46,641 nt of DNA from Candidatus Pacearchaeota archaeon (GCA_036169915.1 JAVHOF010000075.1:1-46641), one strand, 5' to 3'; shown: positions 1 to 46,641, counted from the first letter of the stretch. The notes: generated from the letters alone by a model not told the origin. Program-made: numbers and translations.

Positions 1-63
1 AAAAAGAGGAGATAAACCTATATAAATCTATCTGACGTTAACTATACAGTATCCTCTTTACTT

Positions 64-450
64 CTAAGCTATTACTTCTTCTTTTTTAGGTAGTAAATCA
101 TGGAATTTTTTATGACCTTCTTTGACTACAATACTGTTAATTTGAATAGTCTTTCCAGAGATTTCTTCTCCTCTAACTGTTTTTTTAAGTCTTAATCCTT
201 TTCTTTTATCTTTCATACCAGGGCCGAAAGTTAAAAGTTTCCTGTGATATCTTGTTCCTTCTTCTCCTTTAAATCCGGGAATTCCTGAAATATCACTTGT
301 GCCTGTTATTTTGAGATTATATCCTTCTAAGTCAAGAGAAGCTTGTTTTCCATCAAAATTTTCTCCTATTTTCTTTCCAATAAAATATTCATTTTCAGTC
401 TCTAATTTTATTGTCTTTCCTTTGTCAGATATATTTATTTTAAATACCAT
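64..450 (-). CDS. rps6e: 30S ribosomal protein S6e
   Basis: 128-aa ORF. MVFKINISD..GKT, GKKIG..FDG, GY.LKITGTSD.SG.P and RKGLRLKKTVRG motifs match the archaeal/eukaryotic S6e family. Confidence 0.9.
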   Translation of the reverse strand: MVFKINISDKGKTIKLETENEYFIGKKIGENFDGKQASLDLEGYNLKITGTSDISGIPGFKGEEGTRYHRKLLTFGPGMKDKRKGLRLKKTVRGEEISGKTIQINSIVVKEGHKKFHDLLPKKEEVIA

Positions 451-471
451 ATTTACTTATTGAAAATGGGG

Positions 472-478
472 TTTAAAA
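472..478 (-). promoter_or_regulatory. TATA-like box (TTTAAAA) upstream of rps6e
   Basis: The TTTAAAA core lies 22-28 nt upstream of the ATG at 450. The same spacing recurs at many genes in the window. Confidence 0.35.
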
Positions 479-502
479 GACTTTCTTTTTAAGAATTCTA
501 CT

Positions 503-1336
503 TTAATTTGCTAATTCAATAATTTGTGATATTTTTTCTTGAATTCTTGAATATCTTCTTCTAAATCTTTCACCTTCTAATGAAAGAGTTATTGCAGGCC
601 TGTCATTATGGTCTTTATAACCTTTTCTTAGTTTACCTGTTTCATCAATATAAGTTTGAGTATGACCTGCAATTTCTTGGTATGGAAAACCAATGCAATG
701 ATATCCAGATACATGCCTAGGATGCTGAGTTTGAATAACTAGATCCCATTTTTCCTTATAGCCTATTTTGCCTATTCCTAACATTAATATCAATGAGCTT
801 GTTAATGATGGATCTTCTCCAAAAAGACCGCCTATTTCGTATAATTTATCAGAACCATTATATTTTTCTAATAATGTTGCTATGTTATATTTACCTAAAT
901 TATCCATTGTTGATTCTCTCCATGTAGACTCGTAATCTTTATTTAGCATAAATCTTTCTGAAAATTGGACTAATTCTTCTAATTTTAATAAACTAAGCTC
1001 TGAAGGCAGAATGCCATGAGTCTTTCTGTTAACTGTTCTTATACATTTTGAAATATACTCTCTTCCATTTTCTTTTCCATTAAGAACAAAAAACCTAGCC
1101 CCTAAATCAAATGGATCAAAGTCATCAATCTTTGACTCTTTCACATGTCTTGCCTTATAATTTTTAGATCTTAAATTTATAAGCTCTTGTTTTTTATCTT
1201 CATCAGCAATTTCTCTAAAAGTCCATTGACCCATATTGAATCTTAAAGCTCTTACAAGACCTCTAAAATTATTCAAACGATTAGTATTAGTTCTTGTTGA
1301 CATGCCTGTCAAAACTGGCATTTCTATTGTGCTCAT
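503..1336 (-). CDS. hypothetical protein (277 aa, soluble, no motif recognised)
   Basis: A long ORF in AT-rich DNA, where stop codons are frequent. It has an ATG start and a TTTAAA-type box about 25-35 nt upstream. Confidence 0.7.
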   Translation of the reverse strand: MSTIEMPVLTGMSTRTNTNRLNNFRGLVRALRFNMGQWTFREIADEDKKQELINLRSKNYKARHVKESKIDDFDPFDLGARFFVLNGKENGREYISKCIRTVNRKTHGILPSELSLLKLEELVQFSERFMLNKDYESTWRESTMDNLGKYNIATLLEKYNGSDKLYEIGGLFGEDPSLTSSLILMLGIGKIGYKEKWDLVIQTQHPRHVSGYHCIGFPYQEIAGHTQTYIDETGKLRKGYKDHNDRPAITLSLEGERFRRRYSRIQEKISQIIELAN

Positions 1337-1406
1337 TAAAAACGAAAAATTAATCCTTATTTAAACACTTATGATATTATAAATATATGTTATAAAATAT
1401 TATTTT

Positions 1407-3152
1407 TTAAACCCCCCAACCAGGGTTGTTTTTTCTTTTGATTTCAGCTATTTTTTGAAGGGTTTGAATTTCTTCATGTGTTAAAAGATCTTTATTATCT
1501 TTGAATTTTTTAAACTGGTTTTCAGATAAATCAGTGTATAAATAATTTTTATCTTGCAATTGCCTTTCAAAATTTATTCCAGGCAAGGACATTGCAACTT
1601 CCTGTCCTTGAACAGCTTCATTTAATTTATGATTCTTTTCCTGAACTCCTTTTACCTTAGCAACATCTTCTCCATCTTCATTAATCAATGGAATTCCTGG
1701 TTTTATTTTTCCTGCTTCAACACTTACTCCGAAAATAGCAGGATTTGAATTTCTAAAAACATATTGATGAAGAATTTTTAATTTTCCAATTGTTGCAAGT
1801 TCCATTATTCTTTCTCTTTTAACTTCATTTCTTTTTTCATCCTGATATTTAACAACATCTTCAATAAGCTTGTAGATAACTTCATGTTTTAATATTTTTA
1901 TTTTACCCTTTTCCATTTCTTTAATTTCTTCGTCTTCATCAACATTAAATCCAAGAATAACTGCATTTACAGGATTTATTTTTAAATTTGTCTGTGCTGA
2001 AATAATGTCTTTTTTTGTTATGCTTCCTATTCCTGCTCTTACTATCTTTATGTTTTCCTGTTTAAGCAGAGTCATCAGAGCCTCTAAACTTCCAAGAGAA
2101 TCTGCTTTTATTATTATTCCTTCATCATCTGTATTTATCTTGTCTGTTATTTCTTTTTGAAACTCTTGTTTTATTTCATCTAAATTATTCTTGAAAATGA
2201 CAAAGGGCATTCCCGGAAGTATTCCTTCTGAATTAATTAATTGCATTCTTATTCCGTTTGCAGCGCTTGCCTCGTGAACTGCTTTAAATTTATTTGACAA
2301 TGGCATTATTTCCTCTAAAACTCTTATCTTAGTTAGAATAGGTTCATCAAAACTTGCAATTACAATCTCTTCATTTGCATTTAAAGTTCCATCATATAAT
2401 ATTGCTTCTGCATACTGCATTGATTTTTCTTTTTTAATTTCTAAAATGACTCCTTTTGCACTTTTACCAAGTTTTAAATTTTCTTTTAAAAATTTTTGTG
2501 AAAGTCCGCAGAGCATTAGGATTAATTCTTGAATTCCTTCGCTACTTCTTGCAGAACATGGAACAAGAGCAAGCTGGGTTGTAAAATCAGTTATTTCATA
2601 GAAGGGTTTTGCATTAAATCCATGATGATATAAGCTTCCTATGATGGTAAATAATTTTTCATCAAAATCAAGCCTTGCATTTGAAGATTGAAGTTCAATG
2701 CTTTGCTTTAAGTCATCAGACTGCTTTCTCCATCCTGAAATATTATCAATTTTATTTAAAGCAATAATAAAAGGAGTTTTATTTAATTTTAAGATTTCAA
2801 TAACTTCTGCTGTTTGAGGCATTATTCCTTCATTAATGTCTATTACTAGAATAGCCAAATCTGCAAGACTTCCCCCTCTTTTTCTCAAATGAGAAAATGC
2901 TGCGTGTCCTGGTGTATCAATAAATAAAAATCCTGGAAAATCAATTTTAATTCCTTTTTCATCAATCAAAGGACATCTTTTTTTAATATTTTCAAGCGGT
3001 ACTTTTGTGAAAGATATTTTCTGAGTTATTCCACCTGCTTCTGTATTTGCAACTCCTGTTTTTCTTATATTGTCCAATAGGCTTGTTTTTCCATGGTCCA
3101 CATGACCTGCTACAGTTACAATTGGCTGTCTAATTTGTGTCATATAATTCAT
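1407..3152 (-). CDS. infB: translation initiation factor aIF5B (IF-2 family GTPase)
   Basis: 581 aa. G1 AGHVDHGKTSLLD, G3 DTPGH and G4 NKID are followed by the beta-barrel/helical domains typical of aIF5B. Confidence 0.92.
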   Translation of the reverse strand: MNYMTQIRQPIVTVAGHVDHGKTSLLDNIRKTGVANTEAGGITQKISFTKVPLENIKKRCPLIDEKGIKIDFPGFLFIDTPGHAAFSHLRKRGGSLADLAILVIDINEGIMPQTAEVIEILKLNKTPFIIALNKIDNISGWRKQSDDLKQSIELQSSNARLDFDEKLFTIIGSLYHHGFNAKPFYEITDFTTQLALVPCSARSSEGIQELILMLCGLSQKFLKENLKLGKSAKGVILEIKKEKSMQYAEAILYDGTLNANEEIVIASFDEPILTKIRVLEEIMPLSNKFKAVHEASAANGIRMQLINSEGILPGMPFVIFKNNLDEIKQEFQKEITDKINTDDEGIIIKADSLGSLEALMTLLKQENIKIVRAGIGSITKKDIISAQTNLKINPVNAVILGFNVDEDEEIKEMEKGKIKILKHEVIYKLIEDVVKYQDEKRNEVKRERIMELATIGKLKILHQYVFRNSNPAIFGVSVEAGKIKPGIPLINEDGEDVAKVKGVQEKNHKLNEAVQGQEVAMSLPGINFERQLQDKNYLYTDLSENQFKKFKDNKDLLTHEEIQTLQKIAEIKRKNNPGWGV

Positions 3153-3211
3153 ATTACAATAGGATTTTTAAAGTTTGATATTTGTTAAATAAAATGGTAT
3201 CATAAGAAAAC

Positions 3212-3409
3212 TTGAAAAATTGCTTTAGCCTTATTCAGAATATGGTGGATTTTCCAAGTCAATATACTGAATCTTGGTTGTATAAAAAAGGGAATATCAC
3301 TGTTAGAGTAGATGAATTAGATTATGAACCTTTTGGGAATGATTCATATAAACAAGTTCTTGAAAATGCTGCTAGAAAATTAGGATTAATTTCTAATAAG
3401 CAAAAATAG
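3212..3409 (+). CDS. small hypothetical protein (65 aa; TTG start, alternative ATG at 3242)
   Basis: Supported only by the ORF track. No motif recognised and the start is uncertain. Confidence 0.3.
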   Translation: MKNCFSLIQNMVDFPSQYTESWLYKKGNITVRVDELDYEPFGNDSYKQVLENAARKLGLISNKQK

Positions 3410-3420
3410 TTTTTTCAGAA

Positions 3421-3831
3421 TTATCTAGAATAATTTATGAATTCATTAAGAAAAAAAGTTAGTAAGGTTTTTTTAAATTGATAAGTTTCTCTTACTCTTT
3501 CTGGAGTCATTAAAAGAGTCTCTGTGTAAACAACAACCATATTTCTATCAATAGTTTTAATGTCTTCTCCTGAAGCAATATCATAAAAAATATTGGAAAA
3601 ATTTCTACATATCCTTGTTCTTAGTCTAACTGCCAATGGGCAAGTCTTAGGATTTTTAAAACCATCTTTTAATCTATAGAAGAATCTTGGAGGGTCTTTG
3701 TCATTAAACCTCCCATAATCAAAAGAAACTTCTACTATGTTTAATTTTCTTAACTCTGTTCTTATTCTATCTTCTAATTCTTGTACTTGTTCTCCTTCAT
3801 TTAAAACATGATCTTCTTTTCTTTTTTTCAT
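3421..3831 (-). CDS. hypothetical protein (136 aa)
   Basis: ORF with an ATG start and an upstream AT-rich promoter region. No motif recognised. Confidence 0.6.
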   Translation of the reverse strand: MKKRKEDHVLNEGEQVQELEDRIRTELRKLNIVEVSFDYGRFNDKDPPRFFYRLKDGFKNPKTCPLAVRLRTRICRNFSNIFYDIASGEDIKTIDRNMVVVYTETLLMTPERVRETYQFKKTLLTFFLNEFINYSR

Positions 3832-3881
3832 ACCTTAGTATAGGTAATAAAATATATAAGCATTGTGAAGCTGTATTAGAC

Positions 3882-4166
3882 ATGATTCAAAGAACTTTTG
3901 AAGAGATTAGTGAAAAATATGAGCTTGAAATTGATAAAATAGTCAGGACTATTAATGAAAAGAAATCAAAAAGAGTTTTGCTTCAATTTCCAGAAGGAAT
4001 GAAACCTTATGCACAGGCTATTTGCGATAAGATTGAAACTAGGGCTAAATGCGAGTGTTTTATTTGGTTAGATAGTTGTTTTGGAGCTTGTGATGTTCCT
4101 TTTGAGGTTGGCAGATTAGATATAGATTTAGTAATTCAGTTTGGACATTCAGAATTCAAAAAATGA
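3882..4166 (+). CDS. dph2: Dph2-like N-terminal fragment (truncated diphthamide synthesis radical-SAM-type enzyme; possible gene remnant)
   Basis: The 94-aa ORF carries KRVLLQFPEGMK, FGACDV and DLVIQFGHS, matching only the first ~80 residues of ~330-350-aa archaeal Dph2. Its TGA overlaps the ATG of the next gene (ATGA at 4163-4166). Confidence 0.6.
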   Translation: MIQRTFEEISEKYELEIDKIVRTINEKKSKRVLLQFPEGMKPYAQAICDKIETRAKCECFIWLDSCFGACDVPFEVGRLDIDLVIQFGHSEFKK

Positions 4167-4639
4167 AAGGGATATTTATTTATTTATTTGCATTTGTTAT
4201 TATATTATTAATAATTTTAGTTCTATTTATGATTAAAATAGGAAACAAAAATGAAATTCAGAAAGATAAAGAAAACACAAAAATCATCTTTGAAAATGGC
4301 AAGGAAATTTATGTTGAAATAGCTGATTCTGAAGCTGAATGGGGAAAAGGACTTATGTTTAGGAAAAGCCTTGATAAAAATAATGGCATGTTTTTTATTT
4401 TTGATGATTCTGTAATAAGATATTTTTGGATGAAAAATACTTATATTCCCTTAGATATTATTTTTATTGATGAAAATTTTACAATAGTGAACATAGCTGA
4501 AAATGTTCCTGTATGTGTTAAAGAGCCTTGTGAAAATTATCAGTCATTAAAACCTGTGAAATATGTTTTAGAAGTTAATGCAGGATTTTCAAAGGAAAAT
4601 GAACTCAAATCTGGATATAAACTTTTATATTTTCAATAG
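4163..4639 (+). CDS. DUF192 family protein with N-terminal membrane anchor
   Basis: The GLMFRKSL..NGMFFIF....FWMKNTYIPLDIIFID pattern is characteristic of DUF192 (COG1430). The N-terminus has a hydrophobic helix. Confidence 0.75.
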   Translation: MKGIFIYLFAFVIILLIILVLFMIKIGNKNEIQKDKENTKIIFENGKEIYVEIADSEAEWGKGLMFRKSLDKNNGMFFIFDDSVIRYFWMKNTYIPLDIIFIDENFTIVNIAENVPVCVKEPCENYQSLKPVKYVLEVNAGFSKENELKSGYKLLYFQ

Positions 4640-4678
4640 TGGTTAGTTTTAAAAAGATATCTTTAGTATCTTATTTAA

Positions 4679-5272
4679 ATGGCGACTTCAATTCCTTCTT
4701 TTCATTTAGAACAAGTTCCATTAAATTTATATATTGAAAATTCACATACATATAATTTTCAGAGTACAAATGCAGACTTATTTTGTTTAACTTATACCAC
4801 TGACGTTTCATATTTATTAAGAAAAATTGAAGATTTAACAGATTATATTAATAAAAGAAATTATGGAATTGAAAGATGTTTACAAGAACATAAATATCTT
4901 CTTTCTGAAACAGCGGGAAAAGATATTGGAATTGAATCTACAATACAATCATTTAGAACAATATTTCCTGGTTTTGATGATGGTTTTTTATTAGCATATA
5001 TGATTCCAGAAAAAGAAATTCCATTAATATATGATCAAAGAAAAAGCTGCAGCTGGTTTATAAAAAGACAGGGTGAAGAATTAAAAACATTTTTTGAAAG
5101 ATTAATGATTGAAATGATGGCAGAACAAGGAAGTGGAATAACTTTTAAAGAAGCTGAAAAAAGAGCTGTAGATAGATATTGTGAAGGATTTAGGGCAGGA
5201 TTTAGGTCTCATTTTTGCGGAAAAAAATGTAAATTTCCTAGGAATTGTGAATTAAGAGATTTATATAAATAA
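4679..5272 (+). CDS. hypothetical protein (197 aa) with C-terminal Cys cluster
   Basis: Long ORF. The C-terminus reads CEGFRAGFRSHFCGKKCKFPRNC. No family recognised. Confidence 0.65.
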   Translation: MATSIPSFHLEQVPLNLYIENSHTYNFQSTNADLFCLTYTTDVSYLLRKIEDLTDYINKRNYGIERCLQEHKYLLSETAGKDIGIESTIQSFRTIFPGFDDGFLLAYMIPEKEIPLIYDQRKSCSWFIKRQGEELKTFFERLMIEMMAEQGSGITFKEAEKRAVDRYCEGFRAGFRSHFCGKKCKFPRNCELRDLYK

Positions 5273-6022
5273 TTATCCTGCTAAAATCTTAGCAGAAATA
5301 AGCAGAAGAATTCCAAGTATTATTGCTATAATATTTATTATCAGCTTAAGTTTATTCTTTTCTTTTATTACATCAGGCAAAAGATCAAATAAGCTTATAT
5401 AAAAGAATCCGCCTGCTGCTAATGGCAATAAAATTGTGACATACTGGTTTAAATTCAAAAAATAATAACCTGCGATTCCTCCAAGAATTGCTGTCAATTG
5501 TATAATAAAATCAGAAGCAATTGCTTTTCCCCTTTTCATTCCACCATAAACAAGAACTCCAAAATTTCCTATTTCATGAGGAATCTCATGAACAATAATT
5601 AGAATGCTGGTTATTATCCCAAGTTGAGTTGATATAATGAATGAACCTGCAATTATAAGTCCATCTATAAAGTTATGAATTGCACTTCCTGCTAAAAGTA
5701 AATAAATATATGGATGTTCATGATTATCACAATGGTCTCCTTTGCAATAGTGCCAGTGAAGAAGTTTTTCTACTAGAAAAAATAATCCAAACCCTGCAAT
5801 AGTTAAAATAATAGTTATGAACCAGGATAATTTTGCTATTGATTCAGGAATCAAATGAAATATTGCTCCCCCTAATAATGCTCCTGTTGCAAATGCAACT
5901 AAAATCAAAATGATTTTATTTAAGAATTTTTTGCTTATAAAAAAGGAAAATACTCCAACTAATCCTAAAAGACCATCAATGACAGTCATTAAAATTATCC
6001 ATTGAAGTGTTGTGAGTGACAT
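5273..6022 (-). CDS. ZIP family divalent-metal (zinc/iron) transporter
   Basis: Polytopic membrane protein with HNFIDGL and HEIPHEIGNFGVL signatures and a His-rich loop (HWHYCKGDHCDNHEH). Confidence 0.85.
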   Translation of the reverse strand: MSLTTLQWIILMTVIDGLLGLVGVFSFFISKKFLNKIILILVAFATGALLGGAIFHLIPESIAKLSWFITIILTIAGFGLFFLVEKLLHWHYCKGDHCDNHEHPYIYLLLAGSAIHNFIDGLIIAGSFIISTQLGIITSILIIVHEIPHEIGNFGVLVYGGMKRGKAIASDFIIQLTAILGGIAGYYFLNLNQYVTILLPLAAGGFFYISLFDLLPDVIKEKNKLKLIINIIAIILGILLLISAKILAG

Positions 6023-6097
6023 TTTATATTAAAATTAAATAGGTATTTAAATATGATTAGCAGAAACATTTAAAAATAGTTTTTATAATGGGCTCTT

Positions 6098-6289
6098 ATG
6101 GAAATCAAAATTATTAATGAAACAACTGGAAATCCTTTTGAAAATAAAATTAAAAATGGCTGGGGAAGCTTATTTGGAAAAGAGGATAATTACAAAAATT
6201 TAAGAAAAGCTTTGAATTCTTTAAATCCAAAGGATAGAACAAAATTAACAAATCTTGGTTTAGTAGATGCAGTATGTGTTGAATATTAA
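6098..6289 (+). CDS. small hypothetical protein (63 aa)
   Basis: ORF with an ATG start and a TATA-like sequence upstream. No motif recognised. Confidence 0.35.
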   Translation: MEIKIINETTGNPFENKIKNGWGSLFGKEDNYKNLRKALNSLNPKDRTKLTNLGLVDAVCVEY

Positions 6290-6302
6290 TTCTTAATTAT
6301 AG

Positions 6303-6388
6303 CAAATAACATAAATTTTCGGAAAAATTTTGTTATTTGTCTATTTAGGAAATAACTAGAAAAATATCCGATTATTAAAGTTATTTCC
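6303..6388. terminator. two tandem hairpins in a convergent gap (candidate bidirectional terminators)
   Basis: Hairpin 1 (6303-6339): CAAATAACA/TGTTATTTG plus AAATTTT/AAAATTT, 16 bp with one bulge and loop CGGA. Hairpin 2: GGAAATAACT (6348-6357) pairs with AGTTATTTCC (6379-6388). All four arms share an AAATAAC core. Confidence 0.35.
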
Positions 6389-6395
6389 TATAATT

Positions 6396-7094
6396 TTAAA
6401 TCAACCCAGTTATCATTGCAATACCTAATGCAACTAGGACTAATCCTGCTGCAAGATGTATTTTCTTTATGTTCCTATCTCTCCATTCACTTACTTTTTC
6501 TGCACTTGACATTCCAAAATATATTACCAGAGTTATTACAATCATTGGCAATATGAATATTAGGTTATATAAGAGTAAATAGGGGATGGTTTTTAAAAAT
6601 TCCAAAGAAGATAAACTTCCTGAAGCAATTATATATGGGCCTATTGTGCATGGAAGCAAGAATAATGTAACCAAAATTCCTGCTAAAAAAGCTCCTGTTG
6701 GACTTGTTATGCTTTTTATTATCATTTTTACTTTAGGCCTGAACCTTAAGGGCATTTCAGTTGCAAATCCGCCTGGTTTGTAGCTAAGGTAATCCTTTAT
6801 ATTAAGAATTCCAAGAAGTATTGCAAGTATTGCAAGCCCATATCTTATGTATGGACTGACAATTGCTGCAAAATTTGAAAAACTCTGAAATAATTTTATT
6901 ATTACTATTCCATAGATAAAATATCCTATAAAAACTGCAGATATAAATGAAAAACCTCCTAGAAGAACTTTGTATCTTTTATCATCATTTGAAATCAATA
7001 TTGAAATCAAAACCATTGCAAGAGCTGCAAGTGCACAAGGATTTATGGCATTTACAAGAGCAAGAGATATTATTTTAATTACTGTAAGTTCCAT
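6396..7094 (-). CDS. ccdA: CcdA/DsbD-family transmembrane thiol:disulfide electron transporter
   Basis: Polytopic membrane protein with the two conserved membrane-embedded Cys motifs, NPCALAAL and LPCTIGPY. Confidence 0.8.
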   Translation of the reverse strand: MELTVIKIISLALVNAINPCALAALAMVLISILISNDDKRYKVLLGGFSFISAVFIGYFIYGIVIIKLFQSFSNFAAIVSPYIRYGLAILAILLGILNIKDYLSYKPGGFATEMPLRFRPKVKMIIKSITSPTGAFLAGILVTLFLLPCTIGPYIIASGSLSSLEFLKTIPYLLLYNLIFILPMIVITLVIYFGMSSAEKVSEWRDRNIKKIHLAAGLVLVALGIAMITGLI

Positions 7095-7095
7095 T

Positions 7096-7452
7096 TTAAC
7101 AACCTGCCAATTGTTTTAAATTTTCAAGAGTTTGAATACCTTGTATTTTTTTATCATTTATAATCCAGGTTGGAGTTGCTGTTATCTCTGCTTCATTGCA
7201 TTTTTGAATCTTTTCATCGCATTCAATTATATTAAATAGTTTTGTGTAGTTGCCAAGAATCTCTTTTTGAGCAATACAATGACTGCATGCTTTTTGAGAA
7301 TACATTGTTGATTTTGATGAAATGCATTTTATTGTATTTTCATCAATAATATTTGAATTTGGATTATTTAAATTTTTAATTAAAAATATTCCTGCAATTA
7401 TCAATACAACTATTATTATCAGGCTTAAATATATTTTAGTGCTTTCATTCAT
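7096..7452 (-). CDS. membrane-anchored thioredoxin-fold protein (CSHC active site)
   Basis: N-terminal TM helix, CSHC at nt 7276-7287, and a cis-Pro-type TPTWIIN segment. Its stop lies 1 nt from the ccdA start. Confidence 0.65.
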   Translation of the reverse strand: MNESTKIYLSLIIIVVLIIAGIFLIKNLNNPNSNIIDENTIKCISSKSTMYSQKACSHCIAQKEILGNYTKLFNIIECDEKIQKCNEAEITATPTWIINDKKIQGIQTLENLKQLAGC

Positions 7453-7502
7453 GTAATTATTAGCGAATTTTAGGTTTTAAAAGCTTGCGATTTTAATATT
7501 GT

Positions 7503-9086
7503 TCAGCAATTCCCGCTTCTGCAATTAGAATACTCTTTATTAAGAACCTTTTTCCAGACATCAAATCCTTCATTGCCTATTATTACTTCTTTGTTTATGA
7601 AAAATGTAGGAGTTATGAAAACACCTGCATCTTGTCCATCATTAATGTCTTTTTGAACAATATCTTTTGTATCCATGAATTCTAAGCAATCTAAAATATC
7701 AGTTGAGTTAATTGTTTTTGCAAGCTCAATAAGTCTTTCTTCAGTCATATTTTCTGAATTTTCCAATATAAGATTATGCATCATCCAGAAAGATTCATCT
7801 CCTGAAAGCTTTCTAACACATTCTGCTGCAATTGATTCTGCCATTGATATTTCACTGTATTCATTTGGATAGTTTCTAAATATCAGATTTACCCTATTTT
7901 TATCAAAGTATTTTTCTTTTAATTGTTCGTATGTTTTATCAAAAAAGAATTTTGTTTCTGGATTATCATAGTCTCCAAACATGATTATTGTTACAGGAGC
8001 TGAGCTGTTTCCAAGAATAGCTTCATTATTTTCTGAAACTTTTATATATTTCCCTATATTTCCTGCTTTATCAGTAACTCTTATATCAAAAAAGTGTTCT
8101 CCTTTTGATATTCCTATAGTTGGATTGCATTTAGTACTTTGTTCAAAATCGCAGAGTGTTTTCCAGACAGGATTTCTGCTGTGATAGTCAATGTATTCTA
8201 CTTTTGCAATATTATCTTCTTTTATATCTAAATTAAATAAGGCTCTATTTTTATCAACAGTATAACTAAATAAGTTAACGAGAGGTATTGCAGTGTCTAC
8301 AAAAGCACGATAGTAGTTTGATTCTGCTGTTTTTCCTCCAAGATTATATATTAAGTATTTGTATTCTACTTCTTTTCCATTAAATTCAGATAAATCAAGA
8401 TCATTGAAATCACACTGAGATTTTCCAAGTTCACATGATGCAACATAATTCATTTTTTTGCAAAAATCAGGGTTTTTGCATACTTCTCTAATTTCCAATC
8501 CTGCTGATAGAACAAAATTTTCATTGTATTTTACTGAAAATCCATTGCCATTGATAAAAGAATTGTCTTTTTTTGAATTATCTAATATTCTAGGAGTATT
8601 TCCATCTACAAAAAACATGATTGATGATGAAATATATTTTTTATCAGAGCATCTTATTGTTAAATAGTGTATTCCATTTTCAAAAGATTTAGAGAGATTA
8701 TATTCATAACATTTTCTGCATAATGGCTTAAAATTCTCTTCTATAAAATAAGAATGACCGCAGTTATTAATAAACCAGTTGTCTTTTTTAATAACATAAT
8801 CTGAATATTCTAGATTACATTTTTCTTTTGTTACAATATTAAGCCTAATTCTATTATTGTCATATACAGAATAATAATTTGGAGATAGGACATTTATATT
8901 TTCATTAGGAATATCAATGATTATAGTATCTCCTTTATGGTCATTTTCATTAATATTCACAGAAGTTTTTTGGCTGAAATATGATTTGATTTCATCACAG
9001 TTATCAACAGGAATTGCTAAGATTTGTACTATGCTTAGGATTACAAATAGAAGTACAATTAAATACAGTTTAAACCCTTTTTCCAT
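7503..9086 (-). CDS. secreted Cys-rich protein with C-terminal DsbA-like thioredoxin-fold domain lacking the CxxC
   Basis: N-terminal signal/anchor, followed by a ~350-aa Cys-rich region. The C-terminal ~160 aa match the DsbA pattern (VTIIMFGDY-x-[C]P-x-[C], FRNYP, FW..HN, ITPTFFIN), but CPxC reads NPET (nt 7953-7964). Confidence 0.65.
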   Translation of the reverse strand: MEKGFKLYLIVLLFVILSIVQILAIPVDNCDEIKSYFSQKTSVNINENDHKGDTIIIDIPNENINVLSPNYYSVYDNNRIRLNIVTKEKCNLEYSDYVIKKDNWFINNCGHSYFIEENFKPLCRKCYEYNLSKSFENGIHYLTIRCSDKKYISSSIMFFVDGNTPRILDNSKKDNSFINGNGFSVKYNENFVLSAGLEIREVCKNPDFCKKMNYVASCELGKSQCDFNDLDLSEFNGKEVEYKYLIYNLGGKTAESNYYRAFVDTAIPLVNLFSYTVDKNRALFNLDIKEDNIAKVEYIDYHSRNPVWKTLCDFEQSTKCNPTIGISKGEHFFDIRVTDKAGNIGKYIKVSENNEAILGNSSAPVTIIMFGDYDNPETKFFFDKTYEQLKEKYFDKNRVNLIFRNYPNEYSEISMAESIAAECVRKLSGDESFWMMHNLILENSENMTEERLIELAKTINSTDILDCLEFMDTKDIVQKDINDGQDAGVFITPTFFINKEVIIGNEGFDVWKKVLNKEYSNCRSGNC

Positions 9087-9151
9087 TTCTAGATTAAATC
9101 CTTTAAATTCTATATAAAAGTATCTTACTACTAGTTCTTGATGAAGAAAAA

Positions 9152-9493
9152 TTAATAATCTTGTTCTTTAGAAACCTTTAATTTACACCATCCACACATT
9201 ATCCTATCTCCTGTAAATCCTGCTCGTTTTAACATATCATAACCCTCTGAAGATAAAACAAAAATAAACTTATCTACATTTTCAAAATAAGCATCTTCAG
9301 GAACAAAAATTACCTCTGAATATAGTTGTTCTTTTTTTATATTACCAACTTTTAATTCAAAAGGAAAATTACCTATAGTTTTCTCTCTGTTTCTTAGTTT
9401 AAGAGTTCCAGATAAGGTTTTAAATTCTAATTCTGAAACTTCTTCTTTACTCATTGTAACTAAAAATTCAACTCCAACAGCACTTGCTTTCAT
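9152..9493 (-). CDS. hypothetical protein (113 aa from ATG at 9493) with C-terminal CGWC
   Basis: The ORF-track start at 9562 overlaps the upstream gene. The internal ATG (MKASAVG) at 9493 lies 34 nt after the radical SAM stop. No family recognised. Confidence 0.5.
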   Translation of the reverse strand: MKASAVGVEFLVTMSKEEVSELEFKTLSGTLKLRNREKTIGNFPFELKVGNIKKEQLYSEVIFVPEDAYFENVDKFIFVLSSEGYDMLKRAGFTGDRIMCGWCKLKVSKEQDY

Positions 9494-9527
9494 ATTTGTT
9501 ATAATTTTGATTATTTTAAAATTATAT

Positions 9528-10634
9528 CTAGGGTATAATTTCAGGGCCAAAGTACTTTTCATATGAAAAATCTGCTTCTTTTATAATGCCTTTATGTATT
9601 AAATTATGAATTTCGGAGATATGACTTTTAAGTTCTTTTATTAAATGCTTTATTGTATTGCAAATTAATTCATTTCCTTGTTTAGGCCATAAATTAGCTT
9701 TATTCCAGTACAAACATCTGCCTCCGCATAAATCCTTAGTATTACATGAAAGACAATTTCCTGAGATTTCAAACTCTTTTAGGTCTTCTGGTTTAGAATC
9801 TAAATTTCCTGCTTCAAAGTCTTTAATGCAATTCATTATAGGACAGGCAACAATTTTTCCATTTGTAGTTATTGCATAGCCAGAATGTCCTGCTCCGCAT
9901 CTAAGTTTAGCAGGTTCATTTTTTAATATGGAATCTATAACTGCAATAAAAGGATAAATTTTGATTAAATTTCCTTTTTTCATTTCATTTATCCAAAAGT
10001 TGATTAGTTTTGAAATTGATTCATTATAATCTTTTATAAATTTTGAGAATTTTTCTTGATTAAAATCAAATTTAAAAAAACCAGCATCTAATTGCCAATG
10101 AAAAGAATCAAAAATATTTAGGCTAATCAAGTTGATAATTTGTTCATAAACATCTGGAAATTCAGAAAGAGTCATTCTTGCTATTAGTTCTCCTTTGTAA
10201 TTGTTTTTTTTCATGAAGTTTATATTTTTAATAATTTTATCATAGGTTCCATTACCTCTGTTAAAGTCAGTTCTTTCTTTTGAACCATCAATTGAAATAA
10301 GAATTTTATCAATCTTGTTTAAGTATTTTGATTCAAGATTGTCTAATAGCAACCCATTTGTCTGCATTCTGAATGGAACATTAATCTTGTCAATTATTTC
10401 TTTTATTTTTTCTATTTGCAAAAGAGGCTCTCCCCCATAGAAAATCAAAACTGCTTTTTTATCTTTTTCTAAAAATTGTTTTAATTTTTCAATATTAATC
10501 TCTAAATTTTCAGGGCTTGTAAAATCAAAATTGAATTTTTTATCTAACTCATTTTCAAATTCTTGCATTGATTTTTTATAGCAATATCTACATTCAGAAT
10601 TACAAGTTTCAGTTAGTAGTATATGATAATGCAT
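9528..10634 (-). CDS. radical SAM enzyme with C-terminal SPASM domain (putative peptide/protein maturase)
   Basis: CNSECRYC (Cx3Cx2C) lies near the N-terminus, with GGEPLL downstream. The C-terminal Cys-rich segment CGAGHS..CP..C...GNCLSCNTKDLCGGRC is typical of SPASM/twitch auxiliary clusters. Confidence 0.85.
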   Translation of the reverse strand: MHYHILLTETCNSECRYCYKKSMQEFENELDKKFNFDFTSPENLEINIEKLKQFLEKDKKAVLIFYGGEPLLQIEKIKEIIDKINVPFRMQTNGLLLDNLESKYLNKIDKILISIDGSKERTDFNRGNGTYDKIIKNINFMKKNNYKGELIARMTLSEFPDVYEQIINLISLNIFDSFHWQLDAGFFKFDFNQEKFSKFIKDYNESISKLINFWINEMKKGNLIKIYPFIAVIDSILKNEPAKLRCGAGHSGYAITTNGKIVACPIMNCIKDFEAGNLDSKPEDLKEFEISGNCLSCNTKDLCGGRCLYWNKANLWPKQGNELICNTIKHLIKELKSHISEIHNLIHKGIIKEADFSYEKYFGPEIIP

Positions 10635-10654
10635 AAAATAACTAAGAAATAGGG

Positions 10655-10661
10655 TTTAAAA
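10655..10661 (-). promoter_or_regulatory. TATA-like box (TTTAAAA) upstream of the radical SAM gene
   Basis: Lies 21-27 nt upstream of the ATG at 10634 and is flanked by GGG, as at several other genes. Confidence 0.35.
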
Positions 10662-10780
10662 GATTAAAGGTTGATTGAATATTTTATATTTTTGGTAAAT
10701 TTATAATCTTAATAAAAAAATAGGTGAGATGTTCAAGCAAATGAAATTTGAATGAATGTTTTATTAACTATTGAATAATC

Positions 10781-11503
10781 TTATATCTCAAATCTTTCAA
10801 TAGCTTCTTTTTCAAAAAAATGCAGATTTCCTGGGATTATAAAACAGAATAAACGAGAAACTTTTTGGCATTTTTTTCTTAAATCATAGAGATTTCCATA
10901 GAAAATTCCCGTCTTTTTTTCACCTAAATTAGAACATATGATGATTTTATCCAAATCAAAGCCTCTTTTTTTACAGCTGATTTCAAGCTCATTTAATGCA
11001 TCTTCGCATTTTAAACCAGGATCAATTAATATTAAAGAATGAGCACCAATAGAATTATTCTGCTCTGCAAATTCTAAAAAAGAGTCTGGATGAAAATGAT
11101 TTTCCCATTTTGGCATGCTTGTTATTTTTCCAAATTTATATAATTGAAGGCCTGTTTCAGCAATAGCATCAAAGACACTTGCTGAAAATATAGTTTTTGT
11201 ATTAACTTTTGATTTTTTGCAATCCATTATTAAGCTGATATGGGTAGTAGCAAACAATGGACTTCCGTAAACAAGCAGAGCAATATTTTCTTTTTTAGCT
11301 TCTTTAATAAGTTTATCGCTTTCAACATCTTTTCTTTCTAATTCTATTACCTTTTTCCTTAAAATTTTATTAAGGTCCTTAATTGAATATGGAAACTCAA
11401 CAGTATAATTCTCTAGATATATTTTTTTGCAATTCTTTATCGCATCTATTCCTTCAATTGAAATGGCTTTTTCATTTAATCCTAGTCCAATAATGTATAA
11501 CAT
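10781..11503 (-). CDS. dph5: diphthine synthase
   Basis: MLYIIGLGL N-terminus and LLVYGSPLFATTH (GDP..ATTH-type motif) of the tetrapyrrole-methylase-fold diphthine synthases. 240 aa. Confidence 0.85.
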   Translation of the reverse strand: MLYIIGLGLNEKAISIEGIDAIKNCKKIYLENYTVEFPYSIKDLNKILRKKVIELERKDVESDKLIKEAKKENIALLVYGSPLFATTHISLIMDCKKSKVNTKTIFSASVFDAIAETGLQLYKFGKITSMPKWENHFHPDSFLEFAEQNNSIGAHSLILIDPGLKCEDALNELEISCKKRGFDLDKIIICSNLGEKKTGIFYGNLYDLRKKCQKVSRLFCFIIPGNLHFFEKEAIERFEI

Positions 11504-11552
11504 ATTATAATAATAAAAAGTTGATTAATAAAATTATGCACGGGTTAATAAA

Positions 11553-11628
11553 TAGCGGGGGCAGGATTTGAACCGTGCGACTTCCGGGTTATGGGCCCGG
11601 CGAGAACTCCAGGCTTCTCTACCCCGCT
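11553..11628 (-). tRNA. initiator tRNA-Met (anticodon CAT)
   Basis: The reverse complement folds as a cloverleaf: acceptor AGCGGGG/CCCCGCT with A1:U72, D arm GAGA-AGCCTGGAGT-TCTC, anticodon arm CCGGG-CCCATAA-CCCGG (three G:C pairs next to the loop), and T loop TTCAAAT. Discriminator is A and no CCA is encoded. The T stem 5' strand has one extra C. Confidence 0.85.
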
Positions 11629-11685
11629 GTTATATATGAAAACAAAGTAAAAACCCTTATAAAGTTAACTATCTCAAGAATATTT

Positions 11686-12333
11686 ATGAAAGTCTTAGGT
11701 ATTGACGAAGCAGGCAGAGGCCCTGTAATAGGGCCGATGATTATTGCAGGAGTAATGATTCATGATGGAAAAGAAGCAGAGCTTGGTGCTGTAAAAGATT
11801 CTAAGCTTTTAGCTCATAAAAAAAGGATAGAATTAAATCATTTAATTCAAGAACATTCAGAATTTAAGATAATAGAAGTTTCTCCTCAAGAAATTGATGA
11901 AGCTCTTGATTCTAACAATAAATTAATGAACTTAAATTGGTTAGAAGCATATAAGCAAGCTGAAATAATTAATGAATTATCTCCAGATATTGCAATAATA
12001 GATTGTCCTCATCCAGTTCCAAAAAAATATGAAAATTATCTAAGAAAATTATTGATTAATAAAGAAATAAAATTAATTGTTGAGCATAAGGCAGATGTTA
12101 ATTATCCTGTTTGTTCAGCAGCTTCAATAATAGCAAAAGTAAAGCGAGAGGAAGAAGTTGATAAATTAAAAAAGAAATATGGGGATATTGGTCCTGGTTA
12201 TCCTGCAAATGCAACAACACAAAAGTTCATAAAAGAAAACTGGAACAAGCATCCTGAAATCTTCCGCCATTCCTGGTCTACATTCAAGAATGTTGAAAAA
12301 GCCAATGATATAAAGCAGAAGAAGTTGTTTTAA
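11686..12333 (+). CDS. rnhB: ribonuclease HII
   Basis: MKVLGIDEAGRGPVIGPM, DSK and SAASIIAKV motifs. The ORF-track start at 11575 runs through the tRNA gene, so I used the ATG at 11686. A TATAAAG box lies 22-30 nt upstream. Confidence 0.9.
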   Translation: MKVLGIDEAGRGPVIGPMIIAGVMIHDGKEAELGAVKDSKLLAHKKRIELNHLIQEHSEFKIIEVSPQEIDEALDSNNKLMNLNWLEAYKQAEIINELSPDIAIIDCPHPVPKKYENYLRKLLINKEIKLIVEHKADVNYPVCSAASIIAKVKREEEVDKLKKKYGDIGPGYPANATTQKFIKENWNKHPEIFRHSWSTFKNVEKANDIKQKKLF

Positions 12334-12818
12334 CCTCTAAATCTCATACCCTCTAATTTTCTTCTTGTTTTTGCCTGCCCTTTTCTAATATTCTCTGTAT
12401 ATTTTCGAACTCTTTCATTAATAGCTAATTGCATTTCTAAAGCAACTTTTTGTGCAGGAGAATATTGTTGGGTTTTAGAAAAAATTTGCTGGCTTAAATC
12501 ACTTACCATTTGTCCCATCATAGCACATGGAACAGCAACATTTAATTCATACCAAAGTGTTCCTTCTTTTGTTCTATAAAAATCATTTCTTAATTCAGGT
12601 AAATAATGATATATTAATGCAATACTTAAACCTAGATTTCGCTCATTACTTATTTCATCATCATAATTATATCCTTTTTCTTCTAATATTGCTTTTGATT
12701 CATCTGTTAAAAATCTTCCAATAGCCTCTTCAGTAGGTATTTGTCTATATTGAATCATAGTACTTTTATCAAGTTCATAATTTCTGCATATTGATTCAGC
12801 TAATTCTTCATCAGTCAT
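12330..12818 (-). CDS. hypothetical protein (162 aa, soluble)
   Basis: ORF with its own TTTAAAA box upstream. It converges on rnhB with a 4-nt overlap. No motif recognised. Confidence 0.6.
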   Translation of the reverse strand: MTDEELAESICRNYELDKSTMIQYRQIPTEEAIGRFLTDESKAILEEKGYNYDDEISNERNLGLSIALIYHYLPELRNDFYRTKEGTLWYELNVAVPCAMMGQMVSDLSQQIFSKTQQYSPAQKVALEMQLAINERVRKYTENIRKGQAKTRRKLEGMRFRG

Positions 12819-12876
12819 AATATTTTAATTCTTAATAAGTTTAAAAGTATTTATATTCTATAAAATCTTTAAAAAT

Positions 12877-13515
12877 CTATGCAGCAAGGCTTAAATTGCT
12901 TTCCAAATCATACGCAGGATTTTTGAAATTATCTAATCTAGCAATTTTAATTCCTTCTTCAGGTCTTTTTATATAATCATAAAAAGATTCTTTAGCATGA
13001 GCTAATGCTCTTGCAGTTATTTTAGAATCATATTTGCTCTTGCCTCTTAACAAATCAGAAATTTCTCCAATGCCTAGAGGAAGATAAGCAGCAGCTCTTT
13101 CAGCAAGACCTTCTCCAATTATTTTTGTCTGGTCACTAAGCTTTTCTCCAGGAGAATCAGATTTAGCATGTTTTAAATAATGAGCTTCATCAATTGTATC
13201 TGCAACTGTTTTTTCCAATAATCCAACGCCTTTAAGTCCAAATCCAGCACCGCCAAGAGCCCAAAACATATAGGTTCCAATAGCATCAGCTCCAGCCCCA
13301 GTTGTTCTTAAAAAAGTAGAAACATAACTTCCAAGTCCTTTTGATTCAAAATATTCTTTTGCATAAGTATCATAGGATTTAGCTAAAGAATATTCTAAAT
13401 TTTTTCTTAAAGAAACTTTTCTGTCATCATCAGCTTTTTCAAAGTGTCCTCTAATATCAGCATCTTTTTCAATCAATCTATCTGCATATTCCTTAACAAA
13501 TTCTTCTTTTCCCAT
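12877..13515 (-). CDS. hypothetical protein (212 aa) with central glycine-zipper-like hydrophobic segment
   Basis: Contains TTGAGADAIGTYMFWALGGAGFGLKGVG. Its ATG lies 1 nt after the stop of the CBS gene, so it is the last gene of an apparent three-gene operon. Confidence 0.65.
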   Translation of the reverse strand: MGKEEFVKEYADRLIEKDADIRGHFEKADDDRKVSLRKNLEYSLAKSYDTYAKEYFESKGLGSYVSTFLRTTGAGADAIGTYMFWALGGAGFGLKGVGLLEKTVADTIDEAHYLKHAKSDSPGEKLSDQTKIIGEGLAERAAAYLPLGIGEISDLLRGKSKYDSKITARALAHAKESFYDYIKRPEEGIKIARLDNFKNPAYDLESNLSLAA

Positions 13516-13516
13516 T

Positions 13517-13894
13517 TTAATTATTATTTAATTTTTTTAATATTTGATGGATTGTTATTATCCCAATCATTTTTTTATCTTTAACAACAGGTTCCATTAC
13601 ACTATGCTTATTTACCATTGCTTCATAAAGATTTTCTAAATCATCTTCAATATCAGCAACTTCAACAGGTTCTGACATAATATCTTTTCCTTTAGTCTTA
13701 TGGATATCTTTTCCTTCTGCAACAACTCTATTATTAATATCTGTAATAGATATTATTCCAACAGGATAATCTTTTTTATCAACGACAAATATGTGTCTAA
13801 GAGTATAGGTTCTTAATTTTTTAGCAATTTCTAAAACTGATTCATCTTCTTTGCATTTAAATGCTTCAATTAAAACACAGTCTTTAATTTTCAT
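13517..13894 (-). CDS. CBS-domain pair protein
   Basis: A stand-alone tandem CBS pattern (VGIISITDI.., MIGIITIHQILK). I chose the ATG at 13894 because it forms an ATGA overlap with the upstream stop; the ORF-track start is 13909. Confidence 0.75.
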   Translation of the reverse strand: MKIKDCVLIEAFKCKEDESVLEIAKKLRTYTLRHIFVVDKKDYPVGIISITDINNRVVAEGKDIHKTKGKDIMSEPVEVADIEDDLENLYEAMVNKHSVMEPVVKDKKMIGIITIHQILKKLNNN

Positions 13895-15288
13895 ATAAAC
13901 CATCCACAATCTATGCTTGTACTATTTAATCTATCATTTGAATATTCAGGAGTATTTTTATAGTTTTCTCCTGAATTTTGAGTAGGATGACTCTGACTAG
14001 AATAAACTTCAATATTATCAATTAAATTATTATGACTGTCAGCCAAATCATTATGTCTTCTTACAGCTTCTTTTAATGCAGAATTTAAAACTCTTTGTTT
14101 TGCATTTCTTCTGTATCTAAGATAAGCTAAACCCGTAGCAAGAGCACCAACAGATAATGAACCAACAGATTCAACAGTCCTAACTATACTTTCAATAGAA
14201 CTTGAAAATATTCCTTTTTTATTAACAAAATCTTCTCTAGTTTCAATATCATATCCTCTTGTTTTTAATTCACCTATAATTTCATCAACACTGCCCCTTA
14301 ATCCATTTACTTTTTCTTCAATTTGTTTTCTATAAGTCTCGAACTCTTCAGGAACTCTTTCTCTTATTTTTTGTTTTAGTTCAATACCATCTTTTAATAG
14401 AGTCTGTAATCTTGTTAAATATTTTTTATTATCTTGAATAGCCCCATATAATCTTTCAGATTCAGATAAACTAGCTCTAAGTTTTAATAATGTTTCATTT
14501 CTATCACTATTAGTTTCATAATTTTTTATAAAATTTTTAAGATGTTCTTTTGAACCTTCTTTTTTATATTGATCTCTTAAAAACTCCAAAAGATCTTTTT
14601 CCTCATCTATTAATTGAGGTGAATGTTCAATATAATCATTTAATTTTCTTAATACCTGCACTTCAGCAGTTTTATTATCTTCATTAGCATCATATATTTT
14701 GCATAATTCAGTTAATCTTTGTTTTATTACAGTTCTATAAGCCTGACCTTCTGTTCCAGATTTTTTCCCTAATGCAGAACGAATAGTATCATTAATACTT
14801 CTCATAAAACCAGGTTGTTTTGATTCTAAAACATCATCTAATGAAAGTAATCTTCTATCAATTCTATCTTTAAATTCTCTAGCTCTTTCAGCAAAAATAT
14901 AATGAGCTTCAAACTCTTCACCATCCTCAATTATTTTTTCAAATTCAGAAATTTCAGCAGGAGTTGCAATTCCAAGTTCCTCATAAACACCTAATTTTCC
15001 ATTAGTATAATGTCTTTCTAATGCTTCTGTTTCTGAAGCAAGTTTTCTTTCTAAAGAACCTGATAATGCTTTAATATCCAAACCAAGTTTTTTTATTTCT
15101 TTTTCAGCATCACAAACAACACCTAATATTCTTTTACCAGCATAATCAAGTCCTAAAAAACATAGCCCACCAGTAACCATACCAGTTGTAATGGATTTCC
15201 CACTAGATTTAAGAAAATCTCTTCTGGATAACCTTCTTTTAAGGCTTTTTTCATCCAATTTTTGGGCTCTTTGATATTTATTTTCCAT
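13891..15288 (-). CDS. membrane-associated coiled-coil protein with twin-arginine-type N-terminal motif
   Basis: 465 aa. SRRDFLK is followed by a Gly-rich hydrophobic segment, then a long E/K/L-rich helical region. A second hydrophobic segment (VGSLSVGALATGLAYL) sits near the C-terminus. Confidence 0.65.
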   Translation of the reverse strand: MENKYQRAQKLDEKSLKRRLSRRDFLKSSGKSITTGMVTGGLCFLGLDYAGKRILGVVCDAEKEIKKLGLDIKALSGSLERKLASETEALERHYTNGKLGVYEELGIATPAEISEFEKIIEDGEEFEAHYIFAERAREFKDRIDRRLLSLDDVLESKQPGFMRSINDTIRSALGKKSGTEGQAYRTVIKQRLTELCKIYDANEDNKTAEVQVLRKLNDYIEHSPQLIDEEKDLLEFLRDQYKKEGSKEHLKNFIKNYETNSDRNETLLKLRASLSESERLYGAIQDNKKYLTRLQTLLKDGIELKQKIRERVPEEFETYRKQIEEKVNGLRGSVDEIIGELKTRGYDIETREDFVNKKGIFSSSIESIVRTVESVGSLSVGALATGLAYLRYRRNAKQRVLNSALKEAVRRHNDLADSHNNLIDNIEVYSSQSHPTQNSGENYKNTPEYSNDRLNSTSIDCGWFI

Positions 15289-15388
15289 GAAATATATAAG
15301 TATATTTAATATTTAAAGCTTTCTATAGTTACTATTAATTAGTTACAACATTATCTAAGAAGGGCTAAATCTCTTTCATTATCAAACA

Positions 15389-15398
15389 ATTTAAAAAT
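15389..15398 (+). promoter_or_regulatory. TATA-like box (ATTTAAAAAT) upstream of the SMC-like gene
   Basis: Lies 21-30 nt upstream of the ATG at 15419. Confidence 0.35.
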
Positions 15399-15418
15399 CT
15401 CTTTTATTTCAATATTTC

Positions 15419-18283
15419 ATGACTTATATTAAAAAATTGGTGATGAAGGGATTCAAGAGCTTTGCACGAGAAACAATAATAGATTTTGACCAGCATATGA
15501 ATGTAGTTGTAGGTCCAAATGGTTCAGGTAAAAGCAATGTAACAGATGCTCTATGCTTTGTTTTAGGAAGATTATCAATCAAAAGTATAAGGGCTGCAAA
15601 AGCATCTCATCTAATTTTTTCAGGAAACAAGGAATTTAAGGGTGCAAATGAAGCTTTTGTTGAAATTTCTCTTGATAACTCTGACAAAACCTTTTCTCTT
15701 GATAGCATGGAGATAACAATAAAAAGAATTGTCAGGAAAAATGGACAGAGCATTTATAAAATAAATCATGAGACAAAAACAAGGCAAGAAGTTCTTGAAT
15801 TATTAGCACAGGCAGGAATAGATCCACATGGATTCAATATTGTTCTTCAGGGTGAAATAGAAAAATTTGTTAAAATGCCTTCTGAAGAGAGAAGAAAAGT
15901 GCTAGAAGAAGTTGCAGGAATATCGGTCTATGAAATGAGAAAAGAAAAATCTCTAAAAGAGATGGAAAAAACAGATGAGAAATTAAAGCAGATAAATGCC
16001 ATTTTAAGAGAAAGAACAAATTATCTTAGAAATCTTGAGAGTGAAAGAGAAGAAGCATTAAAATTCAAAAAATTAGAAGAGTTTAAAAAAAGATGCAAGG
16101 CATCTATAGTCCATAGAAATTTTCAGGAAAAGGAAAAAGAATTAAATGATGTTCTTGAACAGATTGAATCAAAAAACAAGGAAATAAAGAAAAAACAGGA
16201 ATTAATTGGAAAAATTCAAAGCGAAGCAAATATATTGAATGAAAAAATAAATTATATTTCTTTGACAATACAAAAATCTTCTGGAATAGAACAAGATTCT
16301 CTTATTTCAGAAATTTCTCTCTTAAAACAGGAAATAGCAGGATTATTTGCAAGAAAAGAAAATTTTGAAAATCAGCTTCTTGAATTAAGCAGAAGAAAGC
16401 AGACTCTTGAAGATTCAACAGAAATGCTTGAATCTGAAATTAGGGAGATTTCAAAAGAAAAGGGGAAAGATAAAAAAAAAGAATTAGAGGGGAAAAAAGC
16501 AAGATTAGAATCTCTTGATGAAGCTAAAAGGCAGTATTATCTTATTAAGTCTAATTTATCTTCAACAACTAATCAGATAGAAGATAAAAAGAGAGAGATT
16601 CAGAGAATAAAAAACGAATCTAATTTTATCATAAATCAGATTGAACAACTGGAAAGAGAATTGAAAACAAAAGAAAGCATTGAAAAAAACCATGAATCAA
16701 TTGTTCATTTAAAAGATGTCATAGCAGAACTAAAACAGAAAATAATTTCAATGGAAGAATCTATTCTTGAAAAAGAACGAGCAATTGCAACAGATAGACA
16801 GATAATAAAAGAAGCAGATTTAATAAAATCCCAGGTATCTAAATTAGACATATGCCCTTTATGCAAGACAAAAATAACTAAAGAACATATAGATGAAGTA
16901 ATAAGCAAGTCGGATTTAGATATAACAGATTCAGCATTAAAAATCCAAGAAGCTGAAAAGCAAATATCTGGAATTAAAAATGATCTTCAGAAAATAAGGG
17001 AAAGAATAAATTCCAGTTCAAATGAAATTAATCAAAGAGCAATAGATTCAATAAAAAGCCAGAGCATAAATGAAAAAAAAGAGCAGTTAAAAAGAAATCA
17101 CGAACAGTCAGATATTTTTGAAAAAGAGCTTCAAAATCTTGAAATAAAAAAGAAATCTTTTGAAGATAAATTCTCTATTATGAAGCTAAGTGATGAACAA
17201 TATGAAAATCTAAGATTGGAAATTAATGAACTTCAGAGAAGTGAAGAGAGAAATCTCGGAATGGAAATAACTTCAAAGCAAAGAGAACTTGAAAGAATAA
17301 AGCTTGCAATTAAGCAGAACATAAGAGACAAGGAAGAATTAGTTGAAACATTAAAAGAAATAAGTGAAAGTCTTGAAACAAAGCAAAAAATAACAGAAGA
17401 AAAAGAAGAGCAGTCAGAAATTGTAAAAAGAAAATATCAGAAAATGTTTGAAGAGAAAAATTCTCTTCAGGATAAACTCAGGATGTTTGAGACAAATATA
17501 ATGAAGCACCAGAATGAAAAAATGCTTTATGAATCAGAAAATAATAATCTTATGATTACAAAAGCTCAGGTAAATGCAAGAAAAGATTCTTTAATGCAAG
17601 AATTAAAAGAATTTGAAAATGTAGAGTTTCTAACAATGAACGTTGAAAAATTAAAAGAAAAATTATTTGAAACTGAGGGTATTTTGGCAAGAATAGGAAA
17701 TGTTAATCTAAGAGCCTTGGAAGTTTATGATAATATTAAGGCAGAATATGATAAAATAAAAGAAAAAGTTGAGCAATTAGAAAAAGAAAAATTTGAAATT
17801 TTGAATATAATAGCACAGATTGATAAAAAGAAAAAGAAAACTTTTCTTCAAACTTTGGAAAAAATAAATGAATTATTCTCAAGAAATTTCTCTCAATTAA
17901 GCACAAAAGGAATAGTAAATCTTGAGCCTGAAAATACAAAAGAAGTGTTTGATGCAGGCTTGAACATTACTGTAAAAGTTGGGGGTGGAAAATACTTTGA
18001 TGTTACTTCCTTGTCAGGAGGGGAACAAACCCTAGTAGCTCTTTCTTTAATATTCTCAATCCAGGAATACAAGCCTTATTGTTTTTATATTTTTGATGAA
18101 ATTGATGCAGCTCTGGACAGAAGAAACTCAGAAAGACTTGCATACCTCTTAAAAAAATATATGAAAAACGGCCAATATCTGATAATAACTCATAATGATT
18201 CAATAATATCAGAATCTACAAATGTACTTTATGGAGTAAGCATGCAAGAAGGAATATCCAAGGTTTTAAGCTTGGAGATTTAA
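15419..18283 (+). CDS. smc: SMC-family chromosome-organisation ATPase, hinge-less, with central CPLC motif
   Basis: The N-terminal head has GFKSF..VVGPNGSGKSN, LQGEIEKF and EEVAGI. The C-terminal head has LSGGEQTLVALSLIFSIQ, FYIFDEIDAALD and YGVSMQEGISKV. Residues ~170-790 are continuous E/K/L/I-rich coiled coil. CPLC is at residues 479-482 (nt 16853-16864). Confidence 0.85.
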   Translation: MTYIKKLVMKGFKSFARETIIDFDQHMNVVVGPNGSGKSNVTDALCFVLGRLSIKSIRAAKASHLIFSGNKEFKGANEAFVEISLDNSDKTFSLDSMEITIKRIVRKNGQSIYKINHETKTRQEVLELLAQAGIDPHGFNIVLQGEIEKFVKMPSEERRKVLEEVAGISVYEMRKEKSLKEMEKTDEKLKQINAILRERTNYLRNLESEREEALKFKKLEEFKKRCKASIVHRNFQEKEKELNDVLEQIESKNKEIKKKQELIGKIQSEANILNEKINYISLTIQKSSGIEQDSLISEISLLKQEIAGLFARKENFENQLLELSRRKQTLEDSTEMLESEIREISKEKGKDKKKELEGKKARLESLDEAKRQYYLIKSNLSSTTNQIEDKKREIQRIKNESNFIINQIEQLERELKTKESIEKNHESIVHLKDVIAELKQKIISMEESILEKERAIATDRQIIKEADLIKSQVSKLDICPLCKTKITKEHIDEVISKSDLDITDSALKIQEAEKQISGIKNDLQKIRERINSSSNEINQRAIDSIKSQSINEKKEQLKRNHEQSDIFEKELQNLEIKKKSFEDKFSIMKLSDEQYENLRLEINELQRSEERNLGMEITSKQRELERIKLAIKQNIRDKEELVETLKEISESLETKQKITEEKEEQSEIVKRKYQKMFEEKNSLQDKLRMFETNIMKHQNEKMLYESENNNLMITKAQVNARKDSLMQELKEFENVEFLTMNVEKLKEKLFETEGILARIGNVNLRALEVYDNIKAEYDKIKEKVEQLEKEKFEILNIIAQIDKKKKKTFLQTLEKINELFSRNFSQLSTKGIVNLEPENTKEVFDAGLNITVKVGGGKYFDVTSLSGGEQTLVALSLIFSIQEYKPYCFYIFDEIDAALDRRNSERLAYLLKKYMKNGQYLIITHNDSIISESTNVLYGVSMQEGISKVLSLEI

Positions 18284-18379
18284 AATAAATAAGCTAAATA
18301 AGTTTAACCACTAATATTATAAACTCTTATACCCTATTATATATAATGATTTATAACTTTAAAAGGAGGTTTTAATTGA

Positions 18380-18652
18380 ATGGCTAAATTAAATAAAAAC
18401 CAGATAGGTTTAATTCTAGGTATATTTATAGCTCTTATGCATTTAATATGGGCAATTTTAGTATGGATAATTCCTACCTATGTTCAAAGCTTCTTTAACT
18501 GGATATTTGAACTTCATGCTATAGAACCTATATATAATATAACAACAATGACCCTACTTAATGCAATAATGCTTGTTATCATGACCTTTATTTCAGGTTA
18601 TATATTTGGCTGGGTATTTGCATGGGTTTGGAATATGAGAGCAAAGAAGTAA
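18380..18652 (+). CDS. small membrane protein (90 aa, 2-3 TM helices)
   Basis: AAGGAGG Shine-Dalgarno about 10 nt upstream of the ATG. The protein is strongly hydrophobic. Confidence 0.55.
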   Translation: MAKLNKNQIGLILGIFIALMHLIWAILVWIIPTYVQSFFNWIFELHAIEPIYNITTMTLLNAIMLVIMTFISGYIFGWVFAWVWNMRAKK

Positions 18653-18662
18653 ATTTATTTTT

Positions 18663-18926
18663 TTAATTAGAATTTGGAGTTTGATTAAATACATTTCTTA
18701 GAAATTTCACTCGTTTGCCAGGATTAACTATTACAACAGGCCCTAAAGCATCTATTATGTTATTAATTCTTGAACTAAGTTTAGATTCATCTTCATCAGA
18801 ATCAATTACGCTATCTTCATGAATTGCTATAAATTTCCCAGTATACCTTCTTTCTAATTCACCAAGATGTTCAATAAAATATTTTATCTCCAATATTTCA
18901 TTTTCAAGTAAATAACAATCATACAT
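18663..18926 (-). CDS. small hypothetical protein (87 aa)
   Basis: ORF lying 2 nt downstream of the preceding gene on the same strand. No firm family assignment. Confidence 0.45.
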   Translation of the reverse strand: MYDCYLLENEILEIKYFIEHLGELERRYTGKFIAIHEDSVIDSDEDESKLSSRINNIIDALGPVVIVNPGKRVKFLRNVFNQTPNSN

Positions 18927-18928
18927 TT

Positions 18929-19354
18929 TTATCTCCCACCTATCCTAAGCATATTTTCACTAAGCCAGCGAAAAGTATAATCACAAAGTCTATCAGTATA
19001 ACAGCTTAATTTCCAGACAAATCCATCTTTATTATGTGTTGGAATCTCCATTTCTTTAGGTATTTTGAATTCCTCTCCAACTATCTTCTGTACAGCTGAA
19101 ATTAATCCACCTATTTGAGCAGCAGCATAAGCCCTATTTCCACCCATGTCTAATCCTTGCCTGATTAAAGGCAATACTTTAACACCCATTGCAACTATTT
19201 TTCCATAAGCAGGGCATTGTCTTACTTCATCTAAATTTTTAGGGGGATAATTTCGAGTATAAATAATCTTATGATTTTCGCAATATTCTATTAATTCACT
19301 AAATAAATCTAAGAATTCTTTTTCCAAAACTTTATCTTCTAAATTTTCTGTCAT
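18929..19354 (-). CDS. hypothetical protein (141 aa from ATG at 19354)
   Basis: A TTTATAAAT box about 25 nt upstream of the internal ATG (MTENLEDK) favours this start over the ORF-track start at 19417. Confidence 0.5.
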   Translation of the reverse strand: MTENLEDKVLEKEFLDLFSELIEYCENHKIIYTRNYPPKNLDEVRQCPAYGKIVAMGVKVLPLIRQGLDMGGNRAYAAAQIGGLISAVQKIVGEEFKIPKEMEIPTHNKDGFVWKLSCYTDRLCDYTFRWLSENMLRIGGR

Positions 19355-19446
19355 GTTGTAAAGAAGTACTAAATATTTATAAATCTCTCTTTTATTAAAA
19401 AAGAAAAAGGGAAACAAGTATAAAAAATAAAAAAAATAAAAAAAGA

Positions 19447-20742
19447 TTAATAATAACTTGTTTCACCGAATTCTTCAGTTTCTGCAGGTCTTCTTGTTAA
19501 TAGCACTATTAATACTATCAAAAGCACTACAAAGATTATAACTAAGATTACAGTAAGAACTAGAACAGTATTGTTTTCAGTTATTCCTGAAACGCCTGTT
19601 GTTGTTCCTGTAGTTGTATTCTTCTGAACATTCAGAGTGAAAGTAACTTTTCTTTCAAGTCCGCTTTCAGAATTGACATCCACTGTAACTAAGCTAGTAC
19701 CTTCATTAGCACTATCTAAAGCTTTTACTTTGACGCTTACAGTCTTACTTGAATCTGCACTTAATGCAACAACTGGTTCAGATACTTCGACAGCTAATCC
19801 TGTTACTGGTTCAGGAACGATTGAATAAACAACCATCCTGTCATTAGGATTAACCAAAACAACATTAAATGTTGCTTCTTCGCCTATTGCAATTGATTTT
19901 GAAGTTACAGTTGGAACAACTCCAGTCTGTATACTTTCAACAACAATTTTCTTTACCACAGTTGTACTTGTGTCATAGTTATAAGCTTCAACTTGCAAAT
20001 TGTAAGTTCCTGCATTAGCATTACTTGGTATAGATAAATACAAAACTTTGTCCAGAGTATCTTTTATATTCTGGTAGTAGTCTGTATTATCTTCAGGTCT
20101 AGGACCTAAATCCCCAAAGTAAAGTAGTCTTTCAACTCCTAATTCAGGTATAGAAGCTCTAACATATACATTATCAAGTCTATTGTTTCCATTGTTTTCA
20201 ACAACAACATCAACAGGAATTGTGCTTCCAGATGTTACTTTGCTTGGTGCATCAACAGAAAGTGTATTTAAGCTGTAAAGCTCTCTTTCCATTGTTATAG
20301 ATCTTGAATCTATAACTGTGTTATCTGCTGAATATATTTCTATATTCAAAGTTGTCTCTTGAGAAAGATCTTCTAAGTCTCTAGCAGAAGGAAGATTTAA
20401 AGTAAATCTTGCTACATATCCATTAACATCCTTTTTTAAAGGAGTTGATAATGTAGTAGTTTCTTCAATGTCATCTTTCAAGCCTCTTATAGAAACTTTA
20501 ACCTTAACCCAATCTGTTACATCTTTCAATGCTCCAAACTCAACTTCTACAGGAACAGTATCAGCTACTTTTCCTACATAAGTTTTTGCATTAGTTGCTA
20601 TAACTCCATTGATTTCAATTCTGTCAATTCTGACAAAACCAGAATCAGTAGTAGAAGCATTTTCCACAGCAAGGACTGTATTCAAAGCAAGAGCTATAGC
20701 TAAAAATGCTATAAAAGAAACCCATATCGCTTTGTTTTCCAT
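19447..20742 (-). CDS. cell-surface (S-layer-like) protein with signal peptide and C-terminal membrane anchor
   Basis: Sec-type signal (..ALNTVLA/VE) and a T/V/S/N-rich beta-type sequence. A Thr/Gly-rich linker (TTTGTTTG) precedes a TM helix and a basic/acidic tail. Confidence 0.6.
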   Translation of the reverse strand: MENKAIWVSFIAFLAIALALNTVLAVENASTTDSGFVRIDRIEINGVIATNAKTYVGKVADTVPVEVEFGALKDVTDWVKVKVSIRGLKDDIEETTTLSTPLKKDVNGYVARFTLNLPSARDLEDLSQETTLNIEIYSADNTVIDSRSITMERELYSLNTLSVDAPSKVTSGSTIPVDVVVENNGNNRLDNVYVRASIPELGVERLLYFGDLGPRPEDNTDYYQNIKDTLDKVLYLSIPSNANAGTYNLQVEAYNYDTSTTVVKKIVVESIQTGVVPTVTSKSIAIGEEATFNVVLVNPNDRMVVYSIVPEPVTGLAVEVSEPVVALSADSSKTVSVKVKALDSANEGTSLVTVDVNSESGLERKVTFTLNVQKNTTTGTTTGVSGITENNTVLVLTVILVIIFVVLLIVLIVLLTRRPAETEEFGETSYY

Positions 20743-20871
20743 GTTAGGTTTTTAAAAATTTAGTTGATTAAATGACTCAAAAATGCTTTATAAAGATTTC
20801 TATTGTGTAATAACTATATAATAGATACAAAACTAGAAACCTTTATATAGTATACTTTGGTATAACCAAGT

Positions 20872-21105
20872 ATGCCAAAGATATCCACAATAAAATTATC
20901 GACGGAAACTAAGGAAAGATTGTCGAAATTAAAAGAACATGAAAGAGAAACTTTTGATGAAGTTCTGAACAAGATTTTATACATATTAAATGTCTGTAAA
21001 AAAGAGCCTGAAAAAGCTCAAAAAATACTTGAAAACATAGACAAGAGAATCAGAAGGATTCAAATCTTTAAAAAAAGAATTAAAAGTGTGAATAAAGGAA
21101 AATAA
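20872..21105 (+). CDS. putative ribbon-helix-helix DNA-binding protein (77 aa)
   Basis: The N-terminal STIKLSTETKERLSKLK strand-helix pattern is typical of CopG/RHH proteins. Its stop lies 1 nt before the next ATG. Confidence 0.4.
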   Translation: MPKISTIKLSTETKERLSKLKEHERETFDEVLNKILYILNVCKKEPEKAQKILENIDKRIRRIQIFKKRIKSVNKGK

Positions 21106-21106
21106 A

Positions 21107-21499
21107 ATGAAAACTACATTTCAAACAGATGAGTTTTATGAAAATCCGCACAGATTTAAACAAATTTATAATTTAAGAGAAAGACTAAATATTTATGCAG
21201 GAGTTACTAGTGGATTACTTGCTCCAGTAATCTTTCACAGATATTTTCATTTTCCATTGGAATCAAAAAATATAGGTGAAGAATCAATTAAATGGGTATG
21301 TGCAGGCATGATTTCATTAGGTCATTTAGAGCTTGATTTATTATCTTTTGTTGCAGGAACTTATATAGGTTTTTCTGGAGCTAATAATTTAAGAAATAAA
21401 AGAATAAACAAAGAGAGAATTGCTGAAAAGGAAAGAAGAGGTGAATTGCACTCTCCAAGATTTGGTGATGAATACCTAACAGAAGGTTTGAGAAGATAA
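21107..21499 (+). CDS. hypothetical membrane protein (130 aa)
   Basis: Two hydrophobic segments and a basic C-terminal tail. It is tightly coupled to the RHH gene. Confidence 0.5.
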   Translation: MKTTFQTDEFYENPHRFKQIYNLRERLNIYAGVTSGLLAPVIFHRYFHFPLESKNIGEESIKWVCAGMISLGHLELDLLSFVAGTYIGFSGANNLRNKRINKERIAEKERRGELHSPRFGDEYLTEGLRR

Positions 21500-22273
21500 T
21501 TAATTCTTCTCAATTCTCAACCCATTAACACTATCTTCAACAGAATAAGGGCTTTCATTGATTATTACAATATCTTTATTTTTAGGCAGGTTTTTCAAAA
21601 GCTCTTTCCATTCTGAATCACTTGTTTTTTTATGTTTTTTTTCACCTTTTTCCCCATATTCAATTCCTGAAAAATGAACATGCCAGGAATCAAACTTTCC
21701 AAATAATTTATTGATTTTTTCATAATCTACTTTTTTATCTCTTGCAAGAACATGGGCAAAGTCAATGCAAAAATCACAGCCAGTATCTGAAACCAATCTA
21801 TAAATATCATCAATAGAACCAAAAACATTTATTTTTCCAGTTGTTTCAGCAGCTATTTTAATTTTCCATTTATTCTTTTTAATTTCATCCATAATCTCTA
21901 TGACTACTTTTTTTATATTTTCATAGCTTTCTTCCTTATCCATACCACTATAATAGCCAGCATGAAATACGACCATTTCAGCGCCTAATTTCTCTCCAAC
22001 TCTGCAGCAGTCAAGAATTCTTTTTTTGCTTTCTTCAATCTTTGTCTTTTCCTTGCTATTTAGATTAATCCAATATTGAGAATGAATTGAAATCCTGATT
22101 CCTAGTTTCTTAGCAACCTTGCCAATTTCAATAGCATCTTTTTCATTTTTAATATAAATTCCATAAGTAAATGCTATTTCACATGCTTTTAAACCAAGTT
22201 CAGAATAGTTTTCAAGTCTTTCAACAGCTTCTTTAACAGGTCCAAGTCCTGCTGGACCAAAATGAATTGCCAT
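21500..22273 (-). CDS. AP endonuclease family 2 / endonuclease IV-like TIM-barrel protein
   Basis: The ordered metal-ligand pattern resembles Endo IV: IHSQYWINL, VVFHAGY, AAETTG, CIDFAHV, HVHFSG, INES. Confidence 0.65.
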   Translation of the reverse strand: MAIHFGPAGLGPVKEAVERLENYSELGLKACEIAFTYGIYIKNEKDAIEIGKVAKKLGIRISIHSQYWINLNSKEKTKIEESKKRILDCCRVGEKLGAEMVVFHAGYYSGMDKEESYENIKKVVIEIMDEIKKNKWKIKIAAETTGKINVFGSIDDIYRLVSDTGCDFCIDFAHVLARDKKVDYEKINKLFGKFDSWHVHFSGIEYGEKGEKKHKKTSDSEWKELLKNLPKNKDIVIINESPYSVEDSVNGLRIEKN

Positions 22274-22307
22274 AAAATGATTTTCTCCTTTAAATTATAA
22301 ATATATC

Positions 22308-22799
22308 TCAAACTTTCTTAAACTCATTGTTTATCTGCCCAATGTTTTTCAAAAGATAATTATGCATCCTTTGAATAATTATTTCTTGCATTTGTTCTCT
22401 TAAAACTCCTGAACAATCTGACATTCTTGCTTCAGGATAGTCTTTAATACCTTTAAGCACAGTGCATATCATTTCCTTGCCTTCTAAGATTTCATTTTCT
22501 ATTGTTCCTTTTTTTAGTTTTAATAATTTAACCTGCACTTCACAGCTTGTTTTTCCAGATTTAATTACTCGGTAATACCAGCTTGCATCCAAATCTTCTT
22601 TTATAAAATAAACCTTCTTGCATGTTGTTAATGAATTAAAAAAACAATTTTCATCATTGCATTGTTTTGAATAGTTCATAAAAATATATATGATAAATAT
22701 TATTATTGCAATAAATAAAATAAAAAATGCAATCCAAATCCTCTTTCCAGCATTAGAATATCCTTCATCCTCAAGAATTTCATTTACACCCTTTTTCAT
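22308..22799 (-). CDS. membrane-anchored extracytoplasmic protein (163 aa, 6 Cys)
   Basis: N-terminal TM helix followed by a Cys-containing domain. No family recognised. Confidence 0.55.
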   Translation of the reverse strand: MKKGVNEILEDEGYSNAGKRIWIAFFILFIAIIIFIIYIFMNYSKQCNDENCFFNSLTTCKKVYFIKEDLDASWYYRVIKSGKTSCEVQVKLLKLKKGTIENEILEGKEMICTVLKGIKDYPEARMSDCSGVLREQMQEIIIQRMHNYLLKNIGQINNEFKKV

Positions 22800-23048
22800 T
22801 ATAAATAATAGAATTGCTATTATTTAAAGGTTATTTAAGTGTTGAGTCAACTTGTGAACTTAACATACTCTTAAAAAATTGTCGTCCAAATTGAAATAAG
22901 AACAATAATTTAATTATTGTTGAGACAGCCCATTTTTTTCTTTTTATTGATAATGTTCAGTAAGATAAGCTAAGGAGAGTAGATTATAGAAAATAAGCAA
23001 GTATTAGGATTGATAATTTACTTAACATTAAGTTACATTCAGAACCAT

Positions 23049-24233
23049 TTACATGCTCACAAGATTAACAGAAGTATCAGTATAAACAAAGTTTGTGGCT
23101 ATTAGATTATGGCATCCAAGTCTTTCACATGTTTCTATTATTTTAGGAGTTGCAGTTCCATCAATAACAATAACATAAGGCTCTTCATTAGTTCCTGTCA
23201 TTCCTATAAGTCTTCCAACAGGTATTTTTCCGATTTTTTCCATCTTTTCATTGTATATTAAAGCACCCTTTGTTCCAATAAGTTCTTCAATATCATCTTT
23301 TATAGCTTCTTTTTCTTTTGCACTCATTTTCTTTAGTTTTTTTTCCTCATGTTTTTCCTGAACTTCTTCTTCAGGCTCTCTCATGTCATATCTTTTTACT
23401 CCTCTTGTTCTCTGGTTAAATGAATATTCTCTTGCAGGAATCTTTTTTCTTAGTCCCTGAAGAATTTCTTTGCCTGTCAGTTCTTCAACTTCTTTTCCTT
23501 CAGGAGCCATAGCTATAAAGTCTATTTTTGCGTTTTCAGTAACATTTTTAATAATAAGATTTCCTCCTCTATCTCCATCAACAAATAAAATAACTTCAGC
23601 TTTTTCTTTGCTTAATCCTTTTATTGTTTCAGGAAGCTTTGTTCCATTCATTGCAATAACATTTTTAACTCCATTTTTCAAAAGATTAATGACATCAGCT
23701 CTTCCTTCAACAATTATAAGTTGATCTCCTGAAATATCACCGCATGGAAGATTTTCAGTCCCATAGGTTTGTATTTTAGATATTTTAGCAGAATCTTTTA
23801 CCTCACTTGTCATCTCACTTATGTCATTTCCAGAATCTCCAAGTTTTTCCATTAGCTTTTTTGCTCTTTCAAGAATATAATCTCTTTTGCTTCCTCTTAC
23901 ATCTTCAATGTCTTCAATTATGAGTTTTGTATCACTAGGTCCTATTCTTTCAATTGTTTCAAGAGCAGCACCTATAATAGCAGTCTCTGTCTTATCCATT
24001 GCAGAAGGCACTTCTATTTCTCCTGAAGTTTTACCATTTTCATAGCTAGAATTAACTTCAATTCTCCCTATTTTTCCAGATTTTTGAAGCTCTCTCATCT
24101 CAAGGTCTTCACCTAAAAGTCCTTCTGTCTGCCCAAACACAGCTCCGATTATATCTGGTTTTTCAACTACTCCGTCTGCTTCAAATTTAGCATGAATTAT
24201 GTATTTTATTGATACAGGTGATATTTTTGCCAT
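23049..24233 (-). CDS. dnaG: archaeal DnaG-type primase / exosome-associated Toprim protein
   Basis: N-terminal KYIIHAKFEADGVVEKPDIIGAVFGQTEGLLG, and a Toprim core LIIVEGRADV ... FVDGDRGG. Confidence 0.85.
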   Translation of the reverse strand: MAKISPVSIKYIIHAKFEADGVVEKPDIIGAVFGQTEGLLGEDLEMRELQKSGKIGRIEVNSSYENGKTSGEIEVPSAMDKTETAIIGAALETIERIGPSDTKLIIEDIEDVRGSKRDYILERAKKLMEKLGDSGNDISEMTSEVKDSAKISKIQTYGTENLPCGDISGDQLIIVEGRADVINLLKNGVKNVIAMNGTKLPETIKGLSKEKAEVILFVDGDRGGNLIIKNVTENAKIDFIAMAPEGKEVEELTGKEILQGLRKKIPAREYSFNQRTRGVKRYDMREPEEEVQEKHEEKKLKKMSAKEKEAIKDDIEELIGTKGALIYNEKMEKIGKIPVGRLIGMTGTNEEPYVIVIDGTATPKIIETCERLGCHNLIATNFVYTDTSVNLVSM

Positions 24234-24589
24234 TTTTAATTTTTCTCAAAGATATTCTAGAAAAAGATATTTTCTCTCTTTTAATCCATTATTAAGTTTT
24301 TATAACTTCTTATTTTTAATCCACTTATTTCGTATAATTCTCTTATTATTTTTGAATTTTTCCGAAATGAATATGAATATTAAACGGAATTGACTATGAT
24401 ATGATAATATCTTTTTCCTTGTTAATATCTATTATTTATACAAACCTAAGAAATCAGCCATTTATAAAATTTTCGCTTTTGAAAATTTTGAAATAAAACT
24501 TAAATCAGCAGAAAAGGTATTAGATTTTGAAATATCTTTTACTATTTAAAGTTTATTCCTCTCGAGAATAACCTTAAAAATCAACAAAA

Positions 24590-24600
24590 AGTTTTAAATA
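24590..24600 (+). promoter_or_regulatory. TATA-like box (GTTTTAAATAG) upstream of the micro-ORF
   Basis: Lies 44-54 nt upstream of the ATG at 24644, which is consistent with a ~20-nt leader carrying GAGGT (24633-24637). Confidence 0.3.
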
Positions 24601-24643
24601 GTCTCGGAATAATATATTTTTAGATAAAAAACGAGGTAAAAAA

Positions 24644-24700
24644 ATGTCAGAAGAGGATGAATTTGATGATTTCCTCGATGAACTTGAGGAAGAAGTTTAA
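24644..24700 (+). CDS. candidate micro-protein, 18 aa, highly acidic (MSEEDEFDDFLDELEEEV)
   Basis: ATG is preceded by GAGGT with a 6-nt spacer and the ORF ends in TAA. T-rich tracts follow at 24711-24729. It is below the ORF-track length cutoff. Confidence 0.2.
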   Translation: MSEEDEFDDFLDELEEEV

Positions 24701-24710
24701 CAAGTTTTAA

Positions 24711-24729
24711 TTTTTTCTTTTCTTTTTTT
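24711..24729 (+). terminator. oligo-T tract downstream of the micro-ORF
   Basis: TTTTTTCTTTTCTTTTTTT begins 10 nt after the TAA. Archaeal termination commonly uses oligo-T signals. Confidence 0.3.
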
Positions 24730-24757
24730 ATAATTTACAATAATTGAAATAATAGAT

Positions 24758-24937
24758 TTATTTCCAGTTATATAACCAAGGTCTTTGCATCTGATCCCAA
24801 GTTTTAAATCTATCTCTAAAATTTCTAAATATTTCAGCATTTATTTTAGTATCATTAGAATCATCTTTAATAAAAGAAGATTTAATCTCTTCAGAATCTT
24901 CAATTTTATTACTTGTTATAGAATAATTTTGTGGCAT
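24758..24937 (-). CDS. small hypothetical protein (59 aa from ATG at 24937)
   Basis: The ATG (MPQNYS..) lies 1 nt after the TAA of the upstream 182-aa gene. The longer ORF-track version (to 25012) overlaps that gene in another frame. Confidence 0.3.
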   Translation of the reverse strand: MPQNYSITSNKIEDSEEIKSSFIKDDSNDTKINAEIFRNFRDRFKTWDQMQRPWLYNWK

Positions 24938-24938
24938 T

Positions 24939-25487
24939 TTAATCTGAATCTTCACTTGGATGGCAAGGTCTTGAATCATAGGGGGTGCTTTTATAAACTC
25001 CGCCATAATCAAATTTTTTCCTGCTTTCTATACTTTCAATTTGTTCAGATCTTGCGGCTATACTTTCAATATCTCTTTTTCTTTCGTCTTTCAATAAATC
25101 AAGCTTTTTCTTTAATTCATCTAGTTCTGAAGGCAATCCTTCTCTAATTAAATGTCTTAATGCTTCTAATCCAATTAATGGTGAATGTTCATAGTCTTCA
25201 AGCAATTGAAGTGCAGATAAAGGCTTATCAGCTTTTGCAATAATTCTACAATACTTAGAAACTGTTTCAGAATTTCTATCAAATTCAGTCATATATATTG
25301 CAGAATCTAATTCAACATAAGAATTACCAATCACTCTTTTTCCGGTAACTAAAGCAAAATCTCTTCCATGCTCAAGCAAGTGCTCTATTGTTTTTTGAGC
25401 ATAAGGTCTTATATGTTCTGGAAATTGCTTGCTCAATTTCTTAGCTTGAGCTTCAATTGTTCTTTCATATAAGGATATTTTTGCCAT
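24939..25487 (-). CDS. hypothetical protein (182 aa, soluble, helical)
   Basis: Long ORF with an ATG start. No motif recognised. Confidence 0.65.
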   Translation of the reverse strand: MAKISLYERTIEAQAKKLSKQFPEHIRPYAQKTIEHLLEHGRDFALVTGKRVIGNSYVELDSAIYMTEFDRNSETVSKYCRIIAKADKPLSALQLLEDYEHSPLIGLEALRHLIREGLPSELDELKKKLDLLKDERKRDIESIAARSEQIESIESRKKFDYGGVYKSTPYDSRPCHPSEDSD

Positions 25488-25498
25488 TTTAAATTTAT

Positions 25499-25519
25499 AA
25501 GTTTATCAGAACTCTCTTC
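25499..25519. repeat. direct repeat copy 1 (AAGTTT-ATCAGAACTCTCTTC) flanking the S51 peptidase gene
   Basis: The 15-nt core ATCAGAACTCTCTTC at 25505-25519 is identical to 26361-26375. The AAGTTT prefix is also shared. Confidence 0.6.
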
Positions 25520-25560
25520 AATAAAATTAATAATTAAAGGGTTTAAAAACATTTCTAAAT

Positions 25561-26304
25561 CTATTTCTTATTTAATAATTTATCCATTAAAAAATAATCT
25601 TCACTTGCTTCTTGTCTTTCAACAACAACTCTGCCATTTTTATAAAAAATTTTCTTAGCTCCTGCATTTTCTTTAGATTTTATAAATCTATAATTTTCAT
25701 CAACAATCTCAATTGCACAATTATCATCTAATCCAATTCCAATTCCTGGCGTTGTTTTCATTATTCTAGTTAAGCCATCATCTCTATGAGATTCCCTAAT
25801 ATGATGTGGGCTTAATGTTGCATTAACAAATCCAAGACACTTTATTCTTATAAGAGATTTATTAGAAGTATCAGCAAATCTTAGAGCATCGCTCAACCCA
25901 TATTTAAACCAACATATTGCTCCAGCACTTAAACCAGATAAAACAATTCCTTGTTCATATGCTTGTTTTAATGCATTATCAACCCCTAATTTTCTCCAAG
26001 TTTCTAACATTTCAAGAGTATTTCCTCCACCAACATAAATTAAATTAGAACTAAGTATTTTATTTTGAATTTCTTTTAAAGAAGGAGTTTCTCTTACAAG
26101 TCTTAAAACATCAGTCTTGCATCCAAGTTTTTCACCATAAACCTGTTTAAATGTTTCACAATATCCTTCTGCATCTTTACTTGCAGTTGGAATAAAAAGA
26201 GCTTTAGGATTTTTCTTACCAGTAAGTTTGACAACTTCTTTGTCAATAGAAAGAGTATCAAGGTCTTTCAATTCTCCACCACCAATAGCAATTATTTTTC
26301 CCAT
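25561..26304 (-). CDS. peptidase S51 (PepE/cyanophycinase-like, class I glutamine-amidotransferase-like fold)
   Basis: MGKIIAIGGGE start, YVGGGNT, and nucleophile elbow SGLSAGAI. Confidence 0.75.
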   Translation of the reverse strand: MGKIIAIGGGELKDLDTLSIDKEVVKLTGKKNPKALFIPTASKDAEGYCETFKQVYGEKLGCKTDVLRLVRETPSLKEIQNKILSSNLIYVGGGNTLEMLETWRKLGVDNALKQAYEQGIVLSGLSAGAICWFKYGLSDALRFADTSNKSLIRIKCLGFVNATLSPHHIRESHRDDGLTRIMKTTPGIGIGLDDNCAIEIVDENYRFIKSKENAGAKKIFYKNGRVVVERQEASEDYFLMDKLLNKK

Positions 26305-26350
26305 AGTAAATTAATAGAAATTTAATTTATAAATCTATATCAAAGATAAA

Positions 26351-26375
26351 AAGTTTAATAATCAGAACTCTCTTC
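26351..26375. repeat. direct repeat copy 2 (AAGTTTAATA-ATCAGAACTCTCTTC)
   Basis: Same 15-nt core as 25505-25519, with a 4-nt insertion between the prefix and the core. Confidence 0.6.
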
Positions 26376-26387
26376 CTAAGGTTTTAT

Positions 26388-27104
26388 TTATTGATTTAAA
26401 ATTCTTATAAGTCCTGCAAGTTCTTCAGGCATTTTTGGAAGCTGCTGTGAAGCAGTTCTTTTATTGGGATATTTAAATTCTACAAGTTCATTAGTTCTTT
26501 GAAAAGGAATAGCAATATCCTCATTGAGAATATCATCATCATTGTCAGATAATTGTTCTTCCCATTTTTCTATTAAGCTTATTCTATAGTTTTGCCTTTG
26601 TTCTTCATATTCTGGATTAATAGATTCTGTTTCAAGAATTGGTTGTCTTTGCTGTAATTCTCCTAATTGTTGTAAATATGCTTCTACAACAGGTTTTAAT
26701 CCAGATAATTTTTCTGCTATTTGTAATCTGTATTCTCCTTGTGCTTTTAATTTTTCTTGTTCAGACTTTCTTTGTCTGTCTTCATCTTCTAATTGATATT
26801 GTCTTTGCAAAGACATTTTTTCTAAATTTCTTTTGTGTTCTTCTTCAGCATTTTCAAAACTTAATCTTTTAATCTCTAATTCTGAAAGAATTTTTTGTCT
26901 GTCAGTTTCATAACTAATTTTCTGTGTTTCTGCTCTTGCAATTTCAACATCCCTTTGAAATTGAGCTAATTTAACTTTATTTCCCCCAGTTATTTTTCCA
27001 GATACATATCCTATTAATAATCCAGCAATACCTGTTGCAGCAGCAATAGCTGTAGGAACTAAATAAGGAGAATTCATTGCTTGTTCTAATGTTTCATAAT
27101 CCAT
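26388..27104 (-). CDS. membrane-anchored coiled-coil protein (238 aa)
   Basis: N-terminal TM helix (YLVPTAIAAATGIAGLLIGYVSG) followed by an E/Q/K/R-rich helical region. Confidence 0.6.
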   Translation of the reverse strand: MDYETLEQAMNSPYLVPTAIAAATGIAGLLIGYVSGKITGGNKVKLAQFQRDVEIARAETQKISYETDRQKILSELEIKRLSFENAEEEHKRNLEKMSLQRQYQLEDEDRQRKSEQEKLKAQGEYRLQIAEKLSGLKPVVEAYLQQLGELQQRQPILETESINPEYEEQRQNYRISLIEKWEEQLSDNDDDILNEDIAIPFQRTNELVEFKYPNKRTASQQLPKMPEELAGLIRILNQ

Positions 27105-27163
27105 ATTTTTATTGTCTCAGAATTCAGTCTGAGGTCCTAATCACCTCAATTTATTTTTCTAAT

Positions 27164-28450
27164 TTAATATTTCTTTGGAACTAAATCAGTGCAAATACCA
27201 GCAGCAACAGTAGCTCCAGCATCTCTTATTGCAAATCTTGCCATATGAGGATTAACACTTGATTTTTCCAAAACTAGATTACCCATTGGCTTTATTTTAA
27301 CAATAGCAACATCTCCATTCTTGATAAAATCAACTTTTCCAGGCATAGGTTGTCCGCTTGTAGGATCTATTTTATGTAATATTTCAACAAATTGGCATGG
27401 AACCTGAGCAGTATGAACATGGAATACAGGTGTGTAACCTTTTGCAATTACAGTTGGATGATTGATAACTGCAATTTGCCCTGTAAATTCTTCTGCAATT
27501 GTAGCAGGTTGAGCAGCATCACAAATTACATCTCCTCTAGCAATATCTTTTTTTCCAACCCCCCTTATATTAACCCCAACATTAAATCCAGCAGGAGCTT
27601 CTGTGAATTGTTCATGATGCATTTCAATTGATTTTATTTCTCCATCCATTCCTCTTCCACTTCTTCCTGGAAGTATTTTTACTTTTTGCCCAACTTTTAA
27701 AATTCCTGTTTCAATTTTTCCAACAGGAACAGTCCCTATTCCAGTGATTTCATAAACATCTTGAATAGGCATTCTAACTGGAAGTTCAGTTGGTTTTTTA
27801 GGTTCATCAAATAAATCTAATTGTTCATATATTGTTGGTCCTTTATACCATGGCATATTTGTTGATTTCTTAAATATATTATCTCCTTTTAATCCAGAAA
27901 CAGCTAAAAAAACTGTTTTTTCAGGATTGATTCCAACTGCTTTTAGCAAAGTTGAAACTTCTGCTTTTACCTTATTGAAAGCATCTTCCTTATAGTCAAC
28001 AGTATCCATTTTATTTATAGAAACTGCAATTTGCTGAACTCCCATTGTTCTTAATAGCCATAAATGTTCTTTAGTCTGAGGTTGAACTCCATCTTTAGCT
28101 GAAATTGTCAAAAAAGCAGCATCAGATTGTGAAGCACCAGTAATCATGTTTTTAACAAAGTCTTTGTGCCCAGGAGCATCAATTATTGTTACTTGTCTTT
28201 TAGGTGTAATTATTTTTTGGTATGAAAGGTCAATTGTAACTCCTCTTTCTCTTTCTTCCTTGATTTTATCCATAACAAATGCGAATTCAAAACCAGCTTT
28301 TCCTAATTTTTGAGCTTCTTCCTTAAGTTTTTTTAATTCTTGTTCAGGCAATATTCCAGAATCATAGATAAGTCTGCCTACGCATGTTGATTTTCCATGG
28401 TCAACATGACCTACAAAAACAATATTCATTGTTGGTTTAATTTGTGCCAT
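27164..28450 (-). CDS. tuf: translation elongation factor aEF-1 alpha
   Basis: [14 protein letters not shown] and NKMD G-motifs with domains II/III. 428 aa. Confidence 0.95.
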
Positions 28451-28470
28451 AAAGTATAACCAAAAACTAG

Positions 28471-28480
28471 GTTTATAAAT
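28471..28480 (-). promoter_or_regulatory. TATA-like box (GTTTATAAAT) upstream of tuf
   Basis: Lies 21-30 nt upstream of the ATG at 28450. Confidence 0.4.
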
Positions 28481-28552
28481 ATTTCGTTTTTTGTTGCAAT
28501 TTAAAAATTATTTATAAAATAATTTATCGTCGTTGAATCCCAAATTATATCC

Positions 28553-28780
28553 CTAAATAACAAAACTATTTAATCTATTGAATATAGCTAAGGCTATTAG
28601 AACTGCACCAATTAAAAATATAAAAAAACCGCTAAAAACAATCAGAGGCATATATATCTGAAAGTAACTAAAATTTAAATTTCCTGAAATAGATATCATT
28701 AAATAAATAACTGAAATAACTACAAAGAATAAAATTAATCCTAGTAATATAATAATTGCATCTGTATTTTTAAATTTCAT
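28553..28780 (-). CDS. small membrane protein (75 aa, 2 TM)
   Basis: Hydrophobic ORF with an ATG start. Confidence 0.45.
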   Translation of the reverse strand: MKFKNTDAIIILLGLILFFVVISVIYLMISISGNLNFSYFQIYMPLIVFSGFFIFLIGAVLIALAIFNRLNSFVI

Positions 28781-28835
28781 AAAACTAAAAGAATTATAAA
28801 ATATATAAAGATAGTTTGATTAGAATGTATACAAT

Positions 28836-29663
28836 ATGGAATCATCAATAAATGAAATCTTAGAAAAAATTAAACAGAGCAAAAAATACAAGACAATTTC
28901 ATCTGAAATTGTCCTTAAGGAAATCCATCTATATTTAAAATCAAATCATCAAAAACTAAATTCTTTAAAGTCCGCTGATAAATATATGCTTAAAGAAATA
29001 AAAGCAAAGCTTCATAGATTATATTCAAGCTATCAAACCTCAAAAAAATCCAAAAGAGAAAAATATCTCAATGAACTAAAACAAAATCCCAAAAATATTC
29101 ATATTATACTGGATATTCTTTCAACAAACATCTCAACAAAAGAAAGACTTTCGGATTATCCAAGTTTATACAAAGAAATTTTTAGCTTGACAGGAAAGCC
29201 AAAAACAATTGTAGATTTAGGCTCTGGTTTAAATCCTATTTCACTTGTTTATATGAATCTGAAAGAATTAAGTTATTATGCATATGATATTGATGAATCT
29301 GATATTAATTTTTTAAATGAATTTTTCAAAATTGAAAAAACAGAAGAATTTAAAGGAAGCGCAGAAATTCTAGATATTAACAATAAATTATCTATAAACA
29401 AACTTCCAGATAGCAATATTATTTTTTTATTTAAGATAATTGATATAATAGATATAAACAATCACAAGCCAAGCGAAGAATTAATTAAATTATTAATAAA
29501 AAAGACAGGATTCATTGTTGCAAGTTTTGCAACAAAAACCATTTCAAAAAGAACAATGAATTTTCCAAAAAGAAAATGGTTTGAAATTATGTTAAATAGA
29601 ATTGGAATAAAGTTTGATATTATAAAAAAGAGAAATGAGATTTATTATATTTTAAGAAAATAA
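28836..29663 (+). CDS. 16S rRNA (guanine1405-N7)-methyltransferase-like protein (ArmA/RmtB/FmrO family)
   Basis: It follows remembered ArmA/RmtB sequences along its whole length: KQSKKYKTISSEIV, KLHRLYSSY, ISTKERL, LYKEIFS, SAM motif IVDLGSGLNPISL, YYAYDID, IIFLFKII, ASFATKTISKR, and EIYYILRK at the C-terminus. Confidence 0.75.
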   Translation: MESSINEILEKIKQSKKYKTISSEIVLKEIHLYLKSNHQKLNSLKSADKYMLKEIKAKLHRLYSSYQTSKKSKREKYLNELKQNPKNIHIILDILSTNISTKERLSDYPSLYKEIFSLTGKPKTIVDLGSGLNPISLVYMNLKELSYYAYDIDESDINFLNEFFKIEKTEEFKGSAEILDINNKLSINKLPDSNIIFLFKIIDIIDINNHKPSEELIKLLIKKTGFIVASFATKTISKRTMNFPKRKWFEIMLNRIGIKFDIIKKRNEIYYILRK

Positions 29664-30824
29664 TCATTTGAATTGTTTTGCAATAGCAGTAAGTTCTTCT
29701 CTTCTATCTGCAAGTGTTCTATATATTCCAACAGATAATTCCAAGGGTTTCGCAATCTCTCCAGGTTTCATAAAAAATAATCCTCCACCACAACCTTTAA
29801 CATGATAATATCCACAAAATCCTCCATCAACACAAATTCCCCTATACTCTACGGGTTTTGTTAATGTTTGATTTGCCCTAGTATATTTTTTTACAAATCT
29901 TACTTCCTTATTATTAATCTCTCCATCAAATACAGCATCACCCAAGCAATCTAGAATATTTCCTGAAAATATTTCATTATTTCCTAGAAATAATTCAAAA
30001 TAACCTTCAGAAGGCATTACATCTCTCCAAGTTCCAACAAAATCCGGCTTTTTTCCATCAGTTAATCTACCACTTTTCAATAACCTTAATGATCTTAACA
30101 AGCCTTCATTATAAACAACCAATTGTTTATTAACAGAAGCATTTTGAGTAAATTGCATTTCATAATTTCCATGGCTGTCCAATGGAACCATTAAATCAGT
30201 AGAATATGATTCAAAATCAATTCCAAATTCTTGTTTTATCCTATCTCGTTCAGCATACCAAGGAGAAGCATGTCCATCTCCACAAACTACAACCTCAACT
30301 CCTGTTTCAGCAATTCTCTCCAACAATCTTCTATCTCTTTTAAGTTCATGTATTTTTCTAACTTTTAATTGACTTTTATTTCTTGCTTCATTGCATCTAG
30401 CAAGTTTAACACTATAATGAAAATCACTTTCTCCTTCTTCCATAAATAAAACTTTTTCATGAATAGTTTCATTTAATCTAGCAACTTTGACAGCAGCTTC
30501 ATTATATTTATACCATAATTCTTTATCTTCTAGACATTCAAATGGAAATTCAAATCGCTCACAAACATGAAACATGACTTTCCAATACTGTTGGTGTTCT
30601 AAAGGATACCTGCCATCTGGAGCCAATGACCAAAGATGATTCCTAACAGTCTGAAAATCATTATCTGAAAATGTTTCCAATCCTATTTTTGTTCTGTTTG
30701 GAAAATCAGATAAATATGCTAAAAATTCATCACTTGGAATAAGCCTAAATTCGCCACAAGATAATTCAGAAATTCCAAACAATAGATTTCTCCTTGCATG
30801 GTGAACTCCAATTAAATGTACCAT
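29664..30824 (-). CDS. hypothetical protein (386 aa); N-terminal half weakly reminiscent of TraB/Tiki-type fold
   Basis: Long ORF. VHLIGVHH near the N-terminus and VVCGDGHASPW about 190 aa later loosely resemble the paired GxxH motifs of the TraB/PrgY/Tiki superfamily. The C-terminal Cys/Gly-rich domain is unassigned. Confidence 0.6.
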   Translation of the reverse strand: MVHLIGVHHARRNLLFGISELSCGEFRLIPSDEFLAYLSDFPNRTKIGLETFSDNDFQTVRNHLWSLAPDGRYPLEHQQYWKVMFHVCERFEFPFECLEDKELWYKYNEAAVKVARLNETIHEKVLFMEEGESDFHYSVKLARCNEARNKSQLKVRKIHELKRDRRLLERIAETGVEVVVCGDGHASPWYAERDRIKQEFGIDFESYSTDLMVPLDSHGNYEMQFTQNASVNKQLVVYNEGLLRSLRLLKSGRLTDGKKPDFVGTWRDVMPSEGYFELFLGNNEIFSGNILDCLGDAVFDGEINNKEVRFVKKYTRANQTLTKPVEYRGICVDGGFCGYYHVKGCGGGLFFMKPGEIAKPLELSVGIYRTLADRREELTAIAKQFK

Positions 30825-30876
30825 TAAATAAAAATAAAATCCTAGTTTAAAAATAGAACTGTATTATAAAATATAT

Positions 30877-31314
30877 TCACCAATAACCATAATATCCATA
30901 TCCTCCGCTAAAATAAGGATATCCAGAACTATATCCATTATACCCATAATAGGAATAACTACCAAAACCACCACCATATCCAGCCATAGTTGCATAAGGT
31001 CCTCCTGAAAAATATTGTGTTGGAACTGAAACAGGATTATTTTCATAATAACTATAAGGATTTTCATAGCCATAATCTCTTCTTATCTGATAGATTTCTG
31101 CATTCTGTCCCTTGAAAACAGAATTGCTGTTTGTAGGGCTTGAATAGCTATTACTAGATTTGCTATTTGAATAGCTATAATGTCCATCTGTGTAGCTGTT
31201 TGCATCCCCTTGGCAGGAATCATAGCTCCAATATCTGCAAGTTGCTGAAACAAATCCTATAATAAAGAATAAGAAAATTACTCCAACTAAAACCATTAAT
31301 AAAAGTTTTTTCAT
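30877..31314 (-). CDS. secreted low-complexity Gly/Tyr/Ser-rich protein (145 aa)
   Basis: Sec signal (..GFVSA/TC), followed by S/N/Y-rich and GGYGYYGYW-type repeats. Confidence 0.55.
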   Translation of the reverse strand: MKKLLLMVLVGVIFLFFIIGFVSATCRYWSYDSCQGDANSYTDGHYSYSNSKSSNSYSSPTNSNSVFKGQNAEIYQIRRDYGYENPYSYYENNPVSVPTQYFSGGPYATMAGYGGGFGSYSYYGYNGYSSGYPYFSGGYGYYGYW

Positions 31315-31463
31315 GTTTTTTAGATAAAAACCTTGTTTAAAAATTTATGTTTTTTGGAATAAATTTTTAATACACCTCAAAACAAAGACTTTCAAAAGTT
31401 TTAAAAACAAACATATCTTATAATTTATATAATAAGCAATTGAAAAAGAGGAATAAAGAGAAA

Positions 31464-31625
31464 ATGAATAATAAGTCTCAAGCAGGATTTTATATAAGAA
31501 TAATTGGAGGATTTGTAGATGTTGTTTCACTTCCATTTTTAATAACAAACCCATCTAATGTTTATGCTCAGGTATTCTTTGGATTTGGTAATTTTCTATT
31601 AATTTTAGGAGGATTAACAGAATGA
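31464..31625 (+). CDS. small membrane protein (53 aa from ATG at 31464)
   Basis: Hydrophobic ORF. Its TGA overlaps the ATG of the next small ORF (ATGA). Confidence 0.3.
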   Translation: MNNKSQAGFYIRIIGGFVDVVSLPFLITNPSNVYAQVFFGFGNFLLILGGLTE

Positions 31626-31771
31626 ATCCTGAAAATTTTATTCCATTAATGCTTACAACATTAGCATTGGCATACACTTCATTTTATGCTAAAAAGAAAA
31701 AAGGATGGTTGATAATAGCTTTTATCATATGGTTATTAACTTTCTTATGGACAATAGGAGCTTTTAAATAA
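31622..31771 (+). CDS. small membrane protein (49 aa)
   Basis: MNPENFIPLMLTTLALAYTSFYAKKKKGWLIIAFIIWLLTFLWTIGAFK has two hydrophobic helices. It is below the ORF-track cutoff and is translationally coupled to the previous ORF. Confidence 0.25.
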   Translation: MNPENFIPLMLTTLALAYTSFYAKKKKGWLIIAFIIWLLTFLWTIGAFK

Positions 31772-31793
31772 ATAGATTTAATAATAATAAAAG

Positions 31794-32627
31794 ATGGTGA
31801 ACAAAATTTCTAAAACTAAAGATAAACCTATTGCAAAATCCGTTTTGACTTTGGAATTAAAAACTGAAAGAGACATTGCAATGGATTTTGCTGAAAAAGT
31901 CTACAAACACTTTGATAAAATGATTAAGTCTGTAATTCTCTTTGGTTCTTCAGCAAAAAATACTAATATAGCTGGTTCTGACATTGATATAATTATTATT
32001 CTTGACGACGCAATTGTTAGATTTGATGACCAGCTAATAATTTGGTATAGAGAAGAGCTTGGAAAAATAATCCAGTCAAATCCATATAAAAAAGACTTGC
32101 ATATAAACACAGTGAAACTGACAACCTGGTGGGAAGATCTTTTAAAAGGAGATCCTGTTGTAATAAATATATTAAGGTTTGGAGAAGCAATACTTGATTC
32201 AGGAGGATTTTTTAATCCTTTAAAAATACTTCTTCAAGATGGAAAAATAAGAACAACTCCTGAAGCAATGTACACTATTCTTAATAGAGTTCCTGCGCAT
32301 ATAATAAGAAGCAAGACTTCAGAGATGGGCTCAATTGAAGGATGTTATTGGGCTATGATAGAATCTTCCCAAGCTCTTTTAATGGCAATTAAAAAAATAC
32401 CTCCAAGCCCAGAGGAAATACCTGCTCTTCTTGAAGAAAACTTTGTAAGTAAAAGATTATTAAAATCCAATTATGTTACAGATTTGAGAAATCTTACAAT
32501 ACTGCATAAAAAAATAGTGCACGGAGAAATAAAAGATATTGATGGAAGATTAATAGATGATTATCAAAACAAAGCAACTGATTTCTTTAAAGCCTGCATG
32601 AGTTTGATAAATAATATTATAAAATAA
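31794..32627 (+). CDS. nucleotidyltransferase-domain protein (Pol-beta superfamily) with helical C-terminal domain
   Basis: FGSSAKNTNIAGSDIDIIIIL matches the GS-x(n)-DxD signature of minimal nucleotidyltransferases. Confidence 0.65.
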   Translation: MVNKISKTKDKPIAKSVLTLELKTERDIAMDFAEKVYKHFDKMIKSVILFGSSAKNTNIAGSDIDIIIILDDAIVRFDDQLIIWYREELGKIIQSNPYKKDLHINTVKLTTWWEDLLKGDPVVINILRFGEAILDSGGFFNPLKILLQDGKIRTTPEAMYTILNRVPAHIIRSKTSEMGSIEGCYWAMIESSQALLMAIKKIPPSPEEIPALLEENFVSKRLLKSNYVTDLRNLTILHKKIVHGEIKDIDGRLIDDYQNKATDFFKACMSLINNIIK

Positions 32628-32662
32628 AAAAATTTATCAAATAAAGTAAAAACTAAAAAGAC

Positions 32663-33526
32663 TTAATCATCTTCGAAAAATATATCTTTTTCCTTCTTTC
32701 CATATAGATATTTTTCTTTTACACTGGCTCTCTTAGCCTCTTTTAATTTTCCTTCGAAAAGTTTCTGATATAATTCAAATAATCCTTTTTCTCCAAGAGA
32801 TTGTTTCAAATAACCAGTAAGATTTTCTTTTAATTCTTTTTCTAAATCTTCTTTTTTATCCTGTAGCATCAATTCATATTTCATAAGAGCGAACTTTCCA
32901 TCATTGCCATATACTGCTAAAGACTGGAAAAAACCAGCCATTGTTTTATTATCTTTATATTCTTCAGCATAATGCTTTGCAACTGTTCCTTTTATTTGTG
33001 ATAATACATTCTGTTTTTTTACTTCATTTGAATTAGGATCTTTAAGAGATTCTAAAGATTGTTCCATAATTAGGGTTTCTCTATGTAATCTTGCAATTTC
33101 TTTATATGAGCCATGATAATCTGATGGTTTATCTGGGGCAAAATATTGCAAGGCACCTGATAAAATTTCATCAGGAGTAGATTTTAAAATAGCTTCTAAA
33201 TTTCCTTTTCCAAATTCTTCAAATTGTTTTGCAGCTCTTTCTAAAACAGCCCTAATTAAAGGGGTAGTTGCATAGGGATTTGTAAGATTATTTCTAAGAT
33301 CAGTCATTGCAAGAGATATGTTTTTTTCAAATTCTTCTCTTTTTTCTTCATTTCCACTATAATTATCCATTTGACTAACTAATTCATTTTCTAAGATACC
33401 AGGTAAATTTGGATCAGAACCACCATTTTGAACTTTTTCTAAAAGTTCATTGTAGTATCTAAATTGACCATATAATTTTCCAAATTGTTCAAATTTTGTT
33501 TCTTTCTTGTTATTTTTTTTTGCCAT
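32663..33526 (-). CDS. hypothetical protein (287 aa, soluble, helical)
   Basis: Long ORF. No motif recognised. Confidence 0.65.
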   Translation of the reverse strand: MAKKNNKKETKFEQFGKLYGQFRYYNELLEKVQNGGSDPNLPGILENELVSQMDNYSGNEEKREEFEKNISLAMTDLRNNLTNPYATTPLIRAVLERAAKQFEEFGKGNLEAILKSTPDEILSGALQYFAPDKPSDYHGSYKEIARLHRETLIMEQSLESLKDPNSNEVKKQNVLSQIKGTVAKHYAEEYKDNKTMAGFFQSLAVYGNDGKFALMKYELMLQDKKEDLEKELKENLTGYLKQSLGEKGLFELYQKLFEGKLKEAKRASVKEKYLYGKKEKDIFFEDD

Positions 33527-33528
33527 TT

Positions 33529-33741
33529 TTATTGTTTTATCTCAGTGGATTTAATTTCATAACTTTGTTTTAGAGAATCTTCTTTCCTAGTTTGATAAGT
33601 TATCCCCATAGGTTCATAAATGGGGTTAAGAATAATCATATATGTTTGAACTTCATTTTCAAAGTTTTTTTCATCTTTCATTTTATTATTTTTCCTCTTT
33701 TTATATAACCCAAAATAGTTTATAAATCTTTCTATTGGCAA
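33529..33741 (-). CDS. small hypothetical protein (70 aa)
   Basis: The ORF ends 2 nt upstream of the next gene on the same strand. Confidence 0.35.
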   Translation of the reverse strand: MPIERFINYFGLYKKRKNNKMKDEKNFENEVQTYMIILNPIYEPMGITYQTRKEDSLKQSYEIKSTEIKQ

Positions 33742-33803
33742 AACTATTAAGTAGTAACAAAAGCTCTTATATTAAAGAAATATATCCATAATCAATAAAT
33801 TAC

Positions 33804-36419
33804 TTATCTAAACTCATTATCAAAATCATATACGCTTTGTGATTCATCAGAATCATCTAAATCTTCTGGATTATCAGAACTGTCAGCTTTTTCAATATCA
33901 CTTTTAACCTTATCCTCATTTCTTCTATATTCATTCATATTCTCTTCTTTATTTTCTCTTTCAATTTCTTCAGCTTCTTCTTCAATATTATCAAGACTGT
34001 CAACACTAATTAAATCCTTTTTCTCTTTTTGATATTTATTATTATTCTCTTTAAAATTCCTGTTTTCATTAAAACTTTTTTTATCTTTATTCTTTTTCCA
34101 TCTGTCCTTGTAATCGGGATTGTTTCTTAAAAATTCCTCTTTTTTTTCTTCAGCTTCTTTAATGTTTATTGAAGCTTCATAAGCAGCATCTGCATTGACT
34201 GAAATTGAGTTTATACCATTTCTGACTAAAAACTCAATCATTTCTTTTTTGCTTCCAGCCTGCCCGCAAATGCTTGTCTGAACTCTATATTTTCTGCATG
34301 CCCATATAACTTTTTTTATCTGTGAAAATATAGCAGGGTTTAATTCATTATACAAGAATTGAACATCTTCTTCTCCTCTGTCAACAGCAAGTGTAAACTG
34401 TGTTAAATCGTTTGTTCCAAATGAAATAAAATGAATCCCTTCTCTGCAAATGCTATCAATAACCTGAACAGCAGCAGGAGTTTCAACCATTATTCCAAAT
34501 TCCATATTATTTAATTTTAATTTATTAAAATGTTCTTTTGCCTGCCTGACTTCTTCAACAGAAATAATCTGTGGAAACATGACTCCGAATTTTTTTTCAG
34601 GATGTTTCTCAGCAACTTTTCTTATAGCTATTAATTCAGCATCTAAGATTTTTGGATGTTTCAGTGAAAATCTTATTCCATGCAAACCAAGCATTGGATT
34701 TATTTCTTTTTTAGGAGCTCCTTTTAACAAATCAAACTCATCAGTTCTTATATCGCTTGTTCTAACCCATATTGACTTAAAATGCTCTGCAATTTTACTT
34801 ATTCCTTTTTTTAATAATTCTGTATATTCATTTAAATTATCCTCTTTTTCATATAATAAAGGATGTTTTCCAGAGCTTGCGATAATTCCCTCAAGTCTCA
34901 TCAAACCAACATCAACCAGCCCTGATTTTGCAGCTCTGTCAGCACCTTCAGGAATATCTAATATAACTTTTAATTTTATTTTTTTAGTTTCAACAGCAGT
35001 CTTGACTTCAATTTTCTTTGTTTCTGCAACTTCTCCTTCATAAACCTTGCCGTTTGTTCCATCAACAGTTATTTTCATTCCGTCTTTTAGAACAGAGGTT
35101 GCATTTCCAGTTCCAACAACACATGGAATTCCAAGCTCTCTTGAAACAATTGAAGCATGTGCTGTTACACCCCCTTCATCAGTAACAATTGCGGATGATT
35201 TTTGCATTGCAACAACCATATCAGGATTAGTCATTTCAGTAACAAGAATATCTCCTTTTTTTATCTTGCTCAAATCACTTAAATCTTTTATTATTTTGAC
35301 AATTCCAACTCCAACTCCAGGACTTGAACCAAGCCCATGCACTAAAATATTTCCACTTAAATTTACTGCTTTTCTCTGTTCGCCTAAAGTTGTTATTGGT
35401 CTTGACTGGACAATATAAGTTTTTTCAGAATCGATTGCATATTCAATATCCTGAGGTTTTCTATAATGCTGTTCAAGTTTTACAGCATATTCAGCAAGCT
35501 GTAAAATCTGTGCCTTTGTCAATACTTGACTTTTGCTTCTTTCTTCACTCAACTTTACAATAGCATTCTCTCCAGAACCTGTTCTTACAATTGCAACTTT
35601 TTTCTCTGTTAATTTAATTTCTTTTATTTTCATCTCCCTGTCAACAACATAGTGGTCAGGATTTATTCTTCCAGAAACAATTCCTTCTCCTAAGCCATAT
35701 ACAGCCTCTATAACAATATCATCATTCATATTAATAGGGTCTTTTGAAAAGATTACTCCTGATTTCTGTGAATCAACCATTTTCTGTACAACAACAGCCA
35801 ATAAACTTACTCCTTCTTTTACTCCTTTTCTTGATCTATAGTAAATAGACCTTGGAGTATAAAGTGAAGAAAAACATTTTTTAACAAATTCAATTAATTT
35901 CTTGTCTCCTTTTACATTAAGAAAACTTTCCTGCTGTCCTGCAAAACTTGCATCAGAAGAATCTTCTGTTGTTGCAGAACTTCTTACAGAAACAAATATT
36001 GGCTCCTGTGAATGCTTTAAAATATTAAGAGCATCCTGTGAGACACCTAATCCATTTATTTTTTCAGAACTTAATATATGATAAGATTCAATGATTTCAT
36101 CCTCCATTTCCTTTGGAAGTTTCTGGATTTCAATTAAAGCTCTTATCTCCTTTGATATTTTCTGAAGCTCTCCTGTATCTTCCATATCAGTTGAATTTAT
36201 CATAGAAGTTATTTTATTCTTTAATCCCTGTGAACTTATAAAATAATCAAATCCCTGCGCGCTTATTACAAATCCAGGAGGAACTGGAAAATCATTATTA
36301 TACATTTCTCCAAGACTTGCTCCCTTTCCCCCTGCTATTCCAACATCTTGATTTGAAAGTTCAGAAAACCATTTTATAAAACTATTTTCTTCCAGATAAT
36401 CAACAGCTCTTTTTACCAT
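33804..36419 (-). CDS. ppsA: phosphoenolpyruvate synthase (pyruvate, water dikinase) with low-complexity C-terminal tail
   Basis: GGKGASLGEM in the ATP-grasp region, phosphohistidine swivel TDEGGVTAHASIVSRELGIPCVVG, and FGTNDLTQ in the PEP/pyruvate TIM barrel. The ATG at 36419 is preferred because a TATATAAAG box lies 20-31 nt upstream; the ORF-track TTG is at 36428. Confidence 0.9.
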   Translation of the reverse strand: MVKRAVDYLEENSFIKWFSELSNQDVGIAGGKGASLGEMYNNDFPVPPGFVISAQGFDYFISSQGLKNKITSMINSTDMEDTGELQKISKEIRALIEIQKLPKEMEDEIIESYHILSSEKINGLGVSQDALNILKHSQEPIFVSVRSSATTEDSSDASFAGQQESFLNVKGDKKLIEFVKKCFSSLYTPRSIYYRSRKGVKEGVSLLAVVVQKMVDSQKSGVIFSKDPINMNDDIVIEAVYGLGEGIVSGRINPDHYVVDREMKIKEIKLTEKKVAIVRTGSGENAIVKLSEERSKSQVLTKAQILQLAEYAVKLEQHYRKPQDIEYAIDSEKTYIVQSRPITTLGEQRKAVNLSGNILVHGLGSSPGVGVGIVKIIKDLSDLSKIKKGDILVTEMTNPDMVVAMQKSSAIVTDEGGVTAHASIVSRELGIPCVVGTGNATSVLKDGMKITVDGTNGKVYEGEVAETKKIEVKTAVETKKIKLKVILDIPEGADRAAKSGLVDVGLMRLEGIIASSGKHPLLYEKEDNLNEYTELLKKGISKIAEHFKSIWVRTSDIRTDEFDLLKGAPKKEINPMLGLHGIRFSLKHPKILDAELIAIRKVAEKHPEKKFGVMFPQIISVEEVRQAKEHFNKLKLNNMEFGIMVETPAAVQVIDSICREGIHFISFGTNDLTQFTLAVDRGEEDVQFLYNELNPAIFSQIKKVIWACRKYRVQTSICGQAGSKKEMIEFLVRNGINSISVNADAAYEASINIKEAEEKKEEFLRNNPDYKDRWKKNKDKKSFNENRNFKENNNKYQKEKKDLISVDSLDNIEEEAEEIERENKEENMNEYRRNEDKVKSDIEKADSSDNPEDLDDSDESQSVYDFDNEFR

Positions 36420-36533
36420 AATAATCAAAAACGCTTAATCAATATATAAAGTTTGTGTCAATAACAGACTATCTTAGTTTACAAAAAACAAACCAATAAA
36501 AACCTTTAAAAGTACTGAAAAATTTAGATATTC

Positions 36534-36920
36534 ATGAAGCCAACCCAAAGACTATTAATAACTTTAATAGCAGGATTAATTTTAATAGTATCTTTTTATT
36601 TTATAACAGGTTTAATAACAAAATATACAGGGCTTTTTGTTCTGGAAAAACCAATAGATAAAACAAAATCTTTTAAAGATTGTTTAATGGAAAATGATAT
36701 TACTGTTTTTATTAATTCAGAAAAATCATTTGAAACACTTAAAGGACTTCAGTTGTTTGAATATTTAGATTCAATAGATTCTTTTAATTGTTTAAGAGAC
36801 AATAAATTTTGTTTAATCAAGGGAATTAACTCTTTTCCATCATGGATTATAAATGGAGAAAAAATTTCAGGAGATATCTCGCTTTCAGATTTATCTAAAT
36901 TAACTGGATGCAAATTGTAA
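36534..36920 (+). CDS. membrane-anchored thioredoxin-fold paralog lacking CxxC
   Basis: Same architecture and C-terminus (FPSWIINGEKISG...LTGC) as the 7096-7452 protein (TPTWIINDKKIQG...LAGC). The stretch aligned with CSHC contains no Cys (SEKSFE). Confidence 0.55.
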   Translation: MKPTQRLLITLIAGLILIVSFYFITGLITKYTGLFVLEKPIDKTKSFKDCLMENDITVFINSEKSFETLKGLQLFEYLDSIDSFNCLRDNKFCLIKGINSFPSWIINGEKISGDISLSDLSKLTGCKL

Positions 36921-36937
36921 GGAGGAATTTTAAAAAA

Positions 36938-37117
36938 ATGGTGACAATTGACAAAAACAAATGTATAGGATGCGGAGCATGTGCTTCAGTATGTGAAGCT
37001 GTTTTTGAAATGAAAGATGATGGAAAAGCTCATGTTAAAAAAGGCCAGGAAAAGTCTAAAGACTCCTGTGTTAAAGAAGCTGCAGAATCCTGCCCTGTTG
37101 AAGCTATAAAGATTTAA
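36938..37117 (+). CDS. fdx: small [4Fe-4S]/[3Fe-4S] ferredoxin (59 aa)
   Basis: CIGCGACASVCE ... CP motif. GGAGG at 36921-36925 precedes the ATG at 36938; the ORF-track start is 36908. Confidence 0.8.
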   Translation: MVTIDKNKCIGCGACASVCEAVFEMKDDGKAHVKKGQEKSKDSCVKEAAESCPVEAIKI

Positions 37118-39690
37118 AATCTTGCAATTATAACAATGACTAATATAATAAATAATATTAGCAAAATCAATAAAAAAACAGGCCAAAAATACCTATTAGT
37201 GTTTTCAGTACTTGTAACAGCTTTGCTTAATTCTATTGTTTGAACACTTTCATTTATAGCATTAGATTCAACATTTTCATTATAAATTACAGGAGATAAA
37301 ATACCATTAGTTGTTTGATTATTCTCAACAAAAGGATAATTTTCATTATCAGGATTATAAATTCCTCCATCACTAAGATCTTTACATTTTCCATTTTCAC
37401 AATCATGACTGCATTCTGAAACTAATTGTTTAGTGGTATTTTTCTGGCATTTTCCAACTTGGCATGAAAAATGAGTTAAATCTTTGTAAACATCACTTCC
37501 ACTGCAGTATTTTTCTGAAAAATAATCTTTAGTGCAATCAGAATCAATTACACATTCTCCAATGCATAATCCATTTGAGCATCCATTAGTGCAGTTTTTA
37601 GTTAATTTATTTTCAGTTATATTTGTGCATACACTTGCTGTTGTTCCAGCATTATTGCATGTAAATGTAATAAATTTATCATAAGAATTATTAGCATCAC
37701 AAAATAATTGCCCTAAATATCTATTGATTCCGCAGTCAGAATTATTTAAACAAGCTATAGAATTATGCTGACAAGAACTCTGAACTGTTCCTGGATTCAA
37801 ACATTTATCTTCTGTTCTAGGATTATTATCATTGCAGTCATTATCACTATCACAAGCAGCTTCACTGCAAACTCCATTTAAACATTTTTGAGTTTCATAA
37901 CAAATTGTTTTTTCTTTTGCAACACTTAAACTTGTACATGTACTTGAAGCTGTTCCAGCATCATTACAAGTATAGGTTATAAAATTTTGAAATATGTTTT
38001 TGCTTCCAGATTGACAGAAATTATTTCCTATAAACCCATCACATCCGCAATCTCCATTAGTTGAACAAATTATATTATTATGCTCACATTTTGAATTAAC
38101 TGTTCCAGGATTGATGCATTTATCTTCTGTCTTTGGATTATTGTCATTACATTGAGAATCAGAACTGCAGGTTATATCAGCGCATTTGTTATTAGAGCAA
38201 ATCTGATTTGTTCTGCATTCCTGCACTAATCTTTCCTCACTTGAATTAGTACATAAGCTAAAAATAGTTCCAGGGTTATTGCATGTAAATGTTTTGTAAA
38301 CATCATAAATATCATTATTTTTACATCTAAGCATATTCAAAAATCCATCATATCCGCAATCTGCATTATTTGAGCATGTAATATTATTATGCTGACAAGA
38401 ACTCTGAACTGTTCCTGGATTCAAACATTTATCTTCTGTTCTAGGATTATTATCATTGCAGTCATTATCATTAAAGCATTCTATTTTAACACATTTATTA
38501 TTTATACATGATTTTCCATCAGAACAATCTGCATTTGAAGAACATTCAGGATTGCAAAATCCAGAAGAACATCCTTTTGCACAAACTTCTATTAAAGTTT
38601 CTTCTTCTTTCCATGTTCCAAAGCATTCTCCATCAGAACATCCTTTTTCATTGCACAATCTTGAATGATAAGCATTATTCTGATAACAATAAGGACTTTC
38701 ATAATTATTGCAAACATTTTCTCCGCAATCAATTAAGAATGTTGGAACTGTTGTAATCTTGCATGAGCTTTGAATAGTTCCGGGATTCAGACATTTTGAT
38801 TCTTGATAATTTTTAAAAACATCATTACTAGAGCAGAATTCAGCTCCAAAAAATCCACTAAAACCACAATCATTATCAACTATACATTTTATAGCTGTAT
38901 GATTACAATAACTTTCAGAATTTCCAGGATTAATGCATTGATCATATGTATATAAATTATCATCATCACATTCTAAGTTTGAAGAACATGCTATTTCTCT
39001 GCATGTTATTCCATAATCAAGATGTCCATAAGAATAAGTTGATGTTGCTGCCCATTGTAATTTTTCCCATTGAGTTCCATTCCAGGCCAATTCCCAGTTT
39101 CCACCATTACACCAGCTTGCAGGCCTAAAATTTATTACATCTGAATATCCTTTTAATTCACAGATTTTTTTTGCAGACTCAATACTTGACATAAACTCTG
39201 TCCCTGAAGAAAGGGTCTGTAAAGGTGATCCTGCATGCAATTCTTTATAACTTATTTCAACTGAATTAGTAAAATCAAGTCTTGAAATTTCTCCAGGATT
39301 CATGTTTCTACAAGTTAATGTCCTTATGACAGGGGGGTGTTGACATGGATCTCCATTTATATAAGCATGTGAACCTTTTGTTATCCACTGATTAGTTGTT
39401 GTATCCCAATATTTTATATTTACACTTCCTGTCCATGAAGCTGCAACAGCATAAGGATTTCCAAAGCTTTCAGCAACAGGATAAGTTCCATTTGTTTTTT
39501 CAATGCATAATTTTGTGGCAGTAGCAGTATTTGCAATATATTTTGCATCAAAACTTGTGAATGTTATATTAGAAGCAGAAACAAAACCAGTTGATAAAAC
39601 AATAAAGCTTAGAAAAATAATTATATTAAATATTCGTACAAAATAAAGGTTATTTTTTAATTCTTGTTCTTTATGGTTTAAGGGTTTCAT
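37114..39690 (-). CDS. large cysteine-rich repeat surface protein with C-terminal membrane anchor
   Basis: The ATG at 39690 is preceded by GAGGTGGT with a 10-nt spacer; the ORF-track GTG is at 39705. It has an N-terminal signal/anchor and at least four modules of the form C..D.DCNDNNP(R/K)TEDKC(L/I)NPGTV.S.C.HN.I.C..N.DCG. The C-terminal TM helix is FWPVFLLILLILFIILVIVII. Confidence 0.75.
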   Translation of the reverse strand: MKPLNHKEQELKNNLYFVRIFNIIIFLSFIVLSTGFVSASNITFTSFDAKYIANTATATKLCIEKTNGTYPVAESFGNPYAVAASWTGSVNIKYWDTTTNQWITKGSHAYINGDPCQHPPVIRTLTCRNMNPGEISRLDFTNSVEISYKELHAGSPLQTLSSGTEFMSSIESAKKICELKGYSDVINFRPASWCNGGNWELAWNGTQWEKLQWAATSTYSYGHLDYGITCREIACSSNLECDDDNLYTYDQCINPGNSESYCNHTAIKCIVDNDCGFSGFFGAEFCSSNDVFKNYQESKCLNPGTIQSSCKITTVPTFLIDCGENVCNNYESPYCYQNNAYHSRLCNEKGCSDGECFGTWKEEETLIEVCAKGCSSGFCNPECSSNADCSDGKSCINNKCVKIECFNDNDCNDNNPRTEDKCLNPGTVQSSCQHNNITCSNNADCGYDGFLNMLRCKNNDIYDVYKTFTCNNPGTIFSLCTNSSEERLVQECRTNQICSNNKCADITCSSDSQCNDNNPKTEDKCINPGTVNSKCEHNNIICSTNGDCGCDGFIGNNFCQSGSKNIFQNFITYTCNDAGTASSTCTSLSVAKEKTICYETQKCLNGVCSEAACDSDNDCNDNNPRTEDKCLNPGTVQSSCQHNSIACLNNSDCGINRYLGQLFCDANNSYDKFITFTCNNAGTTASVCTNITENKLTKNCTNGCSNGLCIGECVIDSDCTKDYFSEKYCSGSDVYKDLTHFSCQVGKCQKNTTKQLVSECSHDCENGKCKDLSDGGIYNPDNENYPFVENNQTTNGILSPVIYNENVESNAINESVQTIELSKAVTSTENTNRYFWPVFLLILLILFIILVIVIIARF
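37550..38485 (-). repeat. three tandem ~312-nt (104-aa) coding repeats inside the Cys-rich gene (boundaries approximate)
   Basis: An 84-nt stretch is identical between 37763-37846 and 38387-38470, which is 624 nt = 2 units apart. A diverged copy lies about 38075-38158. A more distant fourth module is near 38900-38990. Confidence 0.7.
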
Positions 39691-39828
39691 TAACCCCCCT
39701 ACCACCTCAGTCTCTTATTTATGCTATTAAGATAGTTAAAAACCCAAAAGATGATTTATAAATAGTGCTATAATGCAATATATACTTTAAAAGACATACG
39801 TCCGCAACAAGTATAATTATTTGAAAAT

Positions 39829-39890
39829 CAAAAAAACAATGTGCCACCACACACTAAAATGTGTGGTTTGTGACAGGCACTTGTTTTTTG
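39829..39890. other. nested inverted repeat A (candidate structured RNA or operator)
   Basis: The outer arms CAAAAAAACAATGTGCC / GGCACTTGTTTTTTG form 15 bp with 2 one-nt bulges. The inner arms ACCACACA (39846-39853) / TGTGTGGT (39860-39867) enclose the loop CTAAAA. Eight nt (39868-39875) are unpaired on the 3' side only. Confidence 0.5.
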
Positions 39891-39895
39891 GATGC

Positions 39896-39954
39896 TCAAG
39901 AATTGAAAACCACATCTTAAAAGATGTGGTATTTTACTTGTATTCAATTCTTGA
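39896..39954. other. nested inverted repeat B (candidate structured RNA or operator)
   Basis: The outer arms TCAAGAATTGAA (39896-39907) / TTCAATTCTTGA (39943-39954) form 12 perfect bp. The inner arms ACCACATCTT (39909-39918) / AAGATGTGGT (39921-39930) form 10 perfect bp. Twelve nt (39931-39942) are unpaired on the 3' side only. Confidence 0.5.
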
Positions 39955-39993
39955 CATAACAAGATTTATATAAGATTTATTATCAAACTTTTC

Positions 39994-40323
39994 ATGAGAA
40001 TAAAAAAACTTTCAGGATTAACAGCGTTAGTAGGTTCAATAGTAACCGGAACAGTTCTGCTTTTTTCAAATTCTTCACATGCATACAATAATCATAGGCA
40101 TTCTAATTTTAATAATAATCCAACTTTGAATAATTATTCAACATCCAATAGCCCTACACCTTATTTTAATTATTATCATCCTCAAGATGATTCATCTAAC
40201 AGACAATCTAATTTAAATGGAAATATAGAAGATTTTCCATTTGGATTTGCAGCACTGACAATTGCAATGTTAGCAACAATGTATTTTATGATAAGAAAGG
40301 GTAAAAGCAGTTTTAATTCTTAA
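39994..40323 (+). CDS. secreted Asn/Ser/Tyr-rich low-complexity protein with C-terminal TM anchor (109 aa)
   Basis: Sec signal (..SNSSHA/Y), an N/S/Y/P-rich segment, then the hydrophobic FGFAALTIAMLATMYFMI followed by RKGK. Confidence 0.5.
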   Translation: MRIKKLSGLTALVGSIVTGTVLLFSNSSHAYNNHRHSNFNNNPTLNNYSTSNSPTPYFNYYHPQDDSSNRQSNLNGNIEDFPFGFAALTIAMLATMYFMIRKGKSSFNS

Positions 40324-40612
40324 TTTTTCTTTTCTTTTTAACATTAACAGATTCTGCCTTCATCATTCTTTCAGTCATGATTTTTTCTCTTGATTTTCTT
40401 ATAAAATGAAATATTTCAGCTAAAATATAAGCACCAAGAAAAATTAGCACAATATAACCATTTTTAGTGTAGAATAACAAAATTAAAGATATGATTATTG
40501 CAATAGCAAACACATAAAAAATAAGCTTGACAATCCATCTCATAAGAAAAAAATTAATTCCATTTATAAATTCAAATATTTTTCCAAAAAATTCTTGAAT
40601 TAATAATCCCAT
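40313..40612 (-). CDS. small membrane protein (99 aa)
   Basis: Two hydrophobic helices and a basic C-terminus. Confidence 0.45.
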   Translation of the reverse strand: MGLLIQEFFGKIFEFINGINFFLMRWIVKLIFYVFAIAIIISLILLFYTKNGYIVLIFLGAYILAEIFHFIRKSREKIMTERMMKAESVNVKKKRKIKN

Positions 40613-40657
40613 AATTACAAAAAGATTTTTGAGTTTAAATACCTAATTCTTTTATAT

Positions 40658-40972
40658 TCAACTTCTTAATTTCTTTAAGAATATTCCAATAATAGAACCA
40701 ATCATCCCATATTGCAGAATCGGTATGATAAAAAATATTATTGTAACAAGTGCATTTTGTTTTACAAAGCCCAATGCATCAAATAAAAAGATATAAACTG
40801 TTGGAAAATAAGCTAAGAATTCAATTATTCTACTGAACCAGCAGAGATTAAAATTCTTTAAGCATAATCCATTGAAGAAAAAATTTAAAAGACTTATAAT
40901 AGAACCTATAATGATTCCATCTAAAAGACATTTATCCCATATTTTATCATGTCTTTTTTTGTCTATTTTCAT
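40658..40972 (-). CDS. small membrane protein (104 aa from ATG at 40972)
   Basis: Three hydrophobic segments. The ATG lies 2 nt after the GTPase stop; the ORF-track GTG is at 40978. Confidence 0.45.
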   Translation of the reverse strand: MKIDKKRHDKIWDKCLLDGIIIGSIISLLNFFFNGLCLKNFNLCWFSRIIEFLAYFPTVYIFLFDALGFVKQNALVTIIFFIIPILQYGMIGSIIGIFLKKLRS

Positions 40973-40974
40973 AT

Positions 40975-41826
40975 TCACAATCTCAATCTTCCATCCTGCC
41001 AGTCACTTATTATATTTTCCATTACTCTGTTTTCATCAATAATTCCTCCTTTGATTAAATATCTTTTTCTTTTTCCAATCTTATCAAGGATTCCATAAAA
41101 ATCTTCGTTTTCATTATCATCTATAAAAATATCAAAATGTTTTTCAAATGCTCTTTTATTTTTTGCCATAAATAATTTAATAATTGCATTTGCAACAACT
41201 TCTGGACTTTTTAATTGTTCATTGTTTCTTGCTCCAATCAAGCCATATCTTAAGTCATCATCTTTTTTTAATGGAATTACTCCAGGGCTATCAATTAACT
41301 TGATTTCATTGCTTATTCTAATCCAGTGCATTCCATGAGTTGTACCAGGTTTTTTGCTGACTTTTACTTTTATCTTATGAGCCATTGCATTTATAAGAGA
41401 AGATTTTCCAACATTAGGATATCCAAGAATTCCTACAACAATATCTGCTCTTGCTTCTCTATGCAAGTTTTTTTTGTTTTTCTTTTCCATGATTTCATCA
41501 ACAGGCCTTTTTCCATGCTCTTGAAAAACTTTTTTTATTGTTTGAAGCAGATTTTGAACTGATCTTTTATCTTTCATTGAAGTAAACACGACATATCCAT
41601 CTTTTTCCAAGCTTTCAATTTGAGAATTTATATCCTCTCTTGAAGCTAAATCACTTTTATTCACAACAAAAATAACTGGTCTGTTAATTTCCTTTACAAG
41701 TCTTTCAACTTCTTCATTTCTTGATAAATCAATTAATCTTGCATCCAATACTTCTAATACAATATCAGATTCATTTATTATTGTTTCAACTAAATCCCAA
41801 TAAGGTTTAATATTCGTGCTTTTCAT
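40975..41826 (-). CDS. circularly permuted ribosome-biogenesis GTPase (YlqF/RbgA/YawG-like)
   Basis: The G-motif order is permuted: G4 VVNKSDL comes before G1 GYPNVGKSSLIN, G2 GTT and G3 DSPG. Confidence 0.8.
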   Translation of the reverse strand: MKSTNIKPYWDLVETIINESDIVLEVLDARLIDLSRNEEVERLVKEINRPVIFVVNKSDLASREDINSQIESLEKDGYVVFTSMKDKRSVQNLLQTIKKVFQEHGKRPVDEIMEKKNKKNLHREARADIVVGILGYPNVGKSSLINAMAHKIKVKVSKKPGTTHGMHWIRISNEIKLIDSPGVIPLKKDDDLRYGLIGARNNEQLKSPEVVANAIIKLFMAKNKRAFEKHFDIFIDDNENEDFYGILDKIGKRKRYLIKGGIIDENRVMENIISDWQDGRLRL

Positions 41827-41906
41827 TAAAATACTAATTAAATCAAGCTTAAAAGAGTTTTGACTGATAAAAGATTTAAAGAAAATTAAATTACTGTAAA
41901 AATCAA

Positions 41907-42185
41907 TTAAACCTTAGGAAATCTAGTAATTCCTTGTCTTAGTTTATCTGACATATCTTCTAATTTTACTCTTGATTCAGAAGGAATTTCGTCAGTTCCA
42001 TCAACAGTTTCTCCAACATTAACATATTGCCTTAAATCATGTTCTCTTCCACACTTAGGACAGATGATTGAAGAAGGTTTTCTTCTTTTTCTGGAAACAC
42101 CTTCTACAAAGTAAGCTTTTTCAGATATGTTATCAGTATGGAGTATTCCTAATTGGGCATAGCATTGTGGATTTCTACAAATCAT
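41907..42185 (-). CDS. zinc-ribbon protein (92 aa)
   Basis: CRNPQC ... CPKCG form a pair of CxxC knuckles. Confidence 0.5.
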   Translation of the reverse strand: MICRNPQCYAQLGILHTDNISEKAYFVEGVSRKRRKPSSIICPKCGREHDLRQYVNVGETVDGTDEIPSESRVKLEDMSDKLRQGITRFPKV

Positions 42186-42370
42186 TGGATAGTTTGCTAT
42201 TTGAAGGAAATTTTCTAATCCATTCTCTTCCTTCTTCTCCCTTAGCTATAATTTCAAGTACAAGCAGAGTCATAAAAAAAATATTATTCAATCATTTTTA
42301 ATTATTATTGTGATTTATTATTATTTCTTAATTTAGAAATATTTAAAAATACCAAAAATTAGTTAAAGAA

Positions 42371-42631
42371 ATGGAAATTGCAGAATGTATAAGAAAAGAA
42401 TTGCAGGATTATAAGGCAGGAGATAGAATAGGAATAAATTCTATAAAACCTTTTGGAAATGGATATAGTTATTCTGAAGGTTATCTAATTGAATTTGATA
42501 GAAAGAATGATTATGTTAGAATTTCAAGTCATTCTCTTGCTGATAAATCATCAAGAGAAAAGGCATCTATTAGGCTTTTCAGATTAGATGAAATAGTTGA
42601 AGTTTTTCCATTGTCTGAAGAGGCAAAATAG
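42371..42631 (+). CDS. hypothetical protein (86 aa)
   Basis: ORF with ATTTAAAAAT about 25 nt upstream. No motif recognised. Confidence 0.45.
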   Translation: MEIAECIRKELQDYKAGDRIGINSIKPFGNGYSYSEGYLIEFDRKNDYVRISSHSLADKSSREKASIRLFRLDEIVEVFPLSEEAK

Positions 42632-42695
42632 TAGAAGAGAGATATGGATTTTAAAGAACAATAATTCTTTTAAATAAACAATAATTATTCTAGTT

Positions 42696-43163
42696 ATGTA
42701 TAGCTATACCTGTCAATATTTATTAAAAAGTGGAAATAGTCCTAATGCTCATTCTTTATATAAAAATGAAACAATTCTAACTGCAGTATTTTCTTTTGAT
42801 AAAGAAGTTCCTAAAATTCAAAGAGCAGAAGTTAAAAAAAGATGCAGTTTAAAAGAGACAACAAAAAAATTATCACCAGGACATTATTCTATTGAAGAAA
42901 GCCCCCTAGATGCATTTATGAAAAGAACACTTCTTTATCAACCCAATTGGTCAGAATTATTAATAGGAAAACAATATTATGGCAAGAAAGAATTTGTAAC
43001 AATAACTCCTTTTTTATGGGGATTAGGATTTCATTTAAAATCAGAAGCAAGTGGTCCAATGCCATTAGAAGAAATGATAAGTCTTGAAGCAATAAATGAA
43101 TTTGTTCTTACAGGAAAATTTTCTCCAAAAGTTGAAAAACAACTGCAAGAACAACAAGCTTAA
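42696..43163 (+). CDS. hypothetical protein (155 aa)
   Basis: ORF with no motif recognised. Confidence 0.5.
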   Translation: MYSYTCQYLLKSGNSPNAHSLYKNETILTAVFSFDKEVPKIQRAEVKKRCSLKETTKKLSPGHYSIEESPLDAFMKRTLLYQPNWSELLIGKQYYGKKEFVTITPFLWGLGFHLKSEASGPMPLEEMISLEAINEFVLTGKFSPKVEKQLQEQQA

Positions 43164-43187
43164 AAGCCCTTTTTCTTTAAATTTATT

Positions 43188-44375
43188 ATGAAAAATAAAA
43201 TAGAACTTCTTGCACCAGCAGGAGATTTTGAATGCCTGACAGCTGCAATAAATGCAGGTGCAGATGCAGTATATTTCGGATTAAAAGAATTCAACATGAG
43301 GCAAAGAGCCAAGAATTTTAATTTAACTGATTTAAAAAAAATTAAAGAAATTTGCGAAAAAGTTAAAACTAAAAAAATCAAAAGATATTTAACACTAAAC
43401 ACAATCATCTATGATAATGAACTTAAAAAAGTTGAGAATATAATAAAGAAATCAAAACCTTTTGTTGATGCAATAATATGTTCTGATTTTTCTGTGATTA
43501 ATTTGTGCAGGAAATATAAAGTTTCTTTTCACATCTCTACTCAGATGTCTGTTTCAAATGTTAAAACTGCTGAATTCTTTAAAAAATTAGGGGCAGAAAG
43601 AGTTATTCTTGCAAGAGAACTGAATTTGAATCAGATTAAAAAAATTTCAAAGTTTATTTCAACAGAAATTTTTATTCATGGGGCAATGTGTTTGGCTGTT
43701 TCAGGGAGATGTTTAACATCTCAATTTTTATTTAATCAGTCTGCAAACAGAGGTTTGTGCATTCATCCATGCAGAAGATATTATCAAGTAAAAGATAATG
43801 AAGGAAATGAATTAAGATTAGATAATAATTATATTTTTTCTGCAAAAGACCTTTGCACACTCTCATTCATTGAGAAATTAAAAAAATCAGGAGCAACAGC
43901 ATTTAAAATTGAAGGCAGGAATAAAGAACCTGAATATATTTATACAGTTACTAAAATATACAGAAAAGCTATTGATAAAAAACTGACAAAAAAAGAGCTT
44001 GAAAATAGTTTAGAAGAATTAAATAAAGTTTATAATAAAGGTTTTTCATCTGGATTTTATTTAAAATCTCCTACTTCTGATGATTTTTCAAGAGCAGAAA
44101 ATTCAAGTGCCAAAGAATCCAAACAGTTTATAGGAAAAATTTATCATTACTATGATAAAATCCAAGTAGGTTTATTAAAACTAAACACAGGAAAATTAAA
44201 GATTGGAGATGAAATATATATAATTGGAAAGACTTCTGGAGTAATTAGACATAAAATAGAGAGTATGGAAACACAAAATAAACAAATTTCAGAAGCAATA
44301 AAAGGAGATAATATAGGAATCAGGCTTCCCAAATGCAGAAAAGGTGATGAAGTTTATAAAATTGTAAAGAAATAA
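43188..44375 (+). CDS. peptidase U32 family protein
   Basis: ELLAPAGDFECLTAAINAGADAVYFG at the N-terminus, GAMC/SGRC Cys motifs and AFKIEGR are typical of U32 (collagenase-like / RNA hydroxylation-associated) proteins. Confidence 0.85.
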   Translation: MKNKIELLAPAGDFECLTAAINAGADAVYFGLKEFNMRQRAKNFNLTDLKKIKEICEKVKTKKIKRYLTLNTIIYDNELKKVENIIKKSKPFVDAIICSDFSVINLCRKYKVSFHISTQMSVSNVKTAEFFKKLGAERVILARELNLNQIKKISKFISTEIFIHGAMCLAVSGRCLTSQFLFNQSANRGLCIHPCRRYYQVKDNEGNELRLDNNYIFSAKDLCTLSFIEKLKKSGATAFKIEGRNKEPEYIYTVTKIYRKAIDKKLTKKELENSLEELNKVYNKGFSSGFYLKSPTSDDFSRAENSSAKESKQFIGKIYHYYDKIQVGLLKLNTGKLKIGDEIYIIGKTSGVIRHKIESMETQNKQISEAIKGDNIGIRLPKCRKGDEVYKIVKK

Positions 44376-44447
44376 AGATTAACAATAGAACCATCATATA
44401 AATTACCCCCCACAAATTCTTATAAATATGCGAATACTTATAAAATT

Positions 44448-44900
44448 ATGAATATTTCCAGAGTTAAACAAGGCGCTAAGATAACTTACTATAATGGCTT
44501 CTATATGATTTTGCTTGGAATCTACTATATTTTTTTAGCTGGTTTTAACATGAAAATTAATTTCAGCTCATTATCTCAGTTATGGGGTTTTTTCACAAGA
44601 TATAATTCCAGCATTGCATTTTTATTTTATCTTTTTAATATACTTATAGGAGTTATCTTAATATCTCAGGGGATTTCTTTTGTTTATTTGTCAGATTTCA
44701 TAATAAAAAGAAAAGAAAAAATAACATGGGTTATTTTATTTATATCAGGATTAATAACCTGGGCAGGGCTTTTGACAGTTTCAGTTTTCTTAAAAAACTT
44801 ATACATGATTACATTTAGTTTTATAGGCTGGCTTAGTTTTATTATTGGAATGCTTATTCCAATACAATATTATGTAGAAAAAAACTATAAGGAATATTAA
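44448..44900 (+). CDS. membrane protein (150 aa, ~4 TM)
   Basis: Hydrophobic ORF. No family recognised. Confidence 0.55.
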   Translation: MNISRVKQGAKITYYNGFYMILLGIYYIFLAGFNMKINFSSLSQLWGFFTRYNSSIAFLFYLFNILIGVILISQGISFVYLSDFIIKRKEKITWVILFISGLITWAGLLTVSVFLKNLYMITFSFIGWLSFIIGMLIPIQYYVEKNYKEY

Positions 44901-45221
44901 ATGGAAAAATCCGAAGAAGAAATGCAAGAGATAGAAATTGAAACTAAGCCCTTATTAGAAGAAGTAGTACAAGATGAAAATAGAAAAAATACTAGTCTTT
45001 TAGATAAGATAATAATAGGACTAAGTTTTGCTGCAGGTTTTGATTCAATATTATTTCCATTTTTTATGGATACTACAATCCACGAGTATTTTGGATTTCT
45101 TCCAAAAAACAACTATGAAATTTATTCTGGAATAACTTCATTAGTTGCAGAACAAGGAATGTTCTTTCTCAGCATGTTTTATAATACTGCAAGAGCATTT
45201 TATAAAAGAGAAAAAAATTAA
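44901..45221 (+). CDS. hypothetical membrane-associated protein (106 aa)
   Basis: The ATG immediately follows the upstream TAA. The N-terminus is acidic and two hydrophobic segments follow. Confidence 0.45.
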   Translation: MEKSEEEMQEIEIETKPLLEEVVQDENRKNTSLLDKIIIGLSFAAGFDSILFPFFMDTTIHEYFGFLPKNNYEIYSGITSLVAEQGMFFLSMFYNTARAFYKREKN

Positions 45222-45267
45222 TAGAATATACAAATACTTAAAAATCTAAAAATAAACTTATTAACCA

Positions 45268-45780
45268 ATGTTACAAAGATTAAGTTGTGAAGTACTAGCA
45301 ATAGATAAAGACCATATAAGTGTTCTAGAAATTTATTGTTCTTATTTTGCAAAAAGGAAATTAGAGAGCAGGCCTGTGAATTTTTTAGATGAAGATACTC
45401 AAATTTTTAATGATTATACTAAAATAGTAATAGAACATTCTAGACAAGTTAATCCAGTTTTACTTCCAGAGGAACCATATGCTTTTAAATTATTAGAAAG
45501 AAATGAATTTTATGGAATAGATGGACTATATTTACCATGCCAGGTTTTAGCAAGTGCTTTTACTACAGTTTATATGGATACTCTTATTGAATTGCCAGAA
45601 CATAGATTTAAACATGAACTTCTTAATCCTAGAATGTATAAAGATCAAACAGATAGTGATTTTGAATTAGAATTAGACCCTAAAATTGTTTTAGATTTAA
45701 CAAAAAGATTAAGAGATTATTTACCAAAAGAATTGCTTAAAGGAGTTACTTCTTATCTAACAACTCCTGCTTCTTGCTAA
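45268..45780 (+). CDS. hypothetical protein (170 aa, soluble)
   Basis: ORF with no motif recognised. Confidence 0.5.
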   Translation: MLQRLSCEVLAIDKDHISVLEIYCSYFAKRKLESRPVNFLDEDTQIFNDYTKIVIEHSRQVNPVLLPEEPYAFKLLERNEFYGIDGLYLPCQVLASAFTTVYMDTLIELPEHRFKHELLNPRMYKDQTDSDFELELDPKIVLDLTKRLRDYLPKELLKGVTSYLTTPASC

Positions 45781-46550
45781 TACTCATAAAACACAACCAA
45801 CTTTCCCTTTTCATCTCTTAGAAAGAACCTGTCTCCGTTATCATTCCAAACTTCTTTTTTAAAAATAATCAGAGAATCATATTTTTCTGACTCTCTTGCA
45901 TTTAAGTCATTTATCTTAAAAAAATGATTTGCATCATCTTTAACAATCCAGCCGTTTAAATTACAGTTAAAATCACAGTCATTTTCTAAAACAAAAAAAT
46001 CTTCATTTGCATTAATTTCTTTAAGCTTAATGCATTCAGCACAATTGCTAGAACTTCTCTCCCATAATCCAATTCTATTATTTTTTGCAAAATTTTCAGC
46101 ATTTTTCAACTTAGTTTCATAAATAAGATTATCAAGCATAAAACTCGTTGCCAATCCATTTTCAAGAATTTCAACATTAATCAGCCTGTTATCATAAAAA
46201 ATATATCTTAATTTTCTTCCATACTGATCTTTATCTGTAATATCTCTAAGAATTTCAACAGAATTGTTTTCAATATTTTTTATTAAAAAATCTTTTGCTT
46301 CTTTGTAATATTCTTTTCCCTTTTCAGGAGTATTTATCCCTAAGAATCGGACGGTTTCATCATTCCCATTGAGATTAATATGAATTGTATCTCCGTCAAC
46401 AATCCTTGTTACATAAGCAGATTCTCTTTGATAACTACCAGAACTAGAATTATTAACGACTTCTCCTGTTAAATAAGGATAGTAATAAGACAATAATCCT
46501 AATAAGATTATTATCAATAAAAACACTAATAACCTCTTTCCAAATCCCAT
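45777..46550 (-). CDS. membrane-anchored/secreted staphylococcal-type thermonuclease fused to a lamin-tail-like domain
   Basis: An N-terminal TM/signal is followed by the SNase motifs VDGDTI, VRFLGINTPE, YGRKLRYI and ENGLA. The C-terminal ~90 aa (EFFVLENDCDF..NLNGWIVKD) resemble an LTD beta-sandwich. Confidence 0.8.
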   Translation of the reverse strand: MGFGKRLLVFLLIIILLGLLSYYYPYLTGEVVNNSSSGSYQRESAYVTRIVDGDTIHINLNGNDETVRFLGINTPEKGKEYYKEAKDFLIKNIENNSVEILRDITDKDQYGRKLRYIFYDNRLINVEILENGLATSFMLDNLIYETKLKNAENFAKNNRIGLWERSSSNCAECIKLKEINANEDFFVLENDCDFNCNLNGWIVKDDANHFFKINDLNARESEKYDSLIIFKKEVWNDNGDRFFLRDEKGKLVVFYEY

Positions 46551-46641
46551 AAAATTAATAATCTAATCTTTTTTAAAAAGATTGTGCTACAGCAAGCTTT
46601 TTAAACATGCTTATTTAATAATATTTTATCCTAAATAGAAA

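Follow-up and report, generated by a model that had tools for sequence, protein, structure and literature searches.

A Rad50-type zinc hook predicted in place of the hinge at the coiled-coil apex of an SMC protein from Pacearchaeota-type archaea

The role of the SMC hinge has long been debated, and it has been seen as a DNA entry gate, a DNA-binding site or a partner of the heads in loop extrusion. Hinge and hook have been exchanged in the laboratory: B. subtilis Smc(Zh), in which the P. furiosus Rad50 hook replaces the hinge, supports normal growth (Burmann et al. 2017, PMC5344682), which indicates that a hook-for-hinge architecture can work, and reciprocal Rad50-hinge chimeras are functional in yeast (Tatebe et al. 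2020, PMC6969161). The length of the Smc arms is reported to be under constraint (PMC5344682). Hooks at the coiled-coil apex are also found in the ASRPs (ClsN/coalescin, Sph1/Sph2) (PMC9389158), and a cluster of 'hinge-less' SMC proteins that explicitly lacks a CXXC hook has been reported from marine Actinobacteria (Sussfeld et al. 2025, PMC12153180).

We analysed a stretch of DNA of 46,641 nucleotides from a Candidatus Pacearchaeota archaeon (the window), in which one gene, hook-SMC (Table 1), combines parts of these systems. It resembles Smc of Smc-ScpAB (Pyrococcus Smc, 5XEI/4I99) in its heads, which are ~46% identical and carry all ATPase motifs, in its long, collinear, antiparallel intramolecular coiled-coil arms, and in its neighbour rnhB, which is shared with hinge-type relatives; it differs in having a ~14-residue apex zinc hook and no hinge, in being ~190 aa shorter, and in that scpA-scpB do not follow the gene, no kleisin having been located in the window or flanks. 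With the Rad50/SbcC hook (PF04423, 1L8D) it has in common the apex CPxC, the flanking pattern and the predicted hairpin, as well as the proposed chemistry of one Zn2+ shared by two chains, whereas heads and arms are not those of Rad50 and no mre11-rad50 operon is present. The domain composition is exactly that of Smc(Zh), namely SMC heads and arms with a Rad50 hook for the hinge; however, Smc(Zh) and the Rad50-hinge chimeras are laboratory constructs, whereas the swap described here is natural, ancient (identity within the clade falls to 39%) and fixed in an archaeal lineage. Like the ASRPs, hook-SMC is an archaeal protein of the SMC superfamily with an apex zinc hook, but the ASRPs are a family apart, ~600 aa long and with divergent heads. 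The actinobacterial hinge-less proteins likewise have SMC heads and a coiled coil and no hinge domain, but they are bacterial and lack the hook that is invariant in the archaeal clade.

A sequence-only reading of this stretch had proposed SMC-type heads joined by a coiled coil with a mid-point CPLC instead of a hinge. As a whole this observation was confirmed (a 954-aa ORF with SMC heads, an apex CPLC and no detectable hinge), and its interpretation was supported in that tests of the hinge, of Rad50-type heads and of the CxxC were run and none refuted it. We consider it probable that the protein is the SMC orthologue of its lineage, of the condensin type, and that an inter-subunit Zn(Cys)4 hook takes over dimerisation from the hinge.

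Table 1. Positions of the hook-SMC gene and its parts in the window
Feature	Position	Strand	Residues	Basis
hook-SMC gene	15419..18283	+	954 aa and stop, ATG start	ORF list, Pfam SMC_N 1e-48
ABC ATPase head, N-terminal half	15419..15919	+	1-167	Pyrococcus Smc head alignment
Walker A GPNGSGKSN	15512..15538	+	32-40	conservation in 104 sequences
Coiled-coil arm, ascending	15920..16837	+	168-473	AF2 helices, collinearity
N-arm coiled-coil break, possible elbow	16454..16474	+	346-352	AF2 low-confidence, non-helical
Rad50-type zinc-hook island KSQVSKLDICPLCKTKITKEHIDEV	16826..16900	+	470-494	conservation, profile, AF2
C479-P-L-C482, predicted zinc ligands (2 per chain, 4 per dimer)	16853..16864	+		translation, invariance
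Coiled-coil arm, descending	16880..17728	+	488-770	AF2 helices, collinearity
C-arm coiled-coil break, partner of the 346-352 break	17237..17257	+	607-613	AF2
ATPase head, C-terminal half	17729..18280	+	771-954	Pyrococcus Smc head C-lobe alignment
ABC signature LSGGEQ	18011..18028	+	865-870	invariant positions
Walker B FYIFDE, then D-loop IDAALD	18083..18100	+	889-894 (Walker B)	invariant positions

SMC-type heads and their phylogenetic position

All motifs quoted in the sequence-only reading were found in the ORF (GFKSF, GPNGSGKSN, QGEIEKF and EEVAGI, together with LSGGEQTLVALSLIFSIQ, FYIFDEIDAALD and YGVSMQEGISKV), and its description of the heads as SMC-like rather than Rad50-like was supported. 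The Pfam SMC_N match extends over residues 3-946. The NCBIfam SMC models gave 496 bits (TIGR02168, cut-off 567.35) and 483 bits (TIGR02169, cut-off 729.4), both below the equivalog cut-offs, as expected with the hinge missing, and both matches consist of two stretches that skip the hinge portion. By comparison, the best Rad50 model reached 87.5 bits (Rad50 cut-offs are 700 or more), and RecN and RecF scored 54 and 37 bits; the head sequence is nearer to SMC than to Rad50, RecN, RecF or MukB. A sequence search of the PDB returned the Pyrococcus Smc head at E = 8e-100 and Rad50 at E = 2e-12, with the N-terminal half aligning to residues 1-256 of the Pyrococcus Smc head at 195 bits and the C-terminal half to its C-lobe at 148 bits. 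The heads share 52% identity with Woesearchaeota SMC and only 24% with a DPANN Rad50, and a phmmer query with a DPANN Rad50 gave no match to the hook-SMCs at E ≤ 1e-3. The full-length AF2 model (pLDDT 76.8) matched 5xns in Foldseek (TMt 0.81, rmsd 3.1), a search that is dominated by the heads and uninformative on the apex, which was modelled separately.

Residues of the ATPase site are strongly conserved among 104 sequences. In Walker A, G32, P33, N34, G35, G37, K38, S39 and N40 are listed as invariant and S36 is conserved in at least 90%; R58 and Q144 of the N-terminal half, S864, L865, S866, G868, E869 and Q870 of the signature region, F889, Y890, F892, D893, E894, D896, A897, A898, L899 and D900 of Walker B and the D-loop, and H925 (H-loop) are likewise invariant. 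The split ABC ATPase head is complete, with GPNGSGKSN, Q144, LSGGEQ, FYIFDEIDAALD and H925. Apart from the unusual length, nothing suggests that the gene is a decaying pseudogene that has lost its hinge or the product of faulty assembly or annotation. To this explanation we give practically no chance, and it is refuted by the recurrence of the hook architecture, at an almost constant length and with the ATPase motifs intact, in hundreds of independent contigs that come from many different samples and sources. Exactly 954 aa were found in 81 of 120 homologues of 63-100% identity, a near-fixed length that is consistent with the constraints on Smc arm length (PMC5344682).

In head trees (NJ), the clade is nested in archaeal SMC as the sister of Woesearchaeota hinge SMCs, and not inside Rad50 (bootstrap 96 and 97/100); rooting was unstable with a Rad50 outgroup, and support was stable with a bacterial SMC outgroup. 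The gene upstream of smc is rnhB, both in the window and at six related loci, on the contig of P0090 and in deep-branching members, and the same rnhB-smc order is present in two hinge-type relatives (L013 and L276). The hook-SMC locus is positionally orthologous to the hinge-SMC loci of sister lineages.

Coiled-coil arms, missing hinge and apex

No hinge was recovered by Pfam, by a lineage-specific HMM or in the AF2 model. Pfam gave no match to SMC_hinge (PF06470) even at E ≤ 10, and a hinge HMM built locally from related SMCs recovered the domain from 100 relatives and from 0 of 153 CPxC-bearing proteins. Among relatives that bear a hinge, the nearest measure 1133-1172 aa, with ~180 aa for the hinge envelope, in line with the suggestion that the ~200 aa missing here match a hinge in size. 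The coiled coil that had been read from ~170 to ~790 is reproduced by AF2 helices over residues 168-827 with short breaks (N-arm helices 168-207, 220-345, 353-414 and 421-473; C-arm helices 488-587, 592-606, 614-730 and 742-759), and the single non-helical loop, a predicted fold-back at residues 474-487, separates helices 421-473 and 488-587. Both arms match those of hinge SMCs as far as the hinge boundaries: in phmmer alignments the N-arm is collinear with the hinge-SMC N-arm to about residue 470, and the C-arm with the hinge-SMC C-arm from about residue 490 (in P0155, 490-954 against 688-1159). The break at 346-352 coincides with the boundary of a distal module that is replaced in P0140-type relatives. 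Hinge and apex cysteines are both missing from four proteins that branch within the clade (P0140/41/42/45), and it is this type that resembles the actinobacterial hinge-less proteins more closely.

The CPLC lies inside the AF2 fold-back loop, at the predicted apex, and translation, which gave KSQVSKLDICPLCKTKITKEHIDEV for the island around it, placed it at residues 479-482 (nt 16853-16864), the arithmetic midpoint that the sequence-only reading had named. It is present in 120/120 homologues (63-100% identity), and CPxC occurs in every full-length clade member, down to 39% identity, all of them from Pacearchaeota-type DPANN archaea; this invariance indicates that the motif is not there by chance. 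The hook island is the conservation peak within the arms, with D477, C479, P480, L481, C482 and H490 invariant, and over at least 150 sequences C-P-x-C does not vary, whereas the flanking coiled-coil residues vary freely. By profile and predicted fold, the apex is a Rad50-type hook. An apex profile matched the Rad50 hooks 1L8D (E = 4.7e-10), 6ZFF (4e-9) and human 5GOX (8.5e-5), the best match outside Rad50 being at 0.0026. Pfam Rad50_zn_hook (PF04423) matched 23/24 members (best 1.3e-7), and on the single sequence its match to residues 474-497 was weak (12.9-17.6 bits vs a cut-off of 24.3). Residues other than the cysteines also resemble those of Rad50 hooks (LD-x-CP-x-C-x-x-x-[ILV]-[TSD]-x-x-H), and the apex hairpin, predicted by AF2 with a pLDDT of 95.2, had 1L8D as its top PDB match (TM 0.82-0.84, rmsd 2.2-2.4 Å).

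These features bear on the alternative that the CPLC is not a zinc hook, the protein being a hinge-less SMC whose apex dimerises by helical packing or not at all and whose cysteines form a disulfide or a turn. We regard this as very unlikely: C-P-x-C is invariant over a wide range of identities, the resemblance to Rad50 hooks lies partly outside the cysteines, and each chain provides just two ligands, as is characteristic of a site between subunits. It gains some weight from the four relatives without hinge or apex cysteine, which indicate that a hook-free apex is viable in the family, and from the report of hinge-less SMCs without CXXC in marine Actinobacteria (PMC12153180).

Membership of the ASRPs (ClsN/coalescin, Sph1/2), rather than of canonical SMC, can be given only a very slight chance. 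That family does have an apex hook (PMC9389158), and NF045487 matched residues 297-664 with 111.5 bits; however, the cut-off of this model is 300, the match covers coiled coil and hook only and excludes the heads, and the score ratio of 496 (SMC) to 111 bits (ASRP) contradicts the assignment. In addition, heads and both arms are homologous to and collinear with canonical SMC, the clade is nested inside SMC, and the synteny is common to hinge SMC.

Gene neighbourhood and candidate partners

The sequence-only reading had found no kleisin or mre11 gene adjacent to the locus, which holds for the window but does not extend to a related marine subclade, in which mre11 adjoins the orthologue. Window gene content was determined by running Pfam on all ORFs of at least 100 aa; an Rfam search of the window gave no match. 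To look for kleisins, ScpA seeds were taken from smc-adjacent genes of Euryarchaeota and DPANN, and the window and all hook-SMC loci, translated in six frames, were searched with four local ScpA HMMs and with ScpB by phmmer. Neither ScpA nor ScpB was found in the window or in ~250 kb of sequence flanking at least 25 hook-SMC loci. Among Woesearchaeota, the sister lineage, smc is immediately followed by scpA-scpB. Two protein-database profile searches and two GTDB scans returned, among the matches listed, ScpA labelled as Micrarchaeota, Woesearchaeota or 'Nanoarchaeota' only, and none of 160 GTDB ScpA loci (the best 80 of ~450-550 per scan) lay on a known hook-SMC assembly. Cluster look-ups likewise yielded no accession connecting ScpA with a hook-SMC genome.

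In the marine subclade (L001, L255-L265), a Mre11 homologue (PDB 1ii7, 4e-24; 74-91% mutual identity) lies tail-to-tail with the hook-SMC gene, and no rad50 stands beside it. Together with the Rad50-type hook and the failure to find a kleisin near any hook-SMC examined, this arrangement would suit a protein that functions as Rad50, with Mre11 as partner in double-strand-break repair on a recruited SMC chassis, or that does both jobs in a reduced genome. We consider such a role unlikely. The heads are far closer to Woesearchaeota SMC than to DPANN Rad50, and by its position the gene is an orthologue of the hinge-SMC genes. A metagenome scan showed the mre11 adjacency only in one closely related marine subclade, where the genes are convergent and do not form an operon, and mre11 is not adjacent to hook-SMC in the window or at nine other loci. 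Moreover, in relatives whose Mre11 is 55% identical (L266 and L267), a normal mre11-rad50 operon is kept, the Rad50 of which has its own hook, so that classical Rad50 is present in the same part of the tree. The adjacency is not taken here to be a functional link.

A related version, to which we give a similarly low probability, keeps the hinge-to-hook swap and adds a change of partner: ScpAB would have been lost in Pacearchaeota, and hook-SMC would work without a kleisin or with Mre11, the latter option fitting the mre11 gene next to hook-SMC, with no adjacent rad50, in the marine subclade. If this were true, a minimal genome would organise its chromosome with the same SMC-derived machine that serves for end tethering and repair of the Rad50 type.

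The proposed dimer and its implications

Under the preferred reading, that of a condensin-type SMC orthologue dimerised by its hook, an ancestor of the Pacearchaeota-type lineage would have exchanged a ~180-aa hinge for a ~14-residue Rad50-type zinc hook. The chain would fold back at residues 474-487 to form an antiparallel coiled-coil arm of ~300 residues (~45 nm) that carries the CPLC hook at its tip and, at the opposite end, a complete SMC ATPase head. A pair of chains may then be joined tail-to-tail in the fashion of Rad50, with one Zn2+ shared by four cysteines, and the constitutive dimerisation that normally comes from the hinge would be supplied by the hook. The ATP-dependent cycle of the heads, probably with a kleisin across them, would act on DNA much as Smc-ScpAB does, in chromosome folding and segregation.

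No description of a hook-bearing archaeal SMC was found in the searchable literature, and the protein represents in nature a domain swap for which only engineered examples had been known. Evolution appears to have exchanged hinge for hook and to have kept the result across a large DPANN lineage. If the proposed dimer is correct, it would be natural evidence that SMC function requires no more than a stably dimerised apex and arms that are correctly tuned, and it would show a movement of dimerisation modules between two branches of the superfamily, SMC and Rad50. The database label 'chromosome segregation protein SMC' conceals the hook architecture, and hook-SMCs would escape surveys of SMC diversity that are seeded with the hinge. 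At 954 aa, the protein also offers a compact, natural, hinge-free SMC for biochemical and structural work.

Several orthologues carry an intein in Walker A, between K38 and S39. Walker A inteins usually mark a conserved essential site, and their presence in these orthologues hints at essentiality.

SMC heads and arms with a CPxC apex

The 954-aa ORF gave a Pfam SMC_N match over residues 3-946 (1e-48), and its translation contains all the sequence motifs from which the sequence-only reading had deduced SMC-like rather than Rad50-like heads. Comparison with NCBIfam models bears out that assignment: the SMC models scored 496 and 483 bits against the product (hook-SMC), each in two stretches that skip the hinge, vs. 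87 bits for the best Rad50 model, 54 for RecN and 37 for RecF. Among PDB sequences, the Pyrococcus Smc head with coiled coil comes closest (5XEI, 8e-100, ~46% identity), whereas Rad50 heads reached 2e-12 at best; full-length modelling with AF2 (pLDDT 76.8) likewise gave an SMC head (Foldseek match 5XNS, TMt 0.81, rmsd 3.1 Å).

The absence of a hinge, likewise claimed from the sequence, held: with E values up to 10 allowed, Pfam SMC_hinge still had no match in hook-SMC, and an HMM made from the hinges of related SMCs picked out a hinge in 100 relatives but in 0 of 153 CPxC proteins. In phmmer alignments, hook-SMC is collinear on both sides with 15 hinge-bearing relatives (for example, residues 1-473 with 1-470 of homologue P0158, hinge 504-681, and residues 490-954 with 688-1159 of P0155, hinge 510-693), so that both arms are SMC arms. 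As judged by this alignment, what is absent is the ~180-aa hinge and ~30 N-arm residues, close to the hinge-sized gap originally estimated.

The AF2 helices span residues 168-827, with short breaks at 208-219, 346-352, 415-420, 588-591, 607-613, 731-741 and 760-769. One loop (474-487) separates helices 421-473 and 488-587; translation of nt 16826-16900 (KSQVSKLDICPLCKTKITKEHIDEV) places CPLC there, at residues 479-482, agreeing with the earlier reading on both residue numbers and apical position. Across 104 aligned homologues conservation is lowest in the arms, but an island at 470-494 is conserved, and in it D477, C479, P480, L481, C482 and H490 are invariant. CPLC is present in 120 of 120 homologues (63-100% identity), the length of which is near-constant (exactly 954 aa in 81). 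When the search was widened to 1.8 billion cluster representatives, clade members with as little as 39% identity were recovered, and in all the full-length ones C-P-x-C precedes [ILVMF]-[TSD]-x-x-[HY].

The Pfam Rad50_zn_hook match in hook-SMC itself is weak (residues 474-497); among 24 diverse apex segments (94 aa), 23 matched this family, the best at 1.3e-7. A profile built from these segments and run against solved structures matched the P. furiosus Rad50 hook 1L8D (4.7e-10), 6ZFF (4e-9) and the human RAD50 hook 5GOX (8.5e-5), the strongest non-Rad50 match being only 0.0026. The apex segment is predicted to form a helical hairpin (pLDDT 95.2), the top three PDB matches of which are Rad50 hooks (1L8D, from P. 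furiosus, TM 0.82-0.84, rmsd 2.2-2.4 Å). By profile and predicted structure, then, this CPxC apex is a zinc hook of the Rad50 type, borne on the head and arms of an SMC.

Coordinates of the features discussed
Feature	Sequence	Position	Strand	Remark
tRNA-Met	window	11553-11628	-	overlaps 5' end of rnhB ORF
rnhB, mechanical ORF	window	11575-12333	+	GTG start
Four genes between rnhB and smc	window	12330-15288	-	
hook-SMC gene	window	15419-18283	+	ORF, 954 aa
Intein insertion site in orthologues	window	15530-15535		no intein in window
431-aa protein	window	19447-20742	-	
863-aa protein	window	37114-39705	-	
mre11	L001	12869-14059	-	tail-to-tail with hook-SMC gene
smc-scpA-scpB operon	L161	525-5213		hinge SMC, 1138-1142 aa
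smc-scpA-scpB operon	L276	4475-11300		hinge SMC, 1138-1142 aa

Origin of the hook clade

Named members come from 'Candidatus Pacearchaeota', 'Nanoarchaeota' or 'uncultured archaeon', and all of them, including the most divergent (P0144), are annotated merely as SMC. In its head, the window protein is 67% identical to other hook proteins, 52% to Woesearchaeota-type hinge SMCs, 37% to euryarchaeal SMC, 36% to bacterial SMC and 24% to a DPANN Rad50. With bacterial SMC as the root, a neighbour-joining tree of heads unites the hook proteins with four short relatives in one clade (96/100), sister to the Woesearchaeota-type hinge SMCs (97/100); this puts the heads within archaeal SMC and fits a single hinge-to-hook replacement there. 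The hook-SMC gene has rnhB, the RNase HII gene, upstream of it in the window and six related loci, and also in P0090's contig, L001 and the deep-branching L272 and L274. Because the rnhB-smc order is common to the nearest hinge-type loci, L013 and L276 (rnhB - aspS - smc(hinge) - scpA - scpB), it supports positional orthology of the two types.

The short relatives (P0140, from locus L271, P0141, P0142 and P0145) are full-length at 779-804 aa and nested in the hook clade, and lack both a hinge and apex cysteines. Their arms match hook-SMC as far as the AF2 breaks at about residues 350 and 613, the distal 260 aa being replaced by an unrelated ~100-aa helical segment, which is most simply read as later remodelling of the apex. 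In some orthologues (P0014, P0019, P0033, P0038, P0055, P0078, P0105, P0107, P0108, P0116, P0124 and P0128), inteins split Walker A exactly between K38 and S39 (GPNGSGK/C...HN/SN); they are ~525 aa with a LAGLIDADG endonuclease, or a ~160-aa mini-intein in P0055.

Precedent and proposed mechanism

B. subtilis Smc with its hinge swapped for the P. furiosus Rad50 hook allows cells to grow normally and retains the arm-length periodicity (PMC5344682), and in yeast Rad50 functions with a hinge taken from SMC or MukB (PMC6969161), so that, by analogy with these chimeras, an SMC with a hook is known to be workable. Those swaps were made in the laboratory, whereas hook-SMC is natural. The archaea-specific SMC-related proteins (ClsN/coalescin, Sph1/2) also bear hooks, yet belong to a different family, and the bacterial hinge-less SMC cluster is explicitly without CXXC, in contrast to the CPxC of hook-SMC. 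A full-text literature search found no description of a canonical SMC that naturally carries a zinc hook, although a prior mention is possible; the survey of Burmann et al. would have missed such proteins because its SMC sets were seeded with hinge alignments (PMC5344682).

In Rad50 hooks, each chain supplies two cysteines and the dimer holds a single Zn2+ (Hopfner et al. 2002, as cited in PMC5344682). By analogy, two hook-SMC chains would dimerise at the apex via a shared Zn(Cys)4 site, and the resulting V- or rod-shaped dimer would engage its heads on ATP. The head-proximal 'neck' helices are strongly conserved (18 invariant residues between 163 and 213); given this and the homology, the heads are probably still bridged by a kleisin, in a complex that would organise the chromosome.

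Kleisin, Mre11 and other neighbours

In Woesearchaeota, scpA-scpB follows smc at L276, L161, L165 and L172. No kleisin gene adjoins hook-SMC, as noted earlier: scpA-scpB was not found 3' of the gene, elsewhere in the window or in ~250 kb of flanks. Since scpA is apart from smc in some Woesearchaeota (L166 and the best 80 loci listed in the ScpA scan), relocation is as plausible as loss in the hook lineage. Short-armed, hinge-bearing SMCs of 810-843 aa, natural 'mini-Smc' proteins of other DPANN lineages, lie directly upstream of scpA at L151, L153, L154 (Naiadarchaeum), L167 (Undinarchaeota) and L168.

The statement that no mre11 adjoins the gene stands for the window, and the adjacency is also absent from the other loci examined; a marine subclade differs. 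At L001, where the orthologue is 63% identical, the gene for an Mre11 homologue (1II7, 4e-24) is convergent to the hook-SMC gene, likewise at L255-L265; in a metagenome scan, all ten loci of the subclade with sufficient flank had this arrangement, with rad50 beside mre11 in 0 of the 10. The mre11-rad50 operon is intact at L266 and L267 (Mre11 55% identical), where Rad50 (682 aa; PDB Rad50 match 1.6e-21) has its own hook, NLDVCPTCLQ. To us the adjacency is a lead, and does not count as evidence that Mre11 partners hook-SMC.

The window is AT-rich (GC ~28%) with archaeal gene content, including ribosomal protein S6e, aIF5B, aEF1A, diphthine synthase, RNase HII and a DnaG-like Toprim protein. RNase HII probably starts at the Met at nt 11686 (MKVLGIDEAG), since its Pfam match begins only at residue 41. 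The genes between rnhB and smc encode proteins of 162 aa, 212 aa, 130 aa (CBS-domain) and 465 aa (coiled-coil-rich, with predicted membrane segments), three of the four without a Pfam family; they have no counterpart at the same position in related loci and so look like a lineage-specific insertion. The 431-aa and 863-aa proteins have a transmembrane anchor at the C-terminus or repetitive sequence, were assigned to no family, and may be surface proteins or resemble S-layer proteins; the former is conserved downstream of hook-SMC in L004, L005, L007 and L009.
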